IMG/VR virus record: IMGVR_UViG_3300000357_000164
Length of the DNA stretch: 10,359 bases
Source: a virus
Taxonomy: Duplodnaviria > Heunggongvirae > Uroviricota > Caudoviricetes
Reading direction: 5' to 3' (one strand)
How positions within the stretch are numbered: position 1 is the first letter of the stretch; every line of letters starts with the position of its first letter. The translations under genes and the position numbers were made by a program. Below the pieces are notes generated by a model. It searched no databases and was not told the origin of the DNA. It saw nothing but the letters and a program-made list of their open reading frames with translations. This document shows positions 1-10,359 of this stretch, piece after piece.

Positions 1-144
1 AAACCCGCGAATCATTAACGCGGTAAAAACCCGGTGTGCATCGTTTTTAATTATCCCCGCACACTCGCGCAGAGGAGTCTCCCTGTCGGGCTGCGGTCTC
101 TGTTAATGAGGGAATATAGCGACGATACGGCGCATCAACAAAAC

Positions 145-603
145 TTATTTCAGGCACTGAGTGCGGATATAGTCCTGTGCCCCTTCCAGTTGCTTGTGCA
201 TCGTCATCAGCCGCTCTCTGAGGGTGAAATAATCCCGTGTAACGGTGTCTGCCAGTTGGGGGCCGGTTGCATTATCCACGCCGGAGGTGGTGGGGGCTTC
301 ACGCACGGAGCCTGGACAGGTGGCGTTGATCCGCAGGCGCTTACGACCAGCGGCAACGTCAGCGCGAAGAGTTTCATTTTCAGCTCTCGCATCGGCTAAT
401 TCCCTCGAGTATTTTGCATCGAGCGCAGCAACATCGCGCTGGCGCACCTGCATATCAGTAATGGTTGCGTTCGCCAGCTTCAGTTCACTGGCTTTGTTAT
501 CGCGCTGCGCTTTGTAGGTAATCGCGTTATCACGGTAATGGTCTGTTGCCATCCACAGCGCACCACAGGCCACCAGCAGAATAACGATAAACGCGGAAAG
601 CAT
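145..603 (-). CDS. Rz: Rz i-spanin (inner-membrane spanin subunit), lambda Rz family
   Basis: Translation [65 protein letters not shown]... closely parallels lambda Rz as recalled (N-terminal TM segment, [34 protein letters not shown]-terminal Cys). ATG at 603 preferred over the in-frame GTG at 618 listed by the ORF track; stop TAA at 145-147. Confidence 0.88.
207..392 (-). CDS. Rz1: Rz1 o-spanin (outer-membrane lipoprotein spanin subunit), embedded in Rz in a different frame
   Basis: Wholly contained in Rz in another frame. Translation [61 protein letters not shown] has a lipobox (LVVSAC), a poly-Pro tract and matches lambda Rz1 as recalled ([14 protein letters not shown]...QTPLNGIISPSE). 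An alternative ATG lies at 377. Confidence 0.85.
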
Positions 604-614
604 TCGGTTTATGT

Positions 615-746
615 TCACCCCAGCAACCCCGACGAAGACAACATCATCCAGGCCATGGAAAGAAAAAGAGCAACCAGCATTAGTGAAAATGAAATGCCGA
701 CAATTACACAGAGGATCTTCGCCAGCGTTATGAGTTTGTCTGACAT
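615..746 (-). CDS. small single-pass membrane peptide (43 aa), function unknown, between endolysin and Rz
   Basis: ATG at 746 preceded by a strong SD (AGGGAGG, 7-nt spacer). Translation [43 protein letters not shown] has one long hydrophobic helix. Stop TGA at 615-617 lies 11 nt upstream of the Rz ATG; same strand and tight spacing as the flanking lysis genes. Confidence 0.55.
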
Positions 747-760
747 GCTTAATCCTCCCT

Positions 761-907
761 TCACGATTTCAACGCAATGACCAGTTTTGCCAGCCCATAC
801 AGCATCGGGGACACAGCAACACCGACCGCCACCCACTTAATGGCAAAAGCCAGTGCTCTGCTGATGTCATCAGTTACAGGCGCTTTCAGTTCAAGGCCAT
901 TTTTCAT
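761..907 (-). CDS. small protein (48 aa) with C-terminal hydrophobic helix, function unknown
   Basis: ATG at 907 preceded by GAGG with a 6-nt spacer. Translation [48 protein letters not shown]. Stop TGA at 761-763 sits directly in front of the SD of the next small ORF. An alternative in-frame ATG at 943 (also preceded by AGGGAG) would give 60 aa. Confidence 0.5.
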
Positions 908-1099
908 AGTCAACCTCAACAGAATTCGTTTACACTTCGCCATGTTCTCCCTTGCCTTACTCAAGGTCAGAAACACAAAACCTCGCTTGGTGCCAACAAA
1001 CGGGGTTTTTACTTTTATTCACTTACGTTTCGCCAGTTCGCAGGATTTCGTGTTATCCGCCCGCGTGGCCATTCCTCATTTTTCAGCAAAATATTCTGC

Positions 1100-1633
1100 T
1101 TATCTGTCGATACCCCAGCACGCCAGCGCGCTCTCCTGGTCACGACGGGATACCTGACCGTAACAGTTGTTTGAACGAATACGGCAGTCTCTGCCACCGT
1201 CCTTAATCCACCAGCGAATCGCTTCGCAGGCACCTTTTCGATCACCAGCATTAATTCGTCTGTAAAACGTCGACGGGAAACACTTACCGGGACCAATGTT
1301 GTACGGACAGAATGACGCGATCCCCGCTTTCTGGGGTTCGGTCAGCGGCACTCTGATGTTTTTCTCCACCCACGCCAGCGCTTTATCACGCTCAATGGCG
1401 TTAACCTGGTCGCATTTTTCCTTCGACAACTTCATGCCCGGAACGACAGGTTTGCCATCCACCATGATGGCACCACGGCAGATGGTCCAGATACCTGCAC
1501 CATCACGGTATGCCGTGGTGTGGTTGCCTTCCTTTTCATCCAGAAACTGGTCGAGAATGTCAGGCGCAGGCGCACCAGCGGCAATCAGCGCCAGAACGGC
1601 AGCCGACAGGCCGTATTTGATTTTGGTGTTCAT
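1100..1633 (-). CDS. R: SAR endolysin (phage lysozyme, T4-lysozyme-like muramidase fold with N-terminal signal-anchor-release domain)
   Basis: 177-aa ORF. N-terminal weakly hydrophobic Ala/Gly-rich segment (LSAAVLALIAAGAPAP) followed by an E-x8-D-x5-T catalytic spacing (EGNHTTAYRDGAGIWT), typical of R21-type SAR endolysins. It closely matches lambdoid/Stx-prophage endolysins as recalled. ATG at 1633, stop TAA at 1100-1102. Confidence 0.92.
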   Translation of the reverse strand: MNTKIKYGLSAAVLALIAAGAPAPDILDQFLDEKEGNHTTAYRDGAGIWTICRGAIMVDGKPVVPGMKLSKEKCDQVNAIERDKALAWVEKNIRVPLTEPQKAGIASFCPYNIGPGKCFPSTFYRRINAGDRKGACEAIRWWIKDGGRDCRIRSNNCYGQVSRRDQESALACWGIDR

Positions 1634-1669
1634 GGATATATTAAATATTCAGCCGCTGTCCCTGGCCCA

Positions 1670-2638
1670 CTAAATACGCACTTTAAGATAAGTCAGCCCC
1701 GGATGAAGCCAGTAAGCCGGCACTTTTTTAAAGGGTGGAGTATTAAAATCACGAAGAAGAGCCTCCCGCACAATTGCATCCTTATCAGCACCACTGGCCA
1801 GCGCTTCAATCTCAGCGGCTACCTGAAGATATNNNNNNNNNNNNNNNNNNNNNNNNNNNNNNNNNNNNNNNNNNNNNNNNNNNNNNNNNNNNNNNNNNNN
1901 NNNNNNNNNNNNNNNNNNNNNNNNNNNNNNNNNNNNNNNNNNNNNNNNNNNNNNNNNNNNNNNNNNNNNNNNNNNNNNNNNNNNNNNNNNNNNNNNNNNN
2001 NNNNNNNNNNNNNNNNNNNNNNNNNNNNNNNNTGAGATGGTTATTTTCCCAGCATCACCGGATACAACAAAGGATGGCCGGTTACACTCCCATTCCGGGT
2101 CACTGAAATTATCATTATGAATACTGAAACACTCTGCGAGATTTCTGCTCATCACTTTCCGACAATAATCGTCAAACGCAGCAAACTGCTTTTCATCGCC
2201 AGAAGGCACCAATATCGACCATTTCTTATTCAGCTCAACGACGTAGCTCTCCAGTTTTTCAATACGTGATTCAACATCATCTTTTTCTGACCGCAGTGTT
2301 GACGGCGGCATCTTCAGAGAACAAGTAATTCTTCCCGGTAGCTTTCCTTTGTAGGTTATCAACACATCCTGCGCCTCTAAAATTACGGGGCGCTTTTCCG
2401 GCAACGGTTCGTTCCATTCACATAACCCGGCAGCAACATCCATGAAAAACTGCTTCGCCTGCTTTTTCGCCTCAGCTTCGTAAAACTCCAGCGTGGCACC
2501 TTCAGTACGGTCAAGACTAATCGCCACATCTGGCAACAACAGCGACGCTTGCCCGTCACCTTCCGACTTCACAGTAACAGTAACCTTATCCCCGTAATTA
2601 TTTATCCCCTTAACAACCAGTTCATATTTTTTATTCAT
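1670..2638 (-). CDS. hypothetical protein (~322 aa) inserted between holin and endolysin; no recognisable family from sequence alone
   Basis: Long minus-strand ORF starting at ATG 2638 (the track starts at the in-frame GTG 2641). An SD (GGGGAGAG) lies inside the 3' end of the holin gene, and the holin stop TAA (2643-2645) is 4 nt from this ATG. Soluble-looking protein with a coiled-coil-like stretch (RSEKDDVESRIEKLESYVVELNKKW). The interior 1833-2032 is masked (200 N), so continuity of the N-terminal 200 aa with the C-terminal 54 aa is unproven. Stop TAG at 1670-1672, 36 nt before the endolysin ATG. Confidence 0.6.
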   Translation of the reverse strand: MNKKYELVVKGINNYGDKVTVTVKSEGDGQASLLLPDVAISLDRTEGATLEFYEAEAKKQAKQFFMDVAAGLCEWNEPLPEKRPVILEAQDVLITYKGKLPGRITCSLKMPPSTLRSEKDDVESRIEKLESYVVELNKKWSILVPSGDEKQFAAFDDYCRKVMSRNLAECFSIHNDNFSDPEWECNRPSFVVSGDAGKITISXXXXXXXXXXXXXXXXXXXXXXXXXXXXXXXXXXXXXXXXXXXXXXXXXXXXXXXXXXXXXXXXXXXYLQVAAEIEALASGADKDAIVREALLRDFNTPPFKKVPAYWLHPGLTYLKVRI

Positions 2639-2642
2639 CACT

Positions 2643-2858
2643 TTACTCTCCCCGCGCCGCCTTACGCCGGTCCTCTTTGATTTTGAAATACAGGTTAGTC
2701 AGGTACGTCAGCAGCCCAAACAGCAGACTCCCCAGCACGCCTATTGCCGCCCACTGAGACGGGGAAACCCTGTCCAGCAACTGCAGGAACCAGTAGCCCG
2801 TTCCCACCGCTGACGTGGTGTATGACACACCTGTTGTGATTTTTTCCATCTGGTACAT
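2643..2858 (-). CDS. S: pinholin, S21-family class II holin with dual-start motif (Met1/Met4)
   Basis: 71-aa product [71 protein letters not shown]; two TMDs and a charged C-terminus. Strong resemblance to phage 21 S21 as recalled (...[51 protein letters not shown]). SD GGGAG upstream of ATG 2858. Pairs functionally with the SAR endolysin downstream. Confidence 0.9.
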
Positions 2859-2934
2859 ACCCCGTCTCCCGTTATCCGGAAGCTCACAACAATATAAAGA
2901 CCACCGGCACACACCGATGGTCCCTTGCGCAGGC

Positions 2935-3180
2935 TTACATCATCATGTCGCTGTCAGGTGTGGGTTCACCGCCATCTGAAGCACTCCCGTCACCCGCGAT
3001 ACCTTCCGGCTCCGGAACCGCTGGTACGCCCAGCAGCTCATCCAGAATGGCATCCACTTCTGCATCAAGACGCGACTCAAGGTTCTGGCGGAGTTTCTGT
3101 TTCAGTGCGCTCAGGACTTCTTCAGAGCGCAGGACTTCCTTCACTGCCTCAGCAGTGACCAGGGATGTGATTTCTGACAT
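2935..3180 (-). CDS. small acidic protein (81 aa), function unknown
   Basis: [84 protein letters not shown]: helical N-terminal half, strongly acidic Pro/Gly/Asp-rich tail. The overlapping plus-strand ORFs have Ser/Arg/Pro-rich shadow-like composition, supporting the minus frame. The SD is weak. Confidence 0.45.
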
Positions 3181-3315
3181 GGGATTTTCTCGTTGAAAGG
3201 TGTTGTCAAGAAAGTGACTACGGAATNNNNNNNNNNNNNNNNNNNNNNNNNNNNNNNNNNNNNNNNNNNNNNNNNNNNNNNNNNNNNNNNNNNNNNNNNN
3301 NNNNNNNNNNNNNNN

Positions 3316-3479
3316 TCGGGTTTGCTTCCGGCTGACTGACTGGCGCTGATTCTCTCAGCGGCCCTTTTATCAATCTGCCTGCGCCAGAAATCGCGCACTG
3401 CCCTGTACCCACCCGAAAGAAGATACATAACACAGACTGCCATACAGAAGTACAGCATTACCTGATGAATAAATGTCAT
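3316..3479 (-). CDS. small membrane protein, 3' end lost in masked block (partial)
   Basis: ATG at 3479. N-terminus MTFIHQVMLYFCMAVCVMYLLSGGYRAVRDFWRRQIDKRAAERISASQSAGSKP has one TM helix followed by a basic segment. The ORF runs into the N block 3227-3315, so the true stop is unknown; the in-frame continuation after the block overlaps the acidic ORF and is probably not real. Confidence 0.4.
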
Positions 3480-3577
3480 AATTTCTTACCGTTATGGTTG
3501 ACAATGAGAACTGTTTTCATTTAGAAATGATTGATGTCGAAAGCATCTTTTCTTTACATTCTCCATTGGGATTACCT

Positions 3578-3615
3578 CCGCCAGCTTCCATTCCTGCCGC
3601 TGGCGGCTTTTTTTA
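3578..3615 (+). terminator. intrinsic terminator-like hairpin oriented for plus-strand transcription
   Basis: Perfect 8-bp stem CCGCCAGC (3578-3585) / GCTGGCGG (3599-3606) with a 13-nt loop, followed on the plus strand by CTTTTTTTA. On the minus strand the hairpin is preceded, not followed, by the A/T run, so it is unidirectional (plus). It sits immediately 3' of the nanS-p stop. Confidence 0.5.
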
Positions 3616-5745
3616 TCATGCCGCGATGTCCGCGTTGTTCACTTCCACCTTCACACTGTCAATCAGCAGCGTATATGTCGCCGCCTTTGATATGCCTGTC
3701 AGTTGCAGTTTGTCCGCCGCCCCTGATGCCGGAGATTTCACCAGTGTGAACGGCGTCCCCCGTTTCTCATCCAGTACCGGCGTCACCTGAATGCTGTTGT
3801 TTCCGGCAAACTCAAAAGCCAGTGTGTGCCATCCGTTATCAAAGACCCCGAACGTTTCCAGCTTCGCATTCGGCTTCTTGTGGTGCATCGCGTTCAGGTT
3901 CGTCGCATCCGTCTGCAGAAAGAAGGACATCAGCATGTCGTTGCCTTCCTCTGCCAGCGTCACTCCCTCNNNNNNNNNNNNNNNNNNNNNNNNNNNNNNN
4001 NNNNNNNNNNNNNNNNNNNNNNNNNNNNNNNNNNNNNNNNNNNNNNNNNNNNNNNNNNNNNNAACTGCCAGTAAATGCCCAGGGCAAACTGATTCGGCAC
4101 CAGTGAACCCGGCAACTTAAACCGTACGCTCACACGTCCCCCCTTCTTCAGTAACTCCACTCCCTGTCCGGCTGCATCATGCTCCAGAAACCAGATGTGG
4201 TTTTCCGGTTTATTCAGTTGCAGGGCCTTACCTCCCGTAGCCCCCGCATCACTGACCACCGCTTCAGCAATGTTTTTGTTAACATTGTCTCCGCTCGCCG
4301 GTTTGTGATAATAGCGCCAGCCCTGTGATGCCAGGTCTTCGCCGGACGCCAGCAGACTCATCAGGGTTCGGTTACTGACCGGGGCTTCCGGCTCTCTCTC
4401 CGTACCTTCACCGGAAGGTCCGGTGGGCTTCACCGTATCAGGCTGTTTTCCGGTAATGAATTCAGCGTTTCTCCCGGCATGCACAAGAATCGCCGTTGCC
4501 AGACGGTCGGAAATAATCCCACGACGTGCCCATGATCCAAAATGCGTTTTACGGTCAGCCGTCGTCCAGGTTTTGGCGTCCGTTCGACCACCGGCTCCGT
4601 AATACCCAATATCCGCAACATCCGGATCTTCTGACGGCTCGTTGGTACCCACATTTCGCCCGTTTTCATCCGTCATAAACGGCACAAAGAAGNNNNNNNN
4701 NNNNNNNNNNNNNNNNNNNNNNNNNNNNNNNNNNNNNNNNNNNNNNNNNNNNNNNNNNNNNNNNNNNNNNNNNNNNNNNNNNNNNNNNNNNTGCGGATTT
4801 CGTCTTGTATGCACCATACACCGCATCGTATTGCGAAGAATAAGTCTGCTTCCAGTAGTAGGTCGTGTCGCCACAAATCCAGGGAACCGATGACGGAGAG
4901 CCCCCGAGACACTGACCTCCGAATTCCGACAGGTCAGAACGATATTTTTCCACCATGGAATCAAACAGCCCCGGCTGGGTGGCGTATGCACCCTGTTTCA
5001 AATCAAACTCGCCCTGCATCCAGACCACTGCAAGCAGAATATTTTTAGGGTTGGCCTTCAGTGCGGCCTGAGTACGGGTAAGCAGGTCCTTGTACAGTGG
5101 CTTATCTACACCCCAGCGTGCCGAGGTCTCGCTTGCGCCGGTGGATTCGCTGAAGGTACCTTCATCGCCCGCCAAAAATGCAGAACCACCACGGCAGCAC
5201 GGAACCAGAAGAATACCGGCATTCGCCGGAATAAACGGCAACAATTTCTTCGCGATATGTAATCCCTGCCCCACGCATCCATACTGAGCTGCACTGGCTT
5301 TCGGGTGTGAAAACTTACTCAAATCCTGAACATCATGCAGGCAGTGGTCCGCAGGAATAATGTCATTGTAGTTACAGAACGCACCACCCGGCGTGACAGT
5401 GCTGCGACGCGCCAGCTGTTTAATACGCGGGTCCGGACGGTCATATGTCTCCGGCAGCGGAAGCCCTTCACCATACGCCATACCGTTTGACTGCCCGGCC
5501 AGGGCAACAACAAAGTAATACTCCGGGTTGCTGGTGGTGCTGATAACTGCGCCTTCTCCATCCGACGGCTTCACCACCACAGGTGTGGTGACATCACCTT
5601 CCGCCGCAATGGCCTGCATCAGGGTATAAGGCGTGATGGCCACCGGACTGCCAAATGGCTGCCACCCCTCCTTCAGTTTTTGTGTCAGTCGTTTCGCAAG
5701 GTCTGACGGCGATGCCGCCCTGACAACATCATAGTGTTTAAATGC
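3616..5745 (-). CDS. nanS-p: NanS-p-type phage sialate 9-O-acetylesterase (SASA/DUF303 esterase domain with C-terminal lectin-like region), interrupted by masked blocks
   Basis: Large minus-strand coding region with the SASA esterase GQSN motif (VALAGQSNGMAYGEG) and surrounding similarity to prophage NanS-p/YjhS-like esterases as recalled. The N-terminal part (AFKHYDVVRAASPSDLAKRLTQKLKEGWQPFGSPVA) resembles the DUF1737 region. The start lies inside N block 5746-5849. The coding frame differs on each side of N blocks 4693-4791 and 3970-4062 (three track ORFs: 4666..5964, 3960..4991, 3616..3963). Stop TGA at 3616-3618. Confidence 0.8.
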
Positions 5746-6017
5746 NNNNNNNNNNNNNNNNNNNNNNNNNNNNNNNNNNNNNNNNNNNNNNNNNNNNNNN
5801 NNNNNNNNNNNNNNNNNNNNNNNNNNNNNNNNNNNNNNNNNNNNNNNNNATTCTTTAAAATACCTGACATGTAATACAGAAAAAACACAAAACCATACCT
5901 TAAATAAAAACCTCATCATCAAGCAGATATGCATGGATAAACTACAAGACGAGATATAAACCACCCTGCATTTAAATAAACAATAAACAACATCAGAAAA
6001 ATAATTCTGCTCTATGG

Positions 6018-6044
6018 TTTACATTCAAAAATATCATTTATACT
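6018..6044 (+). promoter_or_regulatory. sigma70-like promoter candidate (TTTACA-15 nt-TATACT) upstream of plus-strand small ORF
   Basis: -35-like TTTACA at 6018-6023 and -10-like TATACT at 6039-6044, in very AT-rich DNA about 40 nt upstream of ATG 6085. The spacer is 15 nt, which is short, so this is a hexamer match only. Confidence 0.35.
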
Positions 6045-6084
6045 TTTCAGAACATCACCAGCAAGACATAAACAAGGAAACTAA

Positions 6085-6245
6085 ATGAAGTGGATTGTGA
6101 TTGATACAGTTATCCAGCCATCATGCGGAATATCTTTTTCAGTCATATGGAGTAAAATAAAATTAATAATCTGGTATCAATCGGATGCTTTCTTACCTCC
6201 TGAAAGTATATTTACACTGACTCACACAGGTATCATGCTCAATAA
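6085..6245 (+). CDS. small hypothetical protein on the strand opposite the late operon (partial; runs into masked block)
   Basis: ATG at 6085 with SD AAGGA (6074-6078, 6-nt spacer). Translation [53 protein letters not shown]... continues into N block 6246-6336; the track ORF ends at 6348. AT-rich codon usage with 5 ATA codons in 53. Confidence 0.4.
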
Positions 6246-6475
6246 NNNNNNNNNNNNNNNNNNNNNNNNNNNNNNNNNNNNNNNNNNNNNNNNNNNNNNN
6301 NNNNNNNNNNNNNNNNNNNNNNNNNNNNNNNNNNNNTGCTACCTGTAACCATTTACAACGTAGCACCATTCAATAAAACATTCTGGAATTTAATCAAAAA
6401 CAGCCAGGAATGTCCTACAAATACAGATAACGTATTGAATGAATGCTTTAATAACCGTTGCACTCTGCAAATATG

Positions 6476-6509
6476 TCCTTATGGACTAAAACAACAAAGT
6501 CCATAAGGA
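6476..6509. repeat. perfect 12-bp inverted repeat with 10-nt spacer (hairpin or palindromic binding site)
   Basis: TCCTTATGGACT (6476-6487) and AGTCCATAAGGA (6498-6509) are exact reverse complements; spacer AAAACAACAA. No clean U-tract follows on either strand. Confidence 0.6.
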
Positions 6510-6521
6510 GTTTACTCACAT

Positions 6522-6562
6522 CTGACAAAATCAATATAAACAGCCCCTCCGGAGAGGGGCTG
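6522..6562 (-). terminator. rho-independent terminator for minus-strand transcription
   Basis: Perfect 9-bp GC-rich stem CAGCCCCTC (6541-6549) / GAGGGGCTG (6554-6562) with a 4-nt loop. On the minus strand the hairpin is followed by TTTATATTGATTTTG (complement of 6522-6540). Confidence 0.55.
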
Positions 6563-6883
6563 GAGAGTGGCGCTATGTGCCATTGCATGGTGCCGGGTGC
6601 CTCCCGGTGAATTCAGTACCAGCACCTGAATCCGCGATTATCCCATATACCTACTCGCTGATTGCCCCTCCGCACNNNNNNNNNNNNNNNNNNNNNNNNN
6701 NNNNNNNNNNNNNNNNNNNNNNNNNNNNNNNNNNNNNNNNNNNNNNNNNNNNNNNNNNNNNNNNNNNNNNNNNNNNNNNNNNNNNNNNNNNNNNNNNNNN
6801 NNNNNNNNCCCCGCAAACCAGACAACAGTCAACCGCCTGAATTGTGAAGTATTTAAAAATTTCTCCCGCTAACTGATACCCGG

Positions 6884-6970
6884 CTAACAGTCTGGCGTTT
6901 TCTTTTTCAGCAACGGGAAAGCAACAACCACCACACCCGCCACCAGCACACCGTCAGCCAGCACTGACAT
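6884..6970 (-). CDS. candidate 28-aa hydrophobic peptide (speculative)
   Basis: ATG at 6970 to TAG at 6884-6886 gives MSVLADGVLVAGVVVVAFPLLKKKTPDC, a Val/Gly-rich hydrophobic stretch followed by KKK. It lies in a locally GC-rich patch of the AT-rich island. Weak SD; too short for the ORF track. Confidence 0.2.
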   Translation of the reverse strand: MSVLADGVLVAGVVVVAFPLLKKKTPDC

Positions 6971-7050
6971 TATCCGGCTGCTGCAATGCCACTCACAAAA
7001 ACAGTAAGCAATCACTTTTTACCGTAACAAGTGATAATCCAGATATGTAT

Positions 7051-7404
7051 CTACCCCAGATGAGTAATCCGAAGTTCATCCATACCACAGGTACTGGCTA
7101 TTCTGTTGTACTCCTGAACAAGAGCAAATAATTCTGAATTAGCAACCATGAACTCATCGCAAACCCTCTGTATAGCATCACTATTCAGAATAATAACGTC
7201 TCTTCCCGAAAGACGATCAGGAGTACAGAACAAAACTGTCAAACGGCTGAAGGCCTTTGCTCGTCCTGCATTGACTATATCAATACGCTGCCTAAGGATG
7301 AAACACCCCGACGCCTCATCAATATTCACTCTACCCACACCATATGAATGATAAATATTTAATGCTGAAAAAACCATTAGACCGTATAACAAACACTCAA
7401 TCAA
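7051..7404 (-). CDS. hypothetical ORF (117 aa) in cargo island; possibly a gene remnant
   Basis: The track ORF starts at TTG 7404; the first in-frame ATG is at 7377. No convincing SD for either start. Translation ...GRVNIDEASGCFILRQRIDIVNAGRAKAFSRLTVLFCTPDRLSGRDVIILNSDAIQRVCDEFMVANSELFALVQEYNRIASTCG... matches nothing I recognise. Confidence 0.3.
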   Translation of the reverse strand: MIECLLYGLMVFSALNIYHSYGVGRVNIDEASGCFILRQRIDIVNAGRAKAFSRLTVLFCTPDRLSGRDVIILNSDAIQRVCDEFMVANSELFALVQEYNRIASTCGMDELRITHLG

Positions 7405-7517
7405 TACTTAACAGAACTTTTATTTTTGACAAACATAAAATATTTTCAACAATATCCTGAGCCAGGTATATTTCAGTATAAGGCTCTGCCGGAAGGAATC
7501 TGGAAGAATGAATATAG

Positions 7518-7591
7518 CGCGCTGTACTGGATTCGAACCAGTGACCGATTGCTTAGAAGGCAATTGCTCTGTCCGGCTGAGCTAACAACGC
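7518..7591 (-). tRNA. tRNA-Arg (anticodon UCU), phage-borne; 3' CCA not encoded
   Basis: Minus-strand sequence GCGTTGTTAGCTCAGCCGGACAGAGCAATTGCCTTCTAAGCAATCGGTCACTGGTTCGAATCCAGTACAGCGCG folds as a cloverleaf: 7-bp acceptor stem with one G-U, D arm GCTC/GAGC, anticodon loop CTTCTAA, T arm with GGTTCGAATCC. It resembles E. coli argU-type tRNA. The discriminator is followed by CTA rather than CCA. Confidence 0.85.
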
Positions 7592-7691
7592 TGAATACCG
7601 ATAATGGACCGCCATCGGGGACCCGCCCCCGCACCAACAACCCTGTTATCGTGTCGTCTGCTCTTCCTGATAAGCTAATGGCGGTTTGTGA

Positions 7692-7767
7692 TGGTGGCCC
7701 TTGCTGGATTTGAACCAGCGACCTGGCGATTATGAGTCGCTCGCTCTCACCACTGAGCTAAAGGGCC
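7692..7767 (-). tRNA. tRNA-Ile2-like (anticodon CAU, ileX/ileZ-type; could formally be Met)
   Basis: Minus-strand sequence GGCCCTTTAGCTCAGTGGTGAGAGCGAGCGACTCATAATCGCCAGGTCGCTGGTTCAAATCCAGCAAGGGCCACCA (76 nt, CCA encoded) is near-identical in architecture to E. coli ileX tRNA as recalled. Anticodon loop CTCATAA. Confidence 0.88.
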
Positions 7768-7883
7768 GGGAGCAGAATAATAACNNNNNNNNNNNNNNNN
7801 NNNNNNNNNNNNNNNNNNNNNNNNNNNNNNNNNNNNNNNNNNNNNNNNNNNNNNNNNNNNNNNNNNNNNNNNNATTAATTCCG

Positions 7884-7909
7884 CAATAAAAAACCCGCTC
7901 GGCGGCGGG
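7884..7909 (-). terminator. tR'-like intrinsic terminator downstream of late promoter
   Basis: Minus-strand hairpin CCCGC-CGCCGA-GCGGG (7894-7909) followed by TTTTTTAT (complement of 7886-7893). It lies about 45-65 nt downstream of the pR'-like promoter, as for lambdoid pR'/tR' units. Confidence 0.7.
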
Positions 7910-7958
7910 TTGTAGAAACTCTTCTAACGTCAGGCATAAAAAGCCCATTGTTATGACG

Positions 7959-7986
7959 AATTTACCACAGATTCCGGAAAAATCAA
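7959..7986 (-). promoter_or_regulatory. pR'-like late promoter (putative Q-utilisation region)
   Basis: On the minus strand: -35 TTGATT (7981-7986), 16-nt spacer, -10 TAAATT (7959-7964). The -10 hexamer is the same as lambda pR' as recalled. Located immediately after the Q stop codon (7992-7994) and upstream of the tR'-like hairpin. Confidence 0.55.
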
Positions 7987-7991
7987 CCTTG

Positions 7992-8971
7992 TTACCTAGT
8001 TACCTTTTTTAACTGCCGCTCAGCCCATGCTTCTTCAATATCAAACCGGGTCACCAGCGCATCATAGAATTTCTTAACTGTTTTTTCCCATGACGCGCGT
8101 GTTATCTGGTTTGTCACCTCGCATATAGCATTAAATGCCTCCGTTGATGGTAGTCTTTCATAGCCACGACCACCACAACGCTGGCAGTCTCTGATAACAG
8201 GCATACCACGTTTTACCGACTCTTCACGATGAATGGCGACACCACGCCCACGGCAATCCTTACAGGCGGTGGAAACCTCACCCTTTCCGCCACACTCNNN
8301 NNNNNNNNNNNNNNNNNNNNNNNNNNNNNNNNNNNNNNNNNNNNNNNNNNNNNNNNNNNNNNNNNNNNNNNNNNNNNNNNNNNNNNNNNNNNNNNNNNNN
8401 NNNNNNNNNNNNNNNNNNNNNNNNNNNAAGACGAATACACACCTTTCGTACACTTTGCCCATACCGGCGGCTTACCATCCGGATACTGGACCTTGTTTGT
8501 AAAAACTACGCTTTCAATAAATTTTTCCCCATAGCAACAAGGGCACTGCTTTTTACTCGCTGCGCTGCGGGCATAATCCTCAAAAGCGTACGAAGCCATA
8601 ATGCGCATCACTACCGGTTTTATTTCTGCCGGAAGTTTTCTCAACGCCGCCACANNNNNNNNNNNNNNNNNNNNNNNNNNNNNNNNNNNNNNNNNNNNNN
8701 NNNNNNNNNNNNNNNNNNNNNNNNNNNNNNNNNNNNNNNNNNNNNNNNNNNNNNNNNNNNNNNNNNNNNNNGTTGCCCGCGCCCTGTCATTCATACTGAT
8801 GCCCATTTTCCCCAGGAACGCAGAAAAACCCATCTCAGCCCGATTCTGTGTCATGCCCTGCGCGGCCATCACATCAGTGATACTCAGCGCATCTTTTGAC
8901 GTTGAGGCCGATGCATCGGTCAGGCCAGGGGATTTTGGGGAGTAGTATTTCGGTAAATCTTCCAGTTTCAT
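7992..8971 (-). CDS. Q: late-gene antiterminator Q (lambda Q family), interrupted by two masked blocks with an apparent frame change
   Basis: N-terminus MKLEDLPKYYSPKSPGLTDASASTSKDALSITDVMAAQGMTQNRAEMGFSAFLGK parallels lambda Q (MRLESVAKFHSPKSPMMSDSPRATASDSLSGTDVMAAMGMAQSQ...). Mid-region MASYAFEDYARSAASKKQ matches LATFAYADYCRSAATPGA. The C-terminal part in a different frame (7992..8297: CKDCRGRGVAI...DCQRCGGRGYERLPS...WEKTVKKFYDALV...KKVTR) matches the lambda Q zinc-finger and C-terminus. ATG at 8971 with an AGG-containing SD. Confidence 0.8.
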
Positions 8972-8985
8972 TTTTTGACCTGCTC

Positions 8986-9348
8986 TTAATGCATTATGGG
9001 GTAAATCTTCACCCCCAGACGTCCACCAGATACTGGCTGACCACGAACGATATTGATTTCATCAAACTGCTCATCGTCCATTAACACTCCCGCATGCGTC
9101 AGCGCATCCAGCGGTGCTTTCAGGATATTGTCCAGGTCGCGACGACGCTTATCCGGTGGCTCTGCAATCACCTTTATCGCCAGCCTTCCGGACAGGTTTA
9201 ATTTCAGCCGCTGCTGGCGAACAATTAGCGCCACATCACGGCGATAACGCTTTCCGGCCTCCGAGATGAAATACGTATTGCCATGACGTCGCCAGTAGGT
9301 ATTCACCGTCGGCGGGTAAGGCAAAACAAATTCTATGCGTTCAGTCAT
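8986..9348 (-). CDS. rusA: RusA-family Holliday junction resolvase (crossover junction endodeoxyribonuclease)
   Basis: 120-aa ORF with RusA hallmarks (LPYPPTVNTYWRRHG..., PDKRRRDLDNILKAPLDALTHAGVLMDDEQ, GGRLGVKI) matching E. coli RusA as recalled. ATG 9348 directly abuts the stop (TGA 9349-9351) of the upstream gene. Confidence 0.9.
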   Translation of the reverse strand: MTERIEFVLPYPPTVNTYWRRHGNTYFISEAGKRYRRDVALIVRQQRLKLNLSGRLAIKVIAEPPDKRRRDLDNILKAPLDALTHAGVLMDDEQFDEINIVRGQPVSGGRLGVKIYPIMH

Positions 9349-9618
9349 TCATGCTTTCCACTTCAGGACACCCGAATTTCTCGCGTGCATTAAAAAACGA
9401 ATCAGCAACAACAGCTGGCTGCCGTGTTTTTCTTCAAAATCTTTTACCCCGGCGTGCAGTTCGTTATGACATTTACGGCACAGCGGAATAACAAACAAAT
9501 CATCAGCCTTTGTTCCCATACCTCCCAGGCCATGATCAATGATGTGATGCGGATCATCTGCCTGATTACCGCACGTCATGCATTTCTGCGTTTTTACCCA
9601 GCGCGTGTATACAGGCAT
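9349..9618 (-). CDS. YbcO-like Cys/His-rich putative zinc-binding protein of lambdoid nin regions
   Basis: 89-aa ORF MPVYTRWVKTQKCMTCGNQADDPHHIIDHGLGGMGTKADDLFVIPLCRKCHNELHAGVKDFEEKHGSQ... with CxxC...HH...CxxCH motifs. It sits immediately upstream of rusA, as ybcO does in E. coli lambdoid prophages. ATG at 9618 with a purine-rich SD (GGGAAGAG). Confidence 0.6.
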   Translation of the reverse strand: MPVYTRWVKTQKCMTCGNQADDPHHIIDHGLGGMGTKADDLFVIPLCRKCHNELHAGVKDFEEKHGSQLLLLIRFLMHARNSGVLKWKA

Positions 9619-9686
9619 CTCTTCCCGTTGTGGTTTCTGGCGCTGGAGATACTGAGCCGGAGACTCCGGATCAACGGCGATGCTTA

Positions 9687-10352
9687 CTAACGTCTTTTCC
9701 TGGAGTGGGGGCTGTTGCTGGTGGACGTGNNNNNNNNNNNNNNNNNNNNNNNNNNNNNNNNNNNNNNNNNNNNNNNNNNNNNNNNNNNNNNNNNNNNNNN
9801 NNNNNNNNNNNNNNNNNNNNNNNNNNNNNNNNNNNNNNNNNTCAGTATGCTGGTGGCAGTCTGTTCTCCCGGTACGATGTCACTCTCACGGTATACGGAG
9901 CGGATTTTTTCCACCGGTAATCCCAGTGAACGACACAATACAGACTCCGGAAGCGCATCAGCCACCTGATTGCAGACCGCCCACCAGGATAATTCGGCCA
10001 GCGATAACTCCCTCTCCTGCGTACCGCTGATTGCGTGACGGATGNNNNNNNNNNNNNNNNNNNNNNNNNNNNNNNNNNNNNNNNNNNNNNNNNNNNNNNN
10101 NNNNNNNNNNNNNNNNNNNNNNNNNNNNNNNNNNNNTGCTGACAAGTTTTGGTGAGCAAGTTGCTCAAGTGATTCTGAGGTCTGGTCACACAACTGGTTG
10201 TCGCAGTGCCAGCACAACACCATTGCGCCGGTACCATAACGGTGAATGACGGTTTCACTGTGGTGATAATCACCGTGTGGCCACTGGCAGGATTTAATAT
10301 GGCGCAACAGCCAGTCAGACAGTGCACCAGCGCCGCCAGCAGCACGAATCAC
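9687..10352 (-). CDS. nin-region ORF(s), partial and interrupted by two masked blocks; may be two genes
   Basis: Open minus-strand frame with Cys/His-rich segment HIKSCQWPHGDYHHSETVIHRYGTGAMVLCWHCDNQLCDQ, a middle segment ...ELSLAELSWWAVCNQVADALPESVLCRSLGLPVEK..., and a basic C-terminus TSTSNSPHSRKRR (NinE-like tail). N blocks 9730-9841 and 10045-10136 hide the junctions. The other frames have shadow-like composition. The frame is still open at the window edge, so the start may lie beyond it. Confidence 0.35.
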   Translation of the reverse strand: MIRAAGGAGALSDWLLRHIKSCQWPHGDYHHSETVIHRYGTGAMVLCWHCDNQLCDQTSESLEQLAHQNLSAXXXXXXXXXXXXXXXXXXXXXXXXXXXXXXXIRHAISGTQERELSLAELSWWAVCNQVADALPESVLCRSLGLPVEKIRSVYRESDIVPGEQTATSILXXXXXXXXXXXXXXXXXXXXXXXXXXXXXXXXXXXXXXTSTSNSPHSRKRR

Positions 10353-10359
10353 ACGCTCA

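Follow-up and report, generated by a model that had tools for sequence, protein, structure and literature searches.

Holins combine at least one transmembrane (TM) segment with a hydrophilic, highly charged C-terminal cytoplasmic tail, and holin and antiholin can be made from dual starts, as in S107/S105 of lambda and S71/S68 of phage 21. Other small or membrane-tethered proteins have also been connected with lysis. The Shewanella prophage LambdaSo, whose lysis system comprises a pinholin, a SAR endolysin and Rz-Rz1, needs for lysis a formerly uncharacterized 65-aa protein with a single TM, Lcc6 (SO_4795), that acts at the holin level (10.1101/2024.01.23.576932). Its TM is N-terminal (aa 5-22), with a cytoplasmic tail of ~43 aa behind it, and its gene is distant from those of the lysis cassette, close to int/xis (10.1101/2024.01.23.576932). 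The releasin of phage Mu, gp25 (DUF2730), is membrane-tethered, is encoded near the lysis genes and controls release of the SAR endolysin (PMC9239132), while LydC/LydD of P1 indicate that lysis can be tuned jointly by several small proteins resembling holins (PMC9025707). More relevant to the locus described here, the intergenic small gene XECs191 of E. coli O157:H7 Sakai has been reported as translated, with a product predicted to reside in the inner membrane by one TM (Hucker et al. 2017, PMC5597208).

We analyzed a window of 10,359 nucleotides, the whole stretch of DNA in IMG/VR record IMGVR_UViG_3300000357_000164, in which two short ORFs, here called ORF A and ORF B, lie between R and Rz/Rz1 on the minus strand of an E. 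coli prophage (Table 1). A phage-21-type pinholin gene with a dual-start MYQM motif is located upstream of both on the same strand, and the N-terminal segment of R is weakly hydrophobic and Gly/Ala-rich, from which R is predicted to be a SAR endolysin. S, R, Rz, Rz1 and the two ORFs share one strand and are tightly packed: 14 nt separate ORF A from ORF B and 11 nt separate ORF B from ATG 603 of Rz, while the candidate GTG 618 start of Rz overlaps the stop of ORF B as GTGA. These coordinates bear out an earlier sequence-only reading of the window, which had described ORFs of 48 and 43 aa, each with its own Shine-Dalgarno (SD) and ATG, spaced by 11-14 nt and flanked by R and Rz, the flanks being identified here by their Pfam matches. 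The same reading had described the two products correctly. ORF B has one strong TM segment (KD 2.89) and is hardly more than a bare TM helix with an uncharged C-terminus (...SSSGLLG), whereas ORF A has a polar N-terminus, then a weakly hydrophobic C-terminal helix (KD 1.88), and ends two residues (KS) past that helix. The AF2 model of ORF A contains two helices in all, one of them spanning residues 25-59 (pLDDT 74).

Table 1. Features of the lysis region in the window (positions are those of the whole stretch)
Feature	Position	Strand	Details
Rz (i-spanin)	145-603/618	minus	Pfam Phage_lysis; start is GTG 618 or ATG 603
Rz1	207-392	minus	embedded in Rz; Pfam Rz1
ORF B, 43 aa	615-746	minus	ATG 746-744, stop TGA 617-615
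GGGAGGA Shine-Dalgarno of ORF B	753-759	minus	
ORF A, 48-aa form	761-907	minus	ATG 907-905, stop TGA 763-761
GAGG Shine-Dalgarno for internal ATG (907) of ORF A	914-917	minus	6 nt 5' of ATG
12-codon N-terminal extension of ORF A, MAKCKRILLRLT	908-943	minus	yields 60-aa form
ORF A, 60-aa form	from ATG 943-941	minus	in-frame upstream start; 183 nt, WP_001446668.1
AGGGAG Shine-Dalgarno-like site for upstream ATG (943) of ORF A	947-952	minus	3 nt 5' of ATG
Hairpin, terminator-like, AAAACCCCG..CGAGGUUUU then U-run	971-1010	minus	~30 nt upstream of ORF A
R, 177-aa lysozyme	1100-1633	minus	Pfam Phage_lysozyme; predicted SAR endolysin
Holin S, phage-21-type (pinholin family)	2643-2858	minus	PF04971 Bacteriophage P21 holin S, E = 7e-33

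XECs191 (MMGWLMISDKLITLVKSLCVLVGISFLVMLVAIFFSTAWRVLTLSGLVG) is a direct homolog of ORF B that differs from it by an N-terminal extension of 5-6 residues and represents the Stx-phage subtype. Ribosome profiling, proposed by the sequence-only reading as a check on both ORFs, is thus available in published form for this homolog: in LB, XECs191 has an RNA RPKM of 30.0, a RIBO RPKM of 12.6 and an RCV of 0.43, a weak RIBOseq signal obtained from uninduced cultures (PMC5597208).

Other described systems differ from A and B in several respects. Compared by architecture, the layout of Lcc6 is absent from both, as ORF A shows the opposite order, with a polar N-terminus and a C-terminal helix, and ORF B is a bare TM. 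Unlike Mu gp25, A and B have no DUF2730 match, are much smaller, lack a soluble domain and also accompany soluble non-SAR endolysins. ORF A may recall dual-start holins and antiholins in that it has two conserved in-frame starts and its longer form adds basic residues. However, A and B have no holin match in Pfam, have one TM each and lack the charged C-terminal tail; a distant homolog of ORF A (locus L271) carries an acidic rather than a basic extension, and the cassette already possesses its own dual-start pinholin, apart from the starts of ORF A. Nor do A and B look like spanins, given that they have no lipobox, expose only ~2-15 extramembrane C-terminal residues and stand beside a separate Rz and Rz1. 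We also considered whether A or B could form a spanin-like bridge with the 60-aa lipoprotein found in some cassettes and rejected this because, judged from lengths, the extramembrane parts of A and B are far too short.

PHROGs placed ORF A in phrog_1115/4493/3246 (phrog_1115, E = 3.7e-42 over residues 1-60) and ORF B in phrog_4906 (E = 2.1e-23 over residues 1-43). These families have hundreds of members but are of unknown function, so membership gives the two ORFs names and explains nothing. At E ≤ 1, Pfam returned no family, holin or toxin, for either ORF apart from DUF3930, whose match to ORF B is sub-threshold (E = 0.08; 13 bits, where the cut-off is 25). NCBIfam had no match for ORF A or ORF B, a sequence search of the PDB returned nothing informative for either, and neither A and B nor three sibling tiny ORFs had a PADLOC match. 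Main texts of papers held nothing on the RefSeq protein ids or peptide strings of A and B, and no paper of relevance to genes at the R-Rz position emerged from the literature search.

Comparison of related loci indicates that both ORFs encode proteins. Loss of frame in close relatives had been set beforehand as an observation that would count against the ORFs; in an independent R-anchored sample, the frame was intact in 23 of 25 loci for ORF A and in 50 of 51 for ORF B. A first IMG/VR retrieval for the ORF B alignment (77 loci with a B identical to that of the window plus three at 98%) was excluded as biased. The core of ORF A has a dN/dS of 0.17-0.20, the best among six frames, and its variable sites are distributed 15/3/29 over the three codon positions. 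ORF B has a dN/dS of 0.33-0.41 versus 0.84-1.4 in two other sense frames, although this value is only moderately below 1 and the mirror antisense frame scores similarly. Its variable sites (28/18/30 by codon position) show no strong third-position bias. ORF B remains open with an uncharged TM core at ~30% DNA divergence (simulation p ~0.005-0.01), its length is constant at 43-44 codons among 31 DNA variants, and within the TM core V16, S19 and F20 are invariant and G17 is near-invariant. A purine-rich SD lies 6-9 nt 5' of the ORF B ATG behind the surveyed A and A' upstream types, and for the Ant+B (Stx) type a ribosome-binding site is annotated before ORF B in phage P27. Two antisense ORFs, 538-780(+) and 777-1157(+), are likewise open in 29 of 30 and 25 of 25 variants, respectively. 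We rejected these as true genes and regard them as mirror-frame by-products because they lack a conserved start and, in the case of A, have a clearly worse dN/dS. By these comparative measures, ORFs A and B are genuine, separately initiated small membrane-protein genes under selection, and more than chance.

The size of ORF A was only partly captured by the sequence-only reading. The 48-aa ORF with its SD is real, yet the 60-aa form from ATG 943, which is the form in the RefSeq/PGAP annotation (WP_001446668.1), begins at a start that is conserved too. Relatives keep both starts, each with an SD. The GAGG of the internal start (914-917) is invariant in 60+ loci, and in L271 the SD is kept as GGAGG despite a change of the overlapping codons from L-R-L to V-E-V. 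The upstream ATG/GTG and its SD are retained in divergent upstream contexts, and the extension motif persists in homologs at ≤50% identity, while pN/pS over the 12 extension codons is ~1. The ORF A helix contains G41xxxS45 and K36-W37. The product of ORF A may be 60 aa instead of 48 aa, or both may be made, a dual start being possible.

This DNA is common in E. coli: when 5,426 complete genomes were compared with a 561-nt query from it, 989 carried at least 80% of the query and 2,135 matched it at least partly. The sequence-only reading did not recognize either ORF from Stx-phage cassettes, and for ORF B this proved mistaken: it occurs in most Stx phages and is present in 276 phage records, mostly of Stx-converting phages, where it lies between ant and Rz at 67-74% identity and is unannotated in most records, with one copy labelled 'Rz' in error. 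ORF B is directly upstream of Rz or of the gene for a 60-aa lipoprotein in all loci examined from E. coli, Salmonella, Citrobacter and Cronobacter, independent of the type of holin and endolysin, and in these four genera it was never seen outside a lysis cassette. The association with pinholin/SAR-endolysin systems suggested earlier does not hold in general, since the A+B pair is also found where the endolysin is a soluble GH108 enzyme and the holins are unrelated, and A-type ORFs occur after an M15 peptidase endolysin. Moreover, ORF B is found without ORF A and ORF A without ORF B. Judged by gene content, the two ORFs are not an obligate pair and their link to pinholin/SAR systems is not specific. 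Scans of one genome per species did not find ORF A and returned a single ORF B match, on a 328-bp contig labelled Xanthomonas pisi that is probably contamination.

The position that A and B occupy is itself variable. Among 89 cassettes of the R177 type, 85 carry at least one tiny hydrophobic ORF between R and Rz, and in 80 of these 85 the last tiny TM ORF stops -11 to +11 nt from the Rz ATG, at a distance of 1 nt (54 loci), 7 nt or 11 nt. The make-up of this slot is mosaic, with 1-4 tiny TM ORFs, up to four in tandem, and a recurrent C-terminal RWW-stop (CGT TGG TGG TGA n ATG) that doubles as SD and stop, and its variable cargo includes the antirepressor Ant and a 231-aa ORF. In K-12 Qin the slot is empty because rrrQ and rzpQ overlap, which also explains why we found no curated small protein at the R-Rz position in K-12, and in locus L115 R adjoins Rz directly. 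From gene order, the slot is located between the endolysin gene and the gene for the outer-membrane step (Rz/Rz1 or the 60-aa lipoprotein). Distant members of the A family occur at other sites in the late operon: after a capsid gene, after tail-fibre genes and before the tape-measure gene. A hairpin of the type found at 971-1010 also precedes A-family ORFs at other genome sites, and in L271 it is repeated on both sides of the ORF. In the window this hairpin is weakened by a G-to-A change (-12 kcal/mol versus -21 in relatives), and no hairpin was found between ORF B and Rz.

We tentatively propose that A and B are late-expressed accessory inner-membrane micro-proteins that occupy a mosaic slot of Enterobacteriaceae lambdoid lysis cassettes. 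An accessory role in lysis is the best available reading of their gene context and a plausible one; late expression, topology and any effect on lysis are inferred. Both ORFs would be transcribed solely as part of the late lysis operon, when antitermination by Q permits read-through of the hairpin 3' of R. Each would be translated from its own SD, and the last ORF abuts Rz and is probably coupled to it. The products would insert N-in into the cytoplasmic membrane and could act by helix-helix contacts, B through V16/S19/F20 and G17 and A through G41xxxS45 and K36-W37. They might thereby tune a membrane step, such as holin triggering or timing, or spanin deployment, rather than serve as essential lysis effectors. 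Precedents for membrane proteins of this accessory kind, required for lysis or modulating it, are Lcc6 of LambdaSo, gp25 of Mu and LydC/LydD of P1. A and B appear dispensable for the basic cassette, as relatives exist in which R abuts Rz (K-12 Qin; L115), and their independence of holin and endolysin type means that no specific partner can be named. Against a role in lysis, the slot accepts clearly non-lysis cargo such as Ant and the 231-aa ORF.

This mixed cargo points to a second explanation, which we consider unlikely but worth weighing: A, and perhaps B, could be morons, that is, mobile membrane modules with a non-lysis job such as superinfection exclusion, in which the entry of DNA would be blocked at the inner membrane, or modulation of a host membrane protein. 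As expected for morons, they separate genes that stand side by side in related phages, as seen in K-12 Qin, L115 and the variable slot, and ant and unrelated genes occupy the same slot, which is filled or empty among relatives. A-family ORFs that carry this hairpin upstream also lie behind capsid, tail-fibre and tail-chaperone genes, a distribution more in keeping with a mobile moron than with a factor dedicated to lysis, and the hairpin repeat on both sides of the ORF in L271 is likewise suggestive. However, the upstream promoter and downstream terminator of a typical moron were not found: a consensus scan near 600-1100 found no promoter-like site on either strand, although weak promoters may escape such a scan, and the terminator-like hairpin is upstream of ORF A instead of downstream. 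The GC content of the ORF A/B region is not distinct from its flanks, PADLOC returned no matches, and the confinement of B to lysis cassettes in four genera, where it abuts the start of the spanin or lipoprotein gene, argues against cargo unrelated to lysis.

The same abutment could instead reflect translational coupling, an account we regard as improbable, in which the hairpin uncouples Rz from R and the tiny ORFs are leaders that deliver ribosomes to Rz/Rz1, their peptides having little function. The 1, 7 or 11 nt between the last stop and the Rz ATG, the RWW-stop that serves as both SD and stop, the overlap of the ORF B stop with the candidate GTG of Rz, and the direct overlap of R and Rz where no small ORF is present would all agree with such a device. 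Yet coupling alone does not need up to four ORFs in tandem, and it would not account for the purifying selection on the A peptide, the hydrophobic TM character kept by B or the invariant residues inside the helices. The families also persist in different genera and contexts, some of them sites that lack a downstream spanin.

The sequence-only reading had further suggested a membrane-active toxin pair carried as cargo, which, together with a type-I-toxin-like element acting with a partner peptide or antisense RNA, now seems very improbable. ORF B, at 43 aa with a single hydrophobic helix, is similar in size and hydrophobicity to type I toxins (Hok, Ldr, TisB, Ibs/Sib, ZorO). However, A and B occur singly, have no toxin match and no promoter-like site around them on either strand, and are co-oriented with and embedded in the late operon, and an Rfam scan of the window detected two tRNAs only and no antisense RNA family. 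Least credible is that A and B are chance ORFs in a recombination-prone spacer conserved as DNA only, for although the region is highly mosaic, the variable sites of B lack a strong third-position bias and the mirror antisense frames are open too, this is countered by frame-specific dN/dS, the significant simulation test and constant length of B, SDs and start codons conserved in differing contexts, the RIBOseq signal of the B homolog and the size of the PHROG families.

The accessory lysis reading can be extended to the slot as a whole. It is conceivable, though we hold it doubtful, that in lambdoid prophages of Enterobacteriaceae, most Stx phages and LT-II-carrying prophages among them, the slot encodes a rapidly shuffling array of 1-4 single-pass micro-proteins. 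Their families, five or more in number (A, A'/373-type, B, C 'IRWW' and D/E), would form an unrecognized class of lysis components, whose bare TM helices would bind the helices of the i-spanin, holin or SAR domain and so set the timing of lysis and of phage and toxin release.

Were lysis to proceed unchanged in the absence of A and B, they would be no more than ordinary small hypothetical prophage genes. ORF B is in any case an example of an annotation gap, being missing from most Stx-phage records, and the locus offers a compact case of bare-TM-helix proteins evolving through module shuffling. If A and B do modulate lysis, a very common lambdoid cassette may not be fully described by the canonical holin/endolysin/spanin account. 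Stx and LT-II phages rely on phage-mediated lysis to release their toxins, so that a regulator of lysis timing missing from annotation would be important for pathogenesis and for the release of toxin that antibiotics induce.

Between the lysozyme gene R and the spanin gene Rz, the minus strand of the window reads as the sequence-only reading had described it: two tiny membrane-peptide ORFs, A and B, each with its own SD and ATG, with 14 nt between A and B and 11 nt between B and the Rz ATG at 603. The 48-aa length given for A holds in that ATG 907 with its GAGG is present, but the in-frame ATG at 943 gives a 60-aa form, which is PGAP's choice (WP_001446668.1; B is WP_001280932.1). No promoter-like site was found between R and Rz of the window. 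The N-terminal segment of R is Gly/Ala-rich and weakly hydrophobic (KD 1.74; 47% G/A/S/T), as would be expected of a SAR endolysin. The Rz start of relatives (ATGAACCG...) is ATA in the window, which leaves two starts for Rz here: GTG 618, overlapping the TGA of B as GTGA, or ATG 603, whose sole SD-like sequence, GGGGTGA, is distant. A run of N at about 1834-2030 masks part of the DUF1327 ORF and further N runs are dotted across 3200-5900. A 432-aa ORF at 4666-5964 (-) presumably resembles the NanS-p-type esterase genes of Stx-like prophages.

Lysis-cassette and associated features (window coordinates unless a locus with a distant A relative, L271 or L273, is named)
Feature	Position	Strand	Remarks
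Holin S, phage-21-type	2643-2858	-	PF04971, E=7e-33; dual-start MYQM
DUF1327 ORF, 323 aa, between holin and R	1670-2641	-	N-terminal part: PF07041, E=5.8e-41
Lysozyme R, 177 aa	1100-1633	-	PF00959
Terminator-like hairpin	971-1010	-	AAAACCCCG-N13-CGGGGUUUU, then U-run
ORF A, 60-aa form	943 (in-frame ATG)	-	AGGGAG upstream; form annotated by PGAP
ORF A, 48 aa	761-907	-	GAGG 6 nt ahead of ATG
ORF B, 43 aa	615-746	-	GGGAGGA ahead of ATG
Rz	145-603/618	-	PF03245
Rz1, embedded in Rz	207-392	-	PF06085
tRNA gene, upstream of late region	7518-7591	-	Rfam RF00005, 68 bits
tRNA gene, upstream of late region	7695-7767	-	Rfam RF00005, 72.5 bits
Terminator-like hairpin of same type	L271 2895-2965 and 3225-3300
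Terminator-like hairpin of same type	L273 2900-2985

The 561-nt region compared is covered to at least 80% in 989 of 5,426 complete E. coli genomes, always annotated as two hypothetical proteins, and in 394 complete E. coli genomes its identity reaches 99% or more. Public contigs with both exact peptides number at least 1,000, and the only names given there are 'hypothetical' and 'Transmembrane protein'. Selection was measured in samples picked independently of the ORFs themselves, namely 120 IMG/VR loci for which the final seven codons of R served as anchor and 60 loci anchored on a Salmonella-type A. The 48-codon core of A has a dN/dS of 0.17-0.20 in the annotated frame, the best of all six (Nei-Gojobori, unique alleles), with 15/3/29 variable sites per codon position, and for B it is 0.33-0.41, its two remaining sense frames giving 0.84-1.4. 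The mirror antisense frame of B, which shares its wobble positions, scores similarly (0.36-0.44) and is open in 29 of 30 variants, with no conserved start among the variants compared. The antisense ORFs 538-780 (+) and 777-1157 (+), opposite B and A, lie in the mirror frame and are open in nearly all variants; their openness is a by-product of NUN-rich TM codons and no evidence of genes.

The length of B is constant at 43-44 codons in 31 DNA variants. Random substitution simulated to the divergence seen (37-40 of 126 nt) created a stop in about 63% of cases, and in only 0.4-1% did the frame stay open with its 23-residue core free of charges. The purine-rich SD and ATG of B are kept behind differing upstream genes (A and A', another tiny TM ORF, were surveyed), and an RBS is annotated ahead of B in phage P27, where it follows the antirepressor gene Ant. 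The sequence-only reading had made its case depend on frame conservation and on translation: with B intact in 50 of 51 R-anchored loci and A in 23 of 25, and with lower dN/dS in the annotated than in the other sense frames, the frame is preserved, and a translation signal exists for a homologue of B, XECs191. RIBOseq of EHEC Sakai reported XECs191 as a translated intergenic gene, classed as 'real' by the authors and predicted by them to be an inner-membrane protein with one TM, with values in LB of RNA RPKM 30.0, RIBO RPKM 12.6, RCV 0.43 and coverage 0.55 (PMC5597208). A and B are both real protein-coding genes, already on record as hypothetical proteins and through this one RIBOseq match.

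The 12-codon extension of A has a pN/pS of about 1. An ATG or GTG with an SD stands at exactly its first codon even where the upstream DNA differs; in a 48%-identical homologue RKYKRFFLRLSI persists, its DNA differing by synonymous changes and by a 3-nt insertion that keeps the frame, and homologues of 50% identity or less retain Met1 and the extension as well as the internal Met. In L271 the internal SD is kept as GGAGG although the overlapping codons read V-E-V in place of L-R-L, and AGGAG stands before the upstream start as well. Because both starts and SDs are conserved in homologues despite a pN/pS of about 1, both are probably in use. The 60-aa form consists of a short basic N-terminal helix, a linker and a 35-residue weakly hydrophobic helix (KD 1.88), with K36-W37, G41, S45 and Y49-G50 invariant. 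B is essentially a single strong TM helix (KD 2.89) with a slightly basic N-terminus; in the cleaner alignment V16, S19 and F20 never vary and G17 hardly does, and a small-residue face of this kind is typical for helix-helix packing. By the positive-inside rule, both are predicted to be oriented N-in.

By sequence, A and B belong only to PHROGs of unknown function, and neither matched holin families, the DUF2730 releasin, defence models, RNA families or solved structures. The nearest functional precedents are LambdaSo Lcc6 (a 65-aa TM protein essential to pinholin-level lysis), Mu releasin gp25, and P1 LydC and LydD, which are additional P1 holins, but A and B differ from these in architecture and showed none of their defining features among those testable.

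The sequence-only reading knew neither peptide from Stx-phage cassettes, which is wrong for B: it occurs in 276 phage records, mostly Stx-converting, always full length and mostly unannotated. A is in only 14 phage records. Nor are the two an obligate pair: Ant+B and A'+B have B but no A, and B is missing in locus L209, where A directly precedes Rz, and in A+C, C being another tiny TM ORF. The suggested link to a pinholin/SAR-endolysin system is not specific either, since the pair recurs with unrelated holins and with GH108 endolysins. In at least 33 loci the genes ahead of the pair are those of a phrog_217 holin and of a soluble endolysin of the GH108 type, and a 60-aa lipoprotein gene, not Rz/Rz1, follows. 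A-type ORFs are also preceded by an M15 peptidase endolysin (in L266 with B behind the A-type ORF) or by an R21-like SAR lysozyme. In Citrobacter- and Cronobacter-labelled records B comes after Phage_holin_8, Phage_holin_3_7 and Glyco_hydro_108 (the called 60-aa ORF ahead of it in the Citrobacter locus is presumably A), and in a Salmonella record, where it comes after Phage_holin_2_3 and Phage_lysozyme, it overlaps the start of Rz. In the loci seen, B is always in a lysis cassette immediately ahead of the gene for the outer-membrane step, irrespective of holin and endolysin; it is positionally locked to a spanin or lipoprotein start across genera. The only match in a one-genome-per-species collection, a 328-bp contig labelled Xanthomonas pisi (L086), is probably contamination.

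The lipoprotein (MSRKHWTHR...LVGC; phrog_7528), without a Pfam match, stands last, downstream of B or A, in the cassettes of L213, L233, L253, L254, L275 and L277. Ahead of it these carry a single holin gene or two (in L275/L277, Phage_holin_8 plus Phage_holin_3_7), an endolysin of the GH108 or M15 type, and A either alone or accompanied by B; no i-spanin or u-spanin was recognisable in them. Positions 1-859 of L274 and L275 encode heat-labile enterotoxin type II-like A and B subunits (PF01375, PF06453) immediately upstream of the holin genes of an A/B-containing lysis cassette, a placement like that of stx in Stx phages. The B homologue called 'Rz' in the E. coli PA7 record (P0295) is a mis-annotation.

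The earlier suggestion of an accessory role in lysis survives as our preferred reading, the genes being real and within the lysis operon, although its specific pinholin/SAR tie is unsupported. We tentatively propose, at somewhat short of even chances, that A and B are accessory modulators of a membrane step of lysis. It is possible but unlikely that they are moron cargo with a non-lysis role. For A, this is favoured by the presence of its family at other genomic sites and by Ant sharing the slot. The A profile found only 22 clusters among 1.84 billion representative proteins, and none of the distant members that could be placed lies in a lysis cassette: L268 has one between its tail chaperone and tape-measure genes, L270 and L271 each have one that follows tail-fibre or DUF4376 genes at a prophage end, in L272 one stands after the major capsid gene in an array of 4-5 tiny TM ORFs, and in L273 one comes after tail-fibre assembly genes. 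Wherever DNA was read (the window and R-anchored relatives, GH108-type loci, L271 and L273), the A-family ORF is preceded, at a distance of about 25-50 nt, by a hairpin of the AAAACCCCG-N13-CGGGGUUUU type. In L271 a double hairpin on both sides of the ORF resembles a repeat bounding a mobile module. A G-to-A change weakens the window hairpin (free energy -12 kcal/mol versus -21 in relatives). Ant-type intervals and those with a 231-aa ORF have a non-homologous hairpin at the equivalent spot, in the Ant type GGCACCguaaUGGUGCC then a U-run.

In the R-anchored sample the R-Rz interval is a mosaic. Its types are a 373-nt interval with one 32-aa TM ORF (31 loci), a 410-nt interval with a diverged A ending IRWW, A+C, the A+B of the window (22 loci), four tandem tiny TM ORFs, A' (31 aa), B, A-fragment (38 aa) and C (28 aa) (20 loci), the Ant+B of Stx phages, and a 231-aa ORF then A'+B with or without A-fragment. 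In the R-Rz interval of L179, of the 717-nt type (also L004, L005), the four tandem ORFs fit within about 500 nt, then Rz; A-fragment starts with GTG 2 nt past the stop of B, and C ends IRWW. At least one tiny hydrophobic ORF is present in 85 of 89 cassettes, and in 80 of these 85 the stop of the last is -11 to +11 nt from the Rz ATG (gap 1 nt in 54). Many tiny ORFs of different families end in R-W-W-stop (CGT TGG TGG TGA) with the next ATG 1 nt on, as in L205, L180, L206, L269, L272 and others; in the window this corresponds to 603-618. This motif doubles as SD and stop, suggesting translational coupling. The motif and stop-start spacings of 1-11 nt would fit coupling or leader ORFs serving Rz, but selection at the peptide level and homologues without a spanin downstream speak against this, and we regard it as improbable. 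A toxin pair is very improbable, toxin families giving no match to either peptide, and least probable is that A and B are not genes.

A and B are two selected, separately initiated micro-membrane-protein genes inside a late lysis operon. As modulators of lysis they would, on the model of the lambda late operon, be transcribed only by polymerase modified by the late antiterminator Q as it passes through the hairpin, be made along with S, R and Rz/Rz1, and act inside the cytoplasmic membrane. Because A and B coexist with unrelated holins and endolysins, whatever they act on must be generic; candidates would be the bilayer or the proton-motive force, a membrane protein of the host, or the product of the spanin-type gene downstream. 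What is new here is how widely B occurs in Stx phages, the R-Rz slot as a mosaic of 1-4 ORFs, the independence of A and B from holin and endolysin type, and the moron-like behaviour of the A family with its hairpin.

Follow-up and report, generated by a model that had tools for sequence, protein, structure and literature searches.

The gene on the minus strand at positions 1670..2638 of the window, the whole stretch of 10,359 nucleotides of viral DNA that was analysed, almost certainly encodes a soluble, cytoplasmic protein of 296 amino acids that represents the YdfR/DUF1327 family in its full-length, two-domain form, and belongs to the accessory late genes of lambdoid prophages. The family is already catalogued and common, and a member of it between the genes for the holin S and the endolysin R is nothing out of the ordinary in E. 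coli lysis cassettes of this kind and does not represent a new insert. What the present analysis adds is the two-domain architecture, a C-terminal module that has no Pfam or NCBIfam model, relatives in Salmonella, a form in which the two halves are split and swapped, and the takeover of the start context of R by the gene that fills the slot. A large share of the lambdoid prophages of E. coli, most sequenced Stx phages among them, have a member of this family within their lysis cassette.

The slot between S and R and its occupant

A late region of the lambdoid type occupies the minus strand of the window. It leads from a DUF968/HNH gene through RusA, the antiterminator Q, two tRNAs, an IraM-like gene, a nanS-p-like esterase, DUF1378 and DUF826 to the lysis genes, which follow each other on the same strand in the order S, YdfR-family ORF, R, two small ORFs and Rz/Rz1. 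According to their translations, S (2643..2858, minus strand, 71 codons) is a class II pinholin of the S21 type (PF04971, E 7e-33) with the dual-start motif M1-Y-Q-M4, and R (1100..1633, minus strand) is a SAR-type lysozyme of the R21 type (PF00959, E 2e-24), in which a hydrophobic N-terminus is combined with the motif E-8aa-D-5aa-T. The ORF list further contains the i-spanin Rz (145..618, minus strand; PF03245, E 2e-47) and, embedded in it, the o-spanin Rz1 (207..392, minus strand). The preliminary description had placed a long ORF between a pinholin S and a SAR endolysin R, with a Shine-Dalgarno (SD) sequence inside the 3' end of S and the S stop 4 nt before the ATG, and all of this is borne out. 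The ORF extends from an ATG at 2636-2638 to a TAG at 1670-1672; a GGAG is read at 2648..2651 on the minus strand (-13 to -10), within the last codons of S; and the S stop codon TAA (2643-2645) is followed by the four nucleotides AGTG and then by the ATG.

The length originally given for the product, about 322 amino acids, has to be revised, because it resulted from the padding of a mask. The gene spans 969 nt in the window, of which the masked run at 1833-2032 contributes 78 nt too many: its 200 N stand for 122 nt in the chromosome of E. coli MCJCHV-1, which is 100% identical at this locus (L004), and the expected content of these 122 nt encodes ENGKVTPPSHQHSEELIEFAIDYLKNNKKQGLMKRVGRCMG. The complete stretch from S through the ORF to R measures 1351 nt in the window as against 1273 nt in many complete E. 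coli chromosomes that are 100% identical over the unmasked parts. The flanks of 10 of the 12 N-runs were compared with the MCJCHV-1 chromosome, the other two lying beyond the locus, and all 10 compared runs exceed the real sequence by 78-97 nt. No reading frame that crosses a mask in this window is reliable. In the case of the YdfR-family ORF, the padding of 78 nt corresponds to 26 codons, so that the frame is kept, and the ORF unmasked with the help of MCJCHV-1 consists of 296 stop-free codons plus the stop. Stop codons or frameshifts under the mask, which had been considered as a reason why no long product might be made, are not seen in the 100%-identical genomes. An ORF that is broken or fused by chance is ruled out, given that it is intact in these genomes and that its protein is under purifying selection. 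With 296 open codons and a dN/dS of 0.17-0.20 over the C-terminal third in comparisons with diverged alleles, the ORF is beyond chance.

The protein, for which at first no family seemed assignable, is readily classified. Residues 1-100 match the Pfam model DUF1327/PF07041 of the YdfR family with 137.9 bits, against a curated cut-off of 25 (E 1.3e-40), and phrog_1085, a PHROG of unknown function, is matched end to end (positions 1-296 of 296, E 3.1e-190). The exact 296-aa sequence is found on at least 1000 public contigs, under the name of either 'YdfR family protein' or 'DUF1327 domain-containing protein'. A scan of the protein against Pfam and NCBIfam returned DUF1327 only, with neither a muralytic domain nor a spanin architecture, and R and Rz/Rz1 are genes separate from it. 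Neither a transmembrane nor a SAR segment is present (maximal 19-residue Kyte-Doolittle average 0.75, GRAVY -0.41), and no signal peptide, toxin-like, secretion or enzymatic signature was seen in the protein; the earlier statement that it contains no membrane or catalytic motif therefore stands. The RefSeq label 'YdfR family protein, incomplete, missing C-terminus', found in 100%-identical genomes, is judged to be an annotation artefact, since the frame remains open over all 296 codons and the gene is annotated at full length in other records. The sampled RefSeq genomes with this allele leave the C-terminal module unannotated, and in the one genome that was examined in detail the annotation covers the first 336 nt only, as a pseudogene.

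How common such an occupant is was assessed among IMG/VR contigs with a holin that is at least 97% identical, in 70 of 80 of which both S and R are visible. This survey of related cassettes with and without the insert, of the kind proposed in the preliminary description, found YdfR-family modules in the slot of 57 of the 70 cassettes, an empty slot in 12 and something else in one; the 296-aa form itself is present in 9 of them. Because 57 of 70 slots are filled, occupation is the common state for this cassette type and no anomaly. In the phages BP-4795, PhiR5_1 and Stx2_95 the same slot encodes a YdfR-family protein of 114 aa, a product of 211 aa and a protein of 329 aa, respectively, the last one being 86% identical to the window protein. 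Among 5426 complete E. coli genomes, DNA for the N-terminal domain is present in 3158 and DNA for the C-terminal module in 787. The idea of an unrecognised insert in a canonical S-R pair must consequently be given up, in view of the many filled cassettes, of the exact protein on so many contigs and of the comparable essQ-ydfR-rrrQ arrangement in the Qin prophage of E. coli K-12. It had also been considered that the ORF could turn out to be a common, annotated late-region gene of known function: common and annotated it is, while a known function does not belong to it.

Architecture and modularity of the long YdfR proteins

The protein appears to be built of two folded modules that are joined by a long and variable connection. 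The N-terminal DUF1327 domain (PF07041; aa 1-75, encoded at 2414..2638 on the minus strand) is predicted to contain three strands and a long helix (beta3-alpha) and is acidic, with a pI of 4.8; the AF2 pLDDT over aa 1-72 is 70-88. The part encoded at 2087..2413 (minus strand) consists of a linker, helices and a variable middle segment. For the linker (aa 73-120), which is taken to be disordered and flexible, the pLDDT is below 40, which means no confident structure, and two long helices (aa 116-143 and 149-171) are predicted with a pLDDT of 50-67 and are likely to form a coiled coil. It is in the region from the linker to the middle segment that indels and module swaps among family members are found. 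The C-terminal module (aa 185-296, encoded at 1670..2086 on the minus strand, including the padded mask and the stop codon) is predicted with a pLDDT of 79-92 to have three short strands and four helices, and is basic, with a pI of 9.2. Its motifs are H..., GRxMxxLQxAAEIE, PPxK and WxxPGxxYL, and when 11 diverse C modules of E. coli and Salmonella relatives are aligned, 18 positions are invariant, those of the last three motifs included. With a dN/dS of 0.17-0.20, versus 0.55 for the N domain, it is the best-conserved part of the protein.

The quality of the structure prediction was dependent on the alignment: with E. coli sequences alone AF2 gave a poor model (pLDDT 51.5), and with a 140-sequence alignment that included the Salmonella relatives it gave a model with a pLDDT of 66.9, in which the N domain and the C module are confident. 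Fold searches of the protein against solved chains yielded no significant match. For the C module, a fold relative was not found in the PDB, a HMMER profile search against PDB sequences came back empty, and the models of Pfam, NCBIfam and PADLOC gave no match. An internal duplication, in which the N domain and the C module would be related to each other, was considered and is ruled out by hhalign (probability below 1%).

The family is modular. Besides N-domain-only forms of 103-114 aa, there are forms of 162-211, 268, 287, 296, 305 and 329-333 aa, as well as stand-alone proteins of 185-222 aa without the N domain, and forms that are truncated or reshuffled occur frequently. In some E. coli prophages, for example at locus L006, the two halves exist as two genes in the opposite order, namely S, a 213-aa gene product with the coil and the C module, a 75-aa DUF1327 protein, and R. 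The fusion of the modules in one lineage and their presence as an adjacent split-and-swapped pair in another argue for a joint action of N and C. Probably the form with two domains is the ancestral one, of which the short YdfR proteins of 103-114 aa would then be N-terminal remnants.

The C module has a narrow distribution, being found in Escherichia, Shigella and Salmonella only, as judged from a profile search and a scan of GTDB species. The profile search, covering 5.8 billion proteins, gave 56 matches for the module, the named ones from Escherichia, Shigella or Salmonella, and the GTDB scan, which was limited by a pattern and covered species representatives, yielded 3 loci. A HMMER search with the stand-alone coil-plus-C form retrieved 36 proteins among 1.8 billion cluster representatives, and those with a named source are from Escherichia or Salmonella. 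In deposited phage genomes the module is present in 5 of 50,697, all of them Stx2 phages.

As a separate observation, small antisense ORFs adjoin the relatives at loci L003, L006, L010 and L013. They have no Pfam match and are not clearly related mutually; the sole cross-match, of L013 to L003, covers 28 aa (E 0.001).

Expression and possible roles

Occupation of the slot has consequences for the start of R. In empty cassettes the junction reads GGGGAGAG-TAA-GCTG-ATG, the ATG being that of R, and in occupied cassettes it reads GGGGAGAG-TAA-AGTG-ATG, the ATG being that of the YdfR-family gene. As the junction context is the same in both, the YdfR-family gene inherits the coupled start of R. In occupied cassettes R is preceded by a leader without evident SD, the last 10-13 nt of which are nearly identical across the occupied forms; in the window this leader measures 36 nt (1634..1669, minus strand) and ends with ...AATATTTAATATATCC-ATG. 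Filling of the slot shifts the SAR endolysin R from an S-coupled start to an SD-less leader. A promoter-like site was not found on the gene strand between S and Rz, nor was a strong terminator between S and R. From the start context at the end of S, the lack of a promoter-like site of its own and the lack of a strong terminator before R, it is reasonable to infer that the gene is co-transcribed from the Q-dependent late promoter and co-expressed late with S and R, as had been supposed in the preliminary description. For ydfR of K-12, almost no reads are observed during normal growth (PMC13232886).

It could be imagined that this change in cis is all that matters, and that the ORF uncouples R from its S-linked start so that the SD-less leader lowers or retimes the synthesis of the SAR endolysin, the protein itself being of little consequence. 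The start of R only 4 nt past the S stop in empty cassettes, the transfer of that context to the YdfR-family gene in occupied ones, and the conserved leader of R would all be in accordance with such a role. However, a dN/dS of about 0.2 and the 18 invariant C-module residues shared from Escherichia to Salmonella point to selection on the protein, and in Salmonella the homolog lies upstream of S, with S and R overlapping, so that a cis effect cannot be the conserved function. A purely cis-acting role is therefore regarded as very unlikely.

The sole family member for which there are experimental data is YdfR of K-12, and these data concern the N-terminal half of RNase E and RNA (PMC13232886). 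Göpel et al. (2026) recovered its residues 1-72 in a bacterial two-hybrid screen; full-length YdfR was two-hybrid-positive only with Rne 1-597, and FLAG-tagged Rne 1-598 co-eluted with Strep-YdfR (PMC13232886). DNase-resistant nucleic acid was also co-purified with YdfR, with a contaminant as the source of the RNA signal left possible by the authors, and overexpression of YdfR altered few transcripts (PMC13232886). A literature search for studies of the gene in the S-R slot of Stx phages found none, and the gene is not discussed in two genomic surveys of the lysis regions of these phages, nor in reviews of them.

By analogy with the K-12 protein, it is tentatively proposed that the long YdfR proteins may be late adaptors in RNA metabolism or host takeover, and not lysis proteins. 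The gene would be expressed from the Q-dependent late transcript by means of the SD and the 4-nt start context that serve R in empty cassettes; the N domain would attach to RNA or to RNase E, in the latter case to its N-terminal, catalytic half, as reported for residues 1-72 of K-12 YdfR; the coiled coil would oligomerise the protein; and the C module would offer a second binding or effector surface. For the window allele, binding of RNase E or RNA, and any effect on phage yield, would follow from this model. This adaptor model is ranked first because it is the only one with direct data on a family member. Several observations nevertheless speak against it: the RNase E data come from a relative that is 47% identical and has the N domain only, full-length YdfR gave a two-hybrid signal with a single Rne fragment, its overexpression had little effect on transcripts, the RNA signal may stem from a contaminant, the C module is without a fold or sequence relative in the PDB, and the frequency of truncation and reshuffling would agree with selection that is weak or conditional. 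Moreover, the gene stays near the lysis genes in two genera, and a role linked to lysis would fit this equally well.

Such a role could be that of a cytoplasmic regulator of lysis timing that would delay or sharpen triggering, in the manner of T4 RIII or P1 LydB, by binding either to the membrane-tethered SAR endolysin or to the pinholin on its cytoplasmic side, for instance at the charged C-terminal tail. The gene is always a neighbour of lysis genes, in E. coli inside the S-R slot and in Salmonella immediately 5' of S, and it is translated from an S-coupled start. Adjacency is weak evidence, though, because the region from Q to S generally accommodates accessory genes. The protein has no transmembrane segment, and its PHROG matches at E up to 0.1 are all to families of unknown function, the lysis category being absent, so that a sequence-family relation to a known lysis regulator is not seen at that threshold. 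Short forms with the N or the C module only are common, which also pleads against a timing regulator, as does the absence of the gene from 12 of 70 cassettes with an almost identical holin. Since these near-identical cassettes do without a YdfR-family gene, lysis is independent of it, and the gene is, to judge from cassette content, dispensable for lysis itself. One result could be read in favour of an involvement in lysis timing: ydfR appears in the hit list of a CPRG screen for envelope integrity in K-12 mutants (PMC3879167 supplement). We suspect, on our own reasoning, that this hit reflects polarity of the resistance cassette on rrrQ, the SAR lysozyme gene downstream. On balance, a timing regulator seems unlikely.

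About equally improbable is that the gene is an accessory 'moron' with a task outside lysis and RNA decay, be it phage exclusion, anti-defence, or the provision of a factor that is released by lysis and acts on neighbouring cells or on the animal host. Its place would be appropriate, as lambdoid phages hold cargo such as stx and nanS-p at this late-operon site (PMC8136144), and the gene is highly mosaic and is present or absent among otherwise near-identical cassettes. The faster evolution of the N domain relative to the C module (dN/dS 0.55 versus 0.20) would be in line with it as well. On the other hand, nothing significant was found in PADLOC-DB, the best match being PbeC with an E of 0.015 and 11.6 bits over the coiled-coil region only; signal peptide, toxin-like and enzymatic signatures are absent; there is no promoter of its own for expression in the lysogen; and anti-defence genes are rarely late, which makes the timing unusual.

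Returning to the adaptor model, a further and decidedly speculative step, less probable than any of these roles except a purely cis-acting one, would be to regard the long YdfR proteins as the first factors of temperate lambdoid and Stx phages to be directed at RNase E or RNA; they would be made together with the lysis proteins. The fast-evolving N domain would then sit on the catalytic half of RNase E, and the conserved, basic C module would change how the long late transcript, or host RNA, is degraded or processed, and in this way tune burst size, lysis timing or Stx output. Should the RNase E lead be true, late development of Stx phages would be linked to host RNA decay; if it is false, the gene is one more accessory gene.

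Relation to known systems

The closest characterized counterpart is YdfR of K-12 (b1555, 103 aa), which is encoded by the Qin prophage in the same slot, between essQ (an S21-type holin) and rrrQ (an R21-type lysozyme). Its residues 1-74 are 47% identical to the N domain of the window protein and match the same Pfam model, PF07041. In contrast to the window protein, K-12 YdfR consists of the N domain and a short tail, without linker, coiled coil and C module, and whereas ydfR overlaps rrrQ by 4 nt, the window gene is separated from R by the 36-nt leader. Full-length, collinear relatives are the 296-333-aa proteins of phrog_1085 that are named 'YdfR family protein' in RefSeq and occupy the same slot, such as those of the Stx2a phage Stx2_95 (BCI50300.1, 329 aa) and Stx2 phage 86 (orf5). 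The window allele lacks the middle insert of 33-37 aa that is present in the long Stx-phage forms, and the window prophage carries the IraM-like gene where the Stx phages have stx.

More distant relatives are hypothetical proteins of 190-340 aa from Salmonella enterica prophages (for example P0129, P0167 and P0203), in which the order of N domain, coiled coil and C module is kept. Their C module is about 40% identical to that of E. coli, with the 18 invariant positions in common. They have no Pfam matches, and a comparison of profiles with hhalign relates their N domains to DUF1327 (85% probability, E 6e-6). The genomic context is different: in Salmonella the gene is located directly upstream of the holin gene, after Q and a HicAB pair, S and R overlap each other, and some of the cassettes have a holin of another family, PF16080.

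With respect to soluble antiholins that are encoded beside holins, such as T4 RIII and P1 LydB, the likeness is that of a small-to-medium soluble protein whose gene is next to that of a holin. The window protein differs from them in having no match to a lysis-family PHROG and in being dispensed with by many near-identical cassettes.

Finally, the solved RNase E regulators RraA, RraB, RapZ and phiKZ Dip show no fold or sequence similarity to the window protein. RNase E is the target of the phage proteins T4 Srd, T7 gp0.7 and phiKZ Dip. Provided that the RNase E lead is correct, the idea would be the same, namely a phage protein produced in lytic growth that reshapes RNA decay through binding to RNase E. 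Those proteins, however, belong to virulent phages and act early or in the middle of infection, whereas the gene of the window is a late gene of a temperate, lambdoid phage.

Annotation and masking of the YdfR-family gene

The 296-codon YdfR-family (DUF1327) gene at window 1670-2638 corresponds to positions 6313-7200 of L004, the E. coli MCJCHV-1 locus. On this locus, the RefSeq annotation stops after 336 nt and labels the gene a pseudogene ("YdfR family protein, incomplete, missing C-terminus"). Furthermore, the DNA for the conserved C-terminal part of the protein (the C module) carries no annotated feature in seven sampled RefSeq E. coli genomes, at an identity of at least 99% and with the 296-codon frame open, while the same protein is annotated at full length in other records. 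The partial or absent RefSeq annotation of this allele looks like an annotation artefact.

The window contains 12 runs of N (for example 1833-2032, 3227-3315 and 7785-7873), of which 10 can be compared with L004, a genome 100% identical to the window. None of these 10 masks has kept the original length: each exceeds the L004 stretch that it replaces by 78-97 nt, and in one instance 8 nt have become 89 N. Therefore, ORF lengths and frames read across the masks in the window are unreliable.

Rearrangements and variable slots around R

In other E. coli prophages (L006-L009), one of which encodes Stx, the modules of the YdfR family are split and permuted (positions 4001-4897). The pinholin gene S is followed by a 213-aa protein made up of the predicted coiled coil and the C module, then by a 75-aa DUF1327 protein, and finally by the lysozyme gene R. 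A Pfam search with the 95-aa antisense ORF preceding R in these prophages gave no matches.

The leader of R was compared between the window (1634-1669) and the IMG/VR loci L016-L095. Where the space between S and R is filled, the leader ends in ATAAATATCC-ATG or AATATATCC-ATG, with no evident Shine-Dalgarno (SD) sequence; where it is empty, only 4 nt separate the S stop from the start of R, which is preceded by GGGGAGAG. The N-terminal residues of R differ as well, being MNTK or MNAK in filled cassettes but MSRK in empty ones.

A second variable slot lies between R and the spanin gene Rz (window 615-976, minus strand). It holds two small ORFs, annotated in L004 as hypothetical proteins of 60 and 43 aa, for which a Pfam search returned no significant match. 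In the related prophages L002, L006 and L007, this slot carries either an antirepressor gene (Ant/Bro-N) or one for a DNA methyltransferase (N6/N4).

The region from Q to S

Two phage tRNA genes are located downstream of the antiterminator gene Q (7517-7591 and 7692-7767, minus strand): a tRNA-Arg(tct) and one with a CAT anticodon, assigned to Met by ARAGORN and to Ile by RefSeq. The nanS-p-like esterase gene (DUF1737/SASA/DUF6645; 3960-5964, minus strand) is represented by two overlapping ORFs in different frames. Since L004 has it annotated as frameshifted, this prophage probably carries it as a pseudogene. Immediately upstream of S, between DUF826 and S, the gene strand contains a terminator-like element (about 2896-2925; L004 6026-6055) in which a T-rich tail comes after a GC-rich hairpin of 13 bp; the Q-modified polymerase would presumably read through this element.

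S itself has a dual-start motif, M-Y-Q-M (2847-2858). In S of phage 21, the motif is M-K-S-M, and Lys2 provides the extra positive charge on the longer, antiholin form; this charge is missing from the window S. Between the tRNA genes and nanS-p lies a 117-aa ORF (7051-7404, minus strand), annotated in L004 as "anti-adapter protein IraM" and without Pfam matches at E values up to 0.01, which occupies the position of stx in the Stx phages.

Follow-up and report, generated by a model that had tools for sequence, protein, structure and literature searches.

Two small genes that lie between the nanS-p esterase gene and the holin gene of this tailed-phage sequence encode members of the DUF1378 and DUF826 families. 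On balance they probably form the distal part of an accessory ('moron') cassette of three genes headed by nanS-p, and we propose that their products dock to each other at the membrane. Both proteins are already catalogued, without an assigned function, and are annotated in thousands of genomes. To this record we add a gene model for DUF1378, coding evidence for both genes and an architecture for DUF826 (an almost invariant N-domain, an acidic linker that varies, a hydrophobic tip and short forms that lack the tail). The junction additionally holds a conserved sRNA-like element and a terminator-like hairpin. Because the pair tracks the nanS-p esterase and not the holin, the functional focus moves from lysis timing to esterase biology and membrane targets. 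NanS-p is thought to aid the growth of EHEC on mucus sialic acids. If the pair acts in the delivery of the esterase, it would be moderately interesting for the biology of Stx phages.

The window, i.e. the whole stretch of 10,359 nucleotides that was analysed, holds the following features in this region:

3616..5964, minus strand: nanS-p-type sialate O-acetylesterase (DUF1737/SASA/DUF6645), with Pfam DUF6645 on its C-terminal piece; first gene of the cassette
3540..3614, plus strand: sRNA-like element that carries a terminator of its own, CCGCCAGC..GCTGGCGG followed by seven T's; weak Rfam Esr41 match
3218..3479, minus strand: DUF1378 gene with a true product of 60 aa and a TAG stop at 3218-3220; coordinates inflated by the N run 3227-3315
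2935..3180, minus strand: DUF826 gene, an intact ORF of 81 aa with an ATG start and a Pfam PF05696 match
2886..2925, minus strand: terminator-like hairpin with a U-rich run, found by scan; stem of 12-13 bp and 4-nt loop
2643..2858, minus strand: class II (phage 21 S-type) pinholin, Pfam Phage_holin_2_1, with the dual start MYQM; downstream neighbour

Gene models and coding evidence

The masks of the window are padded, so reading frames that cross its N runs are not trustworthy. All ten of the N runs that can be placed by their flanks in the related locus L001 exceed the real gap, by 76-97 bases. In the run at 3227-3315, 89 N replace 10 real bases, gagcggatct, as read from L001, which is 100% identical here. 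The original prediction had correctly put the start of a membrane ORF at 3479 on the minus strand and let it run into this masked block. Spliced through L001, the DUF1378 product is MTFIHQVMLYFCMAVCVMYLLSGGYRAVRDFWRRQIDKRAAERISASQSAGSKPEDPLIP (60 aa), and RefSeq WP_023143432.1 is identical to it once the padding is removed. The 54 visible residues alone match Pfam DUF1378 (PF07125) with 110 bits against a cut-off of 25 (E 5e-32), and the spliced 60 aa match PHROG 494 (E 6e-37). A 112-aa ORF at 3141-3479 is an artefact of the frame shift from the padded mask, and a longer gene concealed in the N block is ruled out by the block's true size.

For the acidic ORF, a profile search returned Pfam DUF826 (PF05696) with 149 bits against a cut-off of 25 (E 4e-44), covering positions 1-75 of the 75 in the model. 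RefSeq WP_001538590.1 from E. coli MCJCHV-1 is 100% identical to it, and its PHROG match is 311/8301, in the category 'unknown function'. Neither protein has a match in NCBIfam.

Substitution patterns indicate that DUF1378 and DUF826 are genuine, conserved protein-coding genes, with purifying selection confined to their annotated frames. Across 47 distinct related segments, pN/pS in the annotated frame is 0.23 for DUF1378 and 0.22 for DUF826, against 1.5-9.7 in the other two frames. Variable sites fall mainly at the third codon position, and both ORFs remain intact in alleles merely 40-50% identical. The original prediction had made conservation in related prophages a check on itself and had worried that the acidic ORF might be the out-of-frame shadow of a gene hidden in the mask. 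Both ORFs are conserved there in frame, and a mask of 10 bases together with a pN/pS of 0.22 leaves no shadow to cast. That one or both are chance non-coding ORFs or other-frame shadows is scarcely credible: older annotations do conflict (VT2-Sakai has one 139-aa orf43, which runs in another frame over the DUF1378 3' end into DUF826, and databases hold DUF826 variants of 127-141 aa), but the third-position bias, the low pN/pS confined to the annotated frames and the unbroken ORFs speak against it, and the extra N-termini are the spacer plus the DUF1378 3' end translated in a shifted frame.

We regard the 127-141-aa 'long DUF826' proteins and VT2-Sakai orf43 as annotations extended too far. We also set aside a DUF1378-DUF826 'fusion' (P0078, P0224) as Rosetta-stone evidence; each is represented by one or very few database entries, which look frameshifted or mis-started. 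A literature search by old locus tags returned unrelated papers only, and no expression or proteomic record of either gene, ribosome profiling included, was found.

Architecture of the two proteins

Pfam, AlphaFold2 and hydropathy/charge profiles agree with the first description of the two small ORFs: one protein has a single TM segment and a basic tail, and the other is small and helical and carries an unstructured acidic tail. In DUF1378, the hydropathy maximum is 1.96, in the 19-residue window that starts at residue 3, residues 26-46 carry a net charge of +4, and AlphaFold2 models a single helix over residues 3-50. This fits a basic helix preceded by a predicted TM segment at about residues 4-25, and the protein is best read as a predicted single-pass inner-membrane protein with its basic part in the cytoplasm. 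The TM segment (MLYFC..VC.LYLLSGGY) is kept even between alleles that are only about 50% identical.

In the DUF826 model, residues 10-50 form a confidently predicted N-domain of amphipathic helix, which is followed by a disordered acidic tail rich in Pro/Gly (52-78) and a hydrophobic tip, MMM. The AlphaFold2 pLDDT is 92-98 at residues 21-50 and below 50 at 57-78, a stretch modelled without secondary structure. The 81-aa protein is best read as cytoplasmic, by prediction. Its net charge is -12 (-7 in the tail) and its pI about 4.05. The C-terminal third had been described as almost entirely Asp/Glu/Pro/Gly; its acidic, low-complexity character holds, but the wording overstates a share of 17 in 30 for residues 52-81 (57%, or 80% counting S/T/A too).

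The conserved parts of DUF826 are the helical N-domain and the hydrophobic C-terminal tip. By segment, pN/pS is 0.15 in the N-domain and 0.33 in the acidic tail, the least constrained part. In alignments A1 and A2, distant members (P0223-P0253) keep the N-terminal motif ..VT.E.VK..L.S.EV...LK...R......D..VD..L..L.G. The tail varies both in length (about 25-50 residues) and in sequence, and its tip is usually hydrophobic (e.g. MMM or TML): 64 of the 86 full-length sequences end in [TM]M[LM], AMM, IML, TLL or LLL. Short forms of 59-61 aa without the long tail occur in Salmonella and Pantoea. Neither profile searches of solved structures nor a Foldseek comparison of the DUF826 model with the PDB returned more than noise; a single long helix is not searchable as a fold. 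PADLOC gave no defence family for either protein at E up to 0.1.

Flanking elements of the junction

Several ORFs listed within the esterase gene are split by padded masks only, and its upper boundary at 5964 is an artefactual start from the mask at 5746-5849, so that the real start lies lower. Identical genomes annotate the gene as a SASA family carbohydrate esterase. At a site where L001 has a frameshift in the esterase, the window reads through.

Directly after the esterase stop codon lies the sRNA-like element, on the opposite strand and with its T run abutting that codon. About 50 loci carry it at 97-100% identity, and some of these have a flanking esterase C-terminus that is only 47% identical. 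Its Rfam match to Esr41 (RF02676) reaches 20.7 bits against a cut-off of 102 (E 0.06-0.28), a resemblance that falls short of membership. Esr41 is located on SpLE1 and not in a lambdoid prophage (PMC5286369), which differs from the setting of the element. PasA and PasC of E2348/69 occupy a like slot, antisense and immediately past the esterase stop, and together with Esr41 they have a UACAU(U)CU.CC core and a GCCAGC..GCUGGC U-run terminator in common with the element; PasA and PasC have no BLAST-level match to it.

At the other end, the hairpin at 2886-2925 begins 10 nt past the DUF826 stop and ends 28 nt ahead of the holin start. It has the layout of an intrinsic terminator: 13 pairs (6 of them G-C), a 4-nt loop and then UUUAUAUUGUUGU, with a fold energy of -24.6 kcal/mol (z -2.6). 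The U run is imperfect in the window (CUUUAUAUUGUUGU). A hairpin and T run with differing stem sequences also follow the DUF826 stop in L003, L084, L085, L089 (in a Mu-like context) and L097. The hairpin is best read as a candidate terminator that closes the esterase/DUF1378/DUF826 unit. A small pinholin leader hairpin at about 2866-2882 is conserved in lambdoid loci. The scan of 2500-4000 found no promoter-like site, nor a sigma-70 promoter that would serve the pair alone.

The pair follows the esterase

Of 5426 complete E. coli genomes, 1052 carry the DUF1378/DUF826 pair, in as many as 8 copies each. The pair also occurs in 346 phage records, mostly of Stx-converting phages. It lies between nanS-p and S in VT2-Sakai, Stx1 phages, POCJ13, ArgO145, PA2 and others, and DUF826 and DUF1378 ORFs in this position were already mentioned for the Q-S region of Stx2a phages (PMC10462455). 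The expectation that Stx phages hold little besides the nanS-p/S junction was thus mistaken.

In lambdoid prophages the order is constant: esterase, DUF1378, DUF826 and S21 holin follow one another in 80 of 80 IMG/VR loci (one of them IS-disrupted), and the same order recurs in Citrobacter prophages. In Mu-like prophages the trio of esterase, DUF1378 and DUF826 sits between gin and com/mom in 37 of 37 loci, which form a diverged subfamily, and the fetched flanks of these 37 contain no holin, so the association with a holin is not constant. Relative to the reference L089, identities among the Mu-like loci are 51-100% for the esterase, 50-98% for DUF1378 and 66-100% for DUF826. Since the pair accompanies the esterase even in loci that lack a nearby holin, the original framing around a nanS-p/holin junction is incidental.

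Long-tailed DUF826 always occurs as the third gene after the esterase (nanS-p) and DUF1378, followed by a hairpin and T run. Next to the short DUF826 of Salmonella and Pantoea no DUF1378 gene is called; the upstream gap was inspected directly in L094 only. E2348/69 carries both an S21 holin cassette and an esterase without the pair, and short DUF826 also occurs without the esterase, so the three genes are not obligately coupled. Presence of the pair varies among otherwise similar prophages. Identical DUF826 alleles are paired with DUF1378 alleles of 98%, 81% and 51% identity, and comparison of alleles shows free recombination between the two genes. Given these pairings, any contact between the proteins would rest on a few conserved residues, or else the linkage is mere adjacency.

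A cluster look-up found members in Citrobacter, Salmonella and Pantoea. Scanning GTDB species representatives with the DUF826 and DUF1378 alignments gave no confirmed locus, a result that is no measure of absence outside E. coli and probably reflects the strain-specific prophage content of representatives and narrow search patterns.

What the pair might do

In the reading we favour, the lambdoid cassette would be read late after induction by Q-modified polymerase, because it is located between Q and the S21-type pinholin. Late expression of the pair, as originally supposed, is plausible from this position downstream of Q; nanS-p, just upstream, is itself induced by mitomycin C, its mRNA rising by 1-2.4 log (PMC10462455). 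On insertion, DUF1378 would leave a very short N-terminal stretch outside and keep its basic helix in the cytoplasm, where it may dock DUF826 by its acidic tail and its hydrophobic C-terminal tip. Docking would bring the conserved helical N-domain of DUF826 to the cytoplasmic face of the membrane, to act there on either the esterase or some membrane component of the host, and the pair would stand outside the holin/endolysin/spanin machinery.

Several observations argue for docking. The first part of the DUF1378 helix is hydrophobic and the second is strongly basic, a charge opposite to that of DUF826, and the TM segment withstands the divergence of alleles. Moreover, DUF826 has the long tail and hydrophobic tip where it is accompanied by DUF1378, the short forms being those without a called DUF1378, and the tip is hydrophobic in most full-length DUF826 sequences. 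A bolder extension, which we hold to be rather improbable, makes the trio one functional unit: the pair would tether NanS-p, which has no signal peptide, at the inner membrane, export it without lysis or switch it on there. Such a unit would explain the persistence of the trio in lambdoid and Mu-like prophages, and the trio would then constitute an accessory system for phage-borne sialic-acid foraging that has not been described before.

The best surviving alternative, unlikely as we judge it, is that the pair forms an independent lysogenic-conversion or exclusion function, with DUF1378 binding and modulating a host inner-membrane protein, much as superinfection-exclusion proteins and small membrane-protein regulators do, and the esterase link being adjacency in a moron hot spot. 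The strong conservation of the TM sequence suggests specific helix-helix contacts, the region is rich in morons and sRNA genes (stx, nanS-p, IraM, STnc100, AgvB, AsxR), the pair has a candidate terminator of its own, and its patchy presence among similar prophages suits such a role. On the other hand, independence sits poorly with the lack of a promoter-like site in the region scanned and of a PADLOC match, and the esterase trio survives large divergence in two phage backgrounds, which is more than adjacency alone predicts.

A role in lysis is less probable still. Here the pair would tune the timing of the S21 pinholin/SAR-endolysin cassette by a hold on the holin like that of T4 RI/RIII. Its place directly upstream of S in every lambdoid locus examined, on the same late transcript, invites this idea, and its sizes and predicted compartments resemble those of an antiholin pair such as RI/RIII. 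The Mu-like loci, with the trio far from any holin, argue against it, as do the S21 cassette of E2348/69, which works without the pair, and the terminator-like hairpin that separates DUF826 from S. Pfam searches at E up to 0.1 gave no holin or antiholin family, only DUF826, DUF1378 and sub-threshold noise, and the soluble part of DUF1378 is predicted to be cytoplasmic, unlike that of RI.

The idea put forward at first, that the acidic protein is a nucleic-acid mimic or chaperone-like adaptor titrating host DNA-binding proteins, draws on its net charge, its pI of about 4 and its build of a small helical domain plus tail, but it is very improbable given that the acidic part is predicted to be disordered, Pro/Gly-rich, variable in length and the least constrained segment, that a late-operon position is too late for anti-restriction, and that no family, fold or solved structure of a mimic or chaperone was matched.

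Comparison with known systems

As members of known families, the two proteins of the window are unexceptional: the acidic one belongs to Pfam DUF826/PHROG 311, 8301, in the same length class and with no difference, and the membrane one to Pfam DUF1378/PHROG 494, again with no difference. The cassette likewise resembles the nanS-p cassette of Stx phages (933W L0105, VT2-Sakai orf42) in its order of Q ... nanS-p, DUF1378, DUF826 and S. The description of the Q-S region in PMC10462455 does not mention the esterase link of the pair outside lambdoid phages, in the gin-mom context. The window differs from the Stx phage cassettes in that it has no stx and carries an IraM-like gene and tRNAs upstream instead.

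The likeness to T4 RI/RIII is one of layout. That antiholin pair consists of a small membrane-anchored and a small cytoplasmic helical phage protein, and DUF1378/DUF826 resembles it in size and predicted compartments and, in lambdoid prophages, in adjoining the holin. The two pairs show no relation in sequence, prediction places the soluble part of DUF1378 in the cytoplasm and not in the periplasm, and the pair also occurs far from any holin.

DNA mimics of the Ocr and ArdA type are folded acidic surfaces; the DUF826 model shows no such surface in its acidic segment, where pLDDT stays below 50 over residues 57-78. A parallel is offered by E. coli SSB and T7 gp2.5, whose acidic disordered tails end in a hydrophobic tip. 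Like them, DUF826 combines a folded domain with a variable, flexible acidic linker and a conserved hydrophobic C-terminal cluster that may serve as a docking peptide. It has neither an OB fold nor homology to them, its N-domain is helical and its tip is Met/Leu and not Pro-Phe; the parallel is one of analogy only.

Identity and coding status of the two small genes

The two small ORFs between nanS-p and the holin are both already known genes and are ordinary in E. coli prophages. The acidic ORF matches the full Pfam model DUF826 (149 bits, cut-off 25) and the membrane ORF matches DUF1378 (110 bits, cut-off 25). RefSeq calls identical proteins 'DUF826 domain-containing protein' and 'DUF1378 family protein', and the PHROGs families (311/8301 for DUF826, 494 for DUF1378) are all labelled 'unknown function'; NCBIfam and PADLOC gave no match for either protein. 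According to ORF calls, Pfam and the annotation of a relative, all genes from RusA to Rz lie on the minus strand, except the IraM-like gene.

Features of the window, in the 5' to 3' order of the minus strand
RusA and antiterminator Q, minus strand: first in this order
7695-7767 and 7518-7591, minus strand: two tRNA genes (Arg and Ile in an identical relative)
6085 onward, plus strand: IraM-like anti-adaptor gene, between Q/tRNAs and esterase
About 5964 down to 3616, minus strand: nanS-p-type SASA/DUF6645 esterase, stop codon 3616-3618
3540-3614, plus strand: sRNA-like element between the esterase stop codon and the DUF1378 start, antisense to the operon
Start 3479, TAG stop 3218-3220, minus strand: DUF1378 membrane ORF
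3180-2935, minus strand: DUF826 acidic ORF, 81 aa
2925-2886, minus strand: terminator-like hairpin (12-13 bp G+C-rich stem) and U-rich run, 10 nt after the DUF826 stop
About 2866-2882, minus strand: second small hairpin before the holin dual start MYQM, also present in diverged loci with different stem sequences
2858-2643, minus strand: phage 21 S-type class II holin (S21), after DUF826
1670-2641 (4149-5042 in the E. coli MCJCHV-1 locus), minus strand: DUF1327-containing ORF, after the holin
SAR-type lysozyme, then Rz, minus strand: last in this order
N runs: 1833-2032, 3227-3315, 3970-4062, 4693-4791, 5746-5849, 6246-6336, 6676-6808, 7785-7873, 8298-8427, 8655-8771

Between 2600 and 3650 the window is identical, outside N runs, to MCJCHV-1 and many complete genomes. 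When the 25-base flanks of each N run were placed in the MCJCHV-1 locus to size the real gaps, all ten placeable runs exceeded the true gap by 76-97 bases; no reading frame or ORF length that spans a mask can therefore be relied on. In particular, run 3227-3315 holds 89 N in place of 10 real bases, and a 112-aa ORF at 3141-3479 was rejected as an artefact of this padding. With the real bases restored, the membrane ORF encodes 60 aa; the original prediction had its start right, while the end that it lost in the mask is the TAG at 3218-3220. The acidic ORF is called exactly as predicted (2935-3180, 81 aa), and its tail is indeed acidic, although the D/E/P/G content, said to be nearly complete, is 57%.

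Selection was assessed in 47 distinct segment versions from 70 related loci, spanning 170 nt upstream of DUF1378 through the holin end. Variable sites fall mostly at third codon positions, and pN/pS is 0.23 for DUF1378, 0.22 for DUF826 (0.15 in residues 1-51, 0.33 in the tail) and 0.07 for the holin; the two alternative frames give 1.5-9.7. Moreover, both ORFs are still intact in alleles just 40-50% identical. The codon pattern, the pN/pS values and the intact diverged alleles therefore remove two doubts raised at the outset, namely that the ORFs might not be conserved or that the acidic one might be the shadow of a masked gene. The N-terminal extensions of 127-141-aa 'DUF826' database proteins, and of the 139-aa VT2-Sakai orf43, were rejected; they come from translating the 37-nt DUF1378-DUF826 spacer and the 3' end of DUF1378 in a shifted frame.

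Two further reading frames deserve mention. Window positions 4063-4692 keep the esterase in frame (..VELLKKGGRVSVRFKL..) at the point where the MCJCHV-1 copy, identical in all other respects, has a frameshift and carries a pseudogene label; the esterase of the window is probably intact. The ORF in the holin-lysozyme interval is intact and in reality 297 aa long: a DUF1327 (YdfR) domain at the N-terminus is extended by about 200 aa towards the C-terminus. The RefSeq annotation stops after 336 nt and labels that part an 'incomplete YdfR pseudogene'. A 216-aa Salmonella prophage protein with a similar C-terminus is encoded upstream of its holin.

Predicted architecture of the proteins

AlphaFold2 models DUF1378 as one unbroken helix (residues 3-50, mean pLDDT 74). 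The helix starts out hydrophobic (hydropathy 1.96 over 19 residues from residue 3), and residues 26-46 carry a net charge of +4. By the positive-inside rule, the protein would be bitopic, crossing the inner membrane once and leaving three N-terminal residues outside and the basic helix inside. The transmembrane sequence, MLYFC..VC.LYLLSGGY, is unusually conserved, being kept between alleles about 50% identical.

For DUF826, the model has two helices, one short (10-17) and one long and amphipathic (20-50; pLDDT 92-98), with pLDDT below 50 at residues 57-78. Residues 1-51 are almost invariant across members; the tail varies in length and sequence and keeps an acidic, Pro/Gly/Ser/Thr-rich character (net charge in the window -7 for the tail, -12 for the whole protein). 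A hydrophobic C-terminal end (TML, MMM, MML, TMM, AMM, IML, TLL or LLL) closes 64 of 86 full-length proteins, distant Citrobacter members among them. Conservation is therefore concentrated in the helical domain and the tip, with a flexible acidic linker between them. Comparison with solved structures and folds gave no match for the proteins.

Distribution

Among 5426 complete E. coli genomes, 1052 carry the pair, with a maximum of eight copies per genome and both genes nearly always together. The 1051-base region matches 346 phage records, mainly Stx1- and Stx2-converting, including VT2-Sakai and VT1-Sakai, and DUF826 or DUF1378 ORFs have been described between nanS-p and S in the Q-S region of Stx2a phages (PMC10462455). 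It was therefore wrong to suppose that Stx phages carry little at this point. In the window, the Q-to-esterase interval holds the IraM-like gene, on the opposite strand, and the two tRNA genes where stx would be. Taken together, the family has very few members: among 1.84 billion representative proteins, a profile search returned 53 at E <= 0.001, from Escherichia/Shigella, Citrobacter, Salmonella and Pantoea.

Genomic company

Every one of the 80 IMG/VR loci that carry a close DUF826 has the order esterase C-terminus, DUF1378, DUF826, S21 holin, (DUF1327), lysozyme, one being interrupted by an IS3-family insertion. E. coli A39, 319 (downstream of stx1) and DEC5B repeat this order, as do prophages of Citrobacter freundii and C. 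farmeri. A diverged E. coli DUF826 subfamily (P0227), which is about 40% identical and occurs on more than 1000 contigs, belongs to a different, Mu-like phage with another order: tail-fibre assembly gene, gin-type invertase, SASA/DUF6645 esterase, DUF1378, DUF826, com, mom, prophage end. The gin-trio-com-mom order is found in 37/37 P0227-type loci, none of which has a holin near the trio of esterase, DUF1378 and DUF826. The trio is still intact at identities of 51-100% (esterase), 50-98% (DUF1378) and 66-100% (DUF826). In this group (L087-L090, L103-L135) the three genes are inserted between gin and com, a slot that is thus a second home of the nanS-p cassette beyond lambdoid phages. Prophage PP2 of E2348/69, on the other hand, has in succession the esterase, the PasA sRNA and the same holin type, and lacks both small genes.

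From the gin-mom loci without a holin and PP2 without the pair, it follows that the long-tailed pair tracks the esterase, not the lysis genes, and PP2 shows that the S21 cassette can do without the pair. The best-supported reading is that the pair are accessory genes of the nanS-p esterase cassette.

Short DUF826 forms (59-61 aa, without the long tail) occur in Salmonella and Pantoea after Rz/Rz1, with no esterase. Gene calling gives no neighbouring DUF1378, the upstream gap having been inspected directly in one P0250-type Salmonella locus (L094) only; the long tail and hydrophobic tip therefore co-occur with DUF1378. In P0234-type Salmonella (L097-L099) and Pantoea (L100) loci, the short form adjoins a conserved block encoding a 178-180-aa protein (sub-threshold MptE-like match), an unknown 287-aa protein and a Methyltransf_23 protein; Salmonella and Pantoea differ in how these genes are arranged with respect to DUF826. 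P0250-type loci (L091-L094) have a 192-aa signal-peptide protein downstream instead.

Transcription signals

The hairpin at 2886-2925 (fold z-score -2.6) is the predicted terminator of the esterase/DUF1378/DUF826 unit. A hairpin and T run with other stem sequences stand at the same place in VT2-Sakai, A39, strain 319, a Mu-like locus (L089) and a Salmonella locus (L097), and E2348/69 has yet another directly before its holin. Q-modified polymerase would read through this structure after induction; in the lysogen, it could keep stray transcription that starts upstream away from the holin. A scan of 2500-4000 for sigma-70-like promoters gave no hit. For nanS-p itself, mitomycin C raises the mRNA by 1-2.4 log (PMC10462455), which fits Q-dependent late expression of the region.

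Possible function of the pair

Beyond the identity, coding status, architecture, distribution and synteny of the pair, which are established, we infer a working model of membrane docking. DUF1378 would be anchored in the inner membrane, and DUF826 would dock on its basic cytoplasmic helix by way of the acidic tail and the hydrophobic tip; the conserved helical domain of DUF826 could then act at the membrane, on the esterase or a host membrane component. A tight, specific complex is argued against by mixed pairing, in which identical DUF826 alleles partner DUF1378 alleles at 98%, 81% and 51% identity, and by the ability of esterase, DUF1378 and DUF826 each to occur without the others. Regulation of lysis by T4 RI/RIII-like logic is a weakened alternative, given the gin-mom context of the trio, the S21 cassettes without the pair and the terminator-like hairpin between pair and holin. 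The original prediction describes the proteins in part correctly, while its ideas on their function are unsupported; one of these, that acidic DUF826 resembles a nucleic-acid mimic, has nothing behind it beyond the net charge of the protein.

An antisense sRNA-like element

The plus-strand element at 3540-3614 ends in CCGCCAGC..GCTGGCGG and seven T's, with a terminator of its own directly against the esterase stop codon. A possible -35 (TTGACA, 3498-3503) with TAGAAA (3522-3527) lies ahead of it. About 50 loci carry the element at 97-100% identity, including some whose adjoining esterase C-terminus is just 47% identical and whose DUF1378 is 88% identical; it is thus a conserved island with diverged flanks. 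In E. coli O55:H7 DEC5B (L086) the order is esterase fragment, DUF1378, truncated DUF826, second esterase C-terminal fragment, a PasC copy (98.7% identical) and holin, a recombinant junction showing that the esterase 3' end and sRNA region form a recombination hot spot.

Matches to STnc100, AgvB and AsxR are absent from the whole window, and Stx-phage relatives differ in this respect. Rfam does not hold the element as such; its weak full-length match to Esr41 (20.7 bits, cut-off 102) led us to reject membership of that family by score. The element and Esr41 have ACAUU-CUCCAU and the terminator in common. PasC and PasA of E2348/69 (PMC8550237, table S6) lie at the corresponding position with matching orientation, and PasC likewise has a terminator that abuts the esterase stop codon. 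The element is probably an uncatalogued allele of the PasA/PasC/Esr41-like sRNA group.

Follow-up and report, generated by a model that had tools for sequence, protein, structure and literature searches.

The stretch of DNA analysed here (the window, 10,359 nt; IMG/VR record IMGVR_UViG_3300000357_000164) corresponds to a lambdoid prophage's late region, whose genes are read from the minus strand. The window holds 12 runs of N, across which length is not preserved. The gene order on the minus strand is DUF968, RusA, Q, two tRNAs, an STnc100/PasD-like RNA with a terminator, the nanS-p esterase, the element described below, DUF1378, DUF826, a P21-type holin, lysozyme and Rz. The esterase is a nanS-p-type SASA esterase that runs leftwards. 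Its start is hidden in the N-run at 5746-5849, and its ORF ends at 3616, with the stop codon (TGA) at 3616-3618. The C-terminus of the protein matches DUF6645, and the gene is colinear with CP026723. The identical sequence is annotated in RefSeq genomes as an SASA family carbohydrate esterase. The next gene of the late operon encodes a DUF1378 protein (about 3218-3479, minus strand; Pfam DUF1378, E = 1.7e-31; also annotated in the RefSeq record CP026723). It starts with an ATG at 3479-3477 and spans the N-run at 3227-3315.

The gap between the esterase and the lysis genes measures 136 bp and is filled by an element on the plus strand (3498-3615), antisense to the late operon. Many RefSeq E. 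coli chromosomes carry the surrounding sequence (3316-3700) at 100% identity, and there the flanking genes bear SASA esterase and DUF1378 annotations. Among the ORFs of the window, no credible plus-strand gene was found upstream of the terminator that closes the element. The plus-strand ORFs at 3494-3790 and 3531-3749 cross this terminator and continue antisense into nanS-p. A scan of the whole window with Rfam 15 (E <= 1) returned nothing at 3498-3615; its matches elsewhere were tRNAs and a sub-threshold STnc100 only.

Anatomy of the plus-strand element

The element starts with the hexamer TTGACA (3498-3503), which agrees with the -35 consensus at all six positions and is part of the proposed sRNA promoter. 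It lies 18 nt from the DUF1378 ATG on the opposite strand. A weak, A-rich -10 candidate, TAGAAA (3522-3527), follows after a spacer of 18 nt; TTAGAA, at a spacer of 17 nt, is an alternative. TAGAAA agrees with the consensus at four of six positions and lacks the conserved final T, which is why a promoter consensus scan of the window did not report the site at 3498-3527.

At the other end, RNAfold predicts a hairpin with the 5' arm CCGCCAGC (3578-3585), the 13-nt loop UUCCAUUCCUGCC (3586-3598) and the 3' arm GCTGGCGG (3599-3606). C3607 separates the stem from a tract of seven T (3608-3614), and A3615 separates this tract from the stop codon of nanS-p (tca at 3616-3618 on the plus strand). Read from the sequence, the U7 tract is the predicted termination site and likely the Hfq-binding tail, and it lies outside the esterase coding sequence. 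The 8-bp hairpin is both the minimum free energy and the centroid structure of 3570-3615 (-15.1 kcal/mol, z = -4.4), and none of 200 dinucleotide shuffles of this segment folded equally stably. Seven of the eight pairs of the stem are G-C, and the U-run begins after a single C, in keeping with an intrinsic terminator, for which a U-run of at least 5 within 2 nt of the stem is expected. The loop is longer than the short loop usual for such terminators. Intrinsic terminator loops typically measure 3-8 nt. A consensus terminator scanner picked only a sub-hairpin of 5 bp with a loop of 3 nt (3594-3606), and terminator-like matches of this scanner are abundant in the window (17 found vs 8.5 expected). 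Taken as a single sequence, the element is suggestive and not decisive; the case for more than chance is made by its conservation across loci.

A preliminary description of this DNA had proposed a TTGACA followed 18 nt later by a weak TAGAAA, and a clean plus-strand terminator with an 8-bp stem and a U7 tail that ended exactly at the nanS-p stop codon, with no plus-strand gene upstream. Both hexamers are present at 3498-3503 and 3522-3527, and the only upstream reading frames are those that run through the terminator. The stem, the U7 tail and the orientation of the hairpin also stand. The terminator ends 1 nt before the stop codon, and its loop of 13 nt is long for an intrinsic terminator.

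Conservation and prevalence of the element

The conservation of the element was studied in 80 IMG/VR loci, which were fetched by the last 249 residues of the esterase alone, without reference to the hairpin. Enough downstream sequence was available in 77 of them, representing about 35 distinct sequences. All 77 informative loci carry TTGAC[AT] at 110-133 nt from the stop codon. The hexamer reads TTGACA in otherwise diverged alleles, and one allele has TTGACT. It is also kept where the upstream flank differs (L031, L067, L075) and is thus not explained as a part of the DUF1378 leader. An A-rich -10, TA(G/A)AAA (TAAAAA or TAGAAA), lies 17-18 nt past the -35 in 77/77 loci. The stem CCGCCAG/CTGGCGG is likewise present in every informative locus, and the T-run after it is followed directly by an A and the stop codon. 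A sigma-E promoter (GAACT...ATTGA) was also considered and was ruled out, as its bases vary among the alleles.

Between these fixed parts, the body of the RNA varies, and about six sequence types occur among the 77 loci. The type found in L031 and L065, for instance, has an unrelated body with 40 nt between the core stem arms; across the alleles other than that of the window, 13-40 nt separate the core arms. A column profile shows full conservation of TTGAC, the 3' arm and the T-run, with a fall to 50-80% in adjacent columns. Every allele has a T-run behind the stem, at least 5 long and in most cases 6-9. The loop motif TCCATTCC is kept in most window-type alleles.

The hairpin was then compared over 40 distinct elements, including the published RNAs PasA, PasC and EcOnc51/52 (see next section). 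The core GCCAG/CTGGC is identical in 40/40. The pair outside this core is C-G in 34/34 window-type elements and A-U in 6/6 Pas/EcOnc elements. The first inner pair is C-G in 34 elements, U-A in two, U.G in two and mismatched in two, and the second inner pair, where formed, is G-C in 10 and A-U in six. The U.G wobble (alleles L077 and L083) can pair only in a plus-strand RNA. Together with the position of the T-run on the plus-strand side, this points to a hairpin that belongs to a plus-strand transcript. Twenty aligned sequences of the window-type family all share one 7-bp core, CCGCCAG/CTGGCGG. RNAalifold accordingly recovered for this family the 7-bp core stem only, with no covariation and no conserved 5' structure; a core that never varies within the family cannot give covariation support.

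The window-type element is widespread in E. coli. It was found in 947 of 5,426 complete E. coli genomes (about a sixth), at 1,993 places, compared with 692 complete genomes for the PasA-type element. The window-type allele is thus at least as widespread as PasA. None of the 30 E. coli records listed in a spread sample has an annotated feature under the match. The exact sequence of the element in the window comes mostly from human isolates, several of them named as uropathogenic strains; CP026723 and CP030111 are examples of records that carry it. Moreover, the element is present in 305 phage records, mostly of Stx-converting phages and including VT2-Sakai and VT1-Sakai, and related versions adjoin stx. 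The equivalent gap in VT2-Sakai, VT1-Sakai and several hundred Stx phages is about 84% identical to that of the window.

In species-representative genomes, a scan with the esterase C-terminus returned no relatives. The composite pattern TTGACA-N60-90-CCGCCAG-N11-41-CTGGCGGYYTTTTT gave 5 matches in 596 Gb of these genomes, none of which showed BLASTN similarity to the window. The window-type element was therefore not found in species-representative genomes of other taxa. A full-text literature search with the hairpin sequence, in DNA and RNA spelling and on both strands, returned no match, and the reviews consulted mention no sRNA at the position between esterase and lysis genes.

Sister RNAs and interpretation

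Small RNAs have been described from the same slot in other prophages. In EPEC E2348/69, pasA and pasC have the sialic acid esterase gene on one side and the holin/lysozyme operon on the other, with pasD found beyond the esterase (Zhu, Shabalina and Storz, bioRxiv 2026). PasA (NC_011601.1 743499->743415) measures 85 nt, with a minor form of 236 nt, and PasC (NC_011601.1 1290909->1290832) measures 79 nt (Pearl Mizrahi et al., PMC8550237, Table S6). In each case the gene points against its neighbours ("> < >"). Northern blots verified the two RNAs, whose stability depends on Hfq and which have many RIL-seq partners (PMC8550237). They were detected in uninduced cultures, with many unlinked partners. 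The same study names EcOnc51/52 of Tree et al. as EHEC homologues of the Pas RNAs. In Sakai Sp12/Sp4, EcOnc51/52 were seen as Hfq-CRAC peaks that measure 77-78 nt and have predicted terminators (PMC4104026). RNase E CLASH hybrids contain them too, with terminator and U-run, and CLASH reads join the loop, 3' arm and U-run of EcOnc52 to mRNA fragments (PMC5286369). In one EcOnc52 hybrid, the sRNA portion consists of the loop and the 3' arm; a role of the loop in pairing is speculation.

These sister RNAs allow the ends of the window RNA to be predicted. A perfect TTGACA ends exactly 30 nt before the starts of PasA and PasC and 28 nt before the EcOnc52 peak. A start site would be expected at this distance. 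The -10 reads TCAGAA in PasA and PasC and TGAAAA, at 17 nt, in EcOnc52. By the same distances, transcription in the window is predicted to start at about A3534. With a 3' end at the U-run, the predicted RNA AUGUCGAAAGCAUCUUUUCUUUACAUUCUCCAUUGGGAUUACCUCCGCCAGCUUCCAUUCCUGCCGCUGGCGGCUUUUUUU would cover 3534-3614 and measure about 81 nt, which is comparable to PasA (85 nt), PasC (79 nt) and the EcOnc51/52 peaks. Northern data suggest that the mature 5' end of PasA arises by cleavage of a longer transcript (Zhu et al. 2026), which would weaken the analogy.

The 3' ends of PasC and EcOnc52 abut the orthologous esterase's stop codon, the last U of PasC being 1 nt away. The coordinates of EcOnc51 shift by +136 between genome versions, so EcOnc51 corresponds to the esterase-proximal unit of Sp12 and not to the PasA-like unit upstream of it. 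It can be argued that the EcOnc52 unit has its own promoter, since the Hfq signal persists even though IS629 has replaced everything upstream of the TTGACA.

The window element shares the position of these RNAs, as it lies between esterase and lysis cassette on the strand opposite the late operon. It has the same GCCAG/CTGGC core followed by a U-run, with the 1-nt spacing to the esterase stop seen in PasC. In sequence and distances, its proposed promoter is also alike, with TTGACA about 30 nt before the predicted 5' end of an RNA in the range of about 78-85 nt. Nevertheless, BLASTN, megablast and blastn-short with PasA, PasC, the 236-nt form of PasA, EcOnc51/52 and PasD2 against the window gave no meaningful match at the locus. 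Nor did a covariance model (R1), trained on 20 sequences of the window type, recover any of PasA, PasC or EcOnc51/52 at E <= 10. This model scores 3535-3615 of the window, which was included in its training set, at 105.6 bits, and it recovered the divergent L031 and L065 alleles (E = 0.005-0.012). Membership in the Pas/EcOnc class therefore rests on position, architecture and short motifs. In global alignments of the whole element, z reached 5.8 with PasC, 4.0 with PasA and 4.7 with EcOnc52, and 0/500 dinucleotide shuffles attained the score. The flanks also align with PasC (AAATG.CA.AAT.TCTT upstream, TTTTTTTAT.ATGC downstream).

Considering all of the above, we propose that 3498-3614 is a self-contained sRNA gene that lies within a lambdoid prophage's late region and runs counter to the late operon, and we give this reading a probability of about 70%. 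A sigma-70 promoter with a perfect -35 and a weak A-rich -10 would start transcription near A3534, and the 8-bp GC hairpin with its U7 tract would halt it at 3610-3614, as judged from the sequence and the sister alleles. As this promoter would not need the antiterminator Q, a lysogen would make the RNA. By analogy with PasA/PasC and EcOnc51/52, Hfq may bind the U7 tail and the U-rich stretch CAUCUUUUCUUUACAUUCUCC. According to PMC5558911, the terminator of a typical Hfq-binding sRNA gene has seven or more T. The published work on the sister alleles further suggests that the RNA acts in trans on host and prophage mRNAs. As surfaces for pairing, three conserved parts are candidates: the invariant 5' arm with its GCCAG, overlapping the PasA seed, the loop UCCAUUCC and the single-stranded UCUCCAU. 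The PasA seed GCCAGCACCU overlaps the 5' arm of the terminator (Zhu et al. 2026) and pairs with CUGAUGCUGGC-like targets; the window reads CCGCCAGCUUCC, with only GCCAGC in common.

Much of what the preliminary description had suggested is borne out by this comparison. An sRNA of 80-90 nt opposite the late operon finds support in the comparative evidence, with a predicted length of about 81 nt, and the conservation of the hairpin and the TTGACA in related prophages, named there as a check, holds in all 77 informative loci (as TTGAC[AT]). Its term "orphan" does not apply, as the element belongs to the known PasA/PasC/EcOnc51-52 class at the same slot. Its alternative, a terminator that blocks read-through into nanS-p, is less favoured by the comparative evidence than an sRNA.

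A possible but doubtful extension of the sRNA reading is that the locus is an exchangeable cassette. In such a cassette, the scaffold of TTGACA, GCCAG/CTGGC and U-run would be fixed, and the body and loop would be swapped among at least six to eight types. With similar reserve, these types could be listed as several window-type bodies, the large-loop L031 type, PasA, PasC and EcOnc51/52. If this were true, related prophages would carry different target specificities at one locus. The window version would then be an unrecognised regulator, which could also act in cis at the junction of nanS-p and the lysis genes.

Such an action in cis is the strongest of the other explanations, and it is compatible with an action in trans. 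The RNA could be an antisense regulator of the late transcript, acting through cleavage, lysis timing or interference by convergent transcription. Pairing after induction could uncouple the expression of the esterase from that of the lysis genes, in the manner of lambda OOP. Indeed, the gene lies wholly within the late operon and antisense to it, the RNA would be fully complementary to the stretch of late mRNA that separates nanS-p from DUF1378/holin, and the promoter is 18 nt from the DUF1378 start codon. Among the RIL-seq partners of PasA are 3' ends of the esterase genes next to it, E2348C_0688 and E2348C_1246, and OOP, an RNA of 77 nt in lambda and Stx phages (PMC12197685), offers a precedent. 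The predicted RNA (3534-3614), however, does not reach into any coding sequence or ribosome-binding site. Its 3' end stays 1 nt short of the esterase stop, and 55 nt lie between its start and the DUF1378 ATG. The presence of the sister RNAs in uninduced cultures and their many unlinked partners also speak against a function confined to the late transcript. A crude RNAduplex screen against eight late-gene start regions, whose energies looked unreliable, gave nothing that went beyond shuffled controls. On balance, we regard regulation in cis as unlikely.

Less likely still is that the hairpin merely insulates nanS-p by stopping stray plus-strand transcription, with an incidental TTGACA and a functionless RNA. 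The terminator abuts the stop codon exactly and the -10 is weak, as this explanation would have it. Nevertheless, TTGAC[AT] is kept at a fixed distance in 77/77 loci, even where both flanks are different, and three sister RNAs have mapped 5' boundaries 28-30 nt past the hexamer. Moreover, PasA and PasC are abundant and Hfq-dependent, and the promoter scan of the window revealed no other upstream plus-strand promoter that would need insulation.

The hairpin could also act in the late mRNA itself, as a 3' stabiliser of nanS-p, a processing site or a late-strand terminator, which we consider very improbable. The arms read alike on both strands, so that the invariant stem does not discriminate between them, and prophages of E2348/69 and Sakai have a similar stem, CCGTCAG...CTGGCGG with T6, upstream of their holin gene on the late strand. 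On the minus strand, however, the hairpin of the window is preceded by A7 and followed by AGGUAAUCCC. It has no U-tail there and is not an intrinsic terminator of that strand. The T-run lies on the plus-strand side in all alleles, the U.G pair of L077 and L083 becomes a C.A mismatch in a minus-strand RNA, and the conserved -35 would be left unexplained.

Finally, a small protein can be practically dismissed, because start codons and frames are not conserved. One open frame begins on the plus strand at ATG 3534, the site of the predicted transcription start, so that the message would be leaderless; two minus-strand ORFs of 24 codons begin at 3594 and 3566. But most alleles lack ATG 3534, and no stop closes its frame ahead of the terminator. 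The minus-strand frames are broken by indels of 1-4 nt between alleles (compared with Sp5, the 3594 frame shifts after a 2-nt indel, and the 3566 ORF has 4 codons in Sp5).

Significance and comparison with known systems

In pathogenic E. coli, host regulation is rewired by prophage sRNAs such as AgvB, AsxR, StxS, Esr41 and the Pas RNAs, and virulence and iron genes are among those affected. The element described here is widespread, and its close relatives adjoin Shiga-toxin and lysis genes in well-studied phages. Its recognition would complete the regulatory-RNA map around this region. It also bears on the published census of Pas genes, which used BLASTN with five E2348/69 queries, found Pas genes in only 43 phage genomes and concluded that PasD is predominantly alone, PasA or PasC having been lost there (Zhu et al. 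2026). A census of this kind cannot find the window allele, since the published RNAs have no BLASTN match at the locus. In the window, the PasD/STnc100-like RNA, the esterase and the element co-occur, and some of the "PasD alone" prophages may carry a window-type allele instead. Recognition of the element would revise the claimed loss of PasA/PasC from many PasD-bearing prophages. In addition, the set of alleles forms a natural series for studying how an sRNA switches targets with promoter and terminator kept.

The window allele is absent from the published Pas and EcOnc surveys; the class itself is already known. Table S2 of Tree et al. (PMC4104026) has no EcOnc entry at the gap between the esterase and ECs1210 in Sp5, which matches that of the window. 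This absence may be explained by the filters applied (>100 bp from a CDS, or antisense) and by the duplicate copy in Sp15. A window-type copy was also sought in prophage PP4 of E2348/69, which has no esterase.

Several known phage RNAs resemble the element to different degrees. Lambda PreS was rejected as a counterpart, as its position differs, between ea10 and ral. Lambda OOP (77 nt; PMC12197685) likewise has its own promoter and terminator and is directed against a phage operon. It differs in that it overlaps the 3' end of cII and acts in cis, while the window RNA overlaps no coding sequence; there is no sequence relation. AgvB and AsxR (RF02702/RF02703) are short Hfq-binding RNAs that, like the RNA predicted here, run opposite the late operon within a lambdoid prophage's late region. 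Their alleles have a conserved 3' part and a variable 5' part. In contrast to the window element, they lie on the esterase's other side, between stx or a moron gene and nanS-p, and measure 51-60 nt. The covariance models RF02702 and RF02703 gave no match in the window (E <= 1).

The nearest relatives are those of the esterase/lysis slot. PasA of EPEC PP2, and the PasA-like unit in Sakai Sp12, have the same promoter type, slot, orientation and GCCAG core as the window element. PasA differs by its own terminator about 150 nt before the esterase stop, followed by an EcOnc51-like unit into which its 236-nt minor form reads through, whereas the window holds a single unit. EcOnc51/52 of EHEC Sakai (Sp12/Sp4) are, like the window element, esterase-proximal, with a terminator that abuts the stop codon and a TTGACA upstream. 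They differ in the body, in the stem GCCAGCG/CGCTGGC and in the A-U pair outside the core, and are known from CRAC/CLASH. PasC of EPEC E2348/69 prophage PP5 (PMC8550237) shares with the window the slot, the antisense strand, the TTGACA, the stem core and the U7. It has another body, another loop and another stem base (A-U, compared with C-G in the window), and it is Northern-validated and Hfq-dependent, whereas the window allele is predicted. From the sequence comparison, we read this relation as positional orthology with a diverged or exchanged body, the window element probably being an undescribed allele of the PasC/EcOnc51-52/PasA class.

Tandem sRNA units between esterase and lysis genes

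In two prophages, the gap between the esterase and the lysis genes is occupied by two sRNA units in tandem. These are found at 2366-2635 on the minus strand of L002 (PP2 of EPEC E2348/69) and at 917-1193 on the plus strand of L006 (Sp12 of EHEC Sakai). In both loci, the PasA-type unit comes first and is followed by an EcOnc51/52-type unit, which has its own TTGACA and a terminator abutting the esterase stop codon. The 236-nt minor form of PasA is readthrough into the terminator of this second unit. The coordinates of EcOnc51 are shifted by +136 between NC_002695.1 and NC_002695.2, and EcOnc51 is therefore the proximal unit of Sp12.

In Sakai Sp5, the nanS-p gene (ECs_1207) is split by IS629 in the chromosome (L087 4004-5313, corresponding to NC_002695.2 1270503-1271812). 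The 3' fragment, ECs_5706, is followed by the window-type element and then by ECs_1210. The interruption may have influenced how peaks were classified there in earlier screens.

Late-strand hairpins near the holin gene

Beyond the PasA/PasC-type promoter, the late-operon strand carries a terminator-like hairpin in L002 (2734-2763, plus strand), L006 (788-817, minus strand) and L003, a further prophage locus (1045-1074, plus strand). Its stem, CCGTCAG...CTGGCGG followed by T6, is nearly the same as that of the window-type element, and it is partially matched by R1, the covariance model built from 20 window-type sequences (13 bits, E = 0.59). In L002 and L006, it is located directly 5' of the holin gene. 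The window carries a 13-pair hairpin and then a T-rich stretch (AGGGACCATCGGTGTGTGCCGGTGGTCTTT ATATTG) at 2896-2925 on the minus strand, in the interval separating DUF826 from the holin gene, where it overlaps the start of the holin ORF. This hairpin may act as a terminator or in the control of holin translation.

N-runs, and features upstream of the esterase gene

The window contains 12 N-runs (e.g., 3227-3315, 3970-4062, 4693-4791 and 5746-5849), the last of these masking the nanS-p start codon. Their length is not preserved (89-104 N, versus 8-28 bases in the near-identical E. coli genome CP026723), so that ORF lengths and gene coordinates spanning them are inflated.

An STnc100-like RNA was detected at 6530-6703 on the minus strand, where the Rfam model RF02076 scores 41.4 bits (E = 2e-6), short of its gathering score of 47. 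The RNA has its terminator hairpin at 6541-6562 on the same strand, and its 5' portion is masked by an N-run. Its strand and its position upstream of the esterase fit the short PR'-tR' transcript of the StxS/PasD/STnc100 group. A plus-strand ORF (6085-6348) within an AT-rich stretch (approximately 5850-6530) occupies the moron slot, which separates tR' from the esterase. Up to the N-run, the ORF product is identical in 53/53 residues to a CP026723 protein annotated as anti-adapter IraM; a Pfam search of the ORF gave no match.

Two tRNA genes, Arg (TCT) and one with a CAT anticodon (ileZ-like), lie 3' of Q on the late strand (7517-7591 and 7692-7767, minus strand), and a third may be concealed by a mask. 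In Stx phages, the ileZ-argN-argO cluster likewise follows Q on the late strand.

What the first reader, a model, noticed from the sequence alone, without database searches (positions are those of the whole stretch)
5850..7517. AT-rich cargo island at the position occupied by stxAB in Stx phages
The backbone order Q, pR'/tR', tRNA-Ile, tRNA-Arg, then cargo, then nanS-p, S, R, Rz is that of Stx-converting phages, but the cargo slot contains no stx-like coding sequence. Instead it holds visibly AT-rich DNA with an orphan 117-aa ORF lacking a good start, a possible 28-aa hydrophobic peptide, a minus-strand terminator, a perfect palindrome, a plus-strand promoter+SD+ORF unit, and two masked blocks. 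This slot is a known moron hotspot, so the content may be an uncharacterised lysogenic-conversion or defence module.
Basis: partly seen in the sequence, partly recalled or inferred. Interest (0 to 1): 0.72.

Follow-up and report, generated by a model that had tools for sequence, protein, structure and literature searches.

The report
Prophage iraL locus in stx slot
The AT-rich "cargo island" is the already described iraL locus of a common E. coli lambdoid prophage, whose gene makes a small protein that protects the stress sigma factor RpoS from degradation, so it is real but ordinary.

Summary
Window 5850-7516 sits between tRNA-Arg and the sialate-esterase gene of a lambdoid prophage, has no stx, and is 39% GC against 51-52% in the flanks.

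It is not uncharacterised. The plus-strand promoter+SD+ORF unit is iraL. The product is 111 aa, 99% identical to IraL of uropathogenic E. coli CFT073 and 62% identical to K-12 IraM. The -35 and -10 hexamers match CFT073, and the 5'-RACE-mapped start falls at window 6052. IraL is a published RssB anti-adaptor that stabilises RpoS in log phase (Hryckowian 2014).

The N blocks are inflated: 91 N stand for 5 nt and 133 N for 36 nt, so the ORF is intact.

The rest of the island is also made of known families:
- An STnc100-family sRNA (Rfam RF02076, 132 bits) on the phage strand. The "minus-strand terminator" belongs to it.
- A 92-aa GTG-start gene (phrog_2873) inside the "orphan 117-aa ORF". It is under purifying selection and of unknown function.

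No defence-system model matches. iraL with its promoter occurs in 1,446 of 5,426 complete E. coli genomes.

One small new point: iraL sits where EHEC Stx phages carry the anti-sRNA AgvB/AsxR, convergent with STnc100.

Verdict: already known, low interest.

The parts
5850..6017 (+). A/T-rich region upstream of the iraL promoter (28.6% GC with the promoter). It lies between the esterase start codon, which is hidden in mask 5746-5849, and the -35 hexamer.
   Evidence: Composition. The stretch is 98-99% identical to the CFT073 iraL upstream region. The paper reports that this regulatory region is at least 96% conserved among iraL+ strains.
6018..6052 (+). iraL sigma-70 promoter: -35 TTTACA (6018-6023), 17-nt spacer, -10 TACTTT (6041-6046), transcription start at 6052 (ACATCACCAGCAAG...).
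   Evidence: The hexamers are identical to CFT073. The 5'-RACE start ACATCACCAGCAAGGCATAAACAAGGAAACCA comes from PMC4045071, with 2 mismatches here downstream of +1.
6085..6506 (+). iraL coding sequence: 111 codons and 336 nt in reality, because mask 6246-6336 stands for only 5 nt. SD AAGGA at 6074-6078. The product is the RssB anti-adaptor IraL.
   Evidence: NCBIfam NF007393 scores 162 bits against a cut-off of 121. The protein is 99% identical to CFT073 IraL and 62% identical to K-12 IraM. PGAP names it 'anti-adapter protein IraM', WP_001336019.1. PDB 8twd (IraM) matches at E 2e-32. omega against iraM is 0.18.
6476..6509 (+). Perfect palindrome with 12-bp arms and a 10-nt loop, spanning the last iraL codons and the stop. 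It is followed by GTTTACT and is the probable iraL 3' hairpin, possibly a weak terminator.
   Evidence: Inverted repeat I1. It forms in the minimum-free-energy fold; the folded segment has a z-score of -6.1. Termination is inferred, not shown.
6532..6818 (-). STnc100-family sRNA gene, 190 nt in reality, because mask 6676-6808 stands for 36 nt. It ends in a GC-rich intrinsic terminator at 6541-6562 and is convergent with iraL.
   Evidence: Rfam RF02076 scores 132.4 bits against a gathering score of 47, over the full model length. Terminator scan. The same family sits in the same place in CFT073, the Stx1 phage 75/02, mEp460_ev081 and others. PGAP's plus-strand 'partial hypothetical protein' is antisense to it.
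6884..7015 (-). DUF3927 small hydrophobic protein, 43 aa with a GTG start.
   Evidence: Pfam PF13064 at E 1.7e-27. phrog_1470 'TciB-like' at E 8e-13. PGAP WP_000562553.1.
7051..7329 (-). 92-aa GTG-start gene of unknown function, a predicted helical hairpin. PGAP does not annotate it.
   Evidence: phrog_2873 at E 7e-70. Homologues of 54-60% identity start at the same GTG. omega is 0.27 in frame against 0.8-1.2 in the shifted frames. The AF2 model has pLDDT 86 and two long helices.
7330..7516 (.). AT-rich spacer between tRNA-Arg and the 92-aa gene.
   Evidence: The 140 nt next to tRNA-Arg (L001 7346-7485, window 7378-7517) are 32% GC. There are promoter-like hexamers on both strands, but no more than the shuffles give.
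7517..7591 (-). tRNA-Arg (TCT), the upstream border of the cargo slot.
   Evidence: ARAGORN and Rfam.

Best explanation
The island is the iraL locus of a widespread UPEC/ExPEC-type lambdoid prophage. It is a mosaic of two modules in the moron slot downstream of Q, tR' and the tRNAs.

Module 1 is tRNA-proximal and on the late-gene strand. It carries a 92-aa helical-hairpin gene, the DUF3927 membrane peptide and an STnc100-family sRNA with its terminator.

Module 2 is esterase-proximal and on the opposite strand. It is iraL with its own sigma-70 promoter and a 3' hairpin.

iraL points against late transcription and has its own promoter. It is therefore expressed from the silent prophage, independently of Q and of induction, unlike stx. 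IraL binds the adaptor RssB and stops it from handing RpoS to ClpXP. This raises RpoS levels during exponential growth and with them general stress resistance.

Shown here: identity of the gene, promoter and genomic context. Shown in the literature for the 99%-identical CFT073 protein: RssB binding and RpoS stabilisation. Inferred: that this copy is expressed and acts the same way. The roles of the sRNA and of the two small proteins remain unknown.
For: - The whole island is 98-99% identical to the CFT073 iraL locus and has the same gene order.
- The protein differs from CFT073 IraL by one residue (A65V).
- The NCBIfam IraM model is passed at 162 bits against a cut-off of 121.
- The -35 and -10 hexamers are identical, and the mapped TSS sequence is present.
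- The IraM residues that contact RssB (C14, F18, W30, I61, Y62) are conserved.
- omega is 0.18 against iraM.
- The published function of IraL is in PMC4045071. It is echoed in PMC7157518 and PMC12890032.
- Modularity: Stx1 phage 75/02 and mEp460_ev081 share the sRNA side but lack the 673-bp iraL segment, with the junction at L001 6648/6649.
- The iraL module is 33.5% GC against 51-52% for the backbone.
Against: - Nothing about expression or RssB binding was measured for this copy.
- The + strand has no canonical U-tract terminator after iraL, so the transcript's 3' end is unknown.
- Contact residues T13, H63 and I64 of IraM are S, N and V here. The paper also says IraL contacts RssB differently from IraM.
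- By analogy with iraM, such AT-rich DNA may be H-NS-silenced under many conditions. This rests on my own knowledge and was not tested.
Confidence: 0.9

Rival explanations
1. The island is a decaying remnant without function, made of leftover fragments after loss of stx or another moron.
For: - PGAP marks a partial 'hypothetical protein' pseudogene in the middle and leaves the 117-aa ORF unannotated.
- The neighbouring YdfR-like gene is flagged as a pseudogene in MCJCHV-1, and so is the esterase.
Against: - iraL is intact with a conserved promoter, and omega is 0.18.
- The 'pseudogene' is the antisense strand of a full-length STnc100 match.
- The 92-aa ORF shows frame-specific purifying selection, omega 0.27.
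- The island is kept at 95% identity or more in hundreds of genomes.
Confidence: 0.04
2. The island is an anti-phage defence or superinfection-exclusion module, as is common in prophage moron hotspots.
For: - The location is a known hotspot.
- Small membrane peptides such as DUF3927 and small helical proteins are sometimes exclusion factors (general knowledge).
- phrog_1470 is labelled 'TciB-like inhibition of cell division or resistance to colicin'.
Against: - No PADLOC model matches any ORF. The best hit has E 0.05 and 10 bits, which is noise.
- The main gene has a different, demonstrated function.
- The 92-aa protein has no informative fold match.
Confidence: 0.05
3. The functionally dominant element is the STnc100-family sRNA. 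It would be made from the late or DUF3927 transcript, with iraL as a passenger. Alternatively the two convergent genes regulate each other by transcriptional interference or antisense overlap.
For: - The sRNA is the one element shared by every variant of the slot examined.
- Tree 2014 found abundant Hfq-bound convergent sRNA pairs at this place.
- The iraL 3' hairpin lacks a strong U-tract, so read-through into the antisense of the sRNA is possible.
- The module junction lies inside the sRNA.
Against: - No target or phenotype is known for STnc100 or PasD.
- No promoter was found directly upstream of the Rfam 5' end (my reading of the sequence).
- Two separate hairpins lie 31 nt apart, which suggests each transcript ends before the other gene.
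Confidence: 0.1

Closest known systems
iraL of E. coli CFT073 (c1429), potB-island prophage; Hryckowian et al. 2014, mBio 5:e01043-14
   Same: - Same gene: 1 aa difference, 4 nt differences in 336.
- Same promoter hexamers and TSS sequence.
- Same neighbours (DUF3927, STnc100, 92-aa ORF, tRNA-Arg).
- Same orientation against late genes.
   Different: - CFT073 has three tRNAs plus an IS200 between Q and the tRNAs.
- In CFT073 only a DUF1737 stub of the esterase remains downstream. Here there are two tRNAs and a full-length esterase.
iraM (ycgW) of E. coli K-12, beside prophage e14; PhoP-controlled RssB anti-adaptor; structure with RssB PDB 8twd
   Same: - Same protein family (NF007393).
- 62% identity.
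- Conserved core and several conserved RssB-contact residues.
   Different: - Different locus.
- DNA similarity is confined to the CDS at 71.5%, so the promoter and its regulation are unrelated.
- IraL has a 4-residue C-terminal extension created by the palindrome.
- IraL acts in log phase and binds RssB differently.
stxAB moron of Stx-converting phages (e.g. Shigella phage 75/02, 933W type)
   Same: - Same slot: Q, tR', tRNAs, cargo, STnc100-family sRNA, esterase, holin.
- The cargo is foreign, with composition unlike the backbone.
   Different: - stx is co-directional with late genes and Q-dependent.
- iraL is antisense, has its own promoter, and lies on the esterase side of the sRNA rather than the tRNA side.
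Convergent prophage sRNA pairs with anti-sRNAs AgvB/AsxR (Tree et al. 2014, Mol Cell 55:199)
   Same: - Same sub-slot and same convergent geometry with the sense sRNA.
- In phage 75/02 an AgvB-like RNA (RF02702, 56.6 bits) sits where iraL sits here.
   Different: - Here the antisense partner is a 111-codon protein gene, not a 51-60-nt sRNA.
- There is no AgvB or AsxR match in the window at E<=1.
STnc100 / PasD prophage sRNA family (Rfam RF02076; Zhu, Shabalina and Storz, bioRxiv 2026)
   Same: - Full-length covariance-model match.
- Position just upstream of the sialate esterase gene.
   Different: - Function and targets are unknown.
- In this locus its last ~50 nt, terminator included, lie on the iraL-module side of the recombination junction.

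Membership tests
IraM/IraL/RssC RssB anti-adaptor family | Sequence passes the curated family model (NCBIfam NF007393) | tested here: met
   162.4 bits against a cut-off of 121, residues 1-110 of 111.
iraL (as opposed to iraM) | At least 95% identity to CFT073 iraL over the whole coding region, the criterion used in PMC4045071 | tested here: met
   99% aa identity and 4 nt differences in 336. Only 62% aa and 71.5% nt identity to K-12 iraM.
iraL (as opposed to iraM) | Conserved sigma-70 promoter and mapped transcription start | tested here: met
   -35 TTTACA and -10 TACTTT are identical to CFT073. The RACE-mapped 5' sequence is present at window 6052 with 2 mismatches.
IraM/IraL/RssC RssB anti-adaptor family | Binds RssB and stabilises RpoS against ClpXP | not testable with these tools
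   Shown for CFT073 IraL in PMC4045071. Here only the conservation of contact residues C14, F18, W30, I61 and Y62 could be checked.
STnc100 sRNA (Rfam RF02076) | Covariance-model score above the gathering threshold over the full model | tested here: met
   132.4 bits against 47, model positions 1-206.
STnc100 sRNA (Rfam RF02076) | Ends in a Rho-independent terminator on the same strand | tested here: met
   9-bp stem with 7 GC pairs, followed by TTTATATT. It forms in the minimum-free-energy fold.
STnc100 sRNA (Rfam RF02076) | Expressed as a discrete, Hfq-associated RNA | not testable with these tools
   Only the literature on relatives is available.
Stx-converting phage cargo | Backbone order Q, tR', tRNAs, cargo, esterase, holin, lysozyme, Rz | tested here: met
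   Compared with phage 75/02.
Stx-converting phage cargo | stxA and stxB genes present | tested here: not met
   No stx-like ORF or family hit. BLAST matches to Stx phages cover only the sRNA stretch.
DUF3927 (PF13064) | Pfam model above the gathering score | tested here: met
   95.6 bits against 25.
Known anti-phage defence systems (PADLOC-DB 2.0) | Any ORF of the island matches a defence-protein model | tested here: not met
   No match better than E 0.05 and 10 bits.
AgvB/AsxR anti-sRNAs (RF02702/RF02703) | Covariance-model match in the sub-slot between the sense sRNA and the esterase | tested here: not met
   No match at E<=1 in L001 5900-7950. The method does detect an AgvB-like RNA in phage 75/02.

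The most novel reading that the evidence does not exclude
The sub-slot between the STnc100-family sRNA and the esterase gene would be a dedicated exchange site for host-rewiring regulators that are antisense to late transcription. Anti-sRNAs (AgvB, AsxR) occupy it in EHEC phages and the protein anti-adaptor iraL occupies it in ExPEC prophages. Exchange would occur by recombination inside the sRNA. In addition, iraL and the convergent sRNA would be functionally coupled through overlapping 3' ends or interference, tying RpoS stabilisation to prophage state. Separately, the unannotated 92-aa helical-hairpin protein would be a new prophage regulator, since its homologues follow AraC-like regulators in other prophages.
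Probability: 0.12. Interest if true: 0.4.

Novelty: already known. Interest (0 to 1): 0.12.

Why it matters
It matters little as a discovery. iraL, its promoter, its distribution and its mechanism were published in 2014. The sRNA, DUF3927 and the phrog_2873 ORF all belong to catalogued families.

The useful results are corrections:
- The "uncharacterised cargo" is a known RpoS-stabilising lysogenic-conversion gene carried by about a quarter of complete E. coli genomes.
- PGAP's "partial hypothetical protein" in the middle is the antisense of an sRNA.
- An unannotated 92-aa gene under purifying selection sits next to the tRNA.
- iraL takes the place that anti-sRNAs hold in Stx phages.

The last point gives a tidy picture of how one prophage slot delivers different host-regulatory cargo to different pathotypes.

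Tried and rejected
- **Defence module.** PADLOC on five ORFs gave nothing.
- **Function of the 92-aa protein by fold.** The AF2 model is confident (pLDDT 86), but Foldseek against the PDB gave only generic helical hairpins, best E 0.26. The profile search of 1.84 billion representatives found only 20 small relatives without annotation. tblastn against 50,697 phage records found one record.
- **GcvB-sponge site in the iraL 3' hairpin.** The CA-rich loop (AAAACAACAAAG) might have echoed AgvB. The RNAduplex energy against K-12 GcvB was matched or beaten by 14% of shuffles, so the idea was dropped. An earlier version of the script timed out.
- **AgvB/AsxR in the window.** No Rfam match at E<=1.
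- **DUF3927 dN/dS against the second copy in L007.** The ORF I picked there was not the homologue, so the result is meaningless and is not used.
- **Promoter for the sRNA.** The consensus scan found no site next to its 5' end. Promoter-like sites in the region are no more frequent than in shuffles, 6 against 4.4 +/- 2.3.
- **Weak Rfam hits.** Trp_leader, Plastid-ycf2 and SNORD103 fall below their gathering scores and lie over tRNA or terminator structures. I treated them as chance.
Full report
**Layout of the window.** The phage genes run on the minus strand. From high to low coordinates they are:
- DUF968 and RusA genes
- a Q-type antiterminator (7992-8971)
- a tR'-like intrinsic terminator (7892-7911)
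- tRNA with anticodon CAT (7692-7767; ARAGORN says Met, PGAP annotates the identical gene as Ile, i.e. the lysidine-type Ile2)
- tRNA-Arg TCT (7517-7591)
- the region in question
- a large sialate-esterase-like gene, then DUF1378, DUF826, a class II holin, a YdfR/DUF1327-like gene, lysozyme and Rz/Rz1

The backbone reading of the first stage is correct.

**The masks are inflated.** The window is 100% identical outside the N blocks to many E. coli chromosomes, for example strain MCJCHV-1 (NZ_CP030111.1, fetched as L001). Aligning the two shows that each N block is much longer than the sequence it replaces. 6246-6336 (91 N) stands for 5 nt, 6676-6808 (133 N) for 36 nt and 5746-5849 (104 N) for 28 nt. 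All later analysis used L001. Coordinates were mapped back as follows:
- L001 6001-6396 = window 5850-6245
- L001 6402-6740 = window 6337-6675
- L001 6777-7752 = window 6809-7784

**Composition.** Between the esterase start and tRNA-Arg the true length is 1,495 bp at 39.2% GC. The flanks are 52.0% (esterase to Rz) and 51.1% (tRNAs to DUF968). It is the lowest 1,495-bp window of the 13.5-kb locus. The deficit is concentrated in three parts:
- the iraL upstream region, 28.6%
- the iraL CDS, 34.2%
- the spacer next to tRNA-Arg, 32.1%

The sRNA and DUF3927 part is about 51%. The island is compositionally foreign, but it is a mosaic.

**The plus-strand unit is iraL.**
- With the mask collapsed, the ORF starting at 6085 is a single 111-codon gene ending at 6506. 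PGAP annotates it as "anti-adapter protein IraM".
- It passes NCBIfam NF007393 at 162 bits against a cut-off of 121. It matches the crystallised IraM (PDB 8twd) at E 2e-32.
- CFT073 carries its iraL (c1429) in the prophage at potB. I fetched that region. The order there is Q, IS200, tRNA-Ile, tRNA-Arg, tRNA-Arg, DUF3927, a "partial hypothetical", iraL on the opposite strand, a DUF1737 stub and holin.
- The proteins differ by one residue (A65V), and K-12 IraM is 62% identical.
- The 1.6-kb island aligns end to end with CFT073 at 98-99% identity.
- Hryckowian et al. (PMC4045071) mapped the iraL 5' end by RACE as ACATCACCAGCAAGGCATAAACAAGGAAACCA. The window has this sequence at 6052 with two substitutions. 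It is preceded by the same -10 (TACTTT, 6041-6046) and -35 (TTTACA, 6018-6023) as CFT073.
- The same paper shows that IraL raises RpoS level and stability in log phase and binds RssB. It also shows that iraL is frequent in UPEC and Shigella and absent from laboratory strains.
- Later papers report iraL induction in a fur mutant and on a shift to 37 °C.
- The IraM-RssB structure paper lists contact residues. C14, F18, W30, I61 and Y62 are identical in this protein, while T13, H63 and I64 are S, N and V.
- iraL against iraM gives omega 0.18.
- iraL with its promoter is found at 90% identity or more in 1,446 of 5,426 complete E. coli genomes. The whole island is found at 80% coverage or more in 861.

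**The "minus-strand terminator" belongs to an sRNA.** Rfam finds a full-length STnc100 (RF02076) match at L001 6597-6786 on the minus strand, which is window 6532-6818. The score is 132 bits against a gathering score of 47. It ends in the 9-bp GC-rich hairpin plus T-run at window 6541-6562. PGAP's plus-strand "partial hypothetical protein" is simply its antisense.

The same family occupies the same place in every slot variant I fetched:
- CFT073
- mEp460_ev081
- vB_EcoS-640R1, which has two copies
- two metagenomic or assembly contigs
- Stx1 phage 75/02

In phage 75/02 it lies just downstream of stx1B. The literature places STnc100 75 nt downstream of stx2 in STEC. It also relates STnc100 to the PasD sRNAs found next to sialate-esterase genes, whose function is unknown.

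**Two modules, and what iraL replaces.** Stx1 phage 75/02 and mEp460_ev081 match the island only from L001 6649 upward, which is the sRNA body and beyond. Phage 75/02 also matches the esterase start. The 673-bp iraL segment (L001 5976-6648) is absent from both. The junction lies inside the sRNA, about 50 nt from its 3' end.

In phage 75/02 the corresponding 260-bp interval holds an AgvB-like RNA (RF02702, 56.6 bits) on the opposite strand, convergent with STnc100. [quoted passage not shown] 2014. The window has no AgvB or AsxR match. iraL therefore sits in the place of the anti-sRNA.

I did not find this positional equivalence in the papers I read. It is an observation about architecture, not a new mechanism.

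**iraL 3' end.** A perfect palindrome with 12-bp arms (window 6476-6509) covers the last codons and the stop, and it creates the four extra C-terminal residues relative to IraM. It folds stably but is followed by only a weak U-run. The GC-rich hairpin 31 nt further on has its U-tract on the other strand. Whether iraL transcripts stop before the sRNA gene is open.

**The small ORFs.**
- The 43-aa GTG ORF at 6884-7015(-) is DUF3927 (PF13064, E 2e-27; phrog_1470 "TciB-like").
- The 117-aa TTG ORF matches phrog_2873 (E 7e-70) from residue 10.
- Homologues of 54-60% identity exist in E. coli and Shigella. The shortest widespread form is 92 aa, and both clades have GTG at that start.
- Between clades omega is 0.27 in this frame, against 1.17 and 0.82 in the two shifted frames. 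It is a real gene, most likely at window 7051-7329(-).
- AlphaFold gives a confident helical hairpin (pLDDT 86). It has no informative structural neighbour and only 20 representative relatives in 1.84 billion proteins.
- In other prophages the diverged form follows an AraC-like regulator gene in the same Q-to-DUF1737 interval. Function is unknown.

**Mechanism, with shown and inferred steps.**
- Shown here: gene identity, intactness, promoter conservation, orientation against late transcription, foreign composition and modular insertion.
- Shown in the literature for the near-identical CFT073 gene: sigma-70-type start, RssB binding and RpoS stabilisation in log phase.
- Inferred: this copy behaves the same. 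Its expression does not depend on Q or on induction. It acts as a lysogenic-conversion factor raising general stress resistance.
- Rivals: decay remnant, defence module, or an sRNA-centred unit. These are weakly supported or contradicted.

**Verdict.** This is the known iraL locus. Interest is low.

Noticed in passing
window N blocks: 1833-2032, 3227-3315, 3970-4062, 4693-4791, 5746-5849, 6246-6336, 6676-6808, 7785-7873 and others: Every N run is much longer than the sequence it replaces in identical genomes. For example 91 N stand for 5 nt, 133 N for 36 nt, 200 N for 122 nt and 89 N for 8 nt. Reading frames and distances across masks cannot be taken from the window.
   Followed up: yes
window 1670-2641 (-); L001 2226-3119: A 297-aa ORF lies between the holin and the lysozyme. 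Residues 2-101 are DUF1327/YdfR (PF07041, E 1e-40), and about 195 further residues have no Pfam match. PGAP annotates only a truncated YdfR pseudogene here. It may be a fusion or an unrecognised cargo gene in a second moron site.
   Followed up: partly
window 4063-4692 against L001 4382-5010: The esterase (DUF6645/nanS-p-like) reading frame continues in the window past the point where it stops in MCJCHV-1. In MCJCHV-1 a 1-nt indel gives a stop after ...LLKKGDV, and PGAP flags the gene as frameshifted. The window comes from a close relative, not from that strain.
   Followed up: partly
window 7592-7691: About 100 nt with no detectable tRNA separate tRNA-Ile2 and tRNA-Arg. CFT073 has Ile, Arg, Arg with spacers of 7-13 nt. 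The middle argN-type tRNA seems to be lost or replaced here.
   Followed up: no
L005 (Shigella phage 75/02 Stx) 3885-3944 (+) and 3940-4138 (-): An AgvB-like RNA just reaches its Rfam threshold, at 56.6 bits against 56. It is convergent with STnc100 directly downstream of stx1B, in the position that iraL holds in the window.
   Followed up: partly
L007 (phage vB_EcoS-640R1) 4597-4785 (-) and 5061-5254 (-): Two STnc100-family copies, about 78% identical to each other, lie in one slot. One is next to iraL and one is nearer the tRNA. This fits recombination within the sRNA as the way modules are stacked.
   Followed up: no
L008 2933-3658, L012 3969-4694 and similar places in L009-L013: In other prophages the diverged 92-aa homologue directly follows a 241-aa AraC-like regulator (PF12833). 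This may be one of the prophage Psr/PatE-type regulators of EHEC, from my recollection, which I did not check. L012 also carries a PemK toxin gene and an N6/N4 methyltransferase gene in the same Q-to-esterase interval.
   Followed up: no
window 7892-7991 (-), between the Q stop and tR': A short leader lies between Q and the tR'-like terminator. It is the equivalent of the lambda 6S / StxS short pR' transcript, from my own knowledge. It gives only a sub-threshold Trp_leader hit (24.6 bits, E 0.037), which I take as a generic terminator-leader resemblance.
   Followed up: no
L001 10578-10902 (outside the window, upstream of DUF968): A hokD/sok type I toxin-antitoxin pair lies in the same prophage. 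sok (RF01794) scores 106.7 bits.
   Followed up: no

Follow-up and report, generated by a model that had tools for sequence, protein, structure and literature searches.

IraL is a small prophage-carried protein that keeps the stress sigma factor RpoS from being degraded and was described in the uropathogenic Escherichia coli strain CFT073 by Hryckowian et al. 2014 (PMC4045071). Deletion of iraL in CFT073 lowered log-phase sigma-S and shortened its half-life from about 5 min to about 2.5 min, and a construct carrying the native promoter restored stability (PMC4045071). The protein copurifies with RssB and, unlike IraM, gives a two-hybrid signal with the RssB N-terminal domain only; RssB binding and log-phase sigma-S stabilization were shown experimentally for the CFT073 and S. 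sonnei alleles (PMC4045071). [quoted passage not shown] More IraL is found in a fur mutant (PMC7157518), and a shift from 23 to 37 °C raises iraL mRNA by 1.6 log2 (PMC12890032). Expression of the related IraM of K-12 (YcgW/ElbA, b1160) is switched on through PhoPQ when cells are starved of Mg2+, and the protein contacts both domains of RssB (PMC4045071, PMC10844676). Its published fold is PmrD-like (PMC10844676), the complex of IraM(1-78) with RssB is available as PDB 8TWD, and the C-terminal tail was removed from the crystal construct as flexible and less conserved (PMC10844676).

The DNA analyzed here, referred to as the window, is a stretch of 10,359 nt from a tailed phage (Caudoviricetes) recorded in IMG/VR. 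A sequence-only reading had flagged in it a self-contained plus-strand unit with its own promoter, antisense to the late operon, and had proposed a moron that is expressed in the lysogen. We are highly confident that this unit, at window 6018–6506, is iraL, which a lambdoid prophage carries as a lysogenic-conversion gene (moron). The gene had been named and characterized before; the reading did not recognize it and thus rediscovered it. The unit and its upstream DNA carry the following features.

5973 to 5989, minus strand: PhoP-box-like direct repeat TGTTTATTGTTTATTTA, matching 11 of 12 specified positions, −79 to −63 from the transcription start (candidate site).
6018 to 6023, plus strand: −35 hexamer TTTACA, read directly and identical in CFT073.
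6039 to 6044, plus strand: −10 hexamer TATACT, read directly, identical in CFT073 and invariant in 84 loci.
6052, plus strand: transcription start (A), mapped onto the window by alignment with the CFT073 5' RACE result, 7 nt past the −10 hexamer.
6074 to 6078, plus strand: Shine-Dalgarno sequence AAGGA, read directly, 6 nt 5' of the ATG.
6085 to 6506, plus strand: iraL coding sequence for 111 aa, in which the N run at 6246–6336 stands for 5 nt, so that window coordinates overstate its length.

Comparison of the window protein with IraL (c1429) of CFT073 revealed identity at 110 of 111 residues. The sole exchange is at residue 65, with Ala in the window and Val in CFT073; Ala is also the IraM residue at this position and represents the minority allele among the iraL loci (12 of 84). 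At the DNA level the two alleles are separated by a handful of substitutions, and identity to CFT073 iraL is at least 95% across the whole coding sequence, the threshold by which iraL alleles are recognized (PMC4045071). Both loci share the −35 and −10 hexamers, the leader and Shine-Dalgarno sequence and the antisense orientation, with Q, the ileZ and arg tRNAs and DUF3927 on one side and a nanS-p-like gene and the holin on the other. CFT073 differs by Val65, G instead of A at −1 and two leader substitutions at +15 and +31. In CFT073 nanS-p is also truncated, and the vicinity contains an IS200 and a third tRNA.

The homology and structure search of the full ORF, which the sequence-only reading had suggested as a check, returned IraL and IraM homologs. 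The protein scored 162.4 bits against the NCBIfam IraM model NF007393 of the IraM/IraL/RssC anti-adaptor family (cut-off 121), spanning residues 1–110 of 111, and its residues 1–78 matched the sequence of PDB 8TWD_A (IraM) with E = 2e-32. An AF2 model, built from a shallow alignment of 13 sequences and of low confidence (pLDDT 51), shows an order of strands and helix that fits a PmrD-like antiparallel beta-barrel with a flanking helix. Foldseek with this low-confidence model ranked 8TWD_A first (E = 9e-6), followed by the PmrD entries 2RQX, 4HN7 and 2JSO, in agreement with the published IraM fold. The domain resources disagree with one another: hmmscan against a local Pfam-A copy assigned no family to the window protein even at E up to 10, whereas precomputed tables list PF11183, which we take to be PmrD, for every family member.

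RefSeq names the ORF 'anti-adapter protein IraM', and this name, the match to the IraM subfamily model and the label 'RpoS stabilizer during Mg starvation' given to the homolog in some Stx2 phage records might point to IraM proper, that is, a PhoP/PhoQ-induced anti-adaptor of Mg2+ starvation that is silent in ordinary growth. The PhoP-box-like repeat at 5973–5989 could be taken in the same direction. It is the single such match in the window, although 0.10 would be expected by chance, a figure that is not negligible, and as it sits in an AT-rich tract we regard it as a candidate site and a lead only. A canonical PhoP box overlapping the −35 hexamer was rejected, as one half-site only (GGTTTA at 6016–6021) is found there. 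We judge IraM proper to be very improbable. The window protein is 63% identical to K-12 IraM over 107 aa, compared with 99% identity to IraL, and IraL is active in log-phase cells that are not stressed, its contact with RssB being confined to the RssB N-terminal domain (PMC4045071). An orthologue of K-12 b1160 would be at least 95% identical to K-12 iraM and lie adjacent to e14, where the gene order is icdC-iraM-ycgX; the window protein reaches 63% and lies in a lambdoid late region. Moreover, the DNA upstream of iraL cannot be aligned with that upstream of K-12 iraM. IraL and K-12 IraM nevertheless have in common the PmrD-like beta-barrel, the four conserved C-terminal Cys and CPYG, the RssB anti-adaptor function and AT-rich genes with many ATA codons; they differ in that the K-12 gene adjoins the e14 attachment site and is not within a late operon, and in that IraL carries a 4-residue C-terminal extension (QQSP). 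A search for a Fur box upstream of iraL gave a best match of 11/19, not above the window background, and the effect of Fur on IraL is probably indirect.

The identification as iraL also allowed the promoter to be placed against experimental data. The pair TTTACA-15 nt-TATACT, the AAGGA with its 6-nt spacer to the ATG at 6085–6087 and the N-terminal peptide were all read in the window exactly as the sequence-only reading had given them. The window contains this exact hexamer pair a single time, with about 0.02 occurrences expected by chance, a figure that is indicative only since the pattern was chosen post hoc. With its spacers limited to 16–18 nt, a generic promoter scan passes over the pair; its two other plus-strand matches, at 5977–6005 and 6136–6163, are without support. 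The reading had anticipated a transcription start near 6050, and the published 5' end ACATCACCAGCAAGGCATAAACAAGGAAACCA aligns with the window starting at 6052, with 2 mismatches across 32 nt. The resulting leader from 6052 to the ATG is 33 nt long and matches the +33 end point of the complementing fragment. For assignment of the regulatory region to iraL we used at least 96% identity to CFT073 DNA with a mapped start site; the hexamers are identical and the published start falls at 6052. Taken together, 5' RACE and complementation from the native promoter in CFT073 show for a 99%-identical allele the promoter-driven, Q-independent expression in the lysogen that had been proposed (PMC4045071). 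A reading made without tools had thus recovered a real, experimentally mapped promoter.

Transferred to the window, a sigma-70 promoter (TTTACA, 15 nt, TATACT) would start transcription at A6052, as shown for the CFT073 allele, and the 33-nt leader with AAGGA would direct translation of the 111-aa protein. Residues 1–78 are predicted by homology to 8TWD to form the PmrD-like beta-barrel of the IraM family. IraL would then bind the N-terminal receiver domain of the adaptor RssB, as shown for the 99%-identical CFT073 protein, and RssB would be unable to hand sigma-S (RpoS) to ClpXP. In an exponentially growing lysogen, sigma-S would be stabilized and expression of the general stress response would rise. 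That IraL raises RpoS in growing uropathogenic E. coli and Shigella, and so changes the stress wiring of the lysogen, is already published.

The right-hand limit of the ORF had to be revised. Both the sequence-only reading and the ORF list let it end at 6348 (6085–6348, 87 aa), and we rejected this version as a mask artefact, given that the in-frame TAA at 6346–6348 exists only because the mask is not length-faithful. The corresponding locus of E. coli MCJCHV-1 (L001) is 100% identical over window 5850–6245 and 6337–6675 and has 5 nt (CAAAG) where the window has 91 N at 6246–6336. From these identical flanks and the intact 336-nt coding sequence in 84 of 84 related loci, we infer that the masked nucleotides are CAAAG. 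With the real 5 nt, the ORF has 336 nt and encodes 111 aa, with its stop at window 6504–6506. The reading had conceded that an ORF ending a few codons past the block and lacking homologs would speak against it; the ORF continues to its full 111 aa and homologs are present. A minus-strand ORF at 6193–6369 was likewise rejected as a mask artefact. The same distortion applies to each of the masks, which are located as follows.

N-blocks 1 to 6: 1833–2032, 3227–3315, 3970–4062, 4693–4791, 5746–5849, 6246–6336.
N-blocks 7 to 12: 6676–6808, 7785–7873, 8298–8427, 8655–8771, 9730–9841, 10045–10136.

Compared with a genome identical in the flanks, 12 of 12 blocks are 76–97 nt longer than the sequence they replace (e.g. 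91 N for 5 nt and 89 N for 10 nt), and the real length of the window is about 9375 nt. As the blocks are longer than the hidden sequence, they distort reading frames, and neither ORFs nor frames can be followed across the masks.

Analysis of related loci revealed the iraL module in 1446 of 5426 complete E. coli genomes (27%), with up to 3 copies each and nearly all at at least 95% identity, in 253 IMG/VR contigs and in E. albertii. A scan of genome contigs returned 6 loci only, since Escherichia and Shigella are essentially the sole hosts of the family. The coding sequence is intact in all 84 loci compared, and its 9 synonymous and 3 non-synonymous variable sites indicate purifying selection on iraL. 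The −35 hexamer reads TTTACA in 68 loci and TTTATA in 8, and a 1-nt deletion (TTTA-A) is found in another 8; the 16 lesions of 84 (window 6022 and 6024; loci L013–L092) mark copies that may be weaker or silent. In the commonest allele, the −35 hexamer is directly followed by A rather than T. Such lesions, together with the −35 mutation in the second iraL copy of JJ1886 (PMC4045071), the presence of up to 3 copies in some genomes and the pseudogenized genes neighboring iraL in MCJCHV-1, could suggest a decaying or poorly expressed copy, in which a weak promoter with a 15-nt spacer in H-NS-silenced, AT-rich DNA leaves the host unaffected. For the window we consider this improbable, as its TTTACA/TATACT pair is intact and identical to the expressed CFT073 promoter and the coding sequence is intact, with the 9:3 pattern of its variable sites.

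The surroundings of the gene fit a phage cargo. In the window, the late region of a lambdoid prophage appears in reverse; starting at the right end and moving left, it carries DUF968, RusA, Q, the ileZ-type tRNA (CAT), tRNA-Arg (TCT), DUF3927, a hairpin and iraL, followed by a nanS-p-like esterase gene (DUF1737/DUF6645), DUF1378, DUF826, holin, lysozyme and Rz. The elements closest to the unit are given below.

5746 to 6540, plus strand: iraL cargo module, about 630 bp of real sequence, with its left edge hidden in the mask at 5746–5849.
6541 to 6562, minus strand: backbone G+C-rich hairpin of 9 bp with a 4-nt loop, T-tract on the minus strand only.
7517 to 7591, minus strand: tRNA-Arg (TCT), one in the window.
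7692 to 7767, minus strand: ileZ-type tRNA with anticodon CAT (ARAGORN; tRNA-Ile in RefSeq), linked to the iraL module and outside it.

The cargo is flanked by the beginning of the nanS-p-like late gene on one side and by the backbone hairpin on the other, and its equivalent of about 630 bp in MCJCHV-1 (L001 6477–7106) has no counterpart in 933W or phi296 by BLAST, both flanks being shared. The local G+C of 0.25–0.31 around the unit agrees with the AT-rich cargo described beforehand, and the iraL coding sequence itself has a G+C of 0.34 compared with 0.46–0.56 for the other annotated L001 genes. Of the features of a moron, the unit shows its own promoter, an atypical base composition and a patchy presence in otherwise syntenic phages. 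In 82 of 82 iraL-type loci, holin, nanS-p, DUF3927 and Q are encoded on the strand opposite to iraL, on the sides that they occupy in the window. The claim that iraL opposes every other gene in the window holds for the neighboring annotated genes and fails for one partial pseudo-ORF after iraL. This plus-strand pseudo-ORF, at window 6577–6700 directly after the hairpin, is named 'hypothetical protein, missing C-terminus' in RefSeq and belongs to a backbone segment homologous to the 933W stretch between stx2B and L0105. The nanS-p-like gene on the other side (window ~3700–5748, minus strand) is frameshifted in the L001 annotation and forms an intact 658-aa ORF in the window when the masks are filled from L001; the window and L001 differ by one indel within 4063–4692.

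Classical lambdoid morons expressed in lysogens (lambda bor and lom; stx) resemble iraL as autonomous small late-region units of atypical base composition that are present or absent between otherwise syntenic phages and confer a host phenotype. However, stx in Stx phages points the same way as the late operon and relies for the most part on Q read-through, whereas iraL is convergent with the late operon and promoter-driven; bor is antisense like iraL but encodes a lipoprotein. A location of iraL within the stx slot itself was rejected, since stx2AB of 933W lies one segment further towards the tRNAs and iraL adjoins that slot.

The hairpin at 6541–6562 is common to phi296 and lies at the exact right-hand boundary of the cargo, and is therefore not part of it. 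Judged by its structure and T-tract, it reads as an intrinsic terminator of transcripts from the late strand, the tRNAs and DUF3927; those of the tRNAs and DUF3927 probably stop here and do not continue antisense into iraL. It is also the only hairpin 3' of iraL, with its T-tract on the opposite strand. As no U-tract follows on the plus strand, it does not look like a canonical iraL terminator, and it probably serves as the 3' hairpin of the iraL mRNA as well. In the lysogen, this backbone hairpin would shield iraL from tRNA and late-strand transcription, while Q-modified polymerase would read through antisense into iraL after induction. Such an arrangement could also mean that the phage is the main beneficiary, with IraL tuning RpoS/RssB for lysogen stability or induction and antisense late transcription acting as the off-switch. 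An orientation and slot that are invariant in 82/82 loci, relatives of 60–77% identity in this slot, among them those that directly follow stx2B in Stx2 phages, and a late-strand terminator immediately upstream in the late direction are consistent with this proposal. We nevertheless regard it as doubtful, because the fixed orientation could be inherited from one ancestral insertion and the published phenotypes concern host stress physiology.

Relatives in the same position were found beyond the iraL alleles themselves. A protein search returned Escherichia clusters only, which grade from IraL through intermediates at 88, 77 and 70% to IraM at 64%. The 77% relative lies between stxB and nanS-p and is antisense to both, and a 60% relative occupies the same slot in a prophage without stx. 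By tblastn, relatives at 72–75% identity were detected in 41 Stx2 phage records (1717, 2851, Stx2a_WGPS and many Stx2c phages), and most of the listed records leave IraM/IraL-family genes unannotated. Family genes with 60–77% identity in the nanS-p slot, and the part of IraL considered below, are located as follows.

L096 (Stx2c phage 1717), 3501 to 3824: IraM/IraL-family gene.
L093, 3206 to 3541: IraM/IraL-family gene.
L094, 3173 to 3508: IraM/IraL-family gene.
L095, 402 to 728: IraM/IraL-family gene.
Window 6325 to 6506, plus strand: C-terminal tail, IraL residues 81–111.

The IraM-like ORFs of Stx2c and Stx2a phages (1717 gp43, 2851, Stx2a_WGPS, phiSTEC1575-Stx2k), which are 72–77% identical, resemble iraL in their slot immediately upstream of nanS-p, their antisense orientation and a promoter-like pair at the same aligned position. 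Unlike iraL, these uncharacterized ORFs directly follow stx2B, where the window has DUF3927 and no toxin, and carry different hexamers. With TATGAT or TATAAT at the aligned −10 position, a plausible −35/−10 pair is kept in the diverged relatives, which lends comparative support to a promoter at that position. Among what is added here to the published work is the exact position of iraL and its relatives within the late region of lambdoid phages, adjoining the stx slot, which may be of interest for studies on accessory genes of Stx phages.

The C-terminal tail of IraL contains Cys81, Cys92, Cys97 and Cys102, which are conserved without exception, as is the ICPYG motif, among 13 family members with identities as low as 52%. 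The AF2 pLDDT is below 50 across this tail and the Cys geometry is unreadable from the model; the conservation makes a metal or redox site at the four Cys possible. These observations can be joined into a broader reading, which we put forward as speculative and rather unlikely as a whole: IraM/IraL would be a lambdoid module of the nanS-p slot that acts as a lysogeny-coupled RpoS switch with an input through the Cys tail. By origin, and still for the most part today, the family would belong to lambdoid phages and occupy one fixed position just upstream of nanS-p, on the strand opposing the late operon; in Stx2c-type phages this position directly follows stx2B. Shielded by the backbone terminator, iraL would be on in the lysogen, and Q-antiterminated antisense transcription would shut it off after induction. 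Through the 4-Cys motif, a metal or redox signal could also feed in, one missed by the truncated crystal structure. If true, RpoS stabilization would be coupled to lysogeny.

The sequence-only reading had finally connected the codon usage of the ORF with the nearby tRNA. The count of 5 ATA codons among the first 53 is correct, and the complete iraL has 6 ATA among 13 Ile codons. A CAT-anticodon tRNA of the ileZ type reads AUA after lysidine modification, and the tRNA at 7692–7767 is identical at 76/76 positions to 933W ileZ, whose annotation gives AUA as the codon read, as well as to the CFT073 prophage copy. It accompanies iraL in 68 of the 73 loci with enough flanking sequence and is missing in the other 5. 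The proposed link thus stands insofar as an ileZ tRNA lies near an ATA-rich iraL, but K-12 iraM is equally biased (8 of 18 Ile codons are ATA) with no linked tRNA. Judged by codon counts, the bias looks like a property of the AT-rich iraL/iraM family, and an effect of ileZ supply on iraL translation is plausible, though not specific. The Arg tRNAs also vary in number, with one (TCT) in the window compared with two in 933W and CFT073.

Follow-up and report, generated by a model that had tools for sequence, protein, structure and literature searches.

The locus analyzed here raises the question of what a perfect 12-bp inverted repeat is doing in the late region of a lambdoid prophage. In the original prediction, this repeat was placed in a zone where cargo genes converge, next to a GC-rich terminator, and two roles were offered for it: a binding site for a dimeric protein (operator), or an RNA hairpin involved in processing or stability. 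In this work we looked at the whole stretch of 10,359 nucleotides (hereafter, the window), at an unmasked twin of it and at related alleles and prophage loci. This comparison makes the palindrome look like an RNA hairpin of an ordinary kind, specific to one allele, which lies where a known gene stops coding and beside the terminator of a known sRNA. The analysis is of value mainly as a correction: the repeat that was placed between cargo genes is the last part of the coding sequence of iraL, which is known to modulate the RpoS stress response.

The coding end of iraL

The window is interrupted by runs of N that do not keep the length of the real sequence, and therefore the ORF calls and reading frames across these runs are unreliable. 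As a reference we used a 100%-identical twin from E. coli MCJCHV-1 (L001). In this twin, the 91 N of positions 6246–6336 correspond to 5 nt inside iraL and the 133 N of positions 6676–6808 correspond to 36 nt inside STnc100. It is because of these interruptions that the coding location of the palindrome is hidden in the window. In the unmasked reading, the ATG at 6085 starts a gene of 111 codons on the plus strand, whose TAA (6504–6506) falls in the right arm of the repeat. The palindrome occupies the last ten codons of this gene, its stop codon and 3 nt beyond, and is not intergenic (Table 1).

Several comparisons bear on the identity of the gene. RefSeq annotates the 100%-identical locus with a CDS named anti-adapter protein IraM, which ends at the same right-arm TAA. 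The translated protein scores 162.4 bits against NCBIfam NF007393 (cut-off 121) and is 63% identical to K-12 IraM over 107 residues. Judged by these matches, the host gene of the palindrome is the known gene iraL, predicted to encode a full-length IraM-family protein. IraL was reported to stabilise RpoS in growing cells by blocking RssB (PMC4045071). The start of the iraL mRNA was mapped by 5'-RACE in CFT073 as ACATCACCAGCAAG[G/A]CATAAACAAGGAAAC... (PMC4045071), and this start site corresponds to about position 6052 in the window. A literature search for 3'-end or regulatory data on iraL beyond the 2014 paper found nothing relevant.

iraL is prophage cargo in the late region of a lambdoid prophage; it lies on the strand opposite to the late genes and is carried as a self-transcribed cargo gene (moron). 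Along the minus strand, from right to left, come the Q antiterminator, tRNA-Ile, tRNA-Arg and a DUF3927 gene, then (past iraL on the opposite strand) a NanS-like esterase, holin, lysozyme and spanin. The slot of iraL in this prophage is the slot held by stx in Stx phages. In some Stx2 phages, stx2B and STnc100 are directly followed by an IraM/IraL-type gene on the opposite strand (iraL-type with 77% protein identity in L093–L095; iraM-type in L090, 2916–3239), and therefore an RpoS-stabilising gene can travel beside toxin genes. Two further observations concern the neighbouring reading frames. The esterase gene (NanS-like; DUF1737/SASA/DUF6645), which lies downstream of iraL on the late strand (3960–5964, minus strand; L001 4114–6074), is annotated as frameshifted in the twin. 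Between the DUF3927 gene and tRNA-Arg there is an ORF of 117 codons with a TTG start (7051–7404, minus strand), which has no RefSeq annotation and no match in Pfam or NCBIfam, and which may not be a gene.

Table 1. Features around the palindrome, in window coordinates.
Feature	Position	Strand	Remarks
iraL 5' leader	6052–6084	+	33 nt; matches the CFT073 5'-RACE start except for 2 SNPs
iraL CDS, predicted IraM-family RssB anti-adaptor, 111 aa	6085–6506	+	broken in the window by the N-run 6246–6336; PMC4045071
Outer imperfect arm CAAATATG	6468–6475		6 of 8 pairs with 6517–6524; both A·C mismatches are G·U pairs in the minus-strand RNA
Left arm TCCTTATGGACT	6476–6487	+	third base of Cys codon, Pro-Tyr-Gly, first two bases of Leu codon; conserved IraM-family C-terminus ...ICPYGLK
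Loop AAAACAACAA, 10 nt	6488–6497	+	end of Leu codon, then Lys-Gln-Gln
Right arm AGTCCATAAGGA	6498–6509	+	Ser-Pro-stop (TAA 6504–6506) and 3 untranslated nt
Outer imperfect arm CACATCTG	6517–6524		separated from the right arm by 7 nt, GTTTACT
GC-rich terminator hairpin, 9-bp stem, 4-nt loop	6541–6562	-	terminal stem of the STnc100 model; then UUUAUAUUG at 6540–6532
STnc100-family sRNA gene (RF02076)	6532–6818	-	mapped from L001 6696–6885; partly masked by the N-run 6676–6808

The repeat, its predicted fold and the neighbouring sRNA

The geometry described in the original prediction was confirmed: TCCTTATGGACT-N10-AGTCCATAAGGA is an exact inverted repeat (6476–6509), with arms that are complementary at 12 of 12 positions and a spacer of 10 nt. 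Within the window it is the sole perfect inverted repeat of at least 12 bp (spacer 3–30), and only 12 of 1000 dinucleotide-preserving shuffles (~1%) yielded a perfect repeat of that length. The calculated RNA fold energy is -17.5 kcal/mol on the plus strand (z -6.3 versus shuffles) and -17.8 kcal/mol on the minus strand (z -5.1), far better than the shuffles in both cases. The stem is AU-rich, with 5 G·C pairs among its 12 bp. It was also correctly noticed that no U-tract follows it on either strand; the plus strand continues with GUUUACUC, which has 4 U in 8 with three of them consecutive, and the minus strand with CAUAUUUG, again with 4 U in 8. A canonical intrinsic terminator, namely a G+C-rich stem with a loop of 3–8 nt and a U-tract (at least 5 U in 8), was considered for either strand and rejected, and the consensus terminator scan lists the palindrome on neither of them. 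In an Rfam search of the unmasked region (E<=1) the palindrome matched no known RNA family; the only match was STnc100, ending 23 nt away.

The strong minus-strand terminator that was seen about 30 nt from the palindrome is real. It is detected by the consensus terminator scan, its 9-bp GC stem (6541–6562) lies 31 nt from the right arm, and the minus-strand tail after the stem is TTTATATTGA. Its assignment to the cargo genes has to be revised. In the unmasked twin, the STnc100 family (RF02076) is matched over model positions 1–206 with 132.4 bits (gathering score 47), and in this match the GC hairpin takes the place of the model's terminal stem, with UUUAUA after it. The supposed cargo terminator is, according to this match, the terminator of the convergent sRNA gene STnc100. 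Rfam reported no STnc100 match on the window itself, where the middle of the gene is masked. STnc100 is a known prophage sRNA and was reported downstream of stx2B or the stx2 operon in Stx2 phages (PMC12370729; bioRxiv 10.64898/2026.05.13.724894).

The idea of a convergence zone stands in one part: STnc100 converges on iraL, with its 3' end about 23 nt from the palindrome. The part that placed the palindrome between genes does not stand, as shown above by its location in iraL. On the plus strand no U-tract follows the STnc100 hairpin, and iraL is therefore left without a canonical plus-strand terminator downstream. A further structure was seen when the folded region was extended. On the minus-strand RNA (6455–6540), directly after the STnc100 U-tail, the palindrome together with the outer arms, G·U pairs and a 7-nt bulge is predicted to fold with -29.4 kcal/mol, versus -20.4 kcal/mol for the extended structure on the plus strand. 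A weaker version of the minus-strand structure is predicted in a diverged allele whose protein is 88% identical, and none in an allele of 77% identity.

Variation among alleles and origin of the perfect repeat

The 67-nt segment that holds the palindrome is common: it is carried by 1375 of 5426 complete E. coli genomes (about a quarter), including ST131 strains, and 994 of the 1375 match it with at least 99% identity over the aligned stretch. We surveyed the forms of the repeat in an unselected sample of 120 contigs from IMG/VR that encode an IraL-type C-terminus. The perfect form (12/12) was found in 49% of them and a form with one G·U pair, due to the synonymous change GGA>GGG, in 29%. A further 18% combine this G·U with an uncompensated mismatch (post-stop GGA>GCA, or AGT>AAT), 4% belong to the more distant L092 type with 7 of 12 pairs, and in 1% one position is mismatched, at the stem base. 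The perfect and the G·U forms add up to about 78% of the alleles, a share that leaves room for some constraint on the pairing of the stem. Uncompensated mismatches are found in about 19% of the close alleles, and no compensatory double changes were seen in the 120 contigs.

More distant relatives were also compared. The two diverged IraL-type alleles, L092 (protein 88% identical) and L093 (77%, adjoining stx2), both have the neighbours seen in the window, with the esterase gene on one side and the GC-rich hairpin on the other. L092 keeps 7 of 12 pairs (z -0.6) and L093 keeps 9 of 12 (z -0.8), and both fold no better than shuffles; the pairing is not one that was kept in evolution. In phage Stx2_EH2201, an IraM-type allele ends with CPYGRK and a stop codon 21 nt from the same STnc100 hairpin, without the palindrome. 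The original prediction had proposed to judge a binding-site role by whether relatives that retain the flanking genes also retain the palindrome, and in these relatives it is degraded or absent, which argues against a conserved role of this kind.

The 3' ends of 13 IraM-family homologues were folded, and the main iraL allele (z -5.8) is the only unusual one among them; the other 3' ends (K-12, Shigella, E. albertii, Citrobacter and others) are unremarkable, with z between -1.9 and +0.5. A stop-codon hairpin conserved across the IraM family was rejected on this count of one unusual fold in 13. On these comparisons, the perfect repeat appears to be specific to one allele. Weaker stem-loops across the stop codon were seen in K-12 iraM and in a Citrobacter homologue. 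In K-12 iraM (L002 2181–2210, minus strand) the 3' end has GCCCATATGGGC, a self-complementary 12-mer from the Cys-Pro-Tyr-Gly codons, and in addition a second ATGGGC just past the stop; together they give a weaker stem-loop in another pairing register than that of iraL.

Another question is how the repeat became perfect. The Pro-Tyr-Gly codons (CCN-TAY-GGN) are nearly self-complementary and a TCCATA motif a few bases past the Lys codon is common to the IraM-family members, with the TAYGGA...TCCATA core kept; the weak quasi-palindrome is therefore old. IraL-type and IraM-type genes differ by TAA/CAA at the old stop, and this difference adds four codons that end in a TAA within the TCCATA motif. 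The right arm of the palindrome belongs to this four-codon QQSP extension, which separates the IraL-type from the IraM-type proteins. For the polarity of the remaining changes we relied on L092 and L093, together with IraM-type outgroups lacking the extension, so that three IraL-type alleles are compared in all. Specific to the lineage of the perfect allele are TAC>TAT in the left arm and the post-stop TT/TA>GG at two adjacent bases. Each of these creates a Watson-Crick pair, and all three derived changes are therefore pair-forming. Intermediate alleles with TAC in the Tyr codon were sought in IMG/VR, and only the L092 type was found.

Clustered changes that raise pairing are a signature of quasi-palindrome correction by template switching (PMC7202029, PMC5941160), and it was proposed that such correction explains why E. 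coli has more short perfect inverted repeats than expected (PMC5941160). The pattern at this locus is of the same kind, with an imperfect repeat in the relatives and derived changes that are clustered and all raise complementarity. Most likely, the perfect repeat arose from the old quasi-palindrome by template-switch correction, possibly helped by weak selection. Selection on the RNA stem would produce the same substitution pattern, and any selection for the stem is probably weak, because uncompensated mismatches accumulated later. The locus offers a neat natural case of a quasi-palindrome of old date that turned perfect within coding sequence.

We also considered whether the right arm was a pre-existing part of the phage backbone, and set this aside, as two loci that hold only the right arm or its core do not settle the origin. 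One is in E. coli FCI23 (L216 2485–2534), where IS1 abuts the hairpin loop; only the right arm and the sequence downstream are left, and iraL and the lysis genes are replaced or deleted. The other is phage PhiR5_1 (L091 1860–1925), a phage without iraL in which 3 nt separate the STnc100 hairpin from GTCCATAAG, the right-arm core. This core is directly preceded by a strong plus-strand terminator (GCCCGCG...CGCGGGC, then T7), at which an unannotated plus-strand segment ends. The segment gave no Rfam match; possibly it is one more small transcript of the cargo type, and a remnant of a recombination event at the palindrome.

Possible functions and comparison with known systems

The explanation that we favor, with moderate confidence, is that the palindrome is a hairpin at the coding end of iraL, an old quasi-palindrome that was made perfect, which is dispensable and is neither an operator nor a canonical intrinsic terminator. 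According to this explanation, an ancestral weak quasi-palindrome between the Tyr-Gly codons (TAYGGA) and the downstream TCCATA would have been turned, by three derived and pair-forming substitutions, into the perfect 12-bp repeat in the lineage of this allele. Transcription of iraL would then produce a stem-loop of -17.5 kcal/mol at the coding end, about 23 nt before the 3' end of STnc100. At most, this stem-loop may hinder 3'-exonucleases modestly on the iraL mRNA, or cause a pause or a weak stop. Of the two roles first offered, the operator is not supported, and an RNA hairpin in the 3'-terminal part of the iraL message, as a candidate pause or 3'-exonuclease barrier, is the most plausible reading. 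The hairpin is stable, and its place is given relative to the coding end. If the hairpin affected the stability of iraL mRNA, then perfect, G·U and broken-stem alleles could add to the differences in RpoS levels between strains.

Could the hairpin have been selected as a functional 3' element of the iraL mRNA? It might serve as a non-canonical terminator or attenuator that halts or slows plus-strand transcription before it runs antisense into STnc100, and the translated left arm could tie read-through to the spacing between ribosome and polymerase. We regard this as a tentative and rather unlikely option. It would suit a hairpin that spans the stop codon of a cargo gene with its own promoter and without a canonical terminator downstream, as well as the derived substitutions that are all pair-forming, and the commonest SNP (GGA>GGG) keeps a G·U pair in the plus-strand RNA only. 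The weaker stop-spanning stem-loops of K-12 iraM and the Citrobacter homologue point in the same direction. Against it, the stem is AU-rich, the loop has 10 nt and only three U stand behind the stem, so that the terminator scan does not list it. The pairing is also not kept in the diverged alleles and in the IraM-type alleles at the same place, and the close alleles have accumulated uncompensated mismatches with no compensatory double change. A translation-sensitive switch is very unlikely: here, lagging ribosomes would allow the hairpin to halt or trim the iraL transcripts, whilst tight coupling would keep the left arm occupied and allow antisense transcription through STnc100. If such a switch existed, production of an RpoS-stabilising anti-adaptor would be linked to the level of a prophage sRNA.

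The palindrome can also be read from the other strand. In transcripts that read through STnc100, or in the late transcript antiterminated by Q, it would form a long stem-loop with the outer arms, and this stem-loop would be a second, back-up terminator, or a site of processing, between STnc100 and the esterase and lysis genes. We consider this improbable. The greater stability of the G·U-extended stem on the minus strand, the outer stem predicted in the 88% allele too and the 4 U in the 8 nt of CAUAUUUG are consistent with it. However, the commonest SNP, GGA>GGG, turns into a C·A mismatch on this strand and costs about 5 kcal/mol, and no such structure is present in the 77% allele or in iraL-less prophages that keep STnc100 and the esterase gene. 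Moreover, one of the outer arms is coding sequence, whose conservation is explained by the protein. Least of all do we expect an operator, to which a dimeric protein would bind through the dyad symmetry. This symmetry is perfect and statistically unusual, and the half-site centres are 22 bp apart, about two helical turns. But the site belongs to coding sequence. It is 424 window positions downstream of the CFT073-mapped iraL start, which correspond to ~340 nt once the padded N-run in between is discounted, and its real distance to the STnc100 5' end (about 6818) is roughly 210 nt; because of this placement no promoter is within operator reach, and no promoter-like site was found within 300 nt. 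The search for other copies of the half-sites, allowing at most one mismatch, found none in the window or in 1.5 Mb of related prophage loci. SNPs break the symmetry in about half of the alleles, and the repeat is lost in relatives with the same neighbours.

The favored reading, a dispensable hairpin at the coding end of iraL, can be placed beside several known systems. Stem-loops at the 3' ends of E. coli mRNAs, for example REP, block 3'-exonucleases. The iraL hairpin resembles these stabilising elements in its stability, in its place at the end of a short, single-gene message and in lacking a U-tract. It differs from them in being half coding, with the stop codon in its stem, in being present in a single copy and in not being conserved among alleles, and its position is defined relative to the coding end only. 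The quasi-palindromes studied in the Lovett laboratory (the E. coli thyA hotspot and lacZ reporters; PMC7202029) share with this locus an imperfect repeat in relatives and clustered changes that raise complementarity to perfect. Here the mutational event is deduced from three alleles and outgroups, with stem selection giving the same pattern.

The neighbour of the palindrome, which is not part of it, compares closely with STnc100 of Stx phages: the terminal stem with its U-tail and the position relative to the late genes are the same, and the difference is that STnc100 follows the DUF3927 gene here and stx2B in the Stx phages. The gene itself is closest to K-12 iraM and CFT073 iraL (PMC4045071), as it encodes a full-length IraM-family protein and has the leader sequence published for iraL. 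K-12 iraM ends with CPYGLK and a stop codon, and about 65 nt further on there is a canonical terminator that looks bidirectional. In iraL, by contrast, there are four extra codons, QQSP, and it is these codons that create the right arm of the palindrome.

Follow-up and report, generated by a model that had tools for sequence, protein, structure and literature searches.

The DNA stretch analysed here (10,359 nucleotides, in the following referred to as the window) carries two tRNA genes, ileZ and argO. Together with the remains of a third gene, argN, they very probably represent an ordinary lambdoid ileZ/argN/argO cluster in a prophage that is not a Shiga toxin (Stx) phage, with late expression, a role in codon supply and an argO transcript whose CUA end is repaired to CCA. 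The element as such is known; it is the lambdoid ileZ/argO pair of the phiP27-like two-tRNA type, which is annotated in hundreds of RefSeq genomes. Only two details are mildly new, namely an unannotated pseudo-tRNA derived from argN and a recurrent argO allele in which the terminal CCA is changed to CUA.

Exactly two tRNA genes were called by ARAGORN in the window, both on the minus strand: a tRNA-Arg(tct) at 7517-7591 and a tRNA with the anticodon cat at 7692-7767. Both match the Rfam model RF00005 over its full length (model positions 1-71), with standard D, anticodon and T arms. The scores of 68.0 bits for the Arg tRNA (E = 1.8e-13) and 72.5 bits for the CAU tRNA (E = 1e-14), compared to a gathering score of 29 bits, are therefore far beyond chance. 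We relied on these covariance-model scores because minimum free energy (MFE) folds of lone tRNAs were uninformative (z = -1.8 for argO, z = -1.3 for the argN remnant). Combining ARAGORN, Rfam, alignment and PGAP annotation, the ileZ-type tRNA with anticodon CAU occupies 7692..7767 on the minus strand and encodes its 3′ CCA (...GGGCC-A-CCA), and the argO-type tRNA-Arg with anticodon UCU occupies 7518..7591 on the same strand up to the discriminator G73. The latter reads GCGUUGU...ACAGCGC-G73 followed by CTA, with a U4·G69 wobble in the acceptor stem. An earlier note on this DNA had placed an Ile-CAU and an Arg-UCU tRNA at 7518-7767 without stating the strand; its coordinates were right, and the G-U pair that it reported in the Arg acceptor stem is real. 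The identical genes in the prophage of E. coli EcPF5 are named tRNA-Ile and tRNA-Arg by PGAP, the tRNA-Arg without a pseudogene flag.

The CAU anticodon alone is shared by tRNA-Met and tRNA-Ile2, which TilS tells apart by the base pairs C4-G69 and C5-G68. Both pairs are common to ileZ and K-12 ileX, and the elongator tRNA gene metT of K-12 does not have them. The identity of ileZ amounts to 76/76 positions with the copy of Stx2a_WGPS8, 68/76 with ileX and 52/77 with metT. Based on the shared base pairs, the closer similarity to ileX than to metT and the PGAP name, the CAU gene is assigned to the tRNA-Ile2 type, the identity that it would acquire after lysidine modification. For argO including its trailer, 79/82 positions are identical to Stx2a argO and 57/82 to K-12 argU, of which A20, C35, U36 and G73 are all kept in the alignment. 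Both genes thus have the anticodons and identity positions of their K-12 counterparts ileX and argU, but with identities of only 68/76 and 57/82 they are phage paralogues rather than copies of the host genes. The sequence of ileZ is near-invariant across ten prophages, and argO of E. coli O157:H7 FRIK804 contains a compensatory C-to-G / G-to-C swap in the T stem; together, these observations suggest selection or constraint on this tRNA gene family. In argO of EC20017429 the T-stem change is found on one side only and is accompanied by G3T and A27G, and this copy is therefore probably impaired.

The cluster originally comprising three genes is still recognisable in the spacer. When argN of Stx2 phages was aligned, with argN of strain LZHX12 also used as intact reference, it mapped onto the 100-nt spacer between ileZ and argO, identifying a decayed argN (pseudo-tRNA-Arg UCG) at 7605..7684 on the minus strand. 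The 5′ acceptor strand, the D arm, the T stem and the 3′ acceptor strand with U-CCA are kept, a region of ~27 nt corresponding to the anticodon arm has been exchanged for unrelated sequence, and the T loop reads GCGGGT instead of TTCGAGT. Over the interval 7480-7784, neither ARAGORN nor Rfam at E<=10 called a third tRNA besides ileZ and argO; the further Rfam matches in this interval (Plastid-ycf2, SNORD103, YrlA and SAM_alpha) are far below the gathering score and due to chance. The MFE fold of the remnant is cloverleaf-like, with a hairpin of 7 bp and a 3-nt loop at the site of the anticodon arm, and is no better than that of shuffled sequences (z = -1.3). The Stx2e phage phiP27, whose annotation lists only ileZ and argO, has an identical replaced centre. 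A variant of the remnant with an intact T arm carries the PGAP label 'tRNA-OTHER', and in LZHX12 the anticodon arm is intact and the T loop altered; since each of these two carries one of the lesions, the two lesions assort independently among prophages. Depending on the genome, the T arm of the remnant contains a tract of 5 to 10 G, as expected for unconstrained DNA. Judged from the alignment, argN is plainly decayed and non-functional. Its remnant, which is unannotated, was found in at least 1,827 of 5,426 complete E. coli genomes, and it could persist as an RNase P site between ileZ and argO or as a stable tRNA-like RNA rather than as pure debris.

The masked block adjacent to the cluster holds no tRNA. 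The 89 N at 7785..7873 stand for only 8 nt (TACGGACC) in EcPF5, in mEp460 and in 24 of 28 IMG/VR relatives with the CTA allele, leaving no room for a tRNA. Inflation of this kind is general, as each of the 12 N runs in the window (1833-2032, 3227-3315, 3970-4062, 4693-4791, 5746-5849, 6246-6336, 6676-6808, 7785-7873, 8298-8427, 8655-8771, 9730-9841 and 10045-10136) is 76 to 97 nt longer than the EcPF5 stretch that it replaces. Besides the 89 N for 8 nt, 91 N standing for 5 nt may serve as an example. Because every N run is inflated, mask length is uninformative on hidden content. The inflated masks also shifted the reading frames and thereby fragmented the ORF list of the window, in which Q, nanS-p and IraM appear in pieces. 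The earlier note had argued that a third tRNA, if present, could only lie inside 7785-7873. This conclusion has to be corrected, as the inflated mask covers just 8 bases at the tRNA site and the remnant of argN is located in the ileZ-argO spacer.

Wherever the window is unmasked, it matches a prophage of the urine isolate E. coli EcPF5 with 100% identity, and 283 complete E. coli genomes contain a place that spans 80% or more of the 4,860-nt query. According to the RefSeq annotation of EcPF5, the order on the minus strand is DUF968, RusA, Q, tRNA-Ile, tRNA-Arg and DUF3927, followed by IraM (on the opposite strand), a SASA-family esterase of the nanS-p type, DUF1378, DUF826, holin, lysozyme and an Rz-like lysis protein. 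Mapping of this annotation placed the gene of the Q-type antitermination protein at 7992..8971 on the minus strand, broken by two N blocks and with its stop codon at 7994..7992. No stx genes are present at the 100%-identical EcPF5 locus, where DUF3927, IraM and the SASA esterase occupy their place. By its gene content, the window is a lambdoid prophage without Shiga toxin. Stx phages match it across the tRNA cluster only (7500-7784), with ~88% identity. The comparison with the Stx-phage cluster made in the earlier note holds for the homology of ileZ and argO and for their position behind Q, but not for the toxin genes. Several further features of the locus were observed. The anti-adapter gene iraM at 6085-6506 (plus strand) lies antisense within the late region, between the tRNAs and nanS-p. 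The esterase of the nanS-p type (653 aa, window positions 3616 to about 5750, minus strand) comes after the tRNAs as in Stx phages. Pseudogenes are annotated near the tRNAs in the EcPF5 prophage, and the lysozyme-gene stretch at 1263-1643 has an 84%-identical second copy ~2 kb further in EcPF5 (L001 14-393), which points to a duplicated or mosaic segment in the lysis region.

In Stx2 phages of the 933W type (Stx2a_WGPS8, Stx2_EH2201), the cluster has the order ileZ, argN (UCG) and argO, with argN between the other two genes and not upstream of ileZ. As in these phages, the cluster of the window lies 3′ of Q and precedes the moron and lysis genes. Its ileZ matches theirs at 100%, its argO differs from theirs only by A69G and by CTA in place of CCA, and the flanks of argN are recognisably homologous. 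Unlike Stx2 phages, the window has no stx genes, its argN is non-functional and its Q/tR′ module is a different one. With the Stx2e phage phiP27 it shares the two-tRNA ileZ/argO layout, an identical 32-nt remnant centre and 93.7% identity over the cluster. In phiP27, however, the T arm of the remnant is almost intact, argO has A69 and CCA, stx2e follows downstream, and a DNA methylase gene is located directly upstream where the window has Q. Escherichia phage mEp460_ev081 is the closest phage record, with 98.8% identity over 405 nt, the same remnant and the same G69, but its argO ends with CCA.

Just after the stop codon of Q, comparison by eye with pR′ of lambda revealed a candidate late promoter at 7947..7986 (minus strand). 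It consists of a -35 box TTGATT, a 16-nt spacer, a -10 box TAAATT and, after 6 nt, the pause-like sequence AACAAT-GGG; the respective elements of lambda pR′ are TTGACT, 17 nt, TAAATT, 6 nt and AACGAT-GGG. With 8/12 hexamer matches the candidate is under the promoter scanner threshold of 9 and hence unlisted, and from its resemblance to lambda pR′ we infer that it is the pR′ of this prophage. A terminator scan on the unmasked twin of the window detected a tR′-like intrinsic terminator at 7882..7911 (minus strand), which consists of AACCCGCCGCCGAGCGGGTT followed by TTTTATTGCG. The short terminated transcript from pR′ to tR′ is predicted to be about 65 to 70 nt in length. The start of ileZ is located ~35 nt past the T tract of the terminator, and in the promoter scan no promoter-like site was found on the tRNA strand from the terminator to ileZ. 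As the cluster follows Q, the pR′-like site and tR′, with no such site between terminator and ileZ, the tRNAs would be part of the Q-dependent late transcript, as in Stx phages. Most likely, they would be made mainly in lytic growth, when Q permits readthrough of tR′, and released from the late transcript by RNase P and RNase E. The CAU anticodon of ileZ, converted by TilS to its lysidine form, would then read AUA, and the UCU anticodon of argO would read AGA and, more weakly, AGG.

The 3′ end of argO deserves particular attention. A genomically encoded CCA is present in ileZ but absent from argO, which has CTA at 7515..7517 on the minus strand (read 7517..7515), as seen in the sequence and its alignment and as already noticed before. 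All chromosomal tRNA genes of E. coli are stated to encode CCA, and CCA-less precursors in other organisms are handled by RNase BN/Z (PMC2241853, PMC2777011). CCA was found at the argO end in mEp460 and in every other aligned copy. Since argO combines A69 with CCA in Stx2 phages, G69 with CCA in mEp460 and G69 with CTA in the window, the alignment identifies CTA as a single C75-to-T point mutation on the G69 background. Among the complete E. coli genomes (n = 5,426), the exact 71-mer centred on CTA was detected in 266 and the same 71-mer with CCA in 673; among IMG/VR stretches, 29 have CTA and 110 have CCA. In GenBank phage records the CTA allele was found in 0 of 50,697, and it is therefore known from resident prophages only, in which selection on a tRNA of the lytic phase may be weak. 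Genomes carrying CTA contain argO at 1 to 4 places per record.

The body of argO is identical in all 29 IMG/VR copies with CTA. In 4 of the 28 IMG/VR CTA loci with enough upstream sequence, the upstream module differs from that of the window, and these 4 loci have no window-type tR′ upstream of ileZ. In total, the CTA allele was seen with at least 3 different upstream modules, which would mean that it has moved between prophage backgrounds or that upstream modules were exchanged. Considering its occurrence in 266 genomes, in 29 IMG/VR stretches and behind several upstream modules, the allele is evidently real, not very rare and persistent through some recombination. An origin of CTA or A69G as the integration scar of a downstream element was ruled out by shared downstream sequence: the downstream 300 nt are the same for both alleles, at >=97% identity in 26/26 CTA and 75/77 CCA loci. 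The presence of A69 with the same trailer type in AVS0093 likewise argues against such a scar.

Owing to the C75-to-T change, the argO transcript would end with G73-C-U-A. Most likely, trimming by host 3′ exonucleases or RNase BN would proceed as far as C74 or G73, CCA would then be restored by the CCA-adding enzyme, and only after this repair would the tRNA be functional. E. coli possesses a CCA-adding enzyme and 3′ trimming nucleases able to restore such ends, and those tRNAs of phage T4 that lack CCA depend on RNase BN and the CCA-adding enzyme of this host for their maturation. The argO gene of the window resembles the T4 genes in that it is phage-borne, lacks an encoded CCA and would need trimming and addition by E. 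coli. In T4, however, the lack of CCA is ancestral and conserved in several tRNAs, whereas in the window it is a recent point mutation of a gene that encoded CCA.

Codon use was counted on the unmasked twin with its annotated genes and is given as ATA+AGA+AGG per 1000 codons. The cargo genes (nanS-p, IraM and DUF3927) have 13.6 of these rare codons, the lysis-region genes 23.7 and the early/regulatory genes 30.5, and the cargo is significantly lower than the backbone with 28.6 (Fisher p = 0.015). For 15 K-12 chromosomal genes a value of 4.8 was obtained; rare-codon use of the prophage is thus 3 to 6 times that of the K-12 gene sample. This enrichment throughout the prophage is consistent with the general view that phage tRNAs serve codon supply (PMC7946995), and ileZ and argO would supplement tRNAs that are scarce in the host but needed by a prophage rich in rare codons. 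The lower load in the genes 3′ of the tRNAs (15.8 per 1000, compared to 30.5 in the early genes upstream) fits poorly with a simple model in which the tRNAs serve the late genes. Within the cargo, the nanS-p esterase has 6.1 rare codons per 1000, unusually few compared to the rest of the prophage, and the only ATA-rich gene is iraM, in which 6/13 Ile codons are ATA and no rare Arg codons occur. The ATA-heavy open reading frame that the earlier note had pointed out at 6085 corresponds to iraM, and this part was correct; the gene is, however, located on the strand opposite to the tRNAs and the late operon. As rare codons in the cargo are below those of the backbone, there is no cargo-specific dependence on these tRNAs, and with 13.6, 23.7 and 30.5 per 1000 in cargo, lysis and early genes the proposal that cargo expression depends on them is not supported. 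A pseudogene call for the Arg tRNA and rare-codon use in the cargo no higher than in the backbone had been named beforehand as the signs that would speak against the proposal; argO is not called a pseudogene by the scanners, and codon use of the cargo is indeed not above that of the backbone.

Four other explanations have to be weighed against CCA repair and codon supply by an ordinary cluster. The most serious of them, which we consider possible but rather doubtful, is that argO-CUA is crippled or dead and drifts neutrally in a resident prophage whose tRNA cluster is decaying, with argU and other prophage copies of argO compensating for the loss. C75 is required for tRNA function at the ribosome. 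The neighbouring argN has already decayed, other argO copies are damaged too, for example that of EC20017429 with its one-sided T-stem change and G3T, pseudogenes lie nearby and CTA is absent from all GenBank phage records. The mutation may also be tolerated, as the same anticodon is provided by argU of the host and, in many genomes, by another argO copy in a prophage. Against this reading, the tRNA body is otherwise intact (68 bits), the trimming nucleases and the CCA-adding enzyme of E. coli can restore such ends, and no further decay is seen in 266 genomes with several upstream modules, the bodies of all 29/29 IMG/VR copies being identical. Faulty sequencing or assembly of a normal CCA gene would explain that just one base differs from the closest phage record, mEp460, but this reading has practically no probability left. 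It was ruled out by the recurrence of the 71-mer with CTA across independent assemblies, namely 266 complete genomes and 29 IMG/VR stretches.

It is quite improbable that the tRNAs mainly replace host tRNAs depleted or cleaved by anticodon nucleases and toxins instead of matching codon use. Replacement of nuclease-cleaved host tRNAs is a general idea for phage tRNAs, and the modest rare-codon load 3′ of the cluster would agree with it. No linked nuclease or defence gene is found here, however, and the anticodons belong to the rarest decoders of E. coli (AUA, AGA), precisely the codons in which prophage genes are enriched 3 to 6 times. Even lower is the probability of the combination of a third tRNA inside the mask and cargo expression that depends on the tRNAs. 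Three tRNAs are indeed carried by Stx2 phages, and the ATA share of IraM (6/13 Ile codons) would be in line with such a dependence; this reading is, however, opposed by the 8-nt length of the block in relatives, the inflation of all 12 N blocks, the mapping of argN to the spacer, the lower rare-codon load of the cargo and the position of IraM on the opposite strand. An ordinary ileZ/argN/argO cluster with a repaired argO therefore remains our preferred explanation.

Beyond correct annotation, the cluster is of little importance, since lambdoid and Stx prophages are well known to carry it as an accessory. As for the 'missing' argN, it survives as an unannotated pseudo-tRNA that is common in E. 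coli, being present in about a third of the genomes. With argO-CUA, ~5% of complete E. coli genomes stably carry a natural CCA-less tRNA gene. We regard it as unlikely, though conceivable, that argO-CUA as a stable CCA-less tRNA gene of E. coli and the argN remnant as a persisting tRNA-like signal or RNA together amount to something possibly unreported. If argO-CUA is functional, its tRNA would be a natural substrate whose maturation requires the CCA-adding enzyme and perhaps RNase BN. The recurrent CCA-to-CUA allele could offer a naturally occurring case in which to test CCA repair and the function of RNase BN.

Follow-up and report, generated by a model that had tools for sequence, protein, structure and literature searches.

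The window, i.e., the whole 10,359-nt stretch of DNA that was analysed, carries on its minus strand a gene for a Q-type antitermination protein (Table 1). Upstream of this gene are rusA and a DUF968 gene, while tRNA genes, accessory genes and a holin-lysozyme cassette lie downstream. Translation of the window places the start of the Q gene at an ATG at position 8971. From this codon, frame 0 reads MKLEDLPKYYSPKSP...RSAASKKQCPCCYGEKF...AKCTKGVYSS until it enters the N block at 8298-8427. Beyond the block, the sensible reading is that of frame 2, ECGGKGEVSTACKDCRGRG...CQRCGGRGYERLP...KVTR*, which terminates at a stop codon at 7994-7992, and the list of open reading frames is split correspondingly (8213..8971 and 7992..8462). 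The original prediction placed the N-terminal and central parts of the protein in one frame and the zinc-finger and C-terminal parts in another across this block, and minus-strand translation of the window as given confirmed this. In unmasked relatives, the same gene is a single ORF of 822 nt, or 273 codons, in one frame. These relatives are the exact-match genomes NT1F25 and EcPF5, where the product is annotated as "antitermination protein" (WP_032298690.1 and WP_001545909.1, respectively), and phage mEp460_ev081, where it is annotated as "Phage antitermination protein Q". It is very probable that the locus encodes an intact 273-aa antiterminator of the lambda Q family, of the long phi80/QuuQ type with a 68-aa module, and that the frame change is an artefact.

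Table 1. Positions of the features discussed, with strand and supporting evidence
Feature	Position in window	Strand	Evidence or remark
Q antiterminator CDS, long phi80-type	7992..8971	minus	Pfam PF03589 and 7UBM_Q matches; real length 822 nt, appears as 980 nt
N-terminal region, aa 1-61, homologous to the nozzle-forming segment of lambda Q	8789..8971	minus	alignment with lambda Q 1-113
Insert of 68 aa, aa 114-181, predicted second zinc ribbon	8271..8554	minus	alignment boundaries, Cys conservation, strands of the model
Lambda-type zinc ribbon ("Q arm"), aa 182-220, CKDCRGRG...CQRCGGRG	8154..8270	minus	Cys spacing as in lambda Q
C-terminal Q body, aa 221-273, HTH region and C-terminal helix	7995..8153	minus	homology with lambda Q 155-207
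PR'-like late promoter and Q loading site, predicted	7944..7986	minus	read by eye, compared with lambda and phi80
Intrinsic terminator, tR'-like	7886..7911	minus	7-bp G+C-rich stem and T tract; hairpin in the MFE fold
Padded N block	8298-8427	minus	130 N = 50 real nt, aa 156-172, YWEEWKKV(K/R)EVVKVACP
Padded N block	8655-8771	minus	117 N = 39 real nt, aa 67-80, TELLADYALSRCDR; frame-neutral
N blocks of the window	1833-2032, 3227-3315, 3970-4062, 4693-4791, 5746-5849, 6246-6336
N blocks of the window, continued	6676-6808, 7785-7873, 8298-8427, 8655-8771, 9730-9841, 10045-10136

The Pfam scan assigns the product to PF03589 (Antiterm; E value 6e-55; 183.8 bits against a cut-off of 26.7) over two stretches, and PF03589 is the family of lambda Q (PMC9388147). 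The best phmmer match among PDB chains is lambda Q itself (7UBM_Q/7UBN; E value 3.6e-40), the lambda Q chains 7UBM, 4MO1 and 7UBJ ranging from 3.6e-40 to 2.3e-20. The two sequences are collinear, aa 1-113 with residues 1-113 of lambda Q and aa 182-273 with its residues 116-207. Between these blocks phmmer leaves aa 114-181 unaligned, which confirms the claim that a Cys-containing stretch at this position lacks a counterpart in lambda Q. The same Pfam scan found no match at E <= 1 to the families of Q21 (PF06530) and Q82 (PF06323), which fill the same role at the same place in the genomes of lambdoid phages but have unrelated folds (PMC9388147). An AlphaFold model built from 108 homologues has a mean pLDDT of 81.6, and a Foldseek search of the PDB returned eight significant matches, all of them lambda Q chains (E values 3e-13 to 1e-6; target-normalised TM scores 0.61-0.78).

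Each of the segments shared with lambda Q retains its characteristic features. Residues 1-44 are nearly motif-identical to the lambda Q N-terminus, and the low pLDDT of aa 1-25 is consistent with disorder in the free protein. The C-terminal body is modelled with helices at 223-233 and 239-272 (pLDDT about 90). The residues C184, C187, C210, and C213 correspond to C118, C121, C144, and C147 of lambda Q, with identical spacing, and are invariant in the 108 homologues; by its sequence, the segment is a Cys4 ribbon. The product is a Q protein of an already known kind, a routine, annotated and widely distributed antiterminator, here of a Qin/phi80-like prophage.

The insert follows the body helix that ends in ...YARSAAS and precedes the lambda-type ribbon. 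It includes two CxxCxG-type knuckles, CPCCYGEKF (C117/C120) and CPECGGKG (C171/C174), which in the model sit at the base of a long beta-hairpin with a variable tip. In the 108 full-length homologues, C117, C120, C171, and C174 are conserved at 99-100% and C119 at 94%; C171 and C174 lie in or adjoin the 50 nt hidden by the N block. In the AlphaFold model, the 12-residue strands 125-136 and 159-170 pair as a hairpin (pLDDT 76-86), so that both knuckles would be brought together, as in a zinc ribbon. We consider it most likely, from the model and the conserved Cys residues, that the insert is a second ribbon, giving two zinc ribbons in tandem, and that it binds a second Zn ion. The original prediction had singled out the stretch from QCPCCYGEKF to AKCTKG. 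This segment is real, but only 5% of the 108 homologues retain the Cys of AKCTKG (C148), and that residue probably does not bind metal. The results of the phmmer search of PDB chains indicate that the second-ribbon module is absent from solved structures, and no description of it was found in the library of papers that was searched.

The origin of the insert might be sought in the neighbouring ribbon, as an insertion or a duplication in the zinc-finger region had been proposed. Insertion relative to lambda Q was borne out, an insert standing at the same site in phi80 Q and YdfT. For duplication, the insert matches the lambda-type ribbon in BLASTP with an E value of 8e-4 as a single comparison (0.083 for the K-12 protein), while an HMM of the lambda-type ribbon scores the inserts at about 8-22 bits. 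Because the similarity is confined to the CxxCxGxG knuckles in both cases, a duplication of the ribbon is plausible on the sequences but unproven. One homologue (P0004; 272 aa, 87% identical, 16 member sequences) has "SKNSA-LLSRKKF" in place of SKKQCPCCYGEKF, so that the first of the two knuckles of the insert is missing, apparently owing to a compensated local frameshift. Here the ribbon could be dispensable, or the prophage could be decaying.

The four knuckles could also be paired differently. In a DnaJ-like module, two zinc ions would be bound in an interleaved manner, by knuckles 1 and 4 and knuckles 2 and 3, rather than by the tandem pairs 1 and 2 and 3 and 4. The protein resembles the DnaJ Cys-rich domain (PF00684) in having four CxxCxGxG-type motifs, with 10 residues between knuckles 2 and 3, in weak profile matches over aa 162-218 to DnaJ_CXXCXGXG (29.1 bits, below the cut-off of 32.7) and TIGR02349 (28 bits against a cut-off of 377), and in a weak Foldseek match to DnaJA2 (E value 0.56). 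However, knuckles 3 and 4 coincide, with identical spacing, with the four Cys residues that form one Zn site in the solved structures of lambda Q, family members with a single ribbon possess knuckles 3 and 4 only, and the strand pairing of the model sets knuckle 1 beside knuckle 2. An interleaved module is, on balance, rather unlikely, and the likely pairing here is tandem, in contrast to DnaJ. DnaJ/Hsp40 was also considered as a family assignment and was rejected, both profile scores being below their cut-offs and the J domain being absent, as are the DnaJ C-terminal domains. The homologue P0037 has nevertheless been mislabelled "chaperone protein DnaJ" by one source.

The predicted tandem arrangement of ribbons is shared with Q proteins already on record. 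That of phi80 (NC_021190 gp58; 269 aa; "anti-termination protein Q-like") belongs to the same family and is likewise of the long type. An end-to-end alignment with the present protein gives 40% identity overall, and the insert of 66-68 aa in phi80 Q, at the same site, is nearly superimposable (CxCCxGxGF...VFTNKVxYPxGKPPxW...REVVxVxCxxCxGKG, followed by the lambda-type ribbon). The phi80 protein is cited as having been studied experimentally beside lambda Q (Guo and Roberts 2004, listed as ref. 18 in PMC9388147). In E. coli K-12, the Qin product YdfT/QuuQ (b1559; 250 aa) is of the same family and has, at the same site, an insert with two CxxCxGxG knuckles. The prophage neighbourhood is also the same, with DUF968/ydfU upstream and with dicB, ydfABC, and hokD in an element of this type. 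The K-12 protein is 44% identical and its insert is about 20 aa shorter, with a shorter hairpin tip; in Qin, ydfU and Q have no rusA between them. Lambda Q (207 aa; PDB: 4MO1, 7UBJ-7UBN) shares the nozzle N-terminus, the four-helix body with its HTH, one Cys4 ribbon and the C-terminal helix, at about 29-40% identity depending on how the alignment is counted, but has 2-4 residues in place of the 68-aa module.

With respect to its distribution, an exhaustive search of representatives at 50% identity matched 235 proteins. About 36 of 46 full-length representatives of 195-290 aa have an insert of 30-79 aa with two knuckles, while about 5 of the 46 have a lambda-like junction of 2-4 residues. Throughout the family representatives, the hairpin tip varies widely in length and sequence, whereas the knuckles and the flanking strands are conserved. 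The best 120 matches in a collection of 5.8 billion proteins are nearly all 260-277 aa long with precomputed PF03589 and PF00684 labels, and come from Escherichia, Salmonella, Klebsiella, Enterobacter, Citrobacter, Serratia, and Leclercia; the two closest clusters at 90% identity contain 3739 and 4648 member sequences. Among phage records, tblastn located long forms (714-828 nt) in phi80, ES18, Fels-1, mEp237, mEp021, phiEt88, and Stx2c phages, and the short form of 621 nt in lambda, P22, HK97, HK022, and HK620. Since some 36 of the 46 representatives carry the insert, the elongated Q is, by these counts, the usual form, and lambda Q is a minimal, single-ribbon minority variant. The textbook protein is in this respect the minimal form of its family, most members of which have a second zinc-ribbon hairpin that is predicted and as yet unseen in any structure. 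One still longer version of the same Q (P0001; 337 aa, 91% identical, a single sequence) comes from a 1.8-kb contig, and its extra length possibly reflects an upstream start call or a fusion.

These comparisons also bear on whether the gene is a recent mosaic, in which the N-terminal half of one Q was joined to the zinc finger and C-terminus of another, the Cys-rich stretch being a remnant of the junction. Lambdoid phages are mosaic, and the phmmer match to lambda Q falls into two blocks. However, the alignment to phi80 Q and to 108 homologues (260-277 aa) found in numerous genera of enterobacteria runs over the full length and takes in the insert, which is an old and conserved feature in most representative clusters of the family. 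Thus, a recent mosaic is very improbable. The earlier suggestion of a mosaic or a pseudogene found no support, given the continuous 273-codon ORF, to which phi80 Q and over 100 annotated homologues align from end to end. The original prediction had named, as grounds for its refutation, a single continuous ORF of ordinary Q length that aligns end to end with known Q proteins. This is largely what the relatives show, the length being ordinary for the long (phi80/QuuQ) form, though not for lambda Q.

The apparent break in the frame is explained by the N blocks. The window contains 12 runs of N, of 89-200 nt each. All 13 segments between and around them are matched exactly, and in the same order, in E. 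coli EcPF5, and every one of the 12 runs exceeds the corresponding EcPF5 sequence by 76-97 nt, so that the 10,359-nt window represents 9375 nt of real sequence. In E. coli NT1F25, the flanks are spaced by 50 nt at 8298-8427, 39 nt at 8655-8771 and 8 nt at 7785-7873. A megablast search of complete E. coli genomes with positions 7880-9100 yielded 2807 matching records; in each of the best 25, the unmasked bases are 100% identical and the 1221-nt query covers 1063 nt. With 50 nt in place of 130 N, the gene loses 80 bases, and since 80 mod 3 = 2, the shift between frame 0 and frame 2 is exactly cancelled. Comparison with these relatives identifies the frame change as a masking artefact in which the N runs are about 80 nt too long, and the same excess at all 12 blocks points to a masking convention rather than to biology. 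Hence the reservation in the original prediction that the masked block might not preserve the true length proved well founded. The frame change and the 980-nt span it described are present in the masked window, but they are a property of the masking and not of the genome, in which the CDS measures 822 nt. Because each run is 76-97 nt too long, arguments from frame or length across any N block of the window are invalid.

The bases under the N blocks are here taken from the exact-match relatives. For the 50 nt hidden at 8298-8427, these give, on the plus strand, CGGACAGGCAACTTTTACCACCTCC[T/C]TGACTTTTTTCCATTCTTCCCAGT. Residue 164, which lies inside the hidden 50 nt, is the sole difference between the NT1F25 and EcPF5 proteins; it is K or R depending on the relative, and both are alternatives for the window.

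A frameshifted pseudogene, with a real -1/+2 shift within 8298-8427, has in its favour the window as given, where the frame changes over the N block and frame 0 meets a stop at 8213. In the exact-match genomes, however, the 50 nt that replace the 130 N restore a single frame, the best 25 of the 2807 records have identical spacing, the padding recurs at all 12 blocks, and RefSeq lists an intact CDS without a pseudogene label. Neither the exact-match genomes nor the phage record contain a frameshift or premature stop, and a pseudogene is extremely improbable. Any expression of the gene would be in a prophage context that may be defective. That the hidden bases truly number 130, with 80 nt lacking any counterpart in relatives, has the length of the N run in its favour and deserves next to no credence against an excess of about 80 nt that the intergenic blocks share.

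The intact gene is followed by a sequence resembling a PR' promoter. The minus-strand sequence that begins five bases beyond the stop is TTGATT (7986-7981), T, TTCCGGA (7979-7973), ATCTG, TGG-TAAATT (7967-7959), then CGTCAT as a 6-nt gap, AACAAT (7952-7947) and GGG, ending at 7944. These elements can be read as a -35 hexamer (TTGATT), a Q binding element (QBE) like that of phi80 (TTCCGGA), an extended -10 (TGG-TAAATT) and a -10-like pause element (AACAAT with GGG). The layout TTGATT-16-TAAATT-6-AACAATGGG, with the terminator next, about 60-66 nt downstream of the inferred start near 7952, is that of a Q-family promoter context as far as the sequence pattern goes. Lambda PR' (TTGACT-17-TAAATT-TGACTC-AACGAT-GGG) has the same order of -35, -10, 6-nt gap and AACxAT GGG. 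The phi80 record likewise annotates a pR' -35, a Q site TCGCGGA one base after the -35, a -10 TAGATT and a nearby terminator. As the QBE differs between phi80 (TCGCGGA) and the present locus (TTCCGGA), the promoter specificity of the two proteins is probably different. A consensus promoter scan did not report the PR'-like promoter, whose 8 of 12 hexamer matches are under its threshold. The PR' leader RNA matched no Rfam family, tRNAs and STnc100 being the only matches elsewhere in the region, and apart from the terminator hairpin its fold is no more stable than those of shuffled sequences (z -0.61).

By analogy with lambda Q (PMC9388147), the HTH of the body, together with the arm, would bind the QBE that lies between the -35 and the -10 of the PR'-like promoter, immediately beyond the stop codon of the Q gene itself. 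Contacts with sigma region 4, the flap and the beta' zinc-binding domain would then let the protein engage the sigma-dependent RNA polymerase complex paused at AACAAT. In lambda Q, residues 1-44 refold with NusA into a nozzle of the RNA exit channel (PMC9388147), and residues 110-112 and 117 touch the beta' zinc-binding domain. The conserved N-terminus (aa 1-44) might similarly refold with NusA into such a nozzle and block formation of the terminator hairpin. The tRNA genes and lysis genes would thereby be transcribed by polymerase that has passed the terminator at 7911-7886. Such antitermination activity is predicted from the homology and from the promoter layout.

What the second ribbon might contribute is more speculative. 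The insert emerges beside the positions equivalent to lambda Q residues 110-112 and 117, the beta' zinc-binding-domain contacts, and it is therefore conceivable, again by analogy with lambda Q, that it provides an added contact to DNA or RNA polymerase near the base of the arm. We tentatively propose, as a possibility that we hold to be on the unlikely side, that the second ribbon and its hypervariable tip form a functional specificity module, one that during loading might add a contact to promoter DNA or to RNA polymerase (sigma region 4 or the beta' zinc-binding domain). If this were true, loading of the long-form Q proteins, which make up most of the family, would differ from that of lambda Q, the one structurally characterised member.

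Several features around the Q gene were recorded in addition. Two tRNA genes on the minus strand, at 7692-7767 with the anticodon CAT and at 7517-7591 (Arg-TCT), are located directly downstream of the PR'-like terminator. The CAT tRNA is annotated as tRNA-Ile (Ile2) and was called Met by ARAGORN. We take this two-tRNA arrangement to resemble the ileZ-argN-argO genes of Stx phages. Between Q and the lysis cassette lie two cargo genes, which encode a 653-aa carbohydrate esterase of the SASA family (EcPF5 locus 3459-5420, minus strand; window ~3616-5964) and an IraM-like anti-adapter (EcPF5 locus 5681-6016, plus strand; window ~6085-6500). The left part of NT1F25 differs here, so the region is mosaic. 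A match to the STnc100 sRNA (Rfam, 132 bits against a gathering score of 47) occupies window ~6532-6818 on the minus strand, equivalent to EcPF5 locus 6042-6231 (minus strand), between the IraM-like and DUF3927 genes, and the match spans the N block at 6676-6808.

In mEp460_ev081, the name "Phage antitermination protein Q" is also given, probably in error, to the DUF968/YdfU-like gene upstream of rusA (4318-5367, minus strand). EcPF5 locus 1634-2560 (window ~1634-2641) has about 590 nt of unannotated sequence following the lysozyme gene and a truncated pseudogene of the YdfR family, and this part of the window includes the largest N block, in which 200 N stand for 122 nt.
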